Assembly (NCBI RefSeq): GCF_006345805.1 | Contig: NC_043002.1 | Span: forward strand, 115,196,001 to 115,260,000 | Length of the DNA stretch: 64,000 nucleotides | Reading direction: 5' to 3' | Source: Octopus sinensis | Lineage: Eukaryota | Shown: positions 1 to 64,000 of the stretch, in pieces | Layout: every line of letters starts with the position of its first letter | How positions within the stretch are numbered: position 1 is the first letter of the stretch | The notes under the pieces: generated by a model | The model's database searches: none | What the model was told of the DNA's origin: nothing | Seen by the model: the letters and a program-made list of their open reading frames with translations, nothing else | Translations under genes and position numbers: made by a program

Positions 1-1071
1 GATGAGTCGGATAACTGTATCGACGATTGTACATAGTAAGGGCAAAATTTTAGCACATATCAAGCATATCAAACCATGTATTATTGAAAATGCATTCATA
101 AATAAAATACAGAACTGGGAATGGTTATTATCGGTTTAGCCTAGAGACAAGTAAATTCGGCGTAGCCTAGGCCAGAGGCAAGTTAATTCGACTTAAGTCG
201 TGTCTCCTGGCACCAATAAACGACGCAGGATGAGGTATGCCTGTATATATATATAGTTAGAGAGACAGAGACAGACAGACAGAGACAGAGATAGAGGCAG
301 AGAGAGACAAAAACTGAAGAGGAGGGAAAGAGGAGAGAGAGAGAGAGAGAGTGAATCAAGAGTGCGTGTGAAAGAGAGAAGTACATGCAAGATGTAAGTA
401 TTATTATAGTAATTTATTTGATAAATGACTACAAGATAGTATAGTGAGTAGTAACAGACTTGTAAGTTTCTTTTACAATGTCGGCCAGCAGACGACAGAG
501 CTGTTTGAATCGTATATCTTTATATTACATAGCGGTGTGTCTTCACATTCAGAACATATTTCGCTTGCCATATCATTAGAAGTTCCTTTAGTTCTTCAAG
601 GATTTCTGTAATCATTGCAGAAATTACACATGTGAGAAAAGAAACTGAAGTAATAAATAAACATCAAAGGATTCGCTACTCTATCCTGACATGATTGAAT
701 TAAGATGAATCGTACGTAATTTTTCATATTTTCTGACTGTCAAAACGCTTAAAAATGAAGACAGACTATTAATAATGTTGTGATCGTTCACTTAATAATA
801 AAATATTATGTTGTATTATATTATATTTGTTTATTTATTTGTCATCTATATCACACAAATTGTAAGGAATATACGTTTGCAGAGAAGCATACAAATGACT
901 ATTTGGATAAAAACGTCACTTCATGACCATATGGTTTCGGGTTCAATCCCACAGGAAACTATAGAGAAGCCCATCATATATATGTGTGTGTGTGCGCGAA
1001 TGTGTGTATGTGTATGTATAAGTGTGTTTATGCTAACCGATATAAACCGGTATCAGGTTGCGTAACCTACG

Positions 1072-1222
1072 CGCAGACGTGAGGGTATGCTAAGAAGATT
1101 GTTTCCCAACCACAGGGTTTCGAGTTCAATCTAAGGCATCTTAGGCAACTGTCATCTACTACAGCCCGTGCCAACCAAAGATTTGTGAGTGGATTTTGTA
1201 AACCGAAACAGAAGGAGGCTCT
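1072..1222 (+). mobile_element. Degenerate tRNA-derived SINE (family A)
   Basis: Diverged match to clearer copies at 14716, 29208 and 50396 (aaccacagggtttcgagttcaat... ttgtgagtggattt). Confidence 0.55.
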
Positions 1223-1254
1223 TTGCTCGCGCGCGTGCACGCCTGCGTGTATTG

Positions 1255-1524
1255 AGGGCGCAAAGCTTAGTGGTTAGGGTGTTACACTCGCAATCGCGAG
1301 GTCGTGGTTTCAATTCCTAGACCGGTGGTGCGCTGTAACCTTCACCAAGACACTTCATCTCACGTTGCTCTGCGACCACTTCGATATTTGACACGTGGTA
1401 CACCGTGCAAATATTCAGACAACGCCGACTGGATGGATGGAGTGAGCTTTTGTGCAGCACAAACATTTGATCACTATAAACGAATTATTTTTGCGGGTCG
1501 TTCGGTTAAAGCTGTGAGTTCATA

Positions 1525-1526
<2 letters not shown>
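1255..1526 (+). mobile_element. tRNA-derived SINE (family D)
   Basis: A-box/B-box-like head (gcttagtggttagggtg...ggtttcaattcc), unique body, ends at (TA)n. Confidence 0.6.
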
Positions 1527-1571
<45 letters not shown>

Positions 1572-1834
1572 CGAACAGTAAATGGCGTGCGACTGGAATT
1601 GTTTAGATTAACCTGTCCTCATCATCGGCCTTTGATGAAGTTCATAAAATACTTTATTAATAGAGTACAGTTACATTTCCGGTATGTTTAAGTTGTAACG
1701 TAACATACATAGCAGAAGCAATTAGAATCAATCAGGAAGTTCTGCGTCGTGATAAAGCGCCTGGATTAATATAACATTGATGCAAAAATCATCAAAGTGC
1801 AATACGCACATTTGCTGCTGGCACCGTGTCATTT

Positions 1835-2213
1835 GGAAGCATCGGTTACGACGACGAGGGTTCCGGTTGATCCGAATCAACGGAACAGCCTGCTCGTGAA
1901 ATTAACGTGTAAGTGGCTGAGCACTCCACAGACACGTGTACCCTTAACGTAGTTCTCGGGGATATTCAGCGTGACACAGAGAGTGACAAGGCCGGCCTTT
2001 TGAAATACAGGTACAACAGAAACAGGAAGTAAGAGTGAGAGAAAGTTGTGGTGAAAGAGTACAGCAGGGATCACCACTATCTCCTGCCGGAGCCTCGTGG
2101 AACTTTTAGGTGTTTTCGCTCAATAAACACTCACAACGCCCGGTCTGGGAATCGAAACCGCGATCCTATGACCGCGAGTCCGCTGCCCTAACCACTGGGC
2201 CATTGCGCCTCCA
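1835..2213 (-). mobile_element. Full-length tRNA-derived SINE (family B) with 13-bp target-site duplication
   Basis: Minus-strand head gtggaggcgcaatggcccagtggttagggcagcggactcgcgg...ggtttcgattccc. TSD caccgtgtcattt at 1822-1834 and 2214-2226. Homologous copies at 2707, 19060 and 52047. Confidence 0.85.
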
Positions 2214-2439
2214 CACCGTGTCATTTACAAGTAGAGTGAAATCAAGCTACTCTCTACACAAAAAGTAGGCTTATGTCGAAATAATTGTGAACGTGTTTCA
2301 GCCAACATTGTCTGCCGCTCTGACTAAATTTATACTGCAAACATTATAGTCCCGAAAGTATACATTGCATTAATCTAACATAAAGATAAAATAACACACA
2401 TATTAAAACCTTTAAAGATAGTTACATTAAAATAATATA

Positions 2440-2655
2440 TTGGTTTCAAATTTTGGCACAAGGCCAGCAATTCCGAGGGAAGGAGAAGTCGATTACATCG
2501 ACCCCAGTTCTCAATTGGTATTTATTTTATCGATACCGAAAGGATGAAAGGCAAAGTCGATCTCGGTGGAATTTTAATTCAGAACGTAAAGACGGACGAA
2601 ATGCCGTTTAGTATTTTTCCTGACGTGTTAACCATTCTGCCATTCTGCCGCCTTA
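2440..2655 (-). mobile_element. SINE (family C)
   Basis: Shared core gtcgactttgcctttcatcctttcggggtcga..aagtaccag on the minus strand. Confidence 0.75.
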
Positions 2656-2706
2656 CATTAAAATACTATTTTACTTTCTTTATTCGTAATTATGATAAAT
2701 GACGGG

Positions 2707-2995
2707 AGTGGAGGCGCAATGGCCCAGGGCGTTGTGAGTGTTTATTGAGCGAAAACTCCTAAAGCTCCACGAGGCTTCAGCTGTACTCTTTCACCACAAC
2801 TTTCTCTCACTCTTACTTCCTGTTTCTGTTGTACCTGTATTTTCAAAGGGCCGGCCTTGTCACTCTCTGTGTCACGCTGAATATCCCCGTTAAGGGTACC
2901 CGTGTCTGTGGAGTGCTCAGCCACTTACACGTTAATTTCACGAGCAGGCTGTTCCGTTGATTCGGATCAACCGGAACCCTCATCGTCGTAACCGG
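2707..2995 (+). mobile_element. SINE family B copy with internal deletion of the tRNA head
   Basis: gtggaggcgcaatggcccag joins directly to ggcgttgtgagtg. The rest is collinear with the 1835-2213 copy. Confidence 0.8.
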
Positions 2996-3554
2996 GACAA
3001 TATTAATATTATGTCACAGTAAAAGTAACCTGATAGGGCAAAATCTGGATCTATATTTAGATTCAGCATACAAAAGTACACTCACAACACTTGTTATAAA
3101 GTTGTTCTTGCTTAGTGTAATTAGCATCCACTCCTACAGTGTCTTCTCTCTCCCAGACGTCAACCATCACTGCACATCTTGCGCACCGTTACACATACCG
3201 ACTAAATTTTACCCATCATCGTCCCTCCCAACATCCATTGCATAAAATTCATGTGTGTGTGTGTGTAATCTTTTTCAGGATCTAATAGAATTGAAATATT
3301 CTAATAATAAGGATACCAACGTAGTGTCAATGACAGCATACCCGTGTATCAACAGTGTGTACGGGTACGCAATTAATTACCAGGGTAAAAACGGATTTGT
3401 CCTTCCAGTTACGTGTACACCCATATGTACAGACCCAATACACACAACGTATGCGTACAATCACACAAGAGTGTATTCAGGCATGCAGTTCATAGTCCAC
3501 AATAGGCTCAAGATCCAATTCAAGGAAGGTTCCGGGTGTGGTGTAGTATAAACG

Positions 3555-3652
<98 letters not shown>

Positions 3653-4045
3653 CAGGGTGCGTCTGTTTTTAGGACGCCTCTTTCAAGAGCTCTAGCTTCC
3701 TTGTAGTTTCTTTTTTCTTACCTTAATTTGCAGATAAATAATATCCGACAGCAGGATTGACTTGGCAAATGAAAAGAGGCTGTAATCCTTGCCTTAAAAG
3801 GGCAGCATAGTGATAAAGAGATAGCTCGATTCTCGAAAGTTTCCCGATCCTTAGTCGTCAAGATTCGAAAGGAACTGGACATGCCTGATGGGTATCCAAC
3901 AACAGCAGCAGCTAAGCACAAAATGCATGCATGGGGTCTTAAGAGCACCAGAACACATCTTTGAACAAAAATGTCCAAGAAATAAAAAATCAATGAGATT
4001 CATTGCAAAGGACCTTAAGATTTCAGAATGCCCCATGAGAATAAT
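3653..4045 (+). mobile_element. Tc1/mariner superfamily (maT/DD37D-like) transposon, 5' fragment
   Basis: TA|CAGGGTG terminus. Translation EAVILALKGQHSDKEIARFSKVSRSLVVKIRKEL...NKKSMRFIAKDLKISE resembles the two N-terminal HTH motifs, with stops/frameshift. Confidence 0.65.
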
Positions 4046-5349
4046 TTTAATATTTATTTAGGAAGTATGGTAGACAGGTGAAAAGGAATCTATCTCGTTA
4101 AGTGTTCTGAATTCTTTTTCAATTTGGTTAAATAAGTATGAGTAAGGGTCCATTATTCTGTGCAATATATTCAGCTTTCAGTGTAATTTCCCGTTATCAT
4201 GACGAGACAGGTATAAACCCTTGATTCTAGAGATAATAGAATCAAAGCTATGATGCATATGTGTACTCTGCGGCAGTGGCAACATAAAATCAACTTCTAC
4301 TCTAAAAACAGAAATCTGGTTGCAGATTCATTCACCTATATCATTCTGCAGAAGCCCATATCAGAATTTAAAATCAGTATGGCATATCAAGAAGTACGCA
4401 TTTGGTATTCACCTGATTTCGCCGATGTGCTAAGGCTTCTTTTGAACCATGAATTAGCTTGACTGTGCAGCTTATTTGAGCGTTTATATTAAGCATCTTT
4501 ATCAAAGACAGAAGATTTGTTCAGTCACGCCAGCAATCGAAAACCTTTGCAAACAGCAACTTGGGAAATTTCTAATGTGCATTTTTCTTCATTAAATCAT
4601 GTAACACTTTTCATGTCAATATAAGAAATGATTGAAATTAATATTAAGCTACATAAGTAAAAAAAAAAAAGTAGTACAGATATAAATGTTTTTCTTCCCT
4701 TCTTTTTATTTCGATTCGTTTGTTTTCTGTGAACAATGAATTACTTGTAATGTTTGAAATTGCCATCAGGTACAATTTTTTAAATGAAAACTGTCATTGT
4801 TGTTGTTGCTCTTCTTCTGATTACTACTACTACTACTACTCTTAGCATCTTCAACGTCAATAGCAGCAGCAGCAATAATTATCATCATTTTTATAACTGT
4901 AGTAGTTTTGTCGATATTGCAAAGATCAGCAAAATAATTCATATGAATTTGTTTCGTATTTTTTTTTTCTCTTCTGTAACATTTCAGATTGTTAGATAGA
5001 AAACTTCTCTTTCTTATTTGATTCACTAATCAGGTTAATCAATTCATCACTTTCGAAACAATTCCAATCTTTTTGGTCATATTTTTTATACTAACTTTCA
5101 TTTTGTATGAATTATAGTTGTCAATAACTTCTTTTTTTTTACTACTTCCGTTAATAAAATCTAAAATTGAAACAGCATTTTATAATATGAAAGATAGTTT
5201 TTTTAATAAAAGTACGAATGACAATACCTTGTAATATAGTCATAAGGTTAGACATTTTATGTGGGGAAACAGTCAATTAATTGACCCCAGTAGTACACGT
5301 ATTCTTATCTCAAGACATGTTTTCGTATTGTTATTACTTCCTGGCTGTT

Positions 5350-5560
5350 ATTTTTTTTCCTCTGCAGATACTATATTCAGCTTCATTATATGGTTTCGGT
5401 AATTTCCAGTGGGAAGGCTTTGGTCTTGTGCCACAATCAAATACCTTTCGCCCGCTGCATCGGGTTTAGCACTTCTCGACCAGTCTTGGGGTTTTGACTG
5501 TCCACTTCCACTTTGTTCAACCTTCTTAAGTATTGTCCACATTTCCTTGGCGTTACTCTG
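5350..5560 (-). pseudogene. R4/Dong-clade LINE fragment (post-RT region)
   Basis: Minus-strand QDWSRSAKPDAAGERYLIVAQDQSLPTGNY aligns by eye with QWLRSSGLKAESEGFILAAQDQSLLTRNY of the LINE at 6673-7626. Confidence 0.65.
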
Positions 5561-6109
5561 TCGTGACACATTATAGGTCCATTTTTAGCTTAGATTTTAG
5601 TCTTGTCACAATATCTGTTGTTAATTTCTTTTTATAAATATGTCATTTTAGACTGTTTTGTATTTGAGAGCTTACTTTAAAGCAAAAACAGAAGGGGATC
5701 GTTACTTGAAATTAGTGATAAAGTCCCCCATGAAGACTGGTTAAAATTAAAAAGCACACTTCCTTATACAAATAGTTGGGAAACCTCATATAAGAATGAT
5801 CAGGGCACCTTGATACAAATTACCATCTTTATTGTTGTACTTCTGTTTAAGCTGTTGTTGTTGCTGTTGTTGTTGTTGTTGTTGTTTGTTTGTTGTTTTT
5901 GTTAATGTTCTTGAATGTCAAATTGTTGTTCGTGCTTGTGTGTCCATTTGTTTTATTCATTGCCATTTTCTTCTGCTCATCTGTTATTATTATTCTTCCG
6001 CCTACACGAAAATTATTTTGCTTCAGGAGATGCACATCAAGCGCCACGCCCTTTCTGGCGAGCCCCTCTTTCTGTTCTTTTAATAGGGGAATTTGATGTA
6101 ATTTTCAAA

Positions 6110-7796
6110 AATATGTCTAAACAAGGCCTATTGCGCACCGTGAAAGCATTCAGCGATGACATCGGGATGGAGTTTGGACTTGAGAAGTGTGCCAAGGCCA
6201 CTTTCCAGAAAGGGAAAGTGAAGACCACAAATTCAGTCGTGTTAGATGTTGACACAGTCATAAGAGAGCTTGAGCAAGAACAAACATACAAATATTTAGG
6301 GATAAATGAAGGCTCTGGTATTCAGCATGCAAGCATGAAAGAGAAGATCAGGAAGGAATGTTATAGGAGAGTTCGTGCAGTCCTGAAATCTGAACTAAAT
6401 GCACGTAACAAGGTGTTAGCTATAAATTCCTTAGCAGTTCCAGTTGTTACTTATAGCTACAATGTGTTGAACTGGAATATGAGTGAAGTAAAGAATATAG
6501 ATAGGAAAATACGCAAGCTGCTGAGTTGTAATAGGATGCACCACCCAAAGGCAGACGTAGATCGCCTTTACCTTCCCAGAGACCAAGGAGGTCGAGGCCT
6601 GATCCAATTTGAACTAGCTTACAAAACAACCACAATTGGACTGGCCAAATATCTCGAAAATCGAATGACTGGATGCTAAAGCTCGTGGAAAATCACGAGA
6701 GACGAAAGAAGCTTCATTCTATCATAAAGGAAAGCAAAAAATTTGCTATTGATCTCGTGCAGGATACCCAAACTGAACAACCCGAGGGAAGTACGGCAAC
6801 TATTGTTGCAAAGAAGGTGAAAATGATGGCAATGAAAAAAGCGCACGAGCAATTGGCTGATAGGTGGGAGGAGAAACCTCTGCACGGCAAATATGTGACC
6901 CGCAGCAAACAAGCTGATGTTGACCAGAAGCAAACCAATCAGTGGCTACGGAGCTCAGGGCTAAAAGCAGAGAGCGAAGGTTTCATCCTGGCTGCTCAAG
7001 ATCAAAGCCTATTAACCCGGAACTACCAGGCCAATGTGATGAAAAATGGAGCAGACCCAAAATGCCGATTCTGCAACGACATGATTGAAACAGTGGACCA
7101 CCTAATCTCTGGATGTAAAGTCTTAGCACCAGTGGAGTATAAATTAAGACATGACAGAGTTGGCCAATATCTCCACTGGCTAATAAGTCGGCATTACAAT
7201 ATCAAAACTGCCGACAAGTGGTATAATCACCACCCTGAGGCTGTAACTGAAGGAGAAAATGTAAGTCTGTGGGACTTTCCAGTACATACAGACCGAACCA
7301 TCAAGGCCATTAAACCAGATATTGTTGTGAAAGACCAAAACAATAAAGTTTGCTTATTGATCGACATGAGCATCCCCTGTGATCATAATATCTCAGCGAA
7401 AGAGTTTGACAAGCTCAGAAAATATAAAGACCTACTCATTGAAATTGAGAAAATGTGGCATCTCAAGGCGGTTACAATACCAGTGATCGTAGGAGCACTA
7501 GGAATGATCAAGAAGGGAACCGAAAATTATATGAGAATGATCCCTGGCTTACCATCCCTGCAAGAAGTGCAAAAGATTGTCTTAACTGGTACATCACATG
7601 TATTGAGAAGAGCATTGTCGATGTGAGAACTGTTGCTGCTCATGTATTTTAATTTAACTTTAAAAATTAAAAAAAAAATGAACGAACTATTGAGTTTGGT
7701 TTAATGGCCTACCAATGTATACTATGAGTTTCTTTTCCCTAGGAGTTGGGAAGACACTCGGCAAGAAATGGAAGCAAATTTGAAAGAAGAAAAAAA
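6110..7796 (+). mobile_element. 5'-truncated non-LTR retrotransposon, R4/Dong clade (RT C-terminus + CCHC + restriction-like endonuclease)
   Basis: FSDDIGMEFGLEKCA, YKYLG, LYLPRDQGGRGL, KPLHGKY, AAQDQSL, CRFC..ETVDHLISGC, RHD, KPDIVV..D, PVIVGALG. One frameshift near 6660. 3' UTR runs into (TAA)n. Confidence 0.92.
6673..7626 (+). pseudogene. R4/Dong ORF, C-terminal part (zinc knuckle + RLE endonuclease), 317 aa open frame
   Basis: ORF track. Continues the 5915-6679 frame after a frameshift (aat gac tgg atg = NDWM). Confidence 0.85.
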
Positions 7797-7809
7797 TAAT
7801 AATAATAAT

Positions 7810-7850
<41 letters not shown>

Positions 7851-7873
7851 TAATAATAATAATAATAATTATA

Positions 7874-7906
<33 letters not shown>

Positions 7907-7915
7907 ATTATTATT
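7797..7915. repeat. (TAA)n followed by (TTA)n microsatellite
   Basis: Direct reading; abuts the LINE 3' end. Confidence 0.95.
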
Positions 7916-8117
7916 ACAATGTAGCGATCAAAAACATGAGATAATCTTCCTTATTGAGAATGGTGTAACTACGAGAGTTGCATTACTTCAGGAAACTGCA
8001 TTTTGAGGAATAGCATGGGTTGTAAGAAAGGTCCGCGATATCTAAGGAAACTGGTTGTGAGCCGGCATCAAGGACATTGATTCTAAATGTAAAATAGTCG
8101 TTCACATCAGGAATAAA

Positions 8118-8193
8118 AAGAAGAAGAAGAAGAAGAAGAAGAAGAAGAAGAAGAAGAAGAAGAAGAAGAAGAAGAAGAAGAAGAAGAAGAAGA
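8118..8193. repeat. (GAA)n microsatellite
   Basis: Direct reading. Confidence 0.95.
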
Positions 8194-8239
8194 CCATCAG
8201 TTGTTGTTGCTGCTGCTGCTGTATATTGATAGTGAGCTA

Positions 8240-8600
8240 CTAAATGACGAACGAGTGCAAAAATTTGCTAGAAGACTGCAAGAAGGTTTACCACAACGTT
8301 AATGTTCCACACTTGTTGCTGTGGGAGTGCCTGAAGATGGTCGGTGCCAATGAGAAGATTAACAACTTTTGGGGAAAATCAATGAGATTGTGGGATGTAG
8401 AAGGAACATACGCAAATGAATTGTTAGGAAATGGGAATATACACAGGGTGATATTCCAAAGAAACTCGCTCTCTCCATTACTCTTCATAATTGAGTTATT
8501 CCCTCTGACAAGTTAACTGAGAAAATCGAAGCCAACCTATCCGTTTACCAAAGCCAAGAAGAAAATAATTTATATAGATGACCTCAAACAGTATACAGAA
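8240..8600 (+). pseudogene. Degenerate R4/Dong-type reverse transcriptase fragment
   Basis: DCKKVYHNV..PH, VIFQRNSLSPLLFII (cf. GIFQGDSLSPLLF) and YIDDLKQY (cf. YMDDLKLY). Confidence 0.75.
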
Positions 8601-8892
8601 GGTGAAAAAGCTCAGGATACTCTTTACCTTCGGGAGGAGTAACATCAATCTTTAAATATTACCAAAATGAAGTAGATCGAGATGATTATTTTGAACTTGT
8701 GTCGAAATATTGATCATTCGATAACAGTCGCATTCTTCTTATTGTTTCTTTACCTTCGGGAGGAGTAACATCAATCCTTAAATATTATTATTATTATTAT
8801 TATATTATTATTATTATTATATTATTATTATTATTATTATTATTATATTATTATTATTATTATTATTACTATTATTATTATTATTATTATTA

Positions 8893-9240
8893 CGGATGAA
8901 ATGCTTAGCGGTATTTCGTCTGCCGCTACGTTCGGAGTTCAAATTCCGCCGAGGTCGACTTTGCCTTTCATCCTTTCGGGGTCGATTAAATAAGTACCAG
9001 TTACGCACTGGGGTCGATATAATCGACTTTATCCGTTTGTCCTCTCTGTGTTTAGCCCCTTGTGGGTAGTAAAGAAATAGGTATTTCGTCGGTCTTTACG
9101 TTCTGAGTTCAAATTTCGCCGAGGTCGACTTTGCCCTTCATCCTTTCAGAATCGATAAAATAAGAACCAGTCGAACACTGGGGTTGATGTAATCGACTCA
9201 TTCCTACCTCCTTCAAGCTGCCCTTGTGGCAAAAATTTGA
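8893..9240 (+). mobile_element. SINE family C, tandem/composite copies after (TTA)n
   Basis: Two repeats of the gagttcaaattccgccgaggtcgactttgcc core. Confidence 0.8.
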
Positions 9241-9531
9241 AACAATTATTATTACTTGACTTTACCTTTCATCCTTTCAGAGTTGATAAAATAAGCACCA
9301 GTTATAAGTACCCCCACTGGGGTACTAGTCCCCTCCCAACAAATTTCACACATTTTACCTTTAGCAAAAGAATTATTGTTGTTGTTTTCATTTCTGCTGC
9401 TGCTGTTGTTGTTTTTGTAATTGTTGTTGTTGCTGTTGTTATTACTATAGTCTCTAATAGATACAAAGTGAGCAATTTTCAGGTGTTAGTCAAGGCTACC
9501 AATCCAAGTATTTCACTGAAACCTTATGTTA

Positions 9532-9648
9532 TATATTCAGCTTCATTATATGGTTTCGGTAATTTCCAGTGGGAAGGCTTTGGTCTTGTGCCACAATCAA
9601 ATACCTTTCGCCCGCTGCATCGGGTTTAGCACTTCTCGACCAGTCTTG
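9532..9648 (-). repeat. Identical 117-bp copy of 5372-5488 (R4/Dong fragment)
   Basis: Base-by-base identity by eye from tatattcagcttc to cagtcttg. Confidence 0.85.
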
Positions 9649-10964
9649 ACCCCTGCAGGATTTCAATTCCGAGCATAAAGGACCGTGAATTCAATGTAAA
9701 TTGGAAAATTGTAACAGACATTCTATAAACTTAAATTTTAAATCAAAATCAAAATTATGAAGTCTTTAATAAATTTGTAAAGTTAATATGGGATATTCCA
9801 AAATCCAGTTGGTTTTTGTCTGTCTTTTGTAATATATAAACTGCCGTTCAACTTATTTTCCCATGACAGAATTTAAGCATAGGCCAGAATGCTGACGAAG
9901 TTTTGTCCCAGCTTCTTACAATACTGCTACTTAGTACCTATGAATAAGGCCCATAAACCGCAGAGCTTAAAACTTAAGTGATTTCGTCTGTGACACATTA
10001 CAGTGCCATTCACACGATATGAACTTCAGACCCTTCAATTGGTAAATTCAACATCCGGCTGTTATCCCCTTGTTGAAACTGATTATCCAAAATCTTGTCT
10101 CCAAAAGAGCTCGATTAGTTCACGTTGTAGACTTATTAGTGTTGTCTCAAATAATTATAAACGATTCAAAATAAAATGATTGGAGTAACACAGTTGAGTG
10201 ACGAGTAGTCAGAAACATTTTGCTTAATAAAACATAATTGTTAATTCAGAAATGATTATGCCTTTACCAAGAGTTTTCAACAAAAAAAATTAATGTTTTC
10301 CGTGGACTCGAGATTTGTGTCTCAAAATCTTGTGATAATTGTCGGTGTTATCATCAACGAATCTTTTCTGACATTTTTCACATGACCTTGATCTTAGTAG
10401 TCGAGAGGAAAAAAATATCTTTTCACTGAATAAATTAAGCAGCGTATTTCTGTAAGGTGTAGTTATTTTAACTGTCGTGCAGGAAATATGGTTGTCAACA
10501 TATGTCAGTATAATCGGTAATTCTTGTCCGCTAATTCACTCTGACGCCGTCTTTGTCTCACTGCATGTTTCGTTGACGCCCAAACAGGTCATGTGATATT
10601 ATATTATAGCATCAAAAAGCGATAATGTCTTAAACAGTTGGCAGAGCACACACAAAATTTGTGTCACATTTGTCCATCACAGTTATAAGTTTATAATTTG
10701 GCAGTACAATTGAAGATATGGGTGAGGAGCCCGAACAATTTATTAACACAGAACTACATAATTTGCGAAAAATATTTATTATTTTCCTTCTCAATCTATA
10801 TAATTATTTCAGATTACTTACAAAGAATAAAAAAATAAAAATTCCTATTTGATATGTCTGTGTTTACTACAATAGTGAGATGACAAAATGTATAAAAGAT
10901 AAGGATTAATCCCTTTATAATAAATAAGCGTAAATCATAGCATACTGCCGTTGATATTTCAAAT

Positions 10965-11400
10965 TTTTGGCACAGCGCCAGCAACTTCGAGTAACGGGTT
11001 AAGTCGATTGCATCAACCCCAGGGCCTCACTGGTACTTTTATTGTGGATCCTGAAAGGATGAAAGGCGAAGACGACATCGGCGGAATTTGATGGACAAAA
11101 TATGTCGCTTAGCATTTTGCCCGGCGTACAAAAGACTCCGCCAACTCGCCGCCTTCGTACTGTCATCACTATTAAAATACCGTAAGGTGGCGTGCTGGCA
11201 GAATCGTTACGGCGCCGGGCAAAATGCTTTACAGCATTTCGTTTGTTCTGATGTTCTGAGTTCAAACTCCGCCGATGCAGGCTTCGCCTTACATCCTTTC
11301 AGGATCGATAAAATAAGTACCAAGTGAGCACTGCGGTCGAGGTTATCGACTAGCCCGCTTCCTCGAAATTGCTGGCTTTGTGTCAAAATTTGAAACCAAT
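10965..11400. mobile_element. Two diverged family C SINEs in opposite orientation
   Basis: Minus copy ~10965-11150 and plus copy ~11185-11400. Confidence 0.65.
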
Positions 11401-12591
11401 ATCAAAATATATTGAAGTTGTATGTATAGTATCTATATATTTCTATGATTCATTTCTTTGTATGTCACCAGCACACACTCTTAATGTGTGTGTGTGTGCG
11501 CGCGCGCGCGTGTGTGTTTGTATACGTATTATATATTTATATGTACACGCACCCTCACACACATATAGACGATGTCATGACAAGAAATCATACACTAATT
11601 GTAAATTGTATGAGTTTATATACGAGTCACACAGCACCGTGTATATATATATGCATATATGACAAATATGCGTAATGCCAACGGAAGTGCAAAATGAGCA
11701 GCATTAAGATGCTACAGCATGATACAGACGAGGTGAAGAGAGAAAAATTTAAGAAAAGCACTAGCACACGAATATATAGACTTATATAATAAAAAAGTAC
11801 TTATACAAACTTATGCGTACACATGAACACAACCACACACATAAATATAACCAGAATGTTCCGGTGATCTGATGTGTTTTAATTTATTTGTATAAATCTG
11901 TGAATATACAATTGCATAATACTCAACATATATATTGACCAAAGCATATACGTAAAATATTTTTTGGCACTGAAATACATACTACACGATGAAAGTTACA
12001 AAACGGCCGTAATCATATGGAACACAAAAATCAATCTTCACCTCTCACACTGCCTGACTTTATGCTTTATATACTCACCACTCAAAAACCTATCGCACCG
12101 ATTTGCTGGAATCTCATTACCTGTATTTGCTGGAATCGCATTACCTGTATTTGAAAAGTGCCATCCTTGTCGTATTTTGTCTTCCACTGAATCTCCCTCG
12201 GAACTACGTTATGGATATGTGTGTCTGTGGAATCCTCAGCCACTTGCACGCTAATTTAACGAGCACCTTGTTCAGTTGATCGGATCAATTGGAACACCCG
12301 TTGTCCTAACTGACGGAGTGCCAGTTATTATATTTTAATTCCGTTGTTGGAATGCTCCAAGAAAGAAGTACTCAGTGCGAAAGTAGAATGCAGAAATTTC
12401 TTTAAGCCGATCCATTTTCCAGCTTCCACGGTGCGTGCTCTGTTATTAAGACAAGTCCGACTGACCAAAGCGATAAATTGCACCACACCCATGGTGGAAG
12501 TAGGGCGAGAGGAATAAAACGAGCTACTGTTAGTGACATTATCAACGGTTAAAATGAATGGTAATAAAACTGATGTAAACATGATATATAT

Positions 12592-12630
12592 ACCGTATTT
12601 AGAGGCTTATAAGACGCACCGGCATGTAGG
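12592..12630 (+). mobile_element. Possible Tc2/pogo-type transposon terminus
   Basis: TA|CCGTATTT..CTTATAAGACGCACCGG resembles TcMar-Tc2 ends. No partner end or transposase recognised. Confidence 0.35.
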
Positions 12631-13549
12631 GCGTACCCTAAAATTAATGGTTAGCCAGTGTAAGGGTTAGCCAAAATAAGGGTCAGAACAGTTAACCAAA
12701 ATAAGGGTTAGGACAATGTTAATCAAAATAAGGGTTAATGACGTGCCAAGTCGCATGGTGGAGGTGACAGAGTTGATGTGATCTGAACAGTTTATATCGT
12801 TGTTTGCCACCCAGAACAGAATAATTGTACAGCGGCTGGCTGCTGCGCATCCACCCTGGAAAAGTAGTGGGTATTATGACCGGTTTTCCCAGGGCTTCAC
12901 TGTTTTTTCATTGCATCAGTTTCGTGACACATTTGAAAATTCCTGAATATCCTAACACGCCCCGTGACTTCGGCGCTTGGCCCGACGCTGACTTTGCCTT
13001 AGTGCATGTCATTTACTCACTAAATCTTACCTTTTTATTATTATTAAGTTCCTTTATGTTGTCTCTTCCCATGTATTTTAAATGGTTTGGTACGCATTTT
13101 TTGGTCGTACCCTCAATGAAGACGAAGAAAATTAGGTAGCAGGAATCTTGTAGAGCCTGCTTCAGCGCTAGGCCTCAGACTGAGTTCAGTACATGCCAGC
13201 CATTAAATCTTATATTTAAGGTTATCTGTGCGCCGTGTCTTGGAAATACCAGTACATGCAGTGGACACAGCTAACAGTACCTGTGCCATATTATTGGGAA
13301 GAATCCAAGAGATGCAACAACGAATTGTTTTGAATGTTTTGATTGTGAGTCATACATTTATTGTCTGCCAACGTCTCGACTCTGATATGGCTTGACTTCA
13401 GCTTCATTGTTCATTACTTTATTTTCTGATATTTACCGTTTGCAGTGAACGCCAGGTAACGCTATGACCATAGCCTCATCTATACGGTTCATTATTATTT
13501 TTTTTTTTGCACTGACATTTATCGAACATCGAGCAGCACTACTTGGGAT

Positions 13550-13890
13550 GTGAAGGCGCATGGCTCAGTGATTAGAGCGTCGAGCTTACGATCGTGAGGT
13601 TGTGAGCTCGAATCCCGGACCGGGCTGCGTATTGTGTTTTTGAGCATGACACTTTATTTCACGTTGCTCCAGTTCACTAGGCTGTAGAATTGAATTGCAA
13701 CGTCACAGGTACCAAGCTGTATCGACCCCTTTGCCTTTCCCTTGGATAACACAGGTGGCGTGGAGAGGGTAGGCCGGTATGCATGGGTGACTGCTGGTCT
13801 TCCATAAACAACCTTGCCCGGACCTGTGCCTGGAAAGGTAACTTTCTAGATGCAATCGCATGGTCAGTGTCGTGACCGAAGGGGGTCTCA
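13550..13890 (+). mobile_element. tRNA-derived SINE (family E)
   Basis: Head ggcgcatggctcagtgattagagcg...gagctcgaatccc, followed by a gcacga-type body (gagcatgacactttatttcacgttgctcc). Confidence 0.7.
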
Positions 13891-14715
13891 GACTTGGGAT
13901 GTACCATAGGGAATCACAGTAGTTAATATTGCTTACAAAATCTGAGATATTAATACAGTCATTAACCAATACGCTAACTACGGTTCATTAATGACGTCTT
14001 TTTTTTTTTTGTCTTTGAAGGAAATCAGGGTTGCCTAGCTAAATTTATGCATTACTGTGGTTTTACGTCCAAAATAAAGTTCTCATCCGGTTTTTCAAAA
14101 ACCAGCAGCAATATTTTGGACATGAAAGTTAAGTTTTCAGAAGGCCACATAGTAACAGAACTAAAGAAATGCAAACACTTCAGAATTGTTGATATACCAA
14201 TAACTCAACTTTTGCAAATCCAAATTCCGCTGGGTATATTTTCTGTAATACTTCCGTGGCCAACAAAATGAGTGCCACTCAGCTACTGATGTCGATTTAA
14301 TTAATGCGCCACCTGACAAAATTTGCGGCGTTGCACTTACGCTAGAAGTCAACATTAATACACAACTTCATGTGATATAAATATCACGTGATCTCATATG
14401 ATTTACACAAAATCGCTTAAGATTTAAAAACCTATCGTGTCTTACAAGTTTATTTACACTCGTTTCATTTGACACAATTAGGTCAAGTGGGATCTGATGG
14501 AGTATATTTTCATCTGGCATTTCACATTAACAGTATCAATAAATCGACTGCTTATCTCCCAAATAAATAACTGAATGAAATCTGCCAATGTTTTAGGACG
14601 TTAATCGTCGATCATATACATTGGTGTACTTACTATTAGTTTTTTTACTGCCGGTATTTAGAAAACGGAAGTCTTCAACGCAAATTCATGTTTATCATTA
14701 AAGTAAATTCTTTAT

Positions 14716-14840
14716 AGGCGCAGGAGTGGCGCTGTGGTAAGTAGCTTGCTCACCTACCACATGGTTCCGGGTTCAGTCCCAACCAAAGCCTTGTGAGTGG
14801 ATTTGGTAGACAGAAACTGAAAGAAGCCCGTCGTATATAT

Positions 14841-14897
<57 letters not shown>

Positions 14898-15115
14898 GTG
14901 TGTGTGTGTATGTTTGTGTGTCTGTGTTTGTCCCCCCAACATCGCTTGACATACGATGCTGGTGTGTTTAGGCCCCCATAACTTAGCGTTTCGGCAAAAC
15001 AGAACGATAGAATAAGTACTAGGCTTACAAAAAATAAGTCCTGGGGTCGATTTGCTCGACTAAAGGCGGTGCTCCAGCATGGCCACAGTCAAATGATTGA
15101 AACAAGTAAAAGAGA
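14716..15115 (+). mobile_element. SINE family A with internal (TA)n/(TG)n
   Basis: aggcgcaggagtggc..ggtaagtagcttgc head, gtggatttggtagac body, gctccagcatggcc..cagtcaaatga tail. Confidence 0.85.
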
Positions 15116-15644
15116 GAAAAAGAGAGTATATTACTGGTAAAGCAACGTATCTACAGAGGAAAAAGATATCGAACTTGTTCATGGCTTCCTCATTAGAAGA
15201 ACGCTGAAGTCAGCTGGTAAAAAAACTAGGTATAGAGATCTTCACACACAGAAATTAATCCTTCCCTTAAGGTGTTCAGCCAAATCGACAAAATAAACTC
15301 AAAGACATTTTTAGAAATAAAGATTTCATTGTGTCATCAATTTCTCAGGAATTTTCAAGCGCACTACTTAGTTTATCACTATTCTTTAAATTTTCTTGTT
15401 GCTATTTGGTGATCCAACAAGTGATAGAATCGGTAGAGTGTCAAAGTGCCTTCGTGGATCGAAGTGCTAAAAATCAACGAAAATCTACTTCGCCTACATT
15501 CTTTCTAGTGATTTGTAACTCTGTTAATTAGAACGCAAACTCGTATTTGGTAATCTCTAAGTGAGGTCGTTTAACCAAAGAATGGTTTTGGAAGCTCAAG
15601 AAGAAATATATCTGCTTTTATATGAAATTACATGTGTGCACTCA

Positions 15645-15657
15645 AGTGCGTGCGTGC

Positions 15658-15743
<86 letters not shown>
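15645..15743. repeat. (TG)n microsatellite
   Basis: Direct reading. Confidence 0.95.
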
Positions 15744-15747
<4 letters not shown>

Positions 15748-16371
15748 CTTTCTCTTTCATTAGTTTCCTCTCCATTGCTATTGTTTAGTAAAACTGCTAC
15801 AAAAAGATTCACAGCGTTGACTCCTAGAATTCTAAATGAATCTGAGCAGAAAATGTGCTTTATGGTTTCTTCTAACGCTAAACTGTTATAGCATTTCTGT
15901 TAGATTTACCTACTGAAGAGAAAATCAGACCAGGCTTTGAAAGAAAACGATGCGTTATGAAGAAAAAATGTTACTTCCGGTTAAAAAAAATTGTTCACTA
16001 TTTTGCACTTATATATTTTAAAGCCAAAACGGAAGTAGATCAATATTTTACTGTATTTTAGGGAGCGAGTAAAATAATTTCTGAATCAGTTATATTTGTA
16101 TTATATTAGAAGAAATATTTAATTTCAAAATAGATGTGTTTGTAACTCACATCAAGTTTAGTCATATATACGAAACTAGGCTTCTTTATCGAGTATCAAA
16201 ATATAGCAGAAATACAGTCTTTCTGAGTTTATAATACATTCTGAGGAAAATGCCGTATTGTTTTATCTATTATCGGAATATTTCATTTGCTACTAAAAGT
16301 ATAAGGGCCTATGTCAATTGAACGTAAAATTTTATTTATTCAGTGTCAAACAAACGATGCGATAAAGTAGC

Positions 16372-16612
16372 TAACCTATTACTTTACTACCCACAAGGGG
16401 CTAAACACAGAAGGGACAAACAAGGACAAACAAAGGGATTAAGTCGATTACATCGACCCCAATGCGTAACTGGTACTTAATTTATCTATCCCGAAAGGAT
16501 GAAAGGCAAAGTTGACCTTGGCGGAATTTGAACTCAGAACGTAACGACAGACGAGATACCGCTAAGTATTTCGCCCGGCGTGCTAACATTTCTGCCAGCT
16601 CGCCGCCTTTTA
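16372..16612 (-). mobile_element. SINE family C
   Basis: Reverse complement of ggcggcgagctggcagaa..gttagcacgccgggcgaa head and core. Confidence 0.85.
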
Positions 16613-18722
16613 AAATAGCTAACCTGTCTGCTGTGAAATCGCTTTAGTGTTTTAAATGCATTGCTAAAGTCACTCGCTCAATATTTGAATGGCTGCACCG
16701 AGAAGAAATACAATCATGAAACACATCGGAAACGGATATTTGTCTTCAATCAGTCCGATGTCTTTTTTTATAAATGCATTTGTAGATCGGTTTAGGGAAG
16801 TTTGGTAACTTCGAAATGGTTTTTTTTCTTCTTTTTCTCAGTGTTAGTTATATCAAATTCTTTTAATATAGAATTGCGATAGGATGTGGTCAGTTTCATT
16901 CCATTTTGCTATCATTCAAGTGAAATAGTTTGCAACTATGTGTCATTAGTATTATCTTTTCCTTTATGCCATTTCGAGTTCGTCAAGTTTTTGAAATTCT
17001 TGGTTGAAACCTATTTATTATTTTACTTTTGCCACAAAGTTCCATTAACCTCTCTTGAAATATGGCTTATCAAATAAAAAGAAAATCATCATAATAGTTA
17101 TAGAGCAGTAGATTTTGAAGAATATATAGACGTCTGATCTTACTATATTTAGTTTCTTACTGCATTCCGACTTCATATACTTGATTAATACGTTCAAACA
17201 AACCTATATTATGATGCAGGAAACAGGCTTGCCAAGACAGTTTTTATCTATTCAGATTGCTTCGGTACAATTCAATTTGAATTTCAAAGTACGTTGGAAG
17301 CGACTTTCAGGCTTTCATTTCTTTCTGGTCGATTTTGTTGATTAAATTGATGTAATCGACTTTATAAATAGTGGATGTGACCTTTTAAAAAATAATTTGA
17401 TATTACAATTTAACATACGCCCAAGTTTCCTGAGTGAGCAGTTTATGAAGATAAAATAAACGAAACAATTTCAACAATTTTATGAAGAAAACCTGCAAAT
17501 TCCGAATTCTCAAGTTCCCTTAATATTAATGTGATTATTTTTCATTCTGCCCTATTTTCACATAACACTGTTGTTCCATTGCTTCCAAATAATGTAATTT
17601 TTTTATTTAATTGAGAGCTAAAATGCTAAATGTAGTGAGCAAAACAAATGCTTAATCAATTAAGATAAAATTGGACTAGTAATGAAATGAAAAATATCAT
17701 TAGCGTTAATGATATTTTTTGTTGAGAAAGGCAAAGACGACAACTGCAACATTAAATTGATATTTAAAATAAATGAATGGAGAGATGCAGTGTGTATGAC
17801 TTTCACTTTTATTAATAGAACAACTTCGGATATGTTCCGGTTTTATGATATCTCCTCAGTGAACCGTAATCTTACATTTACCCTCAGATTTGAGCTAAAA
17901 AATATTCAGTTATGTGGCAATTTAAAATAATGACATGGAAAAATAGTTTAAACTGCGGCGTGCCAGATGCTAACTGGCTATTTGTTCTACAGTGCTACCA
18001 TACAACATATTTTTTAAAATCCGTTCTAATAAAAGTAATATTGAAGCATATAAACTACAATTTATTAAAAAAAGTCCATTCATTCAGATGACAGCTGGTA
18101 GGTTCATACCAGTTTGATATTGCCTAGATTTATAAAGGCAAATAAGAACACAGCTCTGCTTTTGCTTTAAAATAGTGTATTCCACAGTGAAACAGTTTCC
18201 AATGAACGGCCATGCATCACATGATGATCTATAGAAACTGTTGAAAAGTGTCTCACACATCTAAATTATCAATGACAATCATATCAGAGTATATCTAAGA
18301 CGCATCTATTAATAATGGCACGATTTTTCCAAAAAGATAAGAAAATAACATCACAAAATATTTTGGAGACGGTCTGCTTTGTCTTCACTCTGTACAACCC
18401 ATATATTATCGAAAAAGTTTTGAAAGAAAAAATAACTGGTAAGTATGTATTTTATATTTTCAATCAATCACACACATTTATAATTTAGTATTTTTAGTTC
18501 AATGTTTATATTTTTATATTTAAAACAACCTTACAGTATATGAATAGCAAAATTGAAAATTTAAGACGCTGTCATTGGAATGCAGCTCACTTTATAAATC
18601 AAAACGCGGTATACACACACACACACATACACACACACATACACACACACATACACACACATACACACATACGTACGTGTGTGTGTGTATAATATATACA
18701 GATATACATACGCATATGTTAC

Positions 18723-18795
<73 letters not shown>

Positions 18796-19059
18796 TCATA
18801 TATAATTTTATGATGTGCGGTAAAAGTGCGGCAAATGTATTAAAAATCAATATAGCACATCGCGCAACTCTCCGAAAGTTCACATGTCTAATGTATATCT
18901 ATTTAATATGCTGTATACATTGCAGAATATATTATAATGAGCGAACAGAGCAAAGCACATTTGAAGGAACAACAGAAAACAATATCATTGGTATTTCAAA
19001 ATGTTCATTTCTACAATTGTTCCAATAACTCTAATGTAACTCTACAGTATATCGTGGCA

Positions 19060-19367
19060 TTCCGTCGGGTATGACGACGAGGGTTCCAGTTGATCCGATC
19101 AAAGGAACAGACACGTGTACCCTTAACGTAGTTCTCGGGGAGATTCAGTGTGACACAGTGTGACAAGGCTGGCACTTTGAAATACAGGTACAACAGAAAC
19201 AGGAAGAAAGAGTGAGAGAAGGTTGTGGTGAATGAGTACAGCAGGGTTCACAACCACCCCTGCCGAAGCCTCGTGGAGCTTTAGGTGTTTTCGCTCAATA
19301 AACACTCACAACGCCCGAGAATCGAAACAGCGAGTCCTCTGCCCTAACCTCCCGGCCATTGCGCCTC
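19060..19367 (-). mobile_element. SINE family B (with internal deletions)
   Basis: Collinear with the 1835-2213 copy. Confidence 0.8.
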
Positions 19368-19689
19368 AGCAATGTAACACTACATTTATATACTACGTAA
19401 TAACCACATCATAGGGATTATTTGAATGTAAATTACAAAATTGAAATTCACATTTATATAGTACAAGGGGAAACAAACGAAAAACAGGTAAGGCAATAAG
19501 TGAAAAAAGGAATATAGAGACAAAGGGAGAAATTCTTTTTTTTTCAAAAATAAAGCTCAAGAATATAAATTCTATAGTTGGTTGCTGATATGTTAAGTTG
19601 TGTATATATTATAATATATATGGTCACTCAACCCTTTTATCAACCCTATTATCTCCCTTATTTCGCTCTCGCGTCCATGTTTATCTTTG

Positions 19690-19912
19690 ACCTCTGGCCG
19701 AAATCAGATCGCCATGTTGATTCGTAGCTACTGCACGCATTTTTTTTCTCTCCTTCTTTCTGTGTTTTTCTCTCTCTGTGTATCTTTCTGTTGAAGAGCG
19801 TAGGCTCGAACGTTAAAGACTGTTTTATTTATATTCCTGAGCGCCATACTATACATTGTTCGTTTGTCTTCACCTGCCTTCGTCTTTTGTTTATTTTCAT
19901 AAGCTTCCCGTT
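19690..19912 (+). mobile_element. Penelope-like pLTR fragment with degenerate minimal hammerhead-like motif (19784-19818)
   Basis: cttt CTGTTGA A GAGC gtag GCTC GAA CG TT aaag. The same family occurs at 50840-51010 (minus) and, 3' part only, at 31480-31575. Ends at (TA)n. Confidence 0.5.
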
Positions 19913-19924
19913 ATATATATATAT

Positions 19925-20560
19925 ATATATATAAAACTGAGAATGTGTGTCTGTCTGTCTGTGTGTTTCCCTAAAACTTGAGAACGAGGCAATCAATTTC
20001 ATTCAAATTTTATACATGCCTTACTTTTGGCCTCGGGTGAGCCCACAGCCATATCATATCTTCTCCACTATGATTCCCTAAAACTTGAGAACTACACAAC
20101 CAATTTCATTCAAATTTTACACATGCCTTACTAAGGGTCTATGTAGTTTCATGGGCAAAAAAAATGTTCAACTTCTTGCCTAGAGCGAGCCCATAGCAAT
20201 ATCATATCTTCTCCACTATTTCAGTATTACGTGTTAAAAGTGAAACAAAAACATTTCTCTATTTTATGTCAGATATTTTCACTTTAACAATAAAAATTAG
20301 AGATAATAATAACAATTGAATTATATGTAGTAAGTAATAATTAAAATCAAACTAAATTAAATCGTAACATAACAATAAAAGTAAAAATAGCAATTGGTAT
20401 AAAATTGCATCAATGACTTGAACTTCAATAAGTGGTTTCACATGAATGGGAATAAATTAAAAATAAAATTAGTGTACAGAAATGGAATAGTCCAGATGGA
20501 GCTGCGCACATTCATTTTACCACAGCTTTTACATGAGATTATCTGCTAATTAGCTAGCAT
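19925..20560 (+). mobile_element. Non-autonomous Helitron-like element, 5' part
   Basis: tatataaaa..(ctgt)n start and an internal ~60-bp duplication (ccctaaaacttgagaac..ttcattcaaatttta.acatgccttact). Confidence 0.45.
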
Positions 20561-20911
20561 TAAGTATCTATATGAAGTTTGGATGTATGTAATGTCTGTT
20601 TTCTCGAACAGCCGCCTCTACTGAGTACTGCTGTTGGTTTATTTCTTATACATAAAGGACTATAGCTTCAACTGCGTACTGCTTTTTGATTCACCGTAAG
20701 GTTTGTTGTTATTATTATTACTGTTTAACTATTATCACGTTTGTTGGTTCCTCGTAAGGGAAACGTTATTATGTTGCATTTGTTAAATAATTGTAAACCG
20801 TAACCATCCCCCTTTGGGAGAAGGAGCTTTGGATGTTTAAAAATTGAATTGTGTCCCTGTCTGGGGAAATTGACAATATTTTCAACGTTTATACGAAGCA
20901 CTTTTTTTAAA

Positions 20912-21455
20912 ATGCCTTCGATAGAAGAAAGTCCAAAAATGAATTTCGCTGCAGCCGTCGGCGAGCGCGAACACATTAAAATTAAAATGGAAGAAATGCA
21001 AACCTATTTCGGATTCACCTACAAAGACAGTGAATCTAGGATAACACCACCAAACAAAATGAAAAATTAAATTAAAGAAAAGACTATTGTCTATAAAGTA
21101 TACAATGTAGAGAAGAAAAAAAGATTTGAACACCTGGAGGAAAGCACCATCGAAAAGTATCTTGGTGCGACTATGAAAGATATCAAGTATCTAACCAGAG
21201 GCGGTAAATTCGCCACAACAGAAGCAAGGTTCGAGTCAACGGAGCGTGCAAAGGAGTACTCGACTCGAACCTTGCAAAGTGGAAATATTTTATTTTTACC
21301 TTTATATCTGGGACGTAGGACGTCCCGGATAAAAATTTAAAATGCCCCCTTTTCCCCAGAAGTAGAGGTAGGCTGGATTGTAGTCACACTTCTATACAAG
21401 AGGGAGGACAAGATACAATTGATCGACATTGCCAGAGACAGGCCTACAATTCCAT
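20912..21455 (+). pseudogene. LINE ORF1-like fragment (probably L1/Tx1-type, RRM-like)
   Basis: One frame with only isolated stops: MPSIEESPKMNFAAAVGE...KYLTRGGKFATTEARFESTERAKEYSTRTLQSGNILFLPLYLGRRTSRIKI. The family assignment is recollection, not a search. Confidence 0.45.
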
Positions 21456-21602
21456 TCTTTTATATATTTTGAGTATTGTTATCACTAGCGATATCAAGAT
21501 ATAACTTTGTATTTTGTATTTTATGTGTAGATGTATATATATATATAGATGTACATGTAATATGTACACATATATATACACATATATACATGCACTAGCA
21601 CT

Positions 21603-21632
21603 ATGACCCGGCAACGACGGGTCATAATGCTA

Positions 21633-21633
<1 letters not shown>
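21603..21633 (+). mobile_element. Helitron 3' terminus
   Basis: 8-bp hairpin atgacccg-gcaacga-cgggtcat followed by CTAG|T. Confidence 0.7.
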
Positions 21634-21711
<78 letters not shown>

Positions 21712-22247
21712 CGAGCAAAACGCCACCCGTCCAATGGACGGTGCTGAGTTGTCAAACATTAAACCAAATTTTCTCAAAACAACTTGTCCGACCGTCCCAT
21801 AGGCCTCCCCTTTGAGAAACACTGATTTAACCTAAATTTGAGACACCAGCAAAAGAAGAAATAAGGATAGACTTTTTTTCCATTCCAAAGAAAAACGATT
21901 TTATTCACACAAATATGCAACCGTTTAACGTACCAGTAATAATAAACCTGTTGACTGGGAGAACACAAACATGGTTTAAACAGTAAGCTTGGCCTTTAAG
22001 CAGTACAAAAACAACAAAAAATGGAAGGTGCAGTTATGTACTGGTTGACGGAAGAAAAGCAAGACAAAAACGGCTTTATCGATAATATCTGAAATAGAGT
22101 TTTGTAATTTTTTCAAGGCGTATACACGCCCTGATACCGTCGGTATCTACATAATAAATTTGAGCGCAATCGGATGGAGGATGCCCGAGATCCGAGAAGA
22201 CACACACACAGACAGACAGACAGAACGGATTTTATATAAGAGATAGA
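21712..22247 (-). mobile_element. Non-autonomous Helitron-like element
   Basis: Minus-strand 5' TC..tatataaaa..(ctgt)n start. 3' hairpin ccgtcc-att-ggacgg followed by CTCG|T. Confidence 0.55.
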
Positions 22248-22810
22248 TATATAGATATATAGATGTAGATATATAGATACATACATACATAATACATGCA
22301 TGCATGCATGCATGCATACATACATACATACATACACACATACATACATACATACATACATACATACATACATACATACATACATACATACATTCATACA
22401 TAGCCAGATTGGAGCAATCTCAAGAATAATCAGTCGAAATTGCGAGGATAATCTGTTTCTTGACTGAAGATAGAAAACTTCGAATGACCCGTCCTTGTTT
22501 TCTTCGTATCGTCTATCTAGATGTTTTGTTGTCCCTGTTTGTATCACCTAACTGTCCGGATGTTTTGCGTTCTTGTTTCATTTTGTATCTTTCATAAACA
22601 TGTTTATATATTATTCTATATTCTATATTTTATATTTTATACACTATCTATTGTGAATAGCAGAATACATCTAATCTAATATTAATAATAATAATATTAT
22701 TAATAACTGAATATTATATATGCTTATGGATGTAGGTGTGTATGTATAGTATATTTCAGTATATATAATTAATTATGCATATTTATATGTAGGTATATTT
22801 ATATGTATGT

Positions 22811-23559
22811 ATTCTCCCTCCAAAATTCTGCCATGCGCGCCGTCTGGGTATGCGGCGAAGCAGCCTGTTGCTTGCCCTTTTAATTATTTATACTATATAC
22901 TGAACTTTACAAAAGTTCCTGACGCTGAAATTGTCATATTTACATACCGAAATTTACCGGTAAATAATTGTTGGTTATATGAAAAATCACTGAAAAATTA
23001 TTTACCATTTTTATTGTATTACCATGTGGATTTCTTATTCCATTGCGATCACCCAGACGGCGCGCATGGCAGAATTTTGGAGGGAGAATTTACGTTCCCA
23101 GTCATTACTTAGTTTTAACATCTGCACACTTCCCCCCACTATCTGATGTCGCTTGGTCAGAGGTGAGGGCTTGTGGCATTTGGTAAATCTATCGAATATA
23201 GTGTTGACGAAGGAAATTAAGCTATTTTCGAGCTTGTGATCTAGAAACATTTTCACTATTAACGGTAAGAGATTGTTTTCGTTTATTTGCTACTCCGATT
23301 TTGCGTATGTGAATCGCGGGGTCCATCGTATATGGAATCTCCACTTATAGAAAATGGAAAAAACAGTCTTTGACTGCCATTTCTAATTCCTTCGGTATGC
23401 GGCGAAGCAGCCTGTTGCTTGCCCTTTTAATTATTTATACTATATACTGAACTTTACAAAAGTTCCTGACGATGAATTTGTCATATTTACATACCGAAAT
23501 TTACCGGTAAATAATTGTTGGTTATATGAAAAACCACTGAAAAATTATTTACCATTTTT

Positions 23560-23566
<7 letters not shown>
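22811..23566 (+). repeat. Penelope-like arrangement: 38-bp inverted repeat plus 173-bp direct repeat
   Basis: 22811-22848 is the reverse complement of 23052-23089. 22847-23019 is repeated at 23394-23566. Confidence 0.75.
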
Positions 23567-23599
<33 letters not shown>

Positions 23600-23664
23600 A
23601 ATGTGTGTGTATTTTGTTTATTTTATATTTATATTTATTATTATAACTTAACTTTTGTACTTTA

Positions 23665-23780
23665 TAATCTCTGACGAAGCCTAGTACCTCATTTTCATCT
23701 GCCTATTACCTCAATCTACTTGAGTAATATAGGTAGAATGAGGTACTTTTATCTATAAGGCTGAAACAGCTGTAAGTTAT
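23665..23780 (+). ncRNA. Type I hammerhead ribozyme with long stem II insertion
   Basis: CTGACGA (23671-77), AGCCT..AGGCT stem II base, GAAA (23763-66), palindromic ACAGCTGT stem III, GUA cleavage triplet (after 23774), stem I ataa(t)ct/agttat. Confidence 0.65.
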
Positions 23781-24682
23781 TTTACCAACTTATATTCATG
23801 TTTTTTTTAAATAATTTCTGGTATCCTGCAAAGAATAATATGTTATATGTAGGAATGTTATTATAATTATCAGTTTGATAAATAAATAATTTAACATTTT
23901 TAATGTCCAAAAGTTGATGAACCACCAATTGTTCTCCTCCATTTTCTTATTTGTAACATATATAAATGAAACCAATGTAATAGATATATAAACAGGGCAA
24001 ATTCAACTATTTCTCCGGAGACTGAAAAAAGTTATGAACCTTATTCGGTTCTCATCAGTTTCGCCAATCCCGGAGAAACAGTCTCTTTATTTGCTCAACA
24101 AATTTTGTTGCTGCTGAGAACTGGGATTACTAATTTGCATACCGTATGTATCGAACATATTATTTAACATCAGGGGCCTGTGAACGGGCGTCTCATTCCC
24201 CACACTAGAAAGGTGTGATATAGTAGTATATTACTATACCACATTTGTGTTGTAGATACATAAACTGGACAAATTCAAGCTGCCTATATTACATTTCAGT
24301 ATATTTTTCGGCTAAAGTGATTGATGCTAGTTGACTATTAACCATCATAGAAGCTATATTTAGTACAGCAGCAAAACAAGAGACAAGATTGTGGGATATT
24401 CAATGAACTATTCTATACTCACACATGTAGACGTTTCTACGAACGTATATCAGCACGACTTTATACGTTTATGTCTACGCCCATCGTCTCACAATATTTA
24501 TATACACTCACAGATAACATAGACTGTCACACACACACACACACACACATACATATAGACAGACAGCCAGATAGAACTGCATGTGTGTTTTTACGCTCAT
24601 ACTCCAAATTGCATAATCACATCGATAGATAGGTATAATGTGTACACACACACACATATATGTGTGTATGTATCTCGCTCCC

Positions 24683-24725
<43 letters not shown>

Positions 24726-24789
24726 CCTCGTGTGTACCTTTGGCGATTTTTTTCCTGTCTTCCCTTCTCTGGATCTTTCCTTCTCCTAT

Positions 24790-24824
24790 GTTTCCGACGA
24801 AGAGCTCCGCTCGAAACGTTAAAC
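24790..24824 (+). ncRNA. Minimal hammerhead-like variant in a pLTR fragment
   Basis: gttt CCGACGA A GAGC tcc GCTC GAAA CG TT aaac. Stems I and II are perfect; the core has U4>C and an extra A. Confidence 0.45.
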
Positions 24825-24964
24825 CCTCCTTCTTTCCTTCTTTCCTGAGCGTCCAATAATACTATATTGTTCCACGTCCTCGCGTTGTGTGTGTTTTTTA
24901 TGCTTTCTTGTTTGGATTAACTTTATATATATATTATATAATATATATATAATTAAATATATAT

Positions 24965-25014
<50 letters not shown>

Positions 25015-25244
25015 TATAATAGAAATATTAAAATACTAAGTCTCTCTAAAAGAGAACAACGGCAGCGTTCCCGGAAAATATTAGTTATCGCCATACTATA
25101 TGGCATTCTATAAAAATAAGAAAAAAGCTGACCGCTTATTAGCTCCATGAGGCCATCGCCTTAAGTTAGCTATTTGATACACAAACTGTATCCATATAAC
25201 CTTTGAACAAGGGAGGTCAGTCGCTCCACACTACTTGGCCGGCA

Positions 25245-25286
25245 GCTACAGACGCGTTTCGGGGTATTGCCCCTTTTCAATGCAGC
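25245..25286 (-). ncRNA. Type I hammerhead ribozyme, U3-A8 variant (copy 1)
   Basis: Reverse complement reads GCTGCA TTGAAAA GGGG CAATA CCCC GAAA CGCG TC TGTAGC. Confidence 0.85.
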
Positions 25287-25604
25287 GTAGCCAAACCAGT
25301 AGGTGTCGCTTCCGACAATCTCTGTTCAAAGGTTTTATTTACCTAGCTTCGGTGGAATACATCCCTTGTTTTCATAATAGAAATATTAAAATTACTAAGT
25401 CTCTCTAAAAGAGAACAACGGCAGCGTTCCGGAAAATATTAGTTATCGCCATACTAATATGGCATTCTTATAAAAATAAGAAAAAAGCTGACCGCTTATT
25501 AGCTCCATGAGGCCATCGCCTTAAGTTAGCTATTTGATACACAAACTGTATCCATATAACCTTTGAACAAGGGAGGTCAGCCGCTCCACACTACTTGGCC
25601 GGCA

Positions 25605-25646
25605 GCTACAGACGCGTTTCGGGGTATTGCCCCTTTTCAATGCAGC
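25605..25646 (-). ncRNA. Type I hammerhead ribozyme, U3-A8 variant (copy 2)
   Basis: Identical motif to copy 1. Confidence 0.85.
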
Positions 25647-25962
25647 GTAGCCAAAACAGTAGGTGTCGCTTCCGACAATCTCTGTTCAAAGGTTTTATTT
25701 ACCTAGCTTCGGTGGAATACATCCACTTGTTTTCAATAATAGAAATATTAAAATACTAGTCTCTCTAAAAGAGAACAACGGCAGCGTTCCCGGAAAATAT
25801 TAGTTATCGCCATACTATATGGCATTCTATAAAAATAAGAAAAAAGCTGACCGCTTATTAGCTCCATGAGGCCATCGCCTTAAGTTAGCTATTTGATACA
25901 CAAACTGTATCCATATAACCTTTGAACAAGGAGGTCAGCCGCTCCACACTACTTGGCCGGCA

Positions 25963-26004
25963 GCTACAGACGCGTTTCGGGGTATTGCCCCTTTTCAATG
26001 CAGC
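25963..26004 (-). ncRNA. Type I hammerhead ribozyme, U3-A8 variant (copy 3)
   Basis: Identical motif to copy 1. Confidence 0.85.
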
Positions 26005-26229
26005 GTAGCCAAACCAGTAGGTGTCGCTTCCGACAATCTCTGTTCAAAGGTTTTATTTACCTAGCTTCGGTGGAATACATCCACTTGTTTTCAATAATAG
26101 AAATATTAAAATTACTAAGTCTCTCTAAAAGAGAACAACGGCAGCGTTCCCAGAAAATATTAGTTATCGCCATACTAATATGGCATTCTTATAAAAATAA
26201 GAAAAAAGCTGACCTACTGGTTTGGCTAC

Positions 26230-26271
26230 GCTGCATTGAAAAGGGGCAATACCCCGAAACGCGTCTGTAGC
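26230..26271 (+). ncRNA. Type I hammerhead ribozyme, U3-A8 variant (copy 4)
   Basis: GCTGCA TTGAAAA GGGG CAATA CCCC GAAA CGCG TC|TGTAGC; predicted cleavage after 26265. Confidence 0.85.
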
Positions 26272-26592
26272 TGCCGGCCATGTAGTGTGGAGCGACTGAC
26301 CTCCCTTGTTCAAAGGTTATATGGATACAGTTTGTGTATCAAATAGCTAACTTAAGGCGATGGCCTCATGGAGCTAATAAGCGGTCAGCTTTTTTCTTAT
26401 TTTTATAAGAATGCCATATTAGTATGGCGATAACTAATATTTTCCGGGAACGCTGCCGTTGTTCTCTTTTAGAGAGACTTAGTAATTTTAATATTTCTAT
26501 TATTGAAAACAAGTGGATGTATTCCACCGAAGCTAGGTAAATAAAACCTTTGAACAGAGATTGTCGGAAAGCGAACCTACTGGTTTGGCTAC

Positions 26593-26633
26593 GCTGCATT
26601 GAAAAGGGGCAATACCCCGAAAGCGTCTGTAGC
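26593..26633 (+). ncRNA. Type I hammerhead ribozyme, U3-A8 variant (copy 5, 1-nt deletion in stem III)
   Basis: GAAA GCG TC instead of GAAA CGCG TC; may be a sequencing error. Confidence 0.7.
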
Positions 26634-26953
26634 TGCCGGCCAAGTAGTGTGGGAGCGGACTGACCTCCCTTGTTCAAAGTTATATGGATACAGTTTGTGT
26701 ATCAAATAGCTAACTTAAGGCGATGGCCTCATGGAGCTAAAAGCGGTCAGCTTTTTTCTTATTTTTATAAGAATGCCATATTAGTATGGCGATAACTAAT
26801 ATTTTCCGGGAACGCTGCCGTTGTTCTCTTTTAGAGAGACTTAGTAATTTTAATATTTCTATTATTGAAAACAAGTGGATGTATTCCACCGAAGCTAGGT
26901 AAATAAAACCTTTGACAGAGATTGTCGGAAGCGACACCTACTGGTTTGGCTAC

Positions 26954-26995
26954 GCTGCATTGAAAAGGGGCAATACCCCGAAACGCGTCTGTAGC
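26954..26995 (+). ncRNA. Type I hammerhead ribozyme, U3-A8 variant (copy 6)
   Basis: Intact motif; predicted cleavage after 26989. Confidence 0.85.
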
Positions 26996-27316
26996 TGCCG
27001 GCCAAGTGTAGTGTGGAGCGACTGACCTCCCTTGTTCAAAGGTTATATGGATACAGTTTGTGTATCAAATAGCTAACTTAAGGCGATGGCCTCATGGAGC
27101 TAATAAGCGGTCAGCTTTTTTCTTATTTTTATAAGAATGCCATATTAGTATGGCGAAACTAATATTTTCCGGGAACGCTGCCGTTGTTCTCTTTTGAGAG
27201 GACTTAGTAATTTTAATATTTCTATTATTGAAAACAAGTGGATGTATTCCACCGAAGCTAGGTAAATAAAACCTTGAACAGAGATTGTCGGAAGCGACAC
27301 CTACTGGTTTGGCTAC

Positions 27317-27358
27317 GCTGCATTGAAAAGGGGCAATACCCCGAAACGCGTCTGTAGC
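27317..27358 (+). ncRNA. Type I hammerhead ribozyme, U3-A8 variant (copy 7)
   Basis: Intact motif; predicted cleavage after 27352. Confidence 0.85.
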
Positions 27359-27680
27359 TGCCGGCCAAGTAGTGTGGAGCGACTGACCTCCCTTGTTCAA
27401 AGGTTATATGGATACAGTTTGTGTATCAAATAGCTAACTTAAGGCGATGGCCTCATGGAGCTAATAAGCGGTCAGCTTTTTTCTTATTTTTATAAGAATG
27501 CCATATTAGTATGGCGATAACTAATATTTTCCGGGAACGCTGCCGTTGTTCTCTTTTAGAGAGACTTAGTAATTTTAATATTTCTATTATTGAAAACAAG
27601 TGGATGTATTCCACGACGAAGCTAGGAAATAAAACCTTTGAACAGAGATTGTCGAAAGCGACACCTACTGGTTTGGCTAC

Positions 27681-27722
27681 GCTGCATTGAAAAGGGGCAA
27701 TACCCCGAAACGCGTCTGTAGC
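27681..27722 (+). ncRNA. Type I hammerhead ribozyme, U3-A8 variant (copy 8)
   Basis: Intact motif; predicted cleavage after 27716. Confidence 0.85.
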
Positions 27723-28048
27723 TGCCGGCCAAGTAGTGTGGAGCGACTGACCTCCTTGTTCAAAGGTATATGGATACAGTTTGTGTATCAAATAGCTAAC
27801 TTAAGCGAGGCGATGGCCTCATGGGCTAATAAGCGGTCAGCTTTTTTCTTATTTTTATAAGAATGCCATATTAGTATGGTGATGCGATAACTTAATATTA
27901 TTCCGCGGAACGCTGCCGTTGTTCTTTTTAGAGAGACTTAGTAATTTTAATATTTCTATATTGAAACAAGGGATGTATTCCACCGAAGCTAGGTAAATAA
28001 AACCTTTGAACAGAGATTGTCGGAAGCGACACCTACTGGTTTGGCTAC

Positions 28049-28090
28049 GCTGCATTGAAAAGGGGCAATACCCCGAAACGCGTCTGTAGC
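28049..28090 (+). ncRNA. Type I hammerhead ribozyme, U3-A8 variant (copy 9)
   Basis: Intact core motif; predicted cleavage after 28084. Confidence 0.85.
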
Positions 28091-28261
28091 TCGGCCAAGT
28101 AGTGTGTGGAGCGACTGACCTCCCTTGTTCAAAGGTTATATGGATACAGTTTGTGTATCAAATAGCTAACTTAAGGCGATGGCCTCATGGAGCTAATAAG
28201 CGGTCAGCTTTTTCTTATTTTTATAAGAAAAGGAATTGCCATTAGTATGGCGATACTAATA

Positions 28262-28710
<449 letters not shown>

Positions 28711-29207
28711 CGTTTGTTTTGTAACACACCTATAAGTACACAAATGCATTCAATACAAATAAATACATTTTACGCTCATTTACAACTACAAATATTTTGA
28801 TATATCGTTTACATTAGAATACAACAGCATAAATAAACATTACATTATACCATTAGGCCAGTTGAAAGTGATATATAAACATTTTAAAGGAAGATGATAA
28901 AATGGCATGATAAAATATTAATGCAAACAGTACAAAACCATATATTATAGTAGAGACGTGAAGTTCAGAAGGATAACTCAGTAAAAAATGATACATTACT
29001 TAGCAGTAATCACTATAAAAGCAGCGAGATAAAATAGAATTAATTCATTGAATTAGAATATTAACATATCGTACGAATGGAAACTGAGTGAATAGCATTA
29101 CTGAGTTGAAGCAGTACGGAATTACTGGGTGTAAATTCTATTCGAGTTTTTAATACTAATTTCATTATTAGAAATGTGGAGTGGCTGTGGAGTGGCAGGA
29201 GTGGCTG

Positions 29208-29600
29208 TGTGGTAAGTAGCTTGTTTACCAACCACATGGTTCCGGGTTCAGTCCCACTGCGTGGCACTTTGGGCAAGTGTCTTCTACTATAGCCTCGGGC
29301 CGACCAATGCCTTGTGAGTGGATTTGGTAGACGGAAACTGAAAGAAGCCTGTCGTATGTATGTATATATATATATATGTATGTATGTGTGTTTGTGTGTC
29401 TGTGTTTGTCTCCCTAGCATTGCTTGACAACCGACGCTTGTGTGTTTACGTCCCCGTCACTTAGCAGTTCGGCAAAATAGACCGATAGAATAAGTACTAG
29501 GCTTACAAAGAATAAGTCCCGAGGTCGATTTGCTCGATTAAAGGCGGTGCTCCAGCATGGCCGCAGTCAAATGACTGAAACGAGTAAAAGAGTAAAATAG
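29208..29600 (+). mobile_element. SINE family A
   Basis: caggagtggctgtgtggtaagtagcttg...gttccgggttcagtcccactgcgtggcac; complete tail. Confidence 0.88.
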
Positions 29601-29771
29601 TAAAGAGAGTATTACTTCTAGATTTTAGGTTGCACAAGGATATGCTCATGTACAACCATGTACGTACATATGGATGCAATAGTAATGTCACATGCTTAAT
29701 GTCATCATCATCATTGCTGTTGCTATTATAATTTTTATTATTATTATCATCATCATCATCATCATCATTAT

Positions 29772-30160
29772 TAAGGCGGCGAGCTGGCAGAATCGTTAGC
29801 ACGCCGGGCGAAATGCTTAGCGGTATTTCGTCTGGCGCTACGTTCAGAGTTCAAATTCCGCCGAGGTCGACTTTGCCTTTCATCCTTTCGGGGTCGATTA
29901 AATAAGTACCAGTTACGCACTGGGGTCGATGTAATCGACTTAATCCGTTTGTCTGTCCTTGTTTGTCCCCTCTGTGTTTAGCCCCTTGTGGGTAGTAAAG
30001 TTATAGGTTTTTCGTTGGTCTTTACGTTGTGAGTTCAAATTCCGCCGAGGTCAATTTTGCCTTTCATCATTTCGGAGTCGACAGATTAAGTACCAGTTGC
30101 GCACTGGAGTTGATCTAATCGATTGGCCCCCTCCCCCAAAATTACGGGCCTTGTGCCTAG
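29772..30160 (+). mobile_element. SINE family C, composite
   Basis: aaggcggcgagctggcagaatcgttagcacgccgggcgaaatgcttagcgg head plus a repeated core. Confidence 0.88.
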
Positions 30161-31124
30161 AGTAGAAAAGATTATTATTATTATTAATATTATTATTATT
30201 ATCATTATTATTATTACTATTATTATTACGGCGGCGAACTCAAATTCCGCTGAGGACGACTTTACCTTTTATCATTTCGGGGTCGATAAAATAAATACCA
30301 ATTGAGAACTGGTGTCGGTGTAATCTACTTATCCCTCTCTGAAGGCCAAAATTTGAAATCATTATTATAAAAATAATTAGCAGAACTTTAGTGCGTCGGA
30401 CAAAATGCGTAGCGGTATTTCTTCCAACTCTTTTCGTTGTCTGTTTAAATTCCACCGAGGTCGGCTTTGCTTTTTATGCTTTCAGAGTCGATAAAATATG
30501 TACCAGCTGAGCACTCGAATCGATAAATTCGATTAAGTTCTCCCCCTAAAACTGCTGGTCTTGTGCGAAAATTTGAGCCCATTATTTTCACTAACATTTT
30601 TGAATAGAAGACTAGACAAAATAACAGAGAGAATTAGTGGTTAATACCACTCAGTCATCTTAGATTTTAGTTTCACTGTATTAACATTTCGATGAAGTAG
30701 ATATAACATGCATCATCGGTGTACCAGAACTGATTCAAGTAGTTTATACCTCCATTTTAATTGCTGACTTGGTGATTCAGAGGCAGCTAACCTGACTCTT
30801 ATAATTGGAAGACTGCAACAAAAGACGGTAGATAGAGTGCCAGATTCAGAGTTCTGAGAAGGAAAGATTGAATCAAGTATTTCATGTGAGACAAACTATT
30901 TATTTCTAGGACTTATCGTGACCTGAAATATGCAGGTAACACATCATGAATTATCATATTCAAATTTAGTATTCACTCTTCTTTCTCAATCATCCACCTC
31001 TCCACCGTGTACGAGGGACCATTTATTTTAAACTTCACTTTGACAAGTCCTAACTTCCCTAACCTGCACTATTATACTAATATCTACTACTTCCCTCCGG
31101 CAACTATATCCTCAAATTCTGTAT

Positions 31125-31480
<356 letters not shown>

Positions 31481-31575
31481 GACTTTTTCTATTCCTGAGC
31501 GCTATACTAATACATCTGTTGTTTGTACACCACCTGCCTTCGTCTTTTGTTTATTTTCGTAAACTTTTCCTTTAC

Positions 31576-31613
<38 letters not shown>

Positions 31614-31757
31614 ATCAAGACCGGAAGTAATGCTAAAGTCGACCTAGCATTATTTTTCAAATTTACTTAGGTCGTTCAAATTGCACAAGTTGATAGAGTA
31701 ACGCGTAATTCTTCTTCTATAGCAACTCTTTGCCTTGTTCTTCATTGCAGGCAGATA

Positions 31758-32145
31758 ATGAATTCCAAGTAGAAGCAACGTCTGTCCTTGAGCTATTGAT
31801 GAAAGAAAAGAGGTGTGCAAACTGTTCAATATGCACAGAAATCAATAGGTTGTTTACAGAGATAATACCATTGACAGAGGCAATATGCGCACATGGATGA
31901 AGTTTAAAGAGGAAGAAACCAACATTAAAAACAGCTGCAAACACTGCTACAAAACAAGTGTTACAATGCATTACAAAACACTGTGGAAGATATTTGGCAC
32001 CGGAAAGTCGGTGCAAAGTGGGCACTTTGGCAGTTAGCAAATGATTTGAAGAAAGGTGGGGTGAAATTTGCTTTGATCTGATGGAATGGTTGAATCCAGT
32101 GAAGACACATTTTTCAGATCTGATGACAGGGGATGAAACGTGAAC
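31758..32145 (+). pseudogene. Degenerate mariner transposase, N-terminal half
   Basis: VYRDNTIDRGNMRTWMKFKEEETNI, HRKVGAKW (cf. RKVCARWVP) and MTGDET (first catalytic D motif). Confidence 0.7.
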
Positions 32146-32614
32146 ATATCTTCATGGTTTGTGAAGGAAGGTTCAGTCCATGGAATGGCACCATATCTCT
32201 TCTTCAATGTCTAAAATGTTCAGGATTGAAATACTGTCGGCTAAGTACTGTTGGTGCCACTAATTGGCCTTCAAACATAGCCTTCACCAGTGGAGGCATA
32301 ACAGTTTATAAACAAATTTATACTTGTCCTAACATGTTATCTTGTAAATCTACCCTTTTCGATGTAATAGACTTTGTTTAAAAGATGAGGTGGATATTAA
32401 GACATACTGGTATGCTGGTTCTTGCATATTAAGTGATCAACGTTGAGATTCCTGGTTTAATTAAGGAGACTGGAGGTTTTTGGTCAAAGAAATAGCTAAT
32501 TACTTGTTAAATAAATCTTCATTATTCCATAACCATAATCATTTATACGGTGAGTAGAGGTTCAAAGTTCGAACTGAGTAAGAGAAGTAAAATACATTTG
32601 CTTTATATAGTGTA

Positions 32615-33003
32615 CTAGCAGTATTGCCCGGCGTTGCTCGGGTTTGTAAGGGAAATAACTATAAAACATTTTTAGAGATGTAAAGTATAATAGCCATCTC
32701 AATATGGCTAACCACATGGGGGGGGTGTTACTGTAGCTTTTTACGTTCTGAGATTTAATAATACATTTTTAGAGAGTTACTTCCCTTATATATGCTAAAA
32801 ATGCAATAAAAATGTGAAAAATTAATGGTATTTTTTTTAAATCGTAGACTCATTGAAGACACGCGCTAATACCCAGAAGGGCTCGATATGAATCACGACT
32901 ATAAGATACCCGGTTTTGGTTAAACTGCACCGCAAAATGTGGGAGTAGTTAGGAATCTAAATCGTAGGAGACAGACAGCACACAACCTTACTTTTATATA
33001 TAA
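32615..33003 (-). mobile_element. Non-autonomous Helitron-like element
   Basis: Minus-strand 3' end cccgagcaacgccggg hairpin then CTAG|T. 5' end tatatataaaa..ctgtctgtct. Confidence 0.75.
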
Positions 33004-33282
33004 AAATTCGTTATTGGAAAATGAGCTCATAAGACGAACGTAAAGAATACTAGAGTAATAAATCAAATTCGCCAGTTTCAGTAGTAAAATAACACAGCAG
33101 CAGCAGCAAGGGAAGAAATTATTTTTAGCATCAATCGTTTGTAACTTAGTAATAAATACATTCCTTCATCATCAATCACAGCTGATTTGAATCTGCACTG
33201 AACAAAATGCAAATTATTTAGAAATAAAATGTTATTGTTCCATTGTTACCGAAAGATTAAACTGAACACAAATAATAATGAG

Positions 33283-33835
33283 TTCTCGATTTGGGGCAAA
33301 TCAACTGATATCGCTAGTATAAAGCATATATGACTATGATTTAATTATTGCGTACAATAAAACAATGTAATTTTATAACAAATTTTATAGTTAATTCCAG
33401 TTACAAAAGCTACTATTGAAGTGTTTGCATCAAGTCGCGAAAAAGTTCTTCTGTGGTTTGGGGTTTATTATAAAATAGCAGTTTAGCTATTGTAACGGAC
33501 GGAGCTTCAAACCTATGTAGCGTTAATAATTCTCTCTGCACGTTAATGAAATTATACGATCCAAACTTAATTCTCATAAAATTCATTTCCCATTCTCTCC
33601 ATTTAGCCTGCTGAAGAATTATCTTCTAACATAAATTATCTGACAAGAGAAGCTTAAAACTGGTTCTGCTGACCAGAGCTGCAAAGAGAATCGTACATAG
33701 AATATATAATTATAAGGAACCAGTTCAAAATATTCCCTTTTCAACCATAAGAAGGTTATCGAAAATAAAAAATGTGTAAAAAAAAAGTTCTGAGCCAATG
33801 GGCTGTATTAAAATTATATATTCAAATGGCATCTT
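33283..33835 (+). pseudogene. Degenerate hAT transposase
   Basis: FSIWGKSTDIASIKH (cf. DESTD), IVTDGASNL, FISHSLHLAC (CxxHxLxL) and KVLSQWAVLKLYIQMA. Confidence 0.7.
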
Positions 33836-34780
33836 GTTTCGAGAAGTTCAAATGAAACTAATGAACCTCATTATCGTTATTTTACGAAATCTGAGTTGAG
33901 TGAAATCGAAAAGAAATTAATTTGCTGTTCCAAACCTAGAAGTCTGATCAGTGTACTCCCATACATGAACCAGTTTTTGCATTGTTTATGTTAACGAAAG
34001 TTTTGCATTCTCACTGTGTAAATTATGAAACAAATTTCGAAGTCGAATCATCCATGTGAATAAAATTATTATTTGACTAGTAAAAATATTTCATCAAACT
34101 TCGCAGCTACATTCAAATGCTTTACAAAACGGCGTCTATACGTTTTATGAAGGACAAAGAAAACTGTCAAAATGTATACCTAAGTAGAAATGCTGGTGCT
34201 TTTCAAAAGATTAACGTCAATTCCAAAAGAATTTAAATAAATCCCACAAGAACCTTACAACGAACCGGAATACTGGCCCATTGCAGGGCTAGCAATTTTG
34301 GTGGGAGGAGGCAAGTTTTCTTCATCGACCACAATGCTTGACTGGTACTTTATTTTATCGACCCAGAAGAGATGAAAGGCAGAGTTGGTCTCGGTAGGAT
34401 TTGAACTCAGAATATAACGGGCTGGAAAGAAATTTCCCGTTGATTAGATATATGAGTGTCCACATGTCGGAGCAAGTGAACGAAACGACTTGCTGAATTA
34501 GCGAGCACATTTGCTGAGCATTCCACTGACGTGTACACTTAGCGTAATTTTCAGACAGATTAACTGTAGCATTATGCCATTCGAAGGTTATACGCTTGGA
34601 TAATAAGTACAGCCGATCAAATGATCTTCTACACAGTTTCCATCCGACTGATTTTATTCCCAAGCCTCCTGTCGATCTATGACTAATGTGCTTGTCCAAG
34701 ATTTCTTGCAAAAGAGCAAATTAAAGATCTCATAGTTGTGAAAAATTTCTTAAACAGTCAGCAATGCTTGTGTCCTTATA

Positions 34781-35210
34781 TACGAGGTCTTATCAATAAA
34801 TGCACAGATATATAGTACGCAGACTAAAACCGCTTGGCAAAGATTGACCTTGAATTCTGCTGTGCATGCGCACTAAGTTCTAACGTTCTAGCTCACTTCC
34901 ACTGTTTACAACAATGCTTGAAAGGAAGGTGTGTAGCATGTGATCGTCGCATTGACCATGACAGAGAAAGTTATCATGGTGATGCCTGCTCAGAGGCCGA
35001 CGCTCAAGTTGCAGAAAGTGTATGGAGAGGAGTGTATGAGCAGCACACAAGTGTATAAGTGGTTCAGACGTTTCCAAGATGGCCGAAAAATGATGATATC
35101 GACGAACGTTCTGGGAGACCAGCAACCAGCAGAACTGAGAAAAACATCGCAGATGTAAGTGCAGCTGAGAGGAGAAATCGTCGAAACACCATCTGTGAGT
35201 TATCAGAAGG
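34781..35210 (+). mobile_element. Mariner 5' fragment
   Basis: TA|CGAGG terminus. LQKVYGEECMSSTQVYKWFRRFQDGR..DDERSGRP HTH region. Confidence 0.8.
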
Positions 35211-36076
35211 ATATGCAGATTAGTTTTGCCCTTCTAAGGACTGGCTCGCAAAATTGCGAGTCTTCTTAGGGGTGTCAAATAGCAACCACACCGTTGCAAA
35301 CTTGACACCCCTGGCAATAAACTTAGTTGGCAGTTATTCTGCCAACTCTTTTTCTATTTCAATTCGAGGGAATACCGTAATGGTGTTGAGAGACTTACAA
35401 TAAGTTATCAATACCACGGTTCTATCATTGAAATTTTCCAATCACTGCCTTGAAGACACAATTTCCAAATCCAAAGCAGTATTTTTTGCCTTGCTTGCAG
35501 AAAAAGAAAATTAAATAGTTCAAAATAAACAGTCTAATACAGTCAAAAATTAATAAAAGAGCAGAAAGACAGCGCAGAGAAAAAGAAGGAAGGAACACAG
35601 CAAATGCTCTTTCGGCCTCTGGTAATCCTGGCCAACAGGTTTTCCAAAAATTGGTACTCCAATCAGGTACTCCAGGTCCAGAAGCGGGAGCACTGAGAAA
35701 ATCCTCCACGAATTGGTAGAAAATTTTATAAAATTTTCACAAACTTTTGTGGCGAGACACGCCCACCAAACAACACTTCTCACAATGAGAAACAATATTC
35801 ACTTAATGTGAACAGCCTTATCCCAACCGCAGGCAGACTAGAGTCCAGAATCCAGTGAGGACACCTTGCTTGTAAAAAAATTTACCTCAAACAACAAATC
35901 CCCACTGGACCCCAAAAAACAAAAGTTTAAACTTACAGCTGAGCTACTTTTTTCACTTGCTGTACAGCCGGCTATCTCCTTCAGCTACTTAGCACACAGC
36001 TACGCCTGCGCCTATATATATATATACATATATATATTATATATATATATATATATGTGTGTGTGGTGTGTGTGTG

Positions 36077-36107
<31 letters not shown>

Positions 36108-36125
36108 ATATTTTAATAAAAGGGA

Positions 36126-36179
<54 letters not shown>

Positions 36180-36249
36180 TACTACCAACAAATGACAAAT
36201 AAGGGCTACTTTACCATTCCATATTTCAGAGATAAGGAATTTTGTACAT

Positions 36250-36680
36250 TATTTATTTTATTTATATTGAACGGATATGTGTCCTCATCCTGCTTGTTGT
36301 TACCACAACATTTCGGCTGATTTACTCTCCAGCCTTCATCAGGTGACCTGGTAGAATTTTGAACCCAGCCCTGGGTTCTCATTCCTAAGGTATTTTGGGG
36401 TGATGTTATTATTATTATTACTACTACTACTACTACTATTACTATTTATTCAAGGCACTGCCTGGAATTGAACTCGCAATCTTAGAGTTAGTAGCCTGCG
36501 CTAATTATGCTATATAAAAGCATCAACAAATAAAAATACCTTACGAATGAGAACCCAGGATTGGGTTCAGAATTCTACCAGGACACCTGATGAAGGCTGG
36601 AAGTAAATCAGCCGAAACATTGTGGTAGCAACAAACAAGATGACGACACATATTCGTCCAACGTAAATAATGTAAATAAG
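36250..36680. repeat. Inverted-repeat element (pLTR-like arms) with outward-facing hammerhead-like motifs
   Basis: Arms ~36250-36395 and ~36535-36680. Motif cac CTGATGA A GGCTG..CAGCC GAAA (CA/TG) TT gtg at 36584-36624 (+) and 36304-36345 (-). Confidence 0.75.
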
Positions 36681-37629
36681 GGCGTTTTACCTTACTGTGA
36701 GCTTAGTATTAATTGCCCAACCATTCCTGGCGTCCTACTAGTTGATATACCTAGATTCTAATGAATCCTGTAACTGATTGGTCTCAGAATTTGAATGTAT
36801 AGCTAAAGATTGACATATTATTGTTGCCGGTCGGGATACATGTAAGCCCCATGGTATGATCTTGTATTAAGTTGTATCGATGGGAATATTCTCCTGATGT
36901 TTACGATACGGTTTTTAATATGGTGTAATAGGTTCCTAACTTCTAAATTGCAATAGAGAATTAACCTTTTATTTTCATATTGTGGATTTTATGTTATATC
37001 GCTCGCAGACAGCTCTATTATGAGGAGATAAAATATGAGTGATAACAGTGGCTTTATAGTGGTTTTCAACTACTATTTCTAAACATGTAAGGGTTTTTGC
37101 ACCCTCTGAGTTATAATTGTGATTTATTCATAATTATAAACACTCTTCTTATATATACATGTATAATGGTATTGATATAAGCTTAAGGCTTATGGCTTAT
37201 GGCGATCACCGTGCAATGACTAAGGAAAGTAGTCTACTAAAGGGGCATATAAACCCGCAACAGAAAAACGTTGGCTTTCCTATCCACGTGGCACTCGAAC
37301 CTGCATCCCTTTGTTAACGCGACCGTGTTACCTTTACACGAGCGAATTAACTTCCCTGTTTCTGTCTAATTTAAGAACTATATTAGCTCGTATTTGTTTT
37401 ATGTAAACAAACTTTCTATGCGCTTTCAGTGCGAATGGTTTTGTTATAGGGCCCTGTATAACATTCACAAATTCCAGAAAAAAAAGACAGTACAAAGACT
37501 TAATATAGAAATGAAATAATAATCTGAAGCTGCAAAAACCATTATCCAGAGTTCAAATCCCATTCGAAGCTGTCTCATTTCCATAAAACCAGTCATGTAC
37601 TGCGGTTATTTTAAGTAATTATACCATCC

Positions 37630-38010
37630 ACCAAGCCGGCGAGATGATAGAATCGCTAACGCGTCGAGCATAAACTGGGCGGTATTTCTTCTGGCTTTGC
37701 GTTCTGAGTTCAAATTCCGCCGATGTCGACTTTGCCTTTCATCTTTTCGAGTTCGATTAAATAAGTACCAGTTACGCACTGGGGTCGATATAATCGACTT
37801 AATCCATTTGTCTGTCCTTGTTTGTCCTCTCTGTGTTTAGCCCCTTGTGAGTAGTAAAGAAATAGGTATTTCTGGTTTTACGTTCTGAGTTCAAATTCCG
37901 CCGAAGTCGACCTTGCCTTTCATCCTTTCGGGGTCTATAAAGTCAATACCAGTTGAACACTGGAGTCGATGCAATTGTGTAGTTATCTTCCCCAAAAATT
38001 CCAGGCCTTA
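37630..38010 (+). mobile_element. SINE family C, composite
   Basis: Two copies of the family C core. Confidence 0.8.
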
Positions 38011-39059
38011 AGACCTTATCAGAAAGGATTATACCATCTACCATAGTATATAACTATGCTTGCTGTGTTTATGTTTAATATACGAAGAATAGTGGGGTCG
38101 GAGAAAACAGTGAAACAACAGGGTAAACTACTTGCATTATTTAGAGTCATGCTTTTAACGAGGTGATTGTAATGAAAACGCAAATTAATATCAAAATTAT
38201 TTAATCCTAATAACAGGAATAACTGGATTACGTTGAACAAGAGTAAATGATAGTGTATAATAAGAACAACGACAAAGAACATATTGCAGTTAAAGATAAC
38301 ACCAAACACCCGCTGCAGAAACAATACGCGAAATATTTATGTAGATACGATTGACTGCAAACGTATTATAATCTATCCACGTGATATCTTGTTCATCAAG
38401 TGTTATGGTGCAAAAAGTGTTCGGAGAATGTAGCTGTCTGAAAACGAAAAGATTTTTAATATAATAGTTCAAAACATGTTCTTGACAAAATAATTCGCAA
38501 ATAATTATCGCAATTATCACTTCTTTGCAGCAGCTGATAGAAGCTTGTAACAAAATAAAAAGTTTGGTTGGGGGAGCAAAATTAGTAACCGGGGTAAAAT
38601 GACTAATTTCCTATTTCTTGTTATTTTCTCCCTACTTGTTTGAAATAATTACATTGCATCATTATTTTATACTAGGGGTAAAAAAAAGCATATTTGTCGT
38701 TGAAGATGAGAGAGTTTGAAATACAGTTAGGAAGCTGGGATTTTTTTTTTCATGAAATTTTTCTCAACTTCGACCAGTTTGTAATTGAGGTTGATAATAA
38801 TATATCTGGATAATTTTTGGTGTTTAACAATCAATGTTCTTTTCTCTGTTGGATTCCAAGTCAATTTTTACCCAAACTAATATCTAATTTGATCATTTTC
38901 AATTTTCAAAAAATTAATGTCTAGAATGGAGTTAAATGAGTTGTGACTAATTTCAATAATCTCTTCTCTTTAACTGCATGGTGCGTAAATATGTCGTGAT
39001 GGGAGCCATCCAACAGATTGTGGAGAAGCTGTAAAGAATATTTTATATTGAGTTCTTTT

Positions 39060-39420
39060 TTTAAAATCGCTTTTCGTTAATTTCATATCCTTGTTATGAG
39101 TTTTGCCCGTGCCATCATCACCAAAGGCCTTCCGAATCTTCAGCATGGTATGAGCTTAAGTATCACCAAGCTTTCGGCGAAACTTGATGGAATATCTATG
39201 ATTGGTGCTTTCGGTCATCTTGTGTGAAAGCGGAAACCTGACGAGCGCACACTACCCGTTCGTATTCTAAACATAACAGCAAAGAAGAAAAGCGGCCTTC
39301 CAGTGTGGAAATGTTTGCACATGCGCAGGAAGAGTTGCATCCCCTTCTACTCAAAGTATTTTACCTACACGGGATTAGTTTTGGCGAGAAAAATTTATTT
39401 GAACATTTCACTCATCCTTT
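39060..39420 (-). mobile_element. Mariner 5' fragment
   Basis: Minus strand from the ATG at 39218: MTESTNHRYSIKFRRKLGDT*AHTMLKIRKAFGDD (cf. QRYCIKFCQKLGDT..IQQAFGDD). Confidence 0.75.
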
Positions 39421-41064
39421 AAACATTTTTGTATCTCGTTTTTTTTTAAGTATGAATAAATGGATTATTAAATAACTCTCACCCCTTTTATTCACTAAAT
39501 TTGTATCATGCTGAGAATCCCCCGATTCAATAATTTGTATCCCTTTCTTTAAAATAGGTGACAATTCTAGAAATCCTCATATTTAACATAGAGTTGGGAT
39601 TTCAGAAATTAAAATAATTTCAACGTTAACATCTGCACAACATAAGTATAGGTTTTGATCTCCGATCATCAACATGAAATGTCTTGTTCCTGGAGTCTAT
39701 ATAACATTATTTTAGACTCGAACGAGGAACTTTTATTTTTAAGCTACACTTTCAAGTATTTGAAATATAGTGACGATCGAGATCAAGCCGATAAAAAATA
39801 TAATATAGATATTATTAATAAAACATATTTCATGTATAAAGATTAGGCTAATAATCCCAAATATCTTATTAACTGAAAACTATGTTTAATACTGTAATTG
39901 CTTCTGGCATCATTTGTAATGGTATTAACAACTCCTCTCAGAAATATAGACATTTATTAGGTTTCACTTGTTTTCCTTCATATCACGTTTTTTTTTATTG
40001 CAAATTATATAAACACAAGAATTAATTAAATCACATCCCTTGTATGAAACCATAAATTATGGCTTTACTGTTAAATTTATCGGTACTGTTTACAATATAT
40101 GTTAAACCTTCACGAAAATCTCCGCTGTATGATTTATAATATCGTTGCGATGGTGGAACTTAATTTAATTTTACTTCATAAGCTGCGAAGTAGTTTTTAG
40201 AAGTAATGTCAAGTAAAAGATAAAAATATAACAGATGTATCTCATCACTTGTTCAAATCTTTTAGAAATTCTTTGTATTGGCAAAAGGAGCTATATTTAA
40301 TAGACCCCTTCTAAGCATTCATTATGCTGAAATGTTATAAGAATATGCACACTACTTTAGACTCATCTCAGGATAAAAATCTAAAATTAGTTGTTTCAAC
40401 CATGATAGAGCCACCCTGATCAAAAGTATTGTTATGGATTCATGTGCAAAACGTCTAATTACGATTTTATTGTTACTCATGAGAAATTACTTCCATGAAT
40501 TAACACACCAACAGTTATACCGGCGAGGAAGCACAGCTTATTGTGGGTAAAATAAAAAACTAAATATGTTACTTGGAAAATTAAATTCTGGTTGATTGGA
40601 AACGGTTCGGTAAATAATATTCTCTGAAGTTCTGAGAACACATTCCCTTATTGCTCTTGTGTGCCGTTTGTTTGAATTTTCTCGACTGTTCTCTTGTAGA
40701 AGTCGTCATCCGCATCATTCATACCATTACCCCATCATTAGGGTACATTAGCTGAGACGTTAGAGTACCGAAAAAATGTTTTAAGGTATTAGTTATGACC
40801 CTTTTCGTTTTGAGTTCGAATCCTACTGAGACTGATTTTTGCCTCTCAACACTTTGGAGTCGATAGAATAAAGTAAGTCAAACACTGAGGCCAATGGACT
40901 TAGTCTCAATTTAGGCTCAATTATAATTTGTTGTAGTAGCAGTGCTATTTGATTAAATGAATCCAACCGAAGGAAATGTTTTACAGCACTTGGGTCCCAT
41001 TAACTCGTCAATCCAAATACCGCAGTGTCGACTTTGACATTCCTCCTTCAGTGATAATTGACTT

Positions 41065-41275
41065 CAAGGCGACGTGCTGGCAAAAACGTTAGCACGCCGG
41101 GCGAAATACTTAGCGGTATTTCGTCTGTCTTTACGCTCTGAGTTCAAATTCCGCCGAGGTCGACTTTGCCTTTCATCCTCTAGGGGTCGATAAATTAAAT
41201 ACCAGTTAGGTACTGAGGTCGATCTAATCGACTGGCCCCCTCACAAAAATTTCGAGTCTTTGCCTAGGGTAGAAA
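41065..41275 (+). mobile_element. SINE family C
   Basis: Full head and core. Confidence 0.85.
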
Positions 41276-41725
41276 AAAAAGTATTAATTGACTTCATACA
41301 ATTTCAAATGCGTGGCCTTGCCCCCATATAACAATTATTGTTATTATCCGGTAAGAAATGCAATACTTACAAATGTTTGACTGTCTTTTCTATTCTGAGT
41401 TCAAATTGTCCGGGATTAATTTTGAACTCAGAACCGCGGAGATGCAAATAGAACTCAGAACCACGCAGTTACAAATCAAATTTCTTAAACTCCTAGTTGT
41501 CTGCATCCACCTATCTCCCACGGAAAGTAAGTTCCAATAGTACACTGGATTAGTCTCATCCCTCTATATCCTTCTTTTAAATATTTAGAAGTAAAAAAAA
41601 GAACATGTTGTTCCAGCTGCTCTGTAAAATGTTTTACGAAACTGAAGATATTTTTCATTTATCTTTACCGATAGATTTCCAATGAGAAACGGGTTTTACA
41701 AACACTGTAGATGTGTACACACGCA

Positions 41726-41757
<32 letters not shown>

Positions 41758-41779
41758 CACACACACACCACATAATATC

Positions 41780-41835
<56 letters not shown>

Positions 41836-42063
41836 TACTAACAATATAGGATGAAGTCCCTTTCTCTACAGAAAAGGATTCCAACAAAAAACGTGGCAGT
41901 ATATTAAAAAAACCTTTACGGTTGAAGTATAAACATCTTATAATTAAGGGCTAAAGGTTATTCTAAAGCCAATACACTGATTTATCCACTTATAATCCAC
42001 TTGTTACAGGAAAATTGAACTGAAAGCGGGCAACTAACCTTTAGAAAATTTAAATTTCGTTAT

Positions 42064-42124
42064 CTCTATATTGAATCAATTTCGGAATTAATCCCCATAA
42101 AGAATGCATTCTTCTTCAGTAGAG
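42064..42124 (-). ncRNA. Type I hammerhead ribozyme candidate (left arm)
   Basis: Reverse complement: CTCTA CTGAAGA AGAAT..ATTCC GAAA TTGATTCAA TA TAGAG. Confidence 0.65.
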
Positions 42125-42464
42125 CTTACGAGGGGATATAAATAAAATACTCACACGTGATCATGGAAAAAGCAGAAGCTAAAAACACAACCACATTTAA
42201 GTACATCATTTATATCTAAACAACGTGTCTGTAAGTTGCCGGGCCATTTTGTCATGCTTTGCTTCAGATCAAAACTATATTTCTCTCTTTTACATAATTG
42301 TAACCATTACAATATGTAGCGGCGATAGGTCAACACGTTGTTCTGAGACTGACCAAGGAATTTTTATTTTTAGATACAAATGATGTACTTAAATGTAGTT
42401 GTGTTTTTAGCTTCTGCTTTTTCCATGATCACATGTGAGTATCTTATTTATATTCCCTCGTAAG

Positions 42465-42525
42465 CTCTACTGAAGAAGAATGTATCCTTTATAGGGATTA
42501 ATTCCGAAATTGATTCAATATAGAG
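42465..42525 (+). ncRNA. Type I hammerhead ribozyme candidate (right arm)
   Basis: Stem I CTCTA/TAGAG, core CTGAAGA, extended stem II (A.C then GAAT/ATTC, inner ATCCT/GGGAT), GAAA, stem III ATTG/CAAT, AUA triplet. Confidence 0.65.
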
Positions 42526-42653
42526 ATAACGAAATTTAAATTTTCTAAAGGTTAGTTGCTTGCTTTCAGTTCAATTTTCCTGTAACAAGTGGATTATAAG
42601 TGGATAAATCAGTGTATTGGCTTTAGAATAACCTTCTTTAGCCCTTAATTATA

Positions 42654-42687
<34 letters not shown>

Positions 42688-43489
42688 TGAAATAACGATT
42701 AATTAGTAATTCACTAATTCTCTATATTACATATGCGAGGCGATATCGTATGTGTATCTACTTTGTAGAAAATGACTGAGTTTTACACCTAAAACTTCAG
42801 GATTTAAAAGCGGCATTGGGAACGTTCATACATAAGCGAATCAATGATAATGACGAATATGTGTATCTATTCCATGTGCCTTCTGTAAAAAAGAAAATAT
42901 AATTAACGAATTCCATTCTGATTGATCTCAAATCTCTATAATCGGCAAGAGATTACATGCCTGTTAGCGAGGTTCCTCGTTGACTGTGATATTATCCCAA
43001 TAACATCAGTTAAATCAAAACGTAACAGGAAAATATAATAGGTGACACTATTTAGCTCGGAACACACACATACACACACGTTTGTGCAAACAGGCATGTT
43101 CGGGACATATTGAAATGTGTGTGTGTATTTGTTTCGAACTCATACAAATCTCATATCTCATGATCTCATACTTGAGATCATATATGACTGAAATATACAT
43201 ATGGCTTTCATCATATATGTTAAAATGTGATTTACAGGACAAACATAACAATCGAATGTTCTATTGATGACGAACAAAACCAGGCGAAAAGCAGTTTCCA
43301 GTAATGCTTCTAACACTATACAGTACTTTTCAATTGAATTTCTATGCACAAAATTATCCTGCAATATTATGTAAAAAAGAGAAATCTAGTTTTGATCTGA
43401 AGCAAAGCATGACAAAATGGCCCGGCAACTTACAGACACGTTGTTAAGTTAAATTCTAGTTGTTAACCTGTAAATTTAATCGTTTATTT

Positions 43490-44870
43490 TTTATTTCAAA
43501 TTTTGGTACAAGGCCAGAAAGTTTAGTGGGGGGTAAGTCGATTATATCGACCACAGTGTTTAACTGGTACTTATTTTATTGACCCAGAATGGATGAAAGG
43601 CAAAGACAACCTCGTCAGAATTTGAACTCAAAGCATAAAGACAGGCGAAATACCTATTTCTTTACTACCCACAAGGGGCTAAACACAGAGGGAACAAACA
43701 AGAACAGACAAACTGATTAAGTCGATTACATCGACCCTAGTGCGTAGCTGGTACTTAATTTATCGAACCCGAAACGATGAAGGGCAAAGTCGACCTCGGC
43801 GGAATTTGAACTCACAACGTAACGGCAGACCAAATACCTATTTCTTTACTACCCACAAGGGGCTAAACACAGAGAGGACAAACAAGGACAGACGAACAGA
43901 TTAAGTCGATTATATCAACTCCAGTGCGTAACTGGTACTTATATATTCGACACCGAAAAAATGAAAGGCAAAGTCGGCCTCAGCGGAATTTGAACTCAGA
44001 ACGTAGCGGCAGACGAAATACTGCTAAGCATTTCGCCCGGCATGCTAACGTTTCTGCCAGCTAGCCGCCTTTAATCGTTTATTATAAATACCCGTGGCAG
44101 AAACGTTAGCACGCCGGGCGAAATGCGTAGCCGTATTTCGTCTGCTGTTACGTTCTGAGTTCAAATTCCGCCAAGGTTGACTTTGCCTTTCATCCTTTCG
44201 GGGTCGATAAATTAAGTACCAGTTACGCACTGGGGTTGATGTAATAGACTTTATCCGTTTGTCTGTCCTCATTTGTCCTCTCTGTGTTTAGCCCCTTGTG
44301 GGTAGTAAAGAAATAGGTATTTCGTCCGTCTTTACGTTCTGAGTTCAAAATCTGCCGAGGTCGACTTTGCTTCTCATCCTTTCGGGGTTGCGTACTGGAG
44401 TCGATCTAATTGACTGGCCCCCTCCCTATAAAAATTTTAGGCCTTCTACTGAGAGTAGAAAAGATTATTTTAAGGCGGCGAGCTGGCAGAAACGTTAGCG
44501 CACCGGGCGAAATGCTTAGCAGTATTTGATCTGCCGTTACGTTCTGAGTTCAAATTCCGCCGTGGTCGACTTTGCCTTTCATCCTTTGGGGGTCGATAAA
44601 TTAAGTACCATTTACGCACTGGGGTCGATATAATCGACTTAATCCGTTTGCCTGTCCTTGCTTGTCCCTTCCATGTTTAGCCCCTTGTGGGCAATAAAGA
44701 AATAAGAAACGTTAGCACGCCGGGCGAAATGCTTAGCAGTATTTCGTCTATCTTTATGCTCTGAGTTCAAATTCCGCCGATAAAATAAGTACCAATTGAA
44801 AACTGGGGGTCGATATAATAAACTACTTTGAAATATCTGGCCTTTTGCCAAACTTTGAAACTATTATTAA
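43490..44870. mobile_element. Cluster of family C SINEs, minus copies (43490-44070) facing plus copies (44095-44870)
   Basis: Repeated head/core sequences in both orientations. Confidence 0.85.
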
Positions 44871-45169
44871 TCTTTGGGTTTTACTTAAATGAATCAACAA
44901 CGTCGCACACTCTTACATTGTCTTTTTCATTAAAGCCTACTATTGTAATAGTACACAATAACGAGATTCAATAGTAACTACTCTCCTCTCTCCCCCTACC
45001 AGTGAGCTCTTGCTTTGCAGGTATTTGGTGAAAGCAATATTGTTACTGTCGACCATATGGGGCATGCGAACCTCCTATAGAAACTTCCTGACTCGGAGCT
45101 CCAACGATCTCTCACCTCTTGGATCAGTAGGTTATAATTAGATAGCATTACGGCAACGTATCGAGGGAG

Positions 45170-45470
45170 ATCTTTCTGACCCGCCTACTTTGAACACCTA
45201 CCACAAAACAGACGTCACATGCCACCACCTACGCTGACTCCACGAAAAGAGTAATCAAATTACTCCCAATGAAGATATTTCAATCTTGTCTCTTTCAACA
45301 GCAAGGAAATTCATACCGCTATTCATATAAAAAATTATAGTGCCATACCTCCCACCTTAACTCGTGAGCAACACTGAGCTAGAGACCGGAAAATCGCTCC
45401 AGTTGTTGAGTTTCGATATCATCGAGGATCCATCCTGCCTGACGAAAGAACATCCTTAACATAGCCAGGA
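45170..45470 (+). pseudogene. Highly degenerate LINE reverse transcriptase fragment
   Basis: GDLSDPPTLNTY (cf. GSILSPTLFNIY), TYADSTK (cf. YADDT) and VVEFRYHRGSIL (cf. FKYLGSI). Confidence 0.4.
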
Positions 45471-45949
45471 CTGCATTCCAATGACTGGTCCTTTCTTCAG
45501 GTCTAAAAGATATTTCAGCTCTCAATACTTATGGGTTTCAAATTTTGTTACAACCCAACAACTTCGTGAAAGTGGGTAAGTCAACTCATCGACCCCGAAA
45601 AGCAGAGTTCACATCGGCGGAATTTGAACTCAGAGCGTAAGGACAGACGAAATGCCGCTAAACATTTGGCCCGGCATGCCAATGATCCTACCAACAGCTC
45701 CCAATAATTATAGGTTTCAAATTTTAGGCACAAGGCCAGAAATTCTGAGAAAGCAAGTAAGTCAATTACGTCAACCCCAGTGCTGAACTGGTACTTAATT
45801 TATCGTACCCCGAAAGAATGAAAGGCAAAGTCTGCCTCAGCGGAATTTGAACTCAGAAAGTAAAGACAGACGAAATGCTGCTAAACATTCTGCCCGGCGT
45901 GCTAACGATTCTGCCAACTCACGGCCTTATCAGCTTCCAATAAATATCA

Positions 45950-46130
45950 AACTCTACAATGTGCAGGTGAGACCGACAATGGAATATTGCTCTCACATCT
46001 AGAACGGTGATGCTTTACCCACAAATATTGTAGAGTGTACCCGGAAAAGTGTTATCAGACTGAGTTGCTAAATATCGTTGGGGCACAGACACCAACCTCT
46101 CGCCTCAAAGATGTCCTGACTCCTCGTTCT
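45950..46130 (+). pseudogene. LINE (L2/CR1/Jockey group) post-RT fragment
   Basis: LYNVQVRPTMEYCSHI*NG (cf. LYKAQVRPxMEYCSHIW). Confidence 0.6.
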
Positions 46131-46372
46131 GTCTTATATACCGCTGGTACAATAGCCTTTACTAAAGCGATGAGCTGGCAGAATCGTTATCACGCAGGGC
46201 AAAATGCTTAGCAGCATTTCATCCGTCTTTACGCTTTGAGTTCAAACCTTCTATCCTTTAGGGCTCCATAAAATAAGTACCAGTCGACTCTTGGTGTCGA
46301 TATAATCGACTTACTCCTCACCGGAAATTGCTGGCTTTGTGTCAAAATTTGAAACAAATATAATAGCCTTTA

Positions 46373-46472
46373 NNNNNNNNNNNNNNNNNNNNNNNNNNNN
46401 NNNNNNNNNNNNNNNNNNNNNNNNNNNNNNNNNNNNNNNNNNNNNNNNNNNNNNNNNNNNNNNNNNNNNNNN
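46373..46472. other. Assembly gap (100 N)
   Basis: Direct reading. Confidence 1.
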
Positions 46473-47286
46473 ATCATTCATGACCATTTGCATATGCAAA
46501 AGGTGTCTGTCAGATGGATTCCCAGGTTGCTCACGCCTTTCCAGAAGCAAGAACGCGTCGAGTGCTCGAGGGTGAATTTGGAGATGTGCCAAGAAGATGA
46601 GTCAAAATTTTTTAAAAGACTGATTACACAGGATGAAACCTGGGTCCATCACGATGATCCAGAGACCAAAGCCCAGTCAATGCAGTGGAAGCACTGTGAC
46701 TCACCTCCTCCAAAGAAGGCAAGGGTGCAGCCCTCCGCTGGCAAGGTCATGCTCACAGTCATCTGGGACCAGGACGGAGTAGTGATGACAGATTTCCTGG
46801 CAAAGGGTACCACAATTGCAGGAGCCTATTATGCTTCACTTTTGAGGAAATTAAGAGAAGCTATCAAAATCAAGAGGCGGGGCAAGATCAGAAAAGGCAT
46901 CCTCCTCCTGCAGGACAACGCTCCGGTCCACAACTCGCTTGTCGCCAGATCAGAAGCACAGGCGTATGGCTATGAACTCCTCCCCCATCCCCCCTACTTT
47001 CCTGACCTTGCACCCTCTGATTTTCACCTCTTCCCAGTCATGAAGTTGTTTTTGAAAGGAAAGCGTGTCCCAGATGATGCAGCCTTGATTTCTGAAGTCG
47101 CGTTCAGGTTGGAGGACCAAGCTAGGGTCTTCTACAAAAACGGTCTCCAGAGCTGCATCAAACAATGGGAGAAATGCGTAACTCTGGGTGGCTGCTATGT
47201 AGAAAAAGACTTATATCTGTGCCAAGTTTCGTTGCTCTACTGCTATGGGAAGTGGGTCAGGGGCATTACTTATTGAACGCCCCTCG

Positions 47287-47288
<2 letters not shown>
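46473..47288 (+). mobile_element. Mariner (DD34D) transposon, 3' part; 5' end hidden in the gap
   Basis: Open frame with RWIPRLLT, TQDETWVHH, GKVMLTVIWD, QDNAP and PYFPDLAPSDFHLF (D34D counted). TIR ..ttattgaacgcccctcg|TA. Confidence 0.92.
46488..47276 (+). CDS. Mariner transposase catalytic domain (partial, 262 aa open frame)
   Basis: ORF track. The DDD triad is present; the C-terminal extension past EKD suggests a lost stop. Confidence 0.7.
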   Translation: MHMQKVSVRWIPRLLTPFQKQERVECSRVNLEMCQEDESKFFKRLITQDETWVHHDDPETKAQSMQWKHCDSPPPKKARVQPSAGKVMLTVIWDQDGVVMTDFLAKGTTIAGAYYASLLRKLREAIKIKRRGKIRKGILLLQDNAPVHNSLVARSEAQAYGYELLPHPPYFPDLAPSDFHLFPVMKLFLKGKRVPDDAALISEVAFRLEDQARVFYKNGLQSCIKQWEKCVTLGGCYVEKDLYLCQVSLLYCYGKWVRGITY

Positions 47289-47339
<51 letters not shown>

Positions 47340-47989
47340 CATGTATGTAGGTAAATGGATATGAATGTAAACAGATAGACATACAGATGGATAGGTACAC
47401 AGGTAATATGAACAGACAAGCATGCATACACTTACACATACACAAATGAAGACGGAAACACGTGACCATATAGACACACATTTCACTTTACACAAGGACA
47501 CATATGGAGACACACATCCATACATCTATACATACAGACATAGTACAGAGATACAAAAAATCCCATACACACACACACACACAGACATGAACTCACACAC
47601 AGACAGAAATACACACACACACACACATGAATATGCAGAATACATACATGCAAACTTACACACATACATATATAATACGCACATACGCACACATACACAT
47701 ACATACATGTATACACATACATGCATGCACACATACATATATACATACATATATACATACATACATACATACATACATGTGTATGCGCGCGCACACTGAT
47801 CCACACACATGCGCACAAACAAAAAAACGCTGCTCGGATAACGGACAGAGTCAACGACTATTGAAAAGGTTGCAAGACGCAACGAAAATTTTAGGACAAT
47901 AAATAAATGAGTGGAAACTTTACCGGTGAGTGTGTTAAATAATAAGGCGCCAAAAGAGAATAACTCTCCCCAGACACAACAAACTAATA

Positions 47990-48024
<35 letters not shown>

Positions 48025-48251
48025 GTCTCAAATTTTGCCACAAGGGCAGCCATTTGGGGGGAGGGGATGAGTCGATTACATCGATCCCAGTGTCCAACTG
48101 GTACTAGTTTTATCGACTTCGAAGGATAAAAGGCTAAGTCGACATCGTCGGAATTTGAGTTCAGAACGTAAAAACGGGCAAAATACTGCTAAGCGTTTTA
48201 CTCGGCGTGGAAGCGATTCTACCAGCTCACTGCCTTTTCTCAACGATGATG

Positions 48252-48302
<51 letters not shown>

Positions 48303-48313
48303 GTAATAATAAA

Positions 48314-48383
<70 letters not shown>

Positions 48384-49756
48384 CAATAATAATTAATAAT
48401 CCTTTATTGCCGTATCTGATATCATCACAAAGTTGTTGGGATTTTATTTTTGCGTCATGTAAACATTATAGTATTGCAAACAATGAAATGGATATTGTGA
48501 CGTCTATGGTTTACTTAGTAAATTTGCTTACGTTGTTAAAACGGGTCAAAGAATTCATTAACTTCGGACTTATAAAGTTTGCCTAAAAGTAACTCGGCAG
48601 TAACACGCCTAATTCATTTTGTGTGTAAACATATTTAAATTTTAAGAGTTGTCTTTATTTCTAGCTTCAAACAAAACATATTCCTTGATTCGTTACCAGT
48701 ATTTATCAAAAGTGTGTGACATCTTTTCCGATAAACTTTGGGCATATTTATTCTAGAAAGGTTTCCACGTCTTTCTTGTTTTCATTTCGCTGGTTATTAG
48801 TACGTACATTCCAAATATTTCTTTTCAAATAAAGCAGGCTATGTTTACATTAGGTTTAGATCCAAGATATTCTTATGGTGAAAGTAATGGGAAGATAATT
48901 ACCCGTAAGAAAATTATTATGGTCATTAGATTGGCCTCATACTCCGAAAACTCTCAGTCGACTATTATTGTTGACTTAAAAGCTTTTGGCGTGACTGTAG
49001 ATATATTCACATATCCTTAATAGATATGGATGGCCACTGAGTGTTGGAAAATAATGAGCAAATAAGTTAAAATGATAACAATAACACTGACTAGAATCAG
49101 AATACATTCTTTCTTATAGCTAAGTATGTTGATTTTAATAATCATTTTTCATTTTAGAACAAAGTCAAAACTTTAGGGAAGATTGTAGTCAGTAAAATTC
49201 GACGCCAACATTTTAGGTGATACTTAGCTTTTCGTCCCTCCACTATGGACAAAGTAAGTTAAACCATACAAGATTGAAACACAAATGAAAAAGTGCCTGA
49301 ATCGTGTCTCGCATTCACAGAAATTAGTAAACAAAATCTTAGCAGAAACTCGTCGTATATTCGTATGTGTGCATATCTTTCACCGATATATATCAATGAA
49401 AGATGTAAAACATCGACAAGAAAATAGAGCTTCTAAACCGAATGATGATTATCTCCAGATGACTAATACGGGTCCTACTACTGGCAGAAATATAGGGATT
49501 TAATGACTGATACTATGAAAGTATGTAGCCAAAGGCGCTGTTATTTGCCGATTTCGACATATATATAACTCTCCACACACACACACACACACATACACAC
49601 ACACACGCACACACACACAAAACACAAACACGCATATATCTGTGTGTATGTGTATATATATATATATATGTATATACATGCACGCGCGTGCACGCACGCA
49701 CACGCACACACACAAACACACAGAGATATGCGCATGTATTTGTATGTATCTTCGTG

Positions 49757-50361
49757 TACGAGGCCCAATCAAAAAGACTCAGAATTGTTGATGAAAAAAG
49801 AAAACTACACCACATTTAAACCCTTCGAATCAGTCCCTTTCTGAAGCTATACACTTTATTCAGCGTCGTTTTCATTGACACAAGTATTTCTGGAGCTCAT
49901 TTTTGGGGTGATGGTCAGCAGCTGCTTCGTTGTATTCTCTTGGATTCCCTCAACGGCTTCAAACAGTTTCCTTTTCAAGTGAGATTTGATTTTTGGAAAT
50001 GATTTTAGCTGCAATAACCTTCAAACAATTGTCTTCTTCCACGCACAAGCGCACTCACACAATCACACGCACACACACACACACAGACACACACACACTC
50101 ACACACACACGCGCGCGCACGCACTCATTTCCTCAGCCTTGGTCACTGCTGAAACTTCTGTGGTGTGATGAGACCACCACACTCGAGATGTTTTACTTCT
50201 AAGCATTGCTTCAAACAACGGAAATGAGTGAGAAGGTAGAACATAGTGCGCATGCACAACAGAGTTCAAGTTTAAGCTATGCCAAGAGGTTTCGGTCTGT
50301 GTACTTTACGTACTTTGGCTCTGTTACCATCAACAGTCCCTATACTTTTTGATGAGATGCC

Positions 50362-50364
<3 letters not shown>
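49757..50364 (-). mobile_element. Internally deleted mariner (MITE-like) with (CA)n inside
   Basis: Imperfect TIRs tacgaggcccaatcaaaaag / tacggcatctcatcaaaaag. Minus-strand FPKIKSHLKRKLFEAVEGIQENTTKQLL is a mariner C-terminus. Confidence 0.7.
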
Positions 50365-50395
<31 letters not shown>

Positions 50396-50397
<2 letters not shown>

Positions 50398-50560
50398 GAG
50401 TGGCTGTGTGGTAAGTAGCTTGCTAACCAACCACATGGTTCCGGGTTCAGTCCCACTGCGTGGCAACTTGGGCAAGTGCCTTCTGCCATAGCCCCGGGCC
50501 GACCAATGCCCAATGCTTTGTGAGTGGATTTGGTAGACGGAAACTGAAAGAAGCCTGTCG

Positions 50561-50599
<39 letters not shown>

Positions 50600-50812
50600 G
50601 TGTGTGTGTTTGTGTGTCTGTGTTTGTCCCCCTAGCATTGCTTGACAACCGATGCTGGTGTATTTACGTCCCCGTCACTTAGCGGTTCGGCAAAAGAGAC
50701 CGATAGAATAAGTACTGAGCTTACAAAGAATAAGTCCCGGGGTCGATTTGCTCGACTAAAGGCGGTGCTCCAGCATGGCCGCAGTCAAATGACTGAAACA
50801 ATTAAAAGAGTA
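50396..50812 (+). mobile_element. SINE family A
   Basis: Near-consensus full-length copy. Confidence 0.9.
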
Positions 50813-50928
50813 AAAGAGTATATATATATATATATATATAGTTCAAATTTATGGAAAACAGAAGACGGCGACAGGCGAAGGAACAAAGACAGGTGCATTA
50901 GTTTAGCGCTCGAGAAGAATTGAAAAGT

Positions 50929-50964
50929 CTTTGACGTTTCGAGCCTACGCTCTTCGACAGAAAG
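50929..50964 (-). ncRNA. Minimal hammerhead-like variant in a pLTR fragment (50840-51010)
   Basis: Reverse complement: cttt CTGTCGA A GAGC gtag GCTC GAAA CG TC aaag. A6>U deviation in the core. Confidence 0.45.
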
Positions 50965-51524
50965 GATTAAGAGGAAAAGAACAGAGAGGGAGAATGAAAT
51001 AATAAATTAAAAAATATTTAAAAAAAACAAGAGAAAAAAGTGTGTGATTAACGGTTCAGCATAATGAAATGCTCGGAAGAAAGGGGCTAAATGAAAGGGA
51101 GATAATAAGGGGTACCCGGACAAACTGAGGTGCGTAGGAGCGTGTGTGTATGTGAGAATGGTGCGTGTGAGTGTGTATGTGTGAATGGGGGCGAATGCAT
51201 CAGTATGTATGTGTGAGCGAGCTGAAAATAATGTGGCCTTGTGTGTGTGTGTGTGTGTTTGTATACGCAAGGAAAATGAATGAGGATATACTAAGTACCG
51301 TATAAAAAGATTCTTGATATATTGTAACTAACTCCGCTACCAGAGAAGATAGAACTATTGCTTAGTTGTACAAGTAAAGAGGAATCACACGAAAGAATCA
51401 GGATTTCTCCAAAATTGACATACCACTATGGAAAAGATAATCTGAATTTCTGATGACAAGAGGCAGTGGTATATATTTCTTCTTATATAAGCATCATCAA
51501 CACAGCAGATTCCCTACAAGCAAA

Positions 51525-51735
51525 ACTATACCTATTTCTTTACTACCCTCAAGGGGCTAAACACAGAGAGGACAAACAAGGACAGACAAACGGATTAAGT
51601 CGATTATATCGACCCCAGTGCGTAACTGGTTCTTATTTAAGCGACCCCGAGAGGATGAAAGGCATATTTGAACTCAGAACGAAATACCGCTAAGCATTTC
51701 GCCCGGCGCGCTAACGTTTCTACCAGCTCGTCAAC
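51525..51735 (-). mobile_element. SINE family C
   Basis: Reverse complement of the family C head/core. Confidence 0.8.
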
Positions 51736-52046
51736 TTCCTACAAGCAAAACTATACCTTTACACATGTAAACAAAATCCAGTCAGAACACATTTCATAGC
51801 TTAGATAATTTGCATAAATGAAATATGTCCCGAGATTGTGAGATTGTCTCTCTTTCTCATTTGCTTCCAAGCGATTGTCCTATCCTTTCTGGAAACGGAC
51901 ATTGTTTTAGCATACCTTTTGCCTTCTAAGGAATTAAAAAAAAAATTTTTATGCGCCCTTTTCAAGCCTAGCCATTTCTCATGTGCCCGTTTTCCCGGTT
52001 TATATTGCGTATGTGTTCTTCCCAGCTGGACGGGACGCCATTCCAT

Positions 52047-52239
52047 CGCAGCGTTACTCAAGAAACAGGAAGAAAGAGTGAGAGAAAGTTGGGGCGAAAG
52101 AGTACCCCCTGCCGGAGCCTCGCAGAGCTTTAGGTGTTTTCGCTCAATAAACACACACAACGCCCGGTCTGGAAATCGAAACCGCGATCCTCCGGACCGC
52201 GAGTCCGCTGCCCTAACCACTGGGCCATTGCGCCTCCAC
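52047..52239 (-). mobile_element. SINE family B, 5' half
   Basis: tRNA-like head cagtggaggcgcaatggcccagtggttagggcagcggactc on the minus strand. Confidence 0.8.
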
Positions 52240-52374
52240 TGTATGGAAATTAATATGTCCTTATTTGTCAAATACATACCTCTGATTACTATGAGTCATA
52301 TACATATTTGTATATTTAATTGTATATACAATCGTAAACCGAATACCAAAACCACTAAGCCACGCGCCTTCATG

Positions 52375-52556
52375 TACCTACATACATACATACATACATG
52401 CATACATACATACACACATACATACATACATACATACATGCATGCATGCATGCATGCATACATACATACATACATACATACATACATACATACATACATA
52501 CATACATACATACATACATACATACATACATACATACATACATACATACATACATA
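52375..52556. repeat. (CATA)n microsatellite
   Basis: Direct reading. Confidence 0.95.
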
Positions 52557-53519
52557 CTTATTTACTTACCTTGCATTTTAAGACCACCCGAAAGGCGTTA
52601 GAATCACCCGAAAGGCGGGATTTCTGCAAGTATAGGACAATTCCACTCTGTCACATTTTAAAGTAACTCATCTCGCTAATTGTAGGAGTCAATTCTTTGA
52701 AATTGTGCCACATATTAATACCTACATCCAATGCTGCATAATGAAGTTGACTGTGTCACTAGTTGGACATAAAGTTTTTTTACCGTGATTGATACGCATT
52801 AAATACCTGGAATAAAGTGACTATGAACAGTTCGTAGACTGCAAGAAGCAAATTACACTGCATCTAAAAATGTGGATACTACTTGTATTTACAAGGTGTT
52901 GGGATCAACGTGAGGGCTGTGTGCATGTTGATTCCAAACTGAAGCCATCTTTACTTTGGTTACATTGCTACTTTCCTTTGGAAGGTAAAAATACACATTT
53001 TTGCATGAAGCAAATATCATATGTATATTATAAATTTGGTGTCGCGAAAATTCGAAATAGTAATGTTCCCGTAAAGGTTGCATATTTTGCGTTTCCACTG
53101 AATAATCATCATTTTATATCTCATGTTTTTCACTTTATTCATACGAAATGCAGTCACCGGGATAAACTGGAGAATGCTGCTACATACTGGTTTCAAATTT
53201 TGGCACAAGACCAGAAGTTTCGAGGTAGAGAATATGTCAATTACATAGACCCCAGTACTCAACTGGTACCTATTTTATCGAGGTGAAGTCGACCTCGGCG
53301 GAATTTCAACTAAAAACTTGAAGACGGACAAAATGCTGCTAAGCACTGTGCCCGGTTTGCTTACGATTTTGCCAGCTCACCGTCTTAATACTGCTACATA
53401 TTAAAGCATGGTCATTTAGTTACAATGTAATGCTGAGTTATATGCTTACCACGGCACTCAAACTCAGCGGTCAAGAATGAACTGTAGTTATCACACATGA
53501 GGCATGAATAAATATCGCG

Positions 53520-53771
53520 TACTTTTGCTGATACAAGACCATATATATATAACGTGATCACGTGACCGACCAGACCATCAGATGTTGCTACACATCGCTG
53601 GTCACAATGCGTTCGCATTGTTTTAGCCTTCGAATGCTAAGCGAGCAGGCCAACAGAAGAAAGAGTGAGAGAACGAGTGGTGAAAGAGTACAGCAGGGAC
53701 CCCTTCCCTGCCGGAGCCCTGTGGAACTTTAGGTGTTTTCGCTCAATAAACACTCACAACGCCCGGTCTGG

Positions 53772-53772
<1 letters not shown>
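53520..53772 (-). mobile_element. SINE related to family B with a different tail, truncated at (TA)n
   Basis: Shares gttgtgagtgtttattgagcgaaaacacctaaag; the distinct tail is catcagatgttgctacacatcgctggtcac. Confidence 0.65.
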
Positions 53773-53824
<52 letters not shown>

Positions 53825-56087
53825 GAAATGAGAAGAGGAAGTTGTGTCGTAGGTATTTAGTAATCTAAATAATATAAATGAATATGAGTAATTTAACCGT
53901 GAAAAAAATCAACTGGCATTTTTATTTACCGAGAAATTTTATTTTTGCGCTACGCTGCCATTTAAAAGAGCAATAATGAAAACTACACAAGCTTAACACG
54001 AATAAGATTCTGACCTCTATATTCACAATTTGAATTTTATGTATAATACTCTGTGATTACAAACTCCTAAAATGTCCTTTCCTTCGTTTTAAACAAATTA
54101 GATACGTCACGCATTATACAGAGTCACTGAACCCGAGTGAGCTTTAACAAATTATATTGAAGTACATAATCAAGAGCTAATTTAACACATTTGTTAATTT
54201 CAACTTCACATTACGTGTCTTTCATTAAAAGCCATGCGATAAATTAAATTATGTTTGATTTTAAATCTGTGCTACAGAAAATCATTTTGAATTCTAGTTT
54301 CACATTCGTAAATGCACAAAATAATGCTAGGCTGTATTGCATGCAAACAGTGTTTATATAATTTTCCACAATGTTTATATGGACTGAAATTCTGTAACAT
54401 TTTCAAATGTTTTATGCAGAACATAAATGTGTACTTTAAAAGAACCTACCAGATTTTAAACTTTTACTTCTAAGTGTGGAGAAAATGCACTCTGTTGTGT
54501 ATTCTATTTCTGCTGGCGAAATTCAGCTCCATTTCCTCGGAATTCTATTTTGCTTCATTATTACATTATCATCTGCAAAGCACCGATTTGCTTCAAAGCA
54601 AACTTGTGGCTAATTAGTTTTTTATTCAACATCAAAAAGAAGATGGAATATTGTTAGCCAAAGATTATGTACTGATTACAACTAATTTTGGTTAGCAATT
54701 TTGAAAAAGATACATTATAAAACTTAACTCAAACACTCAAATTCAACCCCTGTATACCCGAAACGATTCTAAATTAACTTGTCTTTTTTTTTACTCTTCT
54801 GAATCTATAATAAAAGGCATTTCCTTGGAGTAATTTAAAGTTGTATAAAATTCTTTCGAGTGCCAATCACATGAAAATTTGAATGGCATTTATAAAGATT
54901 AGATTTGTTACAAGTAAATCATTGGAATAATACCACTAAGAAGCTTCGCTCCGAGCTACTTTGACTAAACATTTGACTATTTTTATACTCTGAAACACGG
55001 GAACAATAATTTTAATATGTTCGACAGAAATTAGACATATTAGACAAAATAAGTATTACAAAGAAATTAGTTCTGAAAACCAACCATTCTTTAGCGTCTT
55101 ATAACGGTAGACTGACATTGTTTTGCAAAGAAGTACTGAGGAGATACATTATAGAACAAAGAAAATCGAATTGTAGTTATAAACGGCCTTTTTAAAGTCT
55201 GATAATCTATCATTACAACCTGGGCCGGAAAAATATTCAGTCTTGCTGAGATACATTCTGTACAAACACACGAAAGACTTCCTGTGCAGTATTGCTCGCA
55301 TATTCGCGATTGCACACATGAGGCCCTAGTTTGTATTCGAATCACGACCATTCTGTTAATTTGAAACATTTGATCCCACATTAGCTATAATCACTAACTC
55401 AAAGACATGTTGCCCTCCTTCACGCTTCAACTGATTGTTTTTACATCTCTGTGCTTCCTAGATATCTAGTTCCATAGTCTGTCCACCTAGAAATATCTGT
55501 AACATTTAGCCTCGACATTCTGTATCTCAACTCGTTTTTCTTAATTATTTCCAGTACCGCTCCATTCTACAAGTGTCTCCTAGACTACATTTTCTCTACA
55601 GACATTGACTTACAGATGTTTAGTATAAACATCTACTGTTTCGATCCCACTAGTCTAGAAGAGTATGTCAAAATTATGGATACCTCTTCTGCTCCGCTGA
55701 ATATGTCATAATTCAAATGCATATGGTTCAATGAATAAGACCTAATAATATTTAAATAATTCTAGTTTACAGAAACTTAATTATATTCCTTTTCTGAATT
55801 ATATTAAAGACTACTGTTGTGAGCTATTTAAAATTTTAATTTTTTAAATTGTTGATTGGAGAAAGAGTAGCTCTCTTGATACTTTCCAGAGACTGAAATT
55901 GTTGGAAGGAAGGGAATAGATTATTCTCAGAACAAAGGCCTTATACTACTGCTTGCAACGGAGTGAACTCCACGAAAGGAACTAAGGGCCAGTGTTGATC
56001 AAGTATATGTATATATATATGTACGTATGTATGTATGCATGTACGCATGCACGTGTGTATGTATGTATACATATATGCATTTATATG

Positions 56088-56305
56088 TACGAAGTGGTGC
56101 TGAAAAGTTCTTGGTTTTGGGTAAAAGAAAATACAGGAGGACCAGTTAATAATGGATTTATTTAATATATTCCCCTCTCAGATTCATACATTCATTGCAG
56201 CAGTCCTTCAGTCTTTCTAAGTCCCGTAAAAGAACTCGGAAGATTGGGCCCCCAAACAGGCCTTCCGCGACACTCTTAATATCAGGTTTTCAGCAACCCC
56301 TCGTA
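56088..56305 (-). mobile_element. Mariner-derived MITE (~218 bp)
   Basis: TA-flanked imperfect TIRs tacgaagtggtgctgaaaag / ttttcagcaacccctcgta. Confidence 0.75.
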
Positions 56306-56335
56306 TGTATATTTTTAAAATATACGTGTGTGTGC

Positions 56336-56378
<43 letters not shown>

Positions 56379-56769
56379 CATACATACACACATACATAAA
56401 TGGAAGTATAATTAAAAGAAATCAGCATTCAACTTCTTTATTTGGTGTTATAAATGTGTAATAACAGGTTGATACGGCCCCACAAGGTTTCGTGAATGCA
56501 GCACAGATCCACATCATGAAATGTACGGAGTCGCGGTGGACAGAATTTGAAACAAATTTTGAAATGGCTTCTAAGTGAAAATACTTGAGGCCCCGTCGGT
56601 TACTTGATGAAGATATTAGTCTAGTAATGTCAGGTTACCTATCAGTTTGCGTGCAAAGAATGGCTACGTAAATATTGCCGGGTGATAATATGACACATTA
56701 TACTGAATAGGCTATACTCTCATTACGAACGCTTGGGATTATATTTTCTGCGATTTTGCATGAGGTAAA

Positions 56770-56816
56770 ATGGTTCAGGGTTCAGTCCCACTGCATGTCA
56801 CTTTCATAACCTATAT

Positions 56817-56859
<43 letters not shown>

Positions 56860-57080
56860 GTTTGTGTGTGTGTGTGTGAGTGTATGTGTGTCTTTGTATC
56901 TGTTTTTATCTCTTGCCACCGCTTGACAACCAGTGTTGGTGTGTTTATGACCCCCTAAATTAGCAGTTCGGCAAAAGACACTGACAGAATAAGAACTAGG
57001 CTTTAAAAAAGTACATCCTGGGGCCGATTCTTCAAGCCGATGCTCCAGCATGGCCACGGTCTAATTACTGAAACAAATGA
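56770..57080 (+). mobile_element. SINE family A (diverged)
   Basis: ggttcagggttcagtcccactgc head, microsatellite, gctccagcatggccac tail. An oppositely oriented copy follows at ~57165-57560. Confidence 0.7.
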
Positions 57081-58289
57081 TATTAGAAGAGATAACTTAT
57101 CCATGGCAGGGTCTTTTCAGAAAGGTCATTATGCCAACAATACATATTATTTTATATTCTTTAATTTAATCCATTGCGGCCACGCTGGAGTATTGTCTTG
57201 AAGAGTTATAAGTGAATACATCGACCCCAGTATTTCTTTTTCATTTTAAGTCAGCTTTTTATTCTCTCGGTCTCTTATGCCAAACCGACAAGTTACGGAG
57301 CGTAAAGAAATCGACACTGGTTTCCATCCTTCAAGCAAGAGATAGCAAGCAGACACAAAGACACGCGCGCATGCATATACGCATGTGTGTGTGCGTGTGT
57401 GCGTGCGTGCGTGCGTGCGTGTGTGTGTGTGTATGTGCGTGTTTATGTGTGTGTGTGTTGATATAATGGGTTTCAACACTGATTCTGTCTATCAAATTTA
57501 TTCATAAGTCATTGGTTAGCCTGGAGCTACAGTGCAAAACACTTAACCAAAGTGCCACGCAGCAAAATGAACCCTAAAACCCGAAAGTAGATAGATAGAT
57601 AGATAGATACATACATACATACACACATACATACATACACATATATACATATATAAATATACAAATACATACACATGCATATATGTAGACATACATACCT
57701 ACATACACACATACATACGCACGTACATACATACACACGCATACATACATGCATACGTACATACATACATAAAGAAGTTTCTCATTTAAGTATGTATGAG
57801 CATGTCTAGATATGCAAGTATATGCATGAGAAGATACACAAAGCAAACATACAAATCTGCACGTATACATACATACATACATACATACATACATACATGG
57901 GGACTGCCCCCTCGTTATCGAGTATGGCCATTGCACGAAGCTTAATCAATGTTGTTATCGTGCAATGCCTGTGCAAGAAGATTTTTTTTTTAAGTGAGGA
58001 AAGGCTGTGCATTGAGTCAATCCCACTCACTAAGCAAGAGCAGCCATACTCCGAAAAGAAGAACAAGTCAACATCATCGGTAACCACTGAGCCGCAGGTT
58101 TTATGTCGGAGTTATCTCAGTTACCTAAGTTACCTTCTCCTAGAAGGATGCCCTAACAAAGGCTAGGAGTCCTTCATTCCCAATGTTTTAACCGCGCGAT
58201 CGGGTAATCAGTCCCATTATTTCTATGTCCCCGCGTATACATACATACATACATACATACTAAAAGAATACCCTGTTGTGGATGTTGGA

Positions 58290-59340
58290 ATTCCAGTAAG
58301 AGAGCCTTGAGGCTGGGTTAGAAAGGCAGTGCTGAAACGTGAAATGAGCAACATTGTACGAATTTGTAGTGAGCTCCTCAACAAGCACTCTCTTCCTGAT
58401 GATCAATACAACCCCAAAACAACTGGGCTCCCTTACCTCAGAGAAGACCTGGAAAGCACTCGGCGTGCAAAAGAAAGACTTGCATGGGTATGTTGCCCGG
58501 AAGCTTGAAGAAGATAGTAAAATTGACACGAAGCGCAGCCTCTCTTGGGCACAAGACCACTACATCACATCATACTTTGAGGGCTACGCGTTTAAAATCC
58601 AGGAAAAGGAGATTGTCACAAAGTACCTGGTGAACAAGAGAGACAAATGACGCTCTTGTAATCCCAAGGTGCAACCGTATGTGTAGGCTATGTCATGTTT
58701 CTGCGGAAGACATCAAGCACGTGATTAGCAGCTGCCCTAAAATGTCGTCATGGTACTACTTCCCTATGCGACATGTTGTTGCTAAAACAATTTACAATGC
58801 CATCCGCAAAAAAGACTCTCCTGAAAGAAACTTAGAAAATCCCTCTGTTATGGAATACATTCATAAACACCAACTCAAGGAATACTGGTGGAATATTCCC
58901 CTCAAAACTTCTGTCAAATGTAAACATAACAGGCCGGATATTGTTGTTTGGGACAGAGGGGCAAAAGTATGTACCATCATAGAGGTCAGCTACCCTGCAG
59001 ATATAGATGGCTCTCTGAAAATCAAAGAAAAAGAGGATACCTATGGACAACTGCCTCTATATCCAGACTATGAATTCATATTCATACCAATAATAATTGG
59101 AGCACTAGGTTCTGTTAGTAAATGCTTAAAAGAAGTTGGATAAACTGGGATTTTCAGAAAGAAAAATCGACTGGTTAATTCGTACATTACAAATGCAGTC
59201 TGTGAGTGGAACAGTAAAAATATGCAGGACTTTTGTCAAGTTTCAAATGTGAATTTGTCTGTGTTAACTACATCCCAAAGATGGAGCCTTGTATCTTTGT
59301 TGGAAACCGGCTCCCTCCTCAGCGGAAGATTTGTAATAAT
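58290..59340 (+). mobile_element. 5'-truncated RLE-type non-LTR retrotransposon (R4/Dong-like, different subfamily)
   Basis: GYAFKIQEKEIVTKY, CRLC..EDIKHVISSC, RH, HNRPDIVVWD..IIEV and IPIIIGALG; several stops/frameshifts. Confidence 0.85.
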
Positions 59341-59381
59341 TAAAAAATTGAAGAGAGATACATACATTTAAACATGCATGC

Positions 59382-59537
<156 letters not shown>

Positions 59538-60081
59538 TATTCGTAGAGTTGTCTCGTGAGATAGAATACCTCTCACTATTTGTTCCGACGTTTTGTATTC
59601 TGAATTTCAATCCCGCCGAGATCAGCTTTGCATTTCGTCCTTTTTGTGTCGATAAAAAGTACAAATCAAAAGTGATGGATTGACTGAACTGTAATAACTT
59701 TGGACTAGATGCTTTGTTGTATTTGTGCTGGCTCTTTGCGTTGGGAGTTGAAATCCTGCCATGGCTTACTTGAATGGTAGCCTAAAACTGTTACCCGGTT
59801 TATCCTTTAGTGTCCCCTTCGTTCCAGGACTCCAGCCTGATAAGACCTTTGTCACTCCCAGCAACTAGTCTCAGAGGCCCTGCTTAACGTCATGGTTAGT
59901 TCCTTCTCTCCTCACTAAAAGAGCACATACATTAATATACTTACATATTCAAGTGTAATATTATGTAGCATTAAGATTTACAACATATACTTAAACAATT
60001 GCGCGTAACTATACATACACTTATTTGCTAATAGACACACGCATTTTTATTACTGAATTTAATCTAAAAATATAATCTAAA

Positions 60082-60115
60082 TCAGTCATGGGAAAAACTG
60101 CGGCCCGCGGGACGA
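60082..60115 (+). mobile_element. hAT-type transposon terminus
   Basis: cagtcatgggaaaaactgcggcccgcggg resembles CAG..GTGGGCAAACTGCGGCCCGCGG ends of Charlie-like elements. Confidence 0.5.
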
Positions 60116-61829
60116 CTGCACCACGATGCTTTCTGAGTGGCATACCTAACGAAAAATTACCTTGAATTTCTAAGCACCACGGCCCGCTTGATGATGAGCA
60201 GTGCCTCATGCAGCCCACTTCTCTGGGAAAAAAATGCTTTTCTATGCCTGATTTAAAGTATACTTCTAAATACTCTCATCGCAATCATCTCAAATTATTA
60301 TAGACTCTGTAGTTCTTTTCGAAAACACTTCCTCTTTACTTGTGTGTTATATATTTTCTTGTATTTCAATATAAAAGCCACAGACATTAATTTCCAGAAA
60401 TAAGCGTCTTGACCTTTACCATTCTGAAATATTCTACATTAACACCAAAGAAAAATTATTTGGAGTTCCAGTGAATAAGATTAAATCGTATGCTTATTGC
60501 TTGCTGAAAATTAATTCTCTCGTGTTTCTTCTTTCCTTGGAAACTTTTATTTCTTTTAAGAATGTAAATATTTAAATAATAATCTTACTATATATCTTTC
60601 CTGAAGATAAGCTTATTGACTTGAAATCCAATAATTTATGAATATATATTTTTATCTAAATATCATGAGGTTTATCTAATTTATAGTTATCAAATTGAAA
60701 TATCAACACTTCTGTTCGTCATTAATAAACGTAGGCTATATATATTGACATACTGATCTTGTTTCTTGCATACAATATTCAATTTTAAAAATAGATATAT
60801 GCCAATGTAGAATAAAGATACTTGCCAAAATGTAGCCTTATTTAACTGGAATTATGACATTTCAAATATCCGAGATGCCATGTTTAAGCAATGAATATCA
60901 TATCAATTTTATTCAAGGAAGTGAGTGGTAATGAATCGTAAAGAATTCGGTACTGAATCTTCATTGCATGTAAGAAATCGTTTATTTCTGCATTCTAAAT
61001 TAAAATATCTATTTTCTATTATCCTCATAACCTTCATTTTATTTCTGGATCGAAGTGCAAAGACAATGTCGGATATTAAGAGTAAATGGTATTAATGCAC
61101 TTAAAATAATTGAAGATTTGGAGGGAAGATAGAAACATTTCGCAAGACAATAGCTCCCAGATTGAAAAATGTATGTATAGCGTAGTAAGACGTTAGATTG
61201 CTGGATTGTCGACATCTTTAGAAAACTGCTATAATTAGGAAAAGAGAAAAAACAAAAAGAGTAACAGCAAAGAGTTAAATGTTTTCATTAAAGGTTAATC
61301 TTTTATACAAAATTTTTACATAATGCTTTTGTAGTCATCCTTACACCAATAATAATGAATATCTCAATCTAAATACGAGAACAACTCAAGAAGATTGTTA
61401 AGGCTTTTTTGAAAAATTTAAAATCTCATAGCTTATATTCAAATATCCGTTTCGATATGATATACTGAACTCAATTAAGATTCTGCAAACCTCCTCCGTA
61501 AAAGACAGAATAATGGATTAACAAATATATAAATGTGAAGGAGATACTCCTCATCCGTGGATATTTATGTAGTCAAGCGTGACAGTCATGCATTGGAAGC
61601 AATTTATGTGATGGAATTTATACGTAGGAATTTATTATTGTAAGAGTATTCGATTATAAGAGTAGACGAGCTATGGCATTTGGAAAGTTTAGATTTAGGG
61701 CACTGGGAAATGTTGTTCCAATAAAAAGTGGAACATATTGACTTTCTCGGCTGATTGCGTCTAGTCAGAGTGAATTATATAAGTTACGATTATTTATTTA
61801 TTTATTTATTATTTAAACTACATCAACAT

Positions 61830-62200
61830 ACAGGCGCAGGCGTGGTTGTAACATAAGAAACTTGCTTCCCGACCACATGGTTCCGGATTTAGTGCCACTG
61901 CGGAGCACTTACGGTAAGTGTCTTCTACCGACCAAATCCTTGGGAGTGGGTTTGGTAGACGGAAACTAGAAAAAGCCTGTCGTATATATATATATGTGTG
62001 TGTGTGTATGTGTGTGTGTGTGTGTGTGAGCGTTTGTCCACTCACCATCGCCTGACAACCGATGTTGGTGTGTTCACGTCCCCGTAACTTAGCGTTTCGG
62101 CAAAAGAGACCGATAAAATAAGTACTAGGCTTACAAAGAATAAGTACTTGAGATGATTTGGTTGCAGTCATATGACTGAAACAAGTAACAGAATAAAATA
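61830..62200 (+). mobile_element. SINE family A
   Basis: caggcgcaggcgtggttg..cacatggttccgg head, internal (TG)n, family tail. Confidence 0.8.
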
Positions 62201-64000
62201 ATACCATGCTAAATAGTTGATGAATACCGATCTTTATAATTGTTAAGAACACTAAAGATTCTGATAAATAGTTTCTGAAGTTACATCTCTCAGAAACAAA
62301 CTTGGTTGTGATCTTTTTCCGAACCACTTTTTTTTCTTATAGGAAGCTTCTGTAAGTGAAACCTTTAAACCTGACGATACAAGACAGAAGCTAATTTATA
62401 TAAAGTATATACTCTTCACTGCAATATTTTATTAAAAGTGCCTGTTCATCAGTGATAAACAGCTCTCCAATGAAAATATAGTTTTAAAAAAAGCCCATAA
62501 TATTTGAGAACTATAACACGAAGTATAAGTTTACCGACCGGTCACTTTCGATTATTCAATCAATAGACTTAGGCATGACCTAGTGGTTAAGGAATTTCGA
62601 GTTTGATCTTACGGTGCAATATCTTCAGCAAGTCTATTAACCCAAGCCTCGCAAACGAAATTTCACAAATATAAAATGTGTAGATTATATTTGTAATGCG
62701 AATGTTCAGCCTGATAACATATTGTATCACGAACTGCTCCAGCCTGAGAATTGCGCTAATGGTATATGTCTGTGGTATACTCAATCACTTGCACATTCAC
62801 TTAACGAGGAATTTTTCCAGTTGATGAAATAAGTGAATACTCGTCATGATAATCAACGGGGGATCCACCATCATTCAGTAAATACATTTTTCTCTTTATT
62901 GTAAATCATGTAAGAGAGATACATTTTGTAGAGCATTACTTCCATACTTTTGAGATTTTTTAATAGTTTAATACTTCTCATTTTTTCCTAATGATTTTCG
63001 CTCTGTAATAAATAGCAATAACATAATTCTCCAGATCTTAAGACCATCATAAGTCATCCATAATTTGTGTTCTTCAAAGATGAATAGAGCCAATATTTTG
63101 CAATATACTTTGATGGATCACTATGATTTCTAGTTTATTTGCAAATGAATTTACTTGTTTTTGAAACGATAGTTGAGTTGGGAAAAAGTAATTGCCGTGT
63201 AAGTTATATGCTTGAATTTCATAGGCAAACATTGAGTTGACATCCAGAAAAGCTGACAAAATATACTGTGCTAGCTGCTTTACAAGAAAGTTTACGAGTT
63301 GCCAGAGAGTTAAAGTGTCACCTAACTTCAAGGACATACATGGATGGGTCCAAGTCATTGATAGTTGTAACATCAATTTACTTTGCGGCTCTTTTCCGAT
63401 ACTGACATGTGATCAAAGCAGTGTTGAGCAGACTATGAAAACCTGGCGAGATTTGATTCGACCAAAACATGTCTTTGGGTTTTTCCTTGCCTGTAATGAA
63501 AGATCAGATTTCCAATAAGCCTCTAAATTATTTAGGAAAATTAATTCTCCATTTCTTGAAATCATTGCTCTTCGTTTTAAAAGTTGTTAACAGTTATCAC
63601 AGGGTTTTTGTTTTCTTTATCTAATAAGAAAAATATCCAAGGGAGAAATAATAGCAGCAACCACTACAGTGTGACTGCCGACGTATAGAGGGATTCATTT
63701 TTTTACACAGAAAATGTTCGAATATTTATAGATATTGGGAAAATACTAACATTGTTTATCTATCTTATGGACACTGACGTCAGATATTGTTTTGGCTATG
63801 GACACTGCAATCAATTTTGTTTGGACGAAGTGAGAAAAGAAAAGTTGTAAATAAGAATATGCACATTCACTATACTAGTACAGTAGAATAGAAAGCTGGC
63901 CAACTAACCATACAAAAATGGAAATATTTCTGTTCAAGTTTACAATGACCAGATACAAGATAACCTAAGGTTTGTAGCTAGGTTGTCATCACAAGAAGTA

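Follow-up and report, generated by a model that had tools for sequence, protein, structure and literature searches.

The window analysed here, 64,000 nucleotides of Octopus sinensis DNA (NC_043002.1, positions 115,196,001 to 115,260,000, forward strand), carries an insertion that is read, with a probability of about 0.7, as a member of a young retrozyme family, with predicted processing by hammerhead ribozymes and copying of both strands by a reverse transcriptase (RT) of the Penelope-like element (PLE) type, starting at unit positions 238 and 175. In animals, retrozymes have lately emerged as a source of abundant small circular RNAs, and the octopus family would extend them to a cephalopod genome. 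As the initial annotation had surmised, the family appears to be undescribed in this group, since the literature searched contains no paper connecting octopus, squid or cephalopods in general with hammerheads or retrozymes.

Layout of the array and its hammerhead motif

The element spans 3.2 kb (25016-28261) and comprises 8.9 copies of a 363-bp non-coding unit, distributed by TRF over two adjoining arrays, 25016-26214 (period 360, 3.3 copies, 97% matches) and 26212-28229 (period 363, 5.6 copies, 96% matches). The earlier description of about nine copies of a ~360-bp unit, each with a hammerhead motif, is therefore borne out, eight of the nine motifs being identical and the ninth bearing a 1-nt deletion (GAAAGCGTC, 26593-26633). 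In addition, the 30-mer TTGAAAAGGGGCAATACCCCGAAACGCGTC has eight exact matches in the window, three on the minus and five on the plus strand, against none in 100 dinucleotide shuffles. The units do not form a single tandem array, as had been supposed: 3.3 of them lie on the minus strand (arm A) and 5.65 on the plus strand (arm B), and both arms meet 5'-end to 5'-end, wedged into a (TA)n microsatellite (Table 1). TA/AT dinucleotides make up 85% of the 100 nt outside the element on the left and 91% outside it on the right. Arm A extends from its inner 5' end, at consensus position 118, to an outer terminus at position 238 (…TTTCTATTAT, reading ATAATAGAAA at 25016-25025), while arm B starts at position 310 and terminates at approximately position 175 (…GGCGATACTAATA).

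Table 1. Features of the insertion and its flanks, in window positions.
Feature	Position	Strand	Detail	Basis
(TA)n microsatellite, left flank	24924-25015	.	Half of the insertion target	TRF row 24924-25018, period 2
Arm A	25016-26214	-	3.3 units	Consensus BLAST against window, TRF, sequence
Hammerhead motif	25245-25286	-	42 nt, GCUGCA to UGUAGC; C17 opposite 25251	Exact motif match
Hammerhead motif	25605-25646	-	C17 opposite 25611	Exact motif match
Hammerhead motif	25963-26004	-	C17 opposite 25969	Exact motif match
Head-to-head arm junction	26212-26214	.	3-nt overlap ACC as microhomology	Arm A end 26214, arm B start 26212
Arm B	26212-28261	+	5.65 units	TRF, consensus BLAST, termini
Hammerhead motif	26230-26271	+	Predicted cut after 26265	Exact motif match
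Hammerhead motif	26593-26633	+	1-nt deletion in helix III (GAAAGCGUC); cut after 26627 if active	
Hammerhead motif	26954-26995	+	Predicted cut after 26989	Exact motif match
Representative 363-nt monomer	26990-27352	+	Cut site to cut site	Predicted cut sites
Hammerhead motif	27317-27358	+	Predicted cut after 27352	Exact motif match
Hammerhead motif	27681-27722	+	Predicted cut after 27716	Exact motif match
Hammerhead motif	28049-28090	+	Predicted cut after 28084	Exact motif match
(AT)n microsatellite, right flank	28262-28709	.	Second half of the target	TRF row 28259-28709

Six motifs share one plus-strand transcript, the remaining three being on the minus strand, and the plus-strand cut sites proposed previously (26265 to 28084), with monomers of 362-368 nt, are reproduced exactly. 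Compared with the family consensus, the units of the window show 5 substitutions but 44 indel positions, suggesting long-read assembly error, so assembly, and not a true defect, may account for the deletion in the ninth motif.

Judged by its sequence, the motif is a type I hammerhead, and hence a predicted ribozyme, with the core UUGAAAA…GAAA, where a U3-A8 pair replaces C3-G8 and all other core positions are canonical. Stem I has 6 bp, with a distal helix beyond a UAC/U internal loop; stem II has 4 bp (GGGG/CCCC) closed by a CAAUA loop, and the cleavage triplet is GUC. In helix III a lone A-U pair encloses the palindrome CGCG, so that the helix can form only between two motifs, and cleavage of a single unit should consequently be poor. 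Regarding the fold proposed at first, stems I and II form in the unconstrained MFE structure of a 78-nt segment, but stem III is absent from the monomer. In a two-segment co-fold it appears as a 6-bp ACGCGU/ACGCGU helix (-61.7 kcal/mol versus 2 x -27.8 for the monomers), so the type I layout, in which helices II and III are closed and helix I is open, arises only when two motifs pair. The same one-pair helix III with a palindromic tetraloop acts as a dimer in amphibian retrozymes (PMC7229834), and U3-A8 is a natural covariation reported in the PLE hammerheads of Schistosoma (PMC4209133). The head-to-head layout, the (TA)n target, the fixed termini, the lack of Rfam hits described below and the monomer devoid of helix III were all absent from the initial annotation.

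Genome-wide family and its probable copying enzyme

The unit (363 bp, 41% G+C) has one hammerhead and no LTR, PBS or PPT. No frame is open through its whole length, the longest stop-free stretches of the concatenated consensus reaching 51 aa on the plus and 111 aa on the minus strand, and the circular monomer is predicted to be highly structured (-117.7 kcal/mol, z = -6.5). Matches of 96-100% identity to the unit occur on most chromosomes. The copy count suggested in the initial annotation yields a dispersed family, with at least 1,865 matches to a looser motif pattern, present on all large contigs of the 2.72-Gb genome, and 1,232 exact 25-mer matches, reversed controls giving 0 in both cases; a scan of metagenome and viral contig collections found nothing. 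The copies diverge from their consensus by a mean of 0.44% in substitutions. A sister subfamily (394 motifs) has a unit 81-82% identical to the main one, and the best-conserved blocks between them are three, including the 5' half of the ribozyme. Two blocks, at consensus 148-175 (approximately window 27137-27164, 89% identity) and 203-263 (approximately 27192-27252, 97%, compared with 82% overall), surround the integration termini 175 and 238.

These sequence features support a young, high-copy, genome-wide family of non-autonomous elements of the metazoan 'non-LTR retrozyme' kind, which is, as a putative member, a cephalopod-type example added to a known class. Thus, the retrozyme-like system first proposed finds support in the unit, the motif, the genome-wide distribution, the retrotransposon-type termini, the covariation and the RNA fold. 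A SINE with a LINE partner was also considered and rejected, as the termini (…TTTCTATTAT and …AACTAATAT) are unlike the 3' end of the LINE embedded in some units (…ATAATCATAATAA), and a tRNA-like part was looked for in the unit and none was found.

As seen across the family, two arms are present at 21 of the 23 loci examined. One terminus lies at unit position 238 in all 19 two-armed loci scored, and the opposite one at 174-178 in 17 of them and at 166 or 125 in the other two, with no 238/238 or 175/175 pair among the 19. The (TA)n microsatellite adjoins nearly all termini, while the inner 5' ends are ragged, variably truncated and joined by microhomology, with overlaps of 1-20 nt at most other loci examined. 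Dispersal, fixed 3' termini, 5' truncation, a microsatellite target and the 0.44% divergence are all signs of retrotransposition. Against processing by the hammerhead, none of 46 arm 5' ends falls exactly at the cut site, so any cleavage has left no genomic footprint; the arrays need not imply circles, because uncleaved multimers would yield identical ones, and the PLE enzyme PAc works on unprocessed RNA in vitro (PMC11167929).

These scars implicate reverse transcriptases of the Penelope-like type in the copying. In vitro, purified PLE protein cuts both strands and extends them, prefers AT-rich DNA and starts reverse transcription at two adjacent internal sites, whose interval becomes the genomic 'tail' (PMC11167929), and the tandem, inverted and tail signature at (TA)n targets has been described as PLE-specific (PMC8557442). 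The retrozyme loci bear this signature, with partial tandems, an inverted 5'-truncated copy, a tail (the 63 nt between 238 and 175) and (TA)n. Moreover, the genome holds 4,846 GIY-YIG PLE candidates, some with intact 781-aa RT+EN ORFs. In one resident PLE family, 11 copies end at …ACAAATA/(TA)n or 33 nt beyond, then (TA)n, and retain the motif UUGAUAA-GGUUC…GAACY-GAAACAUGU, with a U3-A8 core and a helix III identical to that of the sister retrozyme. When the consensus was compared by blastn with 34 sampled PLE loci, a small sample of the 4,846 candidates, it returned only chance hits in AT-rich sequence and a single sister retrozyme lying nearby, the ribozyme elements (UUGAUAA…GAAACAUGU) alone being common to the unit family and one PLE family. 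Against PLE copying stand the length of the tail, 63 nt versus 30-40 in PLEs, and the strict use of 238 and 175, one per arm, which is not predicted by the data on the PLE PAc, whose start sites show no difference between strands (PMC11167929).

In the proposed mechanism, hammerheads acting in pairs (double hammerheads) would divide multimeric plus-strand transcripts into 363-nt monomers, whose 5'-OH and 2',3'-cyclic phosphate ends a tRNA ligase of the RtcB type may join to give structured circles. For new copies, the PLE RT/GIY-YIG endonuclease would cut an AT-rich target, whose two DNA strands would be extended on retrozyme RNA from the internal sites 238 and 175, leaving the 63 nt between them as the PLE-type tail. 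With a circle or an uncleaved multimer as template, the RT would run on over several unit lengths, and the two cDNAs would finally be joined in the middle.

Another enzyme could come from within the family itself, as a subset of units contains a 5.3-kb LINE with APE endonuclease and RT, fixed at unit 321/293 and flanked by a 29-nt direct repeat. Junctions of this composite number 32 at the 5' side (exact) and 35 at the 3' side (up to 2 mismatches); almost all form pairs spaced by 5.34-5.40 kb, on many chromosomes. Some composites form 5.72-kb tandem arrays, and LINE arrays with only 29 nt between copies also occur. The RT copies are 97-100% alike, two of them with open ORF2 frames of 1,140 and 1,089 aa, and the nearest stand-alone LINEs, among the 91 of 52,086 RT candidates scored, share ~85% protein identity with them. 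At both composite loci fully examined, the 175/238 termini in (TA)n are retained, whereas the flanks and the arm structure are not alike. The embedded LINE has been co-amplified with some units. It is unlikely that the 5.7-kb composite, present in 32-35 full-length copies whose junctions are identical, functions as an autonomous element, a LINE lineage now living in a ribozyme-delimited unit of retrozyme style that may supply RT to the whole family; if it did, no protein-coding 'autonomous retrozyme' and no hammerhead-processed LINE would precede it.

The broader proposal that this LINE, and not a PLE, mobilises the family, with the composite as the autonomous master and the 363-nt units as its trans-copied deletion derivatives, is considered unlikely. 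The paired junctions, the retained termini and the near-identity of the RT copies are in its favour, the 29-nt direct repeat could mediate the deletion giving the 363-nt unit, and twin priming with inversion is known from LINE-1. However, integration starts at 238/175, ~310 nt past the LINE 3' end, which is unlike the template choice of LINE RTs, and the flanking duplication resembles an ordinary LINE target-site duplication, as left by one insertion into a pre-existing unit. LINE-free units exceed composites by ~50 to 1, the sister subfamily has not been seen with the LINE, and the notion that this LINE is found only in composites is weakly based, given the 91 candidates scored. Finally, the two-start-site tail with both-strand extension is reported to be unique to PLEs and unseen in non-LTR TPRT (PMC8557442, PMC11167929).

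Conservation of the motif and spread of the units

Among the first 100 unselected genomic matches, U3 occurs with A8 in all 100, though the pattern permitted C3 or G8, and single changes to either were seen in 0; together, C3->U and G8->A preserve a Watson-Crick 3-8 pair. Position N7, the sole free one in a core that is invariant across at least five subfamilies, takes all four bases (A 57, U 37, G 5, C 1). Pair 10.1-11.1 is G-C in 56, A-U in 37, G-U in 6 and unpaired in 1, and the helix III hexamer is ACGCGU in 57, ACAUGU in 36, ACGUGU in 3 and other in 4, its centre being G-C or A-U among subfamily variants. In eight hand-picked subfamily variants, stems II and III pair in every cell, versus 30-52% with a slid partner, and between the main and sister units all 6 pairs changed on both sides remain paired, the distal stem I undergoing C-G->U-A and U-A->C-G. 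This covariation supports stems I, II and a dimeric helix III, whose constant palindrome (ACGCGU or ACAUGU) implies dimeric cleavage.

The hammerhead could instead be a dead relic of a PLE terminus, in satellite-like units whose U3-A8 pair and one-pair helix III abolish cleavage and whose RNA, if made, stays unprocessed, which is judged rather improbable. The Rfam check proposed in the initial annotation found no hammerhead in inputs of 64 kb, 3.5 kb or 71 nt, whether the gathering score or E<=10 was applied, while RF00163 finds 8 canonical hammerheads above cut-off elsewhere in the genome; such models do not score the motif because U3-A8 replaces C3-G8. The helix III that cannot form within one motif and the lack of arm 5' ends at the cut site also agree with a relic, as do the poor cleavage of PLE mini-hammerheads in vitro (PMC4209133) and the PLE insertion obtained in vitro with hammerhead cleavage being dispensable, no RNA-seq ends lying at the PAc cut site (PMC11167929). 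On the other hand, the invariant core beside a free N7, the compensating steps in stem II and in the helix III palindrome, the absence of single changes at positions 3 and 8 and the conserved ribozyme 5' half argue against decay, and amphibian motifs of the same design cleave as dimers (PMC7229834).

That the units spread mainly as DNA, by segmental duplication, unequal crossing-over or reinsertion of extrachromosomal circles, or that long-read assembly created the head-to-head form, is very unlikely. In favour of such a reading, loci L021 and L024 share the inner junction 277/202 despite unlike flanks and unit numbers, L029 carries a head-to-head module repeated in tandem, L011 and L032 are perfect palindromes that could be long-read assembly artefacts, some LINE arrays have 29-nt spacing and the assembly has many indel errors. 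At most loci, however, the junctions are unique and asymmetric and contain microhomology or filler, and the family shows unrelated flanks, two fixed outer termini, variable 5' truncation and (TA)n next to nearly all termini, the signature of target-primed reverse transcription, and missed adapters would give symmetric palindromes, exceptional here (2/21).

Read as PLE-copied retrozymes, these loci offer an unusually clean genomic read-out of copying, with opposed arms, two internal starts and (TA)n, which agrees with the in vitro behaviour of a Penelope-like enzyme described in 2024 (PMC11167929), and would tie retrozymes to PLE machinery via insertion mechanics and not sequence homology. A single compensated core pair is enough for searches by Rfam models or CUGANGA descriptors to overlook this family of ~1,900 copies. 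Read-through transcripts of the head-to-head arms might also fold into ~1.2-kb perfect double-stranded RNA, of interest given the heavy RNA editing and piRNA defence of cephalopods.

Comparison with known systems

Plant LTR retrozymes are likewise non-autonomous, with a hammerhead-delimited RNA and a borrowed RT, and circularisation would be a shared trait by inference. They differ in having type III hammerheads in LTRs, PBS/PPT, 4-bp TSDs, ~700 nt between ribozymes, high G+C and Ty3-type mobilisation, and no plant-specific trait applies to the octopus family. The metazoan non-LTR retrozymes are closer, being short non-coding tandem units of low G+C with one type I hammerhead each, high-copy and dispersed, with a predicted compact, highly paired circular RNA. 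Those of the mussel Mytilus galloprovincialis, a host of the same phylum, are ~350-390-bp repeats (Cervera & de la Peña 2020, PMC7229834). Unlike them, the octopus core has U3-A8, being missed by CUGANGA descriptors and Rfam models, and its layout, a pair of inverted arms whose fixed termini lie in (TA)n, is not described in the retrozyme literature compared. Expression and circles have been shown for mussel, coral and axolotl retrozymes, while the octopus family is known from genomic sequence.

Regarding the ribozyme, amphibian satellite 2 and axolotl HHR_Amex1 share the one-bp helix III with a palindromic tetraloop, the 4-bp stem II and the 6-bp stem I with an internal loop, and this design cleaves poorly alone but efficiently as a dimer (PMC7229834, PMC4209133), consistent with the trans helix III predicted by the octopus co-fold; the core pair U3-A8 sets the octopus motif, read so far in DNA, apart from them. 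Described invertebrate retrozymes mostly have a more stable helix III. The mini-hammerheads of the Schistosoma Cercyon PLEs (PMC4209133) share an isosteric C3-G8 replacement, a palindromic helix III and opposite-strand motif pairs a few hundred bp apart. They are minimal and highly heterogeneous in sequence, with a long stem II of 7-8 bp, a bulged base and a short, poorly defined stem I, whereas the octopus motif has canonical helix sizes and defined loops 1 and 2, and is near-invariant in ~1,200 copies.

Xenopus retrozymes have pLTR homology to PLE (bioRxiv 10.64898/2026.07.22.740005), and none was found for the octopus unit in the 34 PLE loci. The octopus unit also differs from PLEs in having no RT/EN ORF, in its longer tail and in termini used strictly one per arm. 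As in PLE integration (PMC11167929, PMC8557442), however, both strands appear to be extended from two internal RT starts with a tail between them, at an AT-rich or (TA)n target and with partial tandems and an inverted 5'-truncated copy, and the resident octopus PLE family displays the same two-terminus pattern in (TA)n as the retrozyme.

The array and its unit family

The two arms of the array (see table) meet at their 5' ends at 26212-26214, overlapping by 3 nt; they are mutual reverse complements at 98-100% in an inverted-repeat search and have (TA)n on either side. The tandem hammerhead array of the initial annotation stands as to its nine motifs, eight being exact copies of the 30-nt core (three minus, five plus, against none in 100 shuffles) and the ninth, on the plus strand, missing one C in helix III; its layout is corrected to two opposed arms. 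For the plus strand, the six cut sites and the monomer lengths of 362-368 nt listed there agree with those found here. Compared to the family consensus, the window units carry 5 substitutions and 44 indel positions; such an excess of indels resembles long-read assembly noise, and the "broken" ninth motif may therefore be intact. If a transcript read through both arms (25016-28261), it would fold almost perfectly on itself into about 1.2 kb of double-stranded RNA, on which small-RNA or A-to-I editing pathways could plausibly act.

The 363-nt consensus was derived from 62 monomers, each taken from cut site to cut site, from which members differ by 0.44% substitutions; its G+C content is 41%, and no frame is open across the entire unit. 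Full-length matches at 96-100% are present on most large contigs of the genome (2.72 Gb, 13,516 contigs). Pattern searches returned 1,232 matches for an exact 25-mer, 394 for the pattern of the sister subfamily with N7 = U and 1,865 for a looser motif pattern, GCTGCAYTGANRAN{12,16}GAAANNNNTC, with no match to the reversed control in each case. Judging by these sequences, the family is dispersed and young. A scan of metagenome and viral contig collections gave 0 matches to it, and no tRNA-like parts were found. The sister retrozyme subfamily has A-U at 10.1-11.1, ACAUGU in helix III and U at N7, and its example locus ends at the same 3' terminus as the main unit, …TTTCTATTAT, set in microsatellite. 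Additional variants carry G or C at N7.

Features of the window and of other loci in the same genome (L, examined locus; C, contig of genome G000; unit positions are numbered on the consensus from the cut site)
Feature	Location	Strand	Details
Tandem array, arm A	window 25016-26214	minus	Tandem Repeats Finder, period 360, 3.3 copies
Tandem array, arm B	window 26212-28229	plus	Tandem Repeats Finder, period 363, 5.6 copies
Sister-subfamily unit	L073:6741-7294	minus	81% identical to main unit
Block conserved between main and sister	unit 203-263		97%; around terminus 238
Block conserved between main and sister	unit 148-175		89%; terminus 175
Block conserved between main and sister	unit 306-340		92%; 5' half of ribozyme
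Composite locus	L075:2348-7684 (G000 C1:139.26 Mb)		LINE insert
Composite locus	L016/L017 (C8:11.14 Mb)		LINE insert
RT C-terminal zinc-finger remnant	window 5915-7626
Weak match to composite LINE ORF1	window 20936-21415
184-bp tandem repeat	window 43534-44021		2.7 copies
Mariner-type transposase remnant	window 46353-47276		Transposase_1, E = 1e-22

Besides the features tabulated, ARAGORN found no tRNA genes in the window.

Hammerhead fold and covariation

The search with Rfam hammerhead models proposed in the initial annotation did not score the motif, as no match was returned for the window, the 3.5-kb region or the 71-nt stretch in gathering and E-value modes, even on the 71 nt at E<=10; scans of window regions returned only chance RT-2 and DUF3577 matches. 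This failure is due to the core being UUGAAAA instead of CUGANGA; elsewhere in the genome, RF00163 placed eight canonical CUGANGA motifs above threshold. C3 and G8 pair in the active hammerhead fold, and N7 is the sole core position left free by the consensus. Both C3 and G8 are changed in the motif, with U-A pairing still possible, and the remaining core positions are canonical, including A15.1-U16.1, GUC and the U1.1-A2.1 pair. Folded without constraint, a 78-nt segment forms a stem I of 6 bp followed by a UAC/U internal loop and a distal helix, and a stem II of 4 bp with a CAAUA loop, while helix III, a single A-U pair around CGCG, is unable to close within the monomer. Two such segments co-fold through a 6-bp ACGCGU/ACGCGU helix, at -61.7 kcal/mol versus -55.6 for two monomers, and the circular monomer has a predicted fold of -117.7 kcal/mol (z = -6.5 against shuffles).

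Subfamily variation was followed in the first 100 unselected matches of the 1,865-match pattern, which also permitted C3 or G8. U3 occurred with A8 in 100/100, and all four bases were found at N7 (A 57, U 37, G 5, C 1). The pair 10.1-11.1 was G-C in 56, A-U in 37, G-U in 6 and unpaired in 1, and the helix III hexamer was ACGCGU in 57, ACAUGU in 36, ACGUGU in 3 and other in 4, self-complementarity being kept between subfamilies via a wobble intermediate. Six pairs differ on both sides between the main unit and its sister (81% identical), and each of the six still pairs; they include stem II and two pairs of distal stem I. In eight subfamily variants, chosen by hand and so biased in favour of pairing, 100% of cells pair, versus 30-52% with the partners slid. 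The U3-A8 combination is a natural covariation in hammerheads of Schistosoma Penelope-like elements (PLEs) (PMC4209133), and amphibian retrozymes, in which helix III is reduced to one pair and capped by a palindromic tetraloop, cleave as dimers (PMC7229834). Considering the predicted fold, the subfamily covariation and these precedents, the motif is taken as a real hammerhead under selection, and self-cleavage activity is likely.

Insertion scar, Penelope-like elements and the embedded LINE

With the consensus, 20 further loci were mapped (23 examined in all), and the minus arm precedes the plus arm in 21/23. Among the 19 loci with both outer ends in hand, one arm terminates at unit position 238 (…TTTCTATTAT) in 19/19, the other at 174-178 (…GGCGATAACTAATAT) in 17/19 and at 166 or 125 in the other two, and the same terminus was seen on both arms in 0/19. 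Nearly all outer termini directly adjoin (TA)n, and the inner ends are ragged, mostly overlapping by 1-20 nt at the join, with filler in some. Such a scar, in which the 3' termini are fixed, 5' truncation varies, the joins show microhomology and the flanks are unrelated, is characteristic of target-primed reverse transcription started on both sides of a break. As the cut site is spanned in every full unit, the template would be an uncleaved multimer or a circle, both fitting the DNA equally. Of the 46 arm 5' ends at L013-L032, L075 and L009, 14 fall within unit 310-363 and 7 cluster at 324-331, just 5' of the ribozyme, where transcription may start, RT may stop or template switching may be frequent. 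An in vivo cleavage footprint, for which five 5' ends seemed to lie at the cut site, was rejected: the junction letters show the apparent gaps to be short continuations of the preceding unit, which places the true ends at 345-363 and none of them at position 1.

A few junctions are odd: two unrelated loci (L021 and L024) share an identical inner junction (277|202), L029:2995-3928 holds a short head-to-head module in tandem with a period of ~502 bp, and L011 and L032 are perfect palindromes (38|38 and 226|226). Long-read artefacts, snap-back synthesis or the re-copying of a junction could account for these.

GIY-YIG endonuclease candidates number in the thousands in the genome (4,846 in the initial scan), some with intact 781-aa ORFs joining RT and C-terminal GIY-YIG domains, whose carriers are, by these domains, canonical PLEs. 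One resident PLE family has a ~980-nt 3' region common to eleven copies, which gives way to (TA)n either right after …ACAAATA or 33 nt later, this 33-nt interval being the PLE "tail". About 70 nt from its end, the region keeps UUGAUAA-GGUUC…GAACY-GAAACAUGU, with core and helix III identical to those of the sister retrozyme. As described by Frangieh et al., purified PLE protein cleaves and extends both strands and prefers AT-rich DNA, and its reverse transcription starts within the RNA at either of two adjacent sites, the stretch between them being the genomic tail (PMC11167929); Craig et al. reported the tandem, inverted and tail structure as PLE-specific, with (TA)n targets (PMC8557442). All these features are reproduced at the retrozyme loci, which carry what is, in their sequence, a clean PLE-type insertion scar. 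Main and sister units are 82% identical overall, and the three blocks in the table are their best conserved parts, which fits two RT-entry elements plus the ribozyme. However, the retrozyme tail of 63 nt and the strict one-of-each use of termini count against a simple PLE story; against 34 sampled PLE loci, the unit had no pLTR-type homology and nothing past the ribozyme core.

An older head-to-head pair at window 36249-36679, with arms 84-85% complementary, beside (TA)n at 36013-36174, holds canonical PLE-type mini-hammerheads, one per strand and ~245 bp apart (CUGAUGA, bulged A, stem II GGCUGG/UCAGCC, GAAAC), not reported by Rfam at gathering score. A lone UUGAAAA-G-GUUGC…GCAAC-GAAA at 47861 (+), with U3-A8 core, bulged base and 5-bp stem II, could be chance or an additional PLE-type mini-hammerhead. 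Just downstream of a PLE, the non-coding head-to-head element at L074:5764-6875, in (TA)n with arms 99% complementary, includes sequence of the GGGAAACAUGU type and is possibly another PLE-dependent family.

In the two composite loci examined, the unit is interrupted at position 321/293 by an insert of 5.3 kb that encodes APE endonuclease and RT domains, with identical junctions and a flanking 29-nt duplication, whereas flanks and arm structures differ. Genome-wide, 32 5' and 35 3' composite junctions were counted, nearly all paired 5.34-5.40 kb apart; the 5' junctions are letter-identical in 32/32, and full-length copies make up about 90% of the total. Some composites are repeated in tandem every 5.72 kb (one LINE and one unit), and other LINE arrays have a period of 5.35-5.38 kb with only 29 nt between successive LINEs. 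The composite RTs are 97-100% alike, the nearest stand-alone LINEs being ~85% identical to them, and ORF2 is open in two composites (1,140 and 1,089 aa). When LINEs insert independently, their 5' ends are ragged and in most cases truncated. Because the junctions here are identical and nearly every copy is full length, one LINE insertion, probably then amplified as cargo, is favoured, and independent site-specific targeting at each locus is unlikely. In a rival and less likely reading, this cargo would also supply RT for the retrozyme family; against it, integration starts ~310 nt past the LINE's own 3' end.

Comparison with known retrozymes

By all testable criteria, the element can be classed as a metazoan non-LTR retrozyme. 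In the literature library searched, no paper connects cephalopods, octopus and squid included, with hammerheads or retrozymes, and a 2026 repeat annotation of Octopus vulgaris makes no mention of ribozymes. What the present analysis adds is a family with a U3-A8 core that standard searches miss, a retrozyme bearing a clean PLE-type scar, and a LINE apparently co-amplified with its unit. Regarding known systems, the mussel repeats are closest to the octopus unit in size and phylum, the amphibian dimeric type is closest in ribozyme design, and the Schistosoma PLE variants are closest in the core of the motif.
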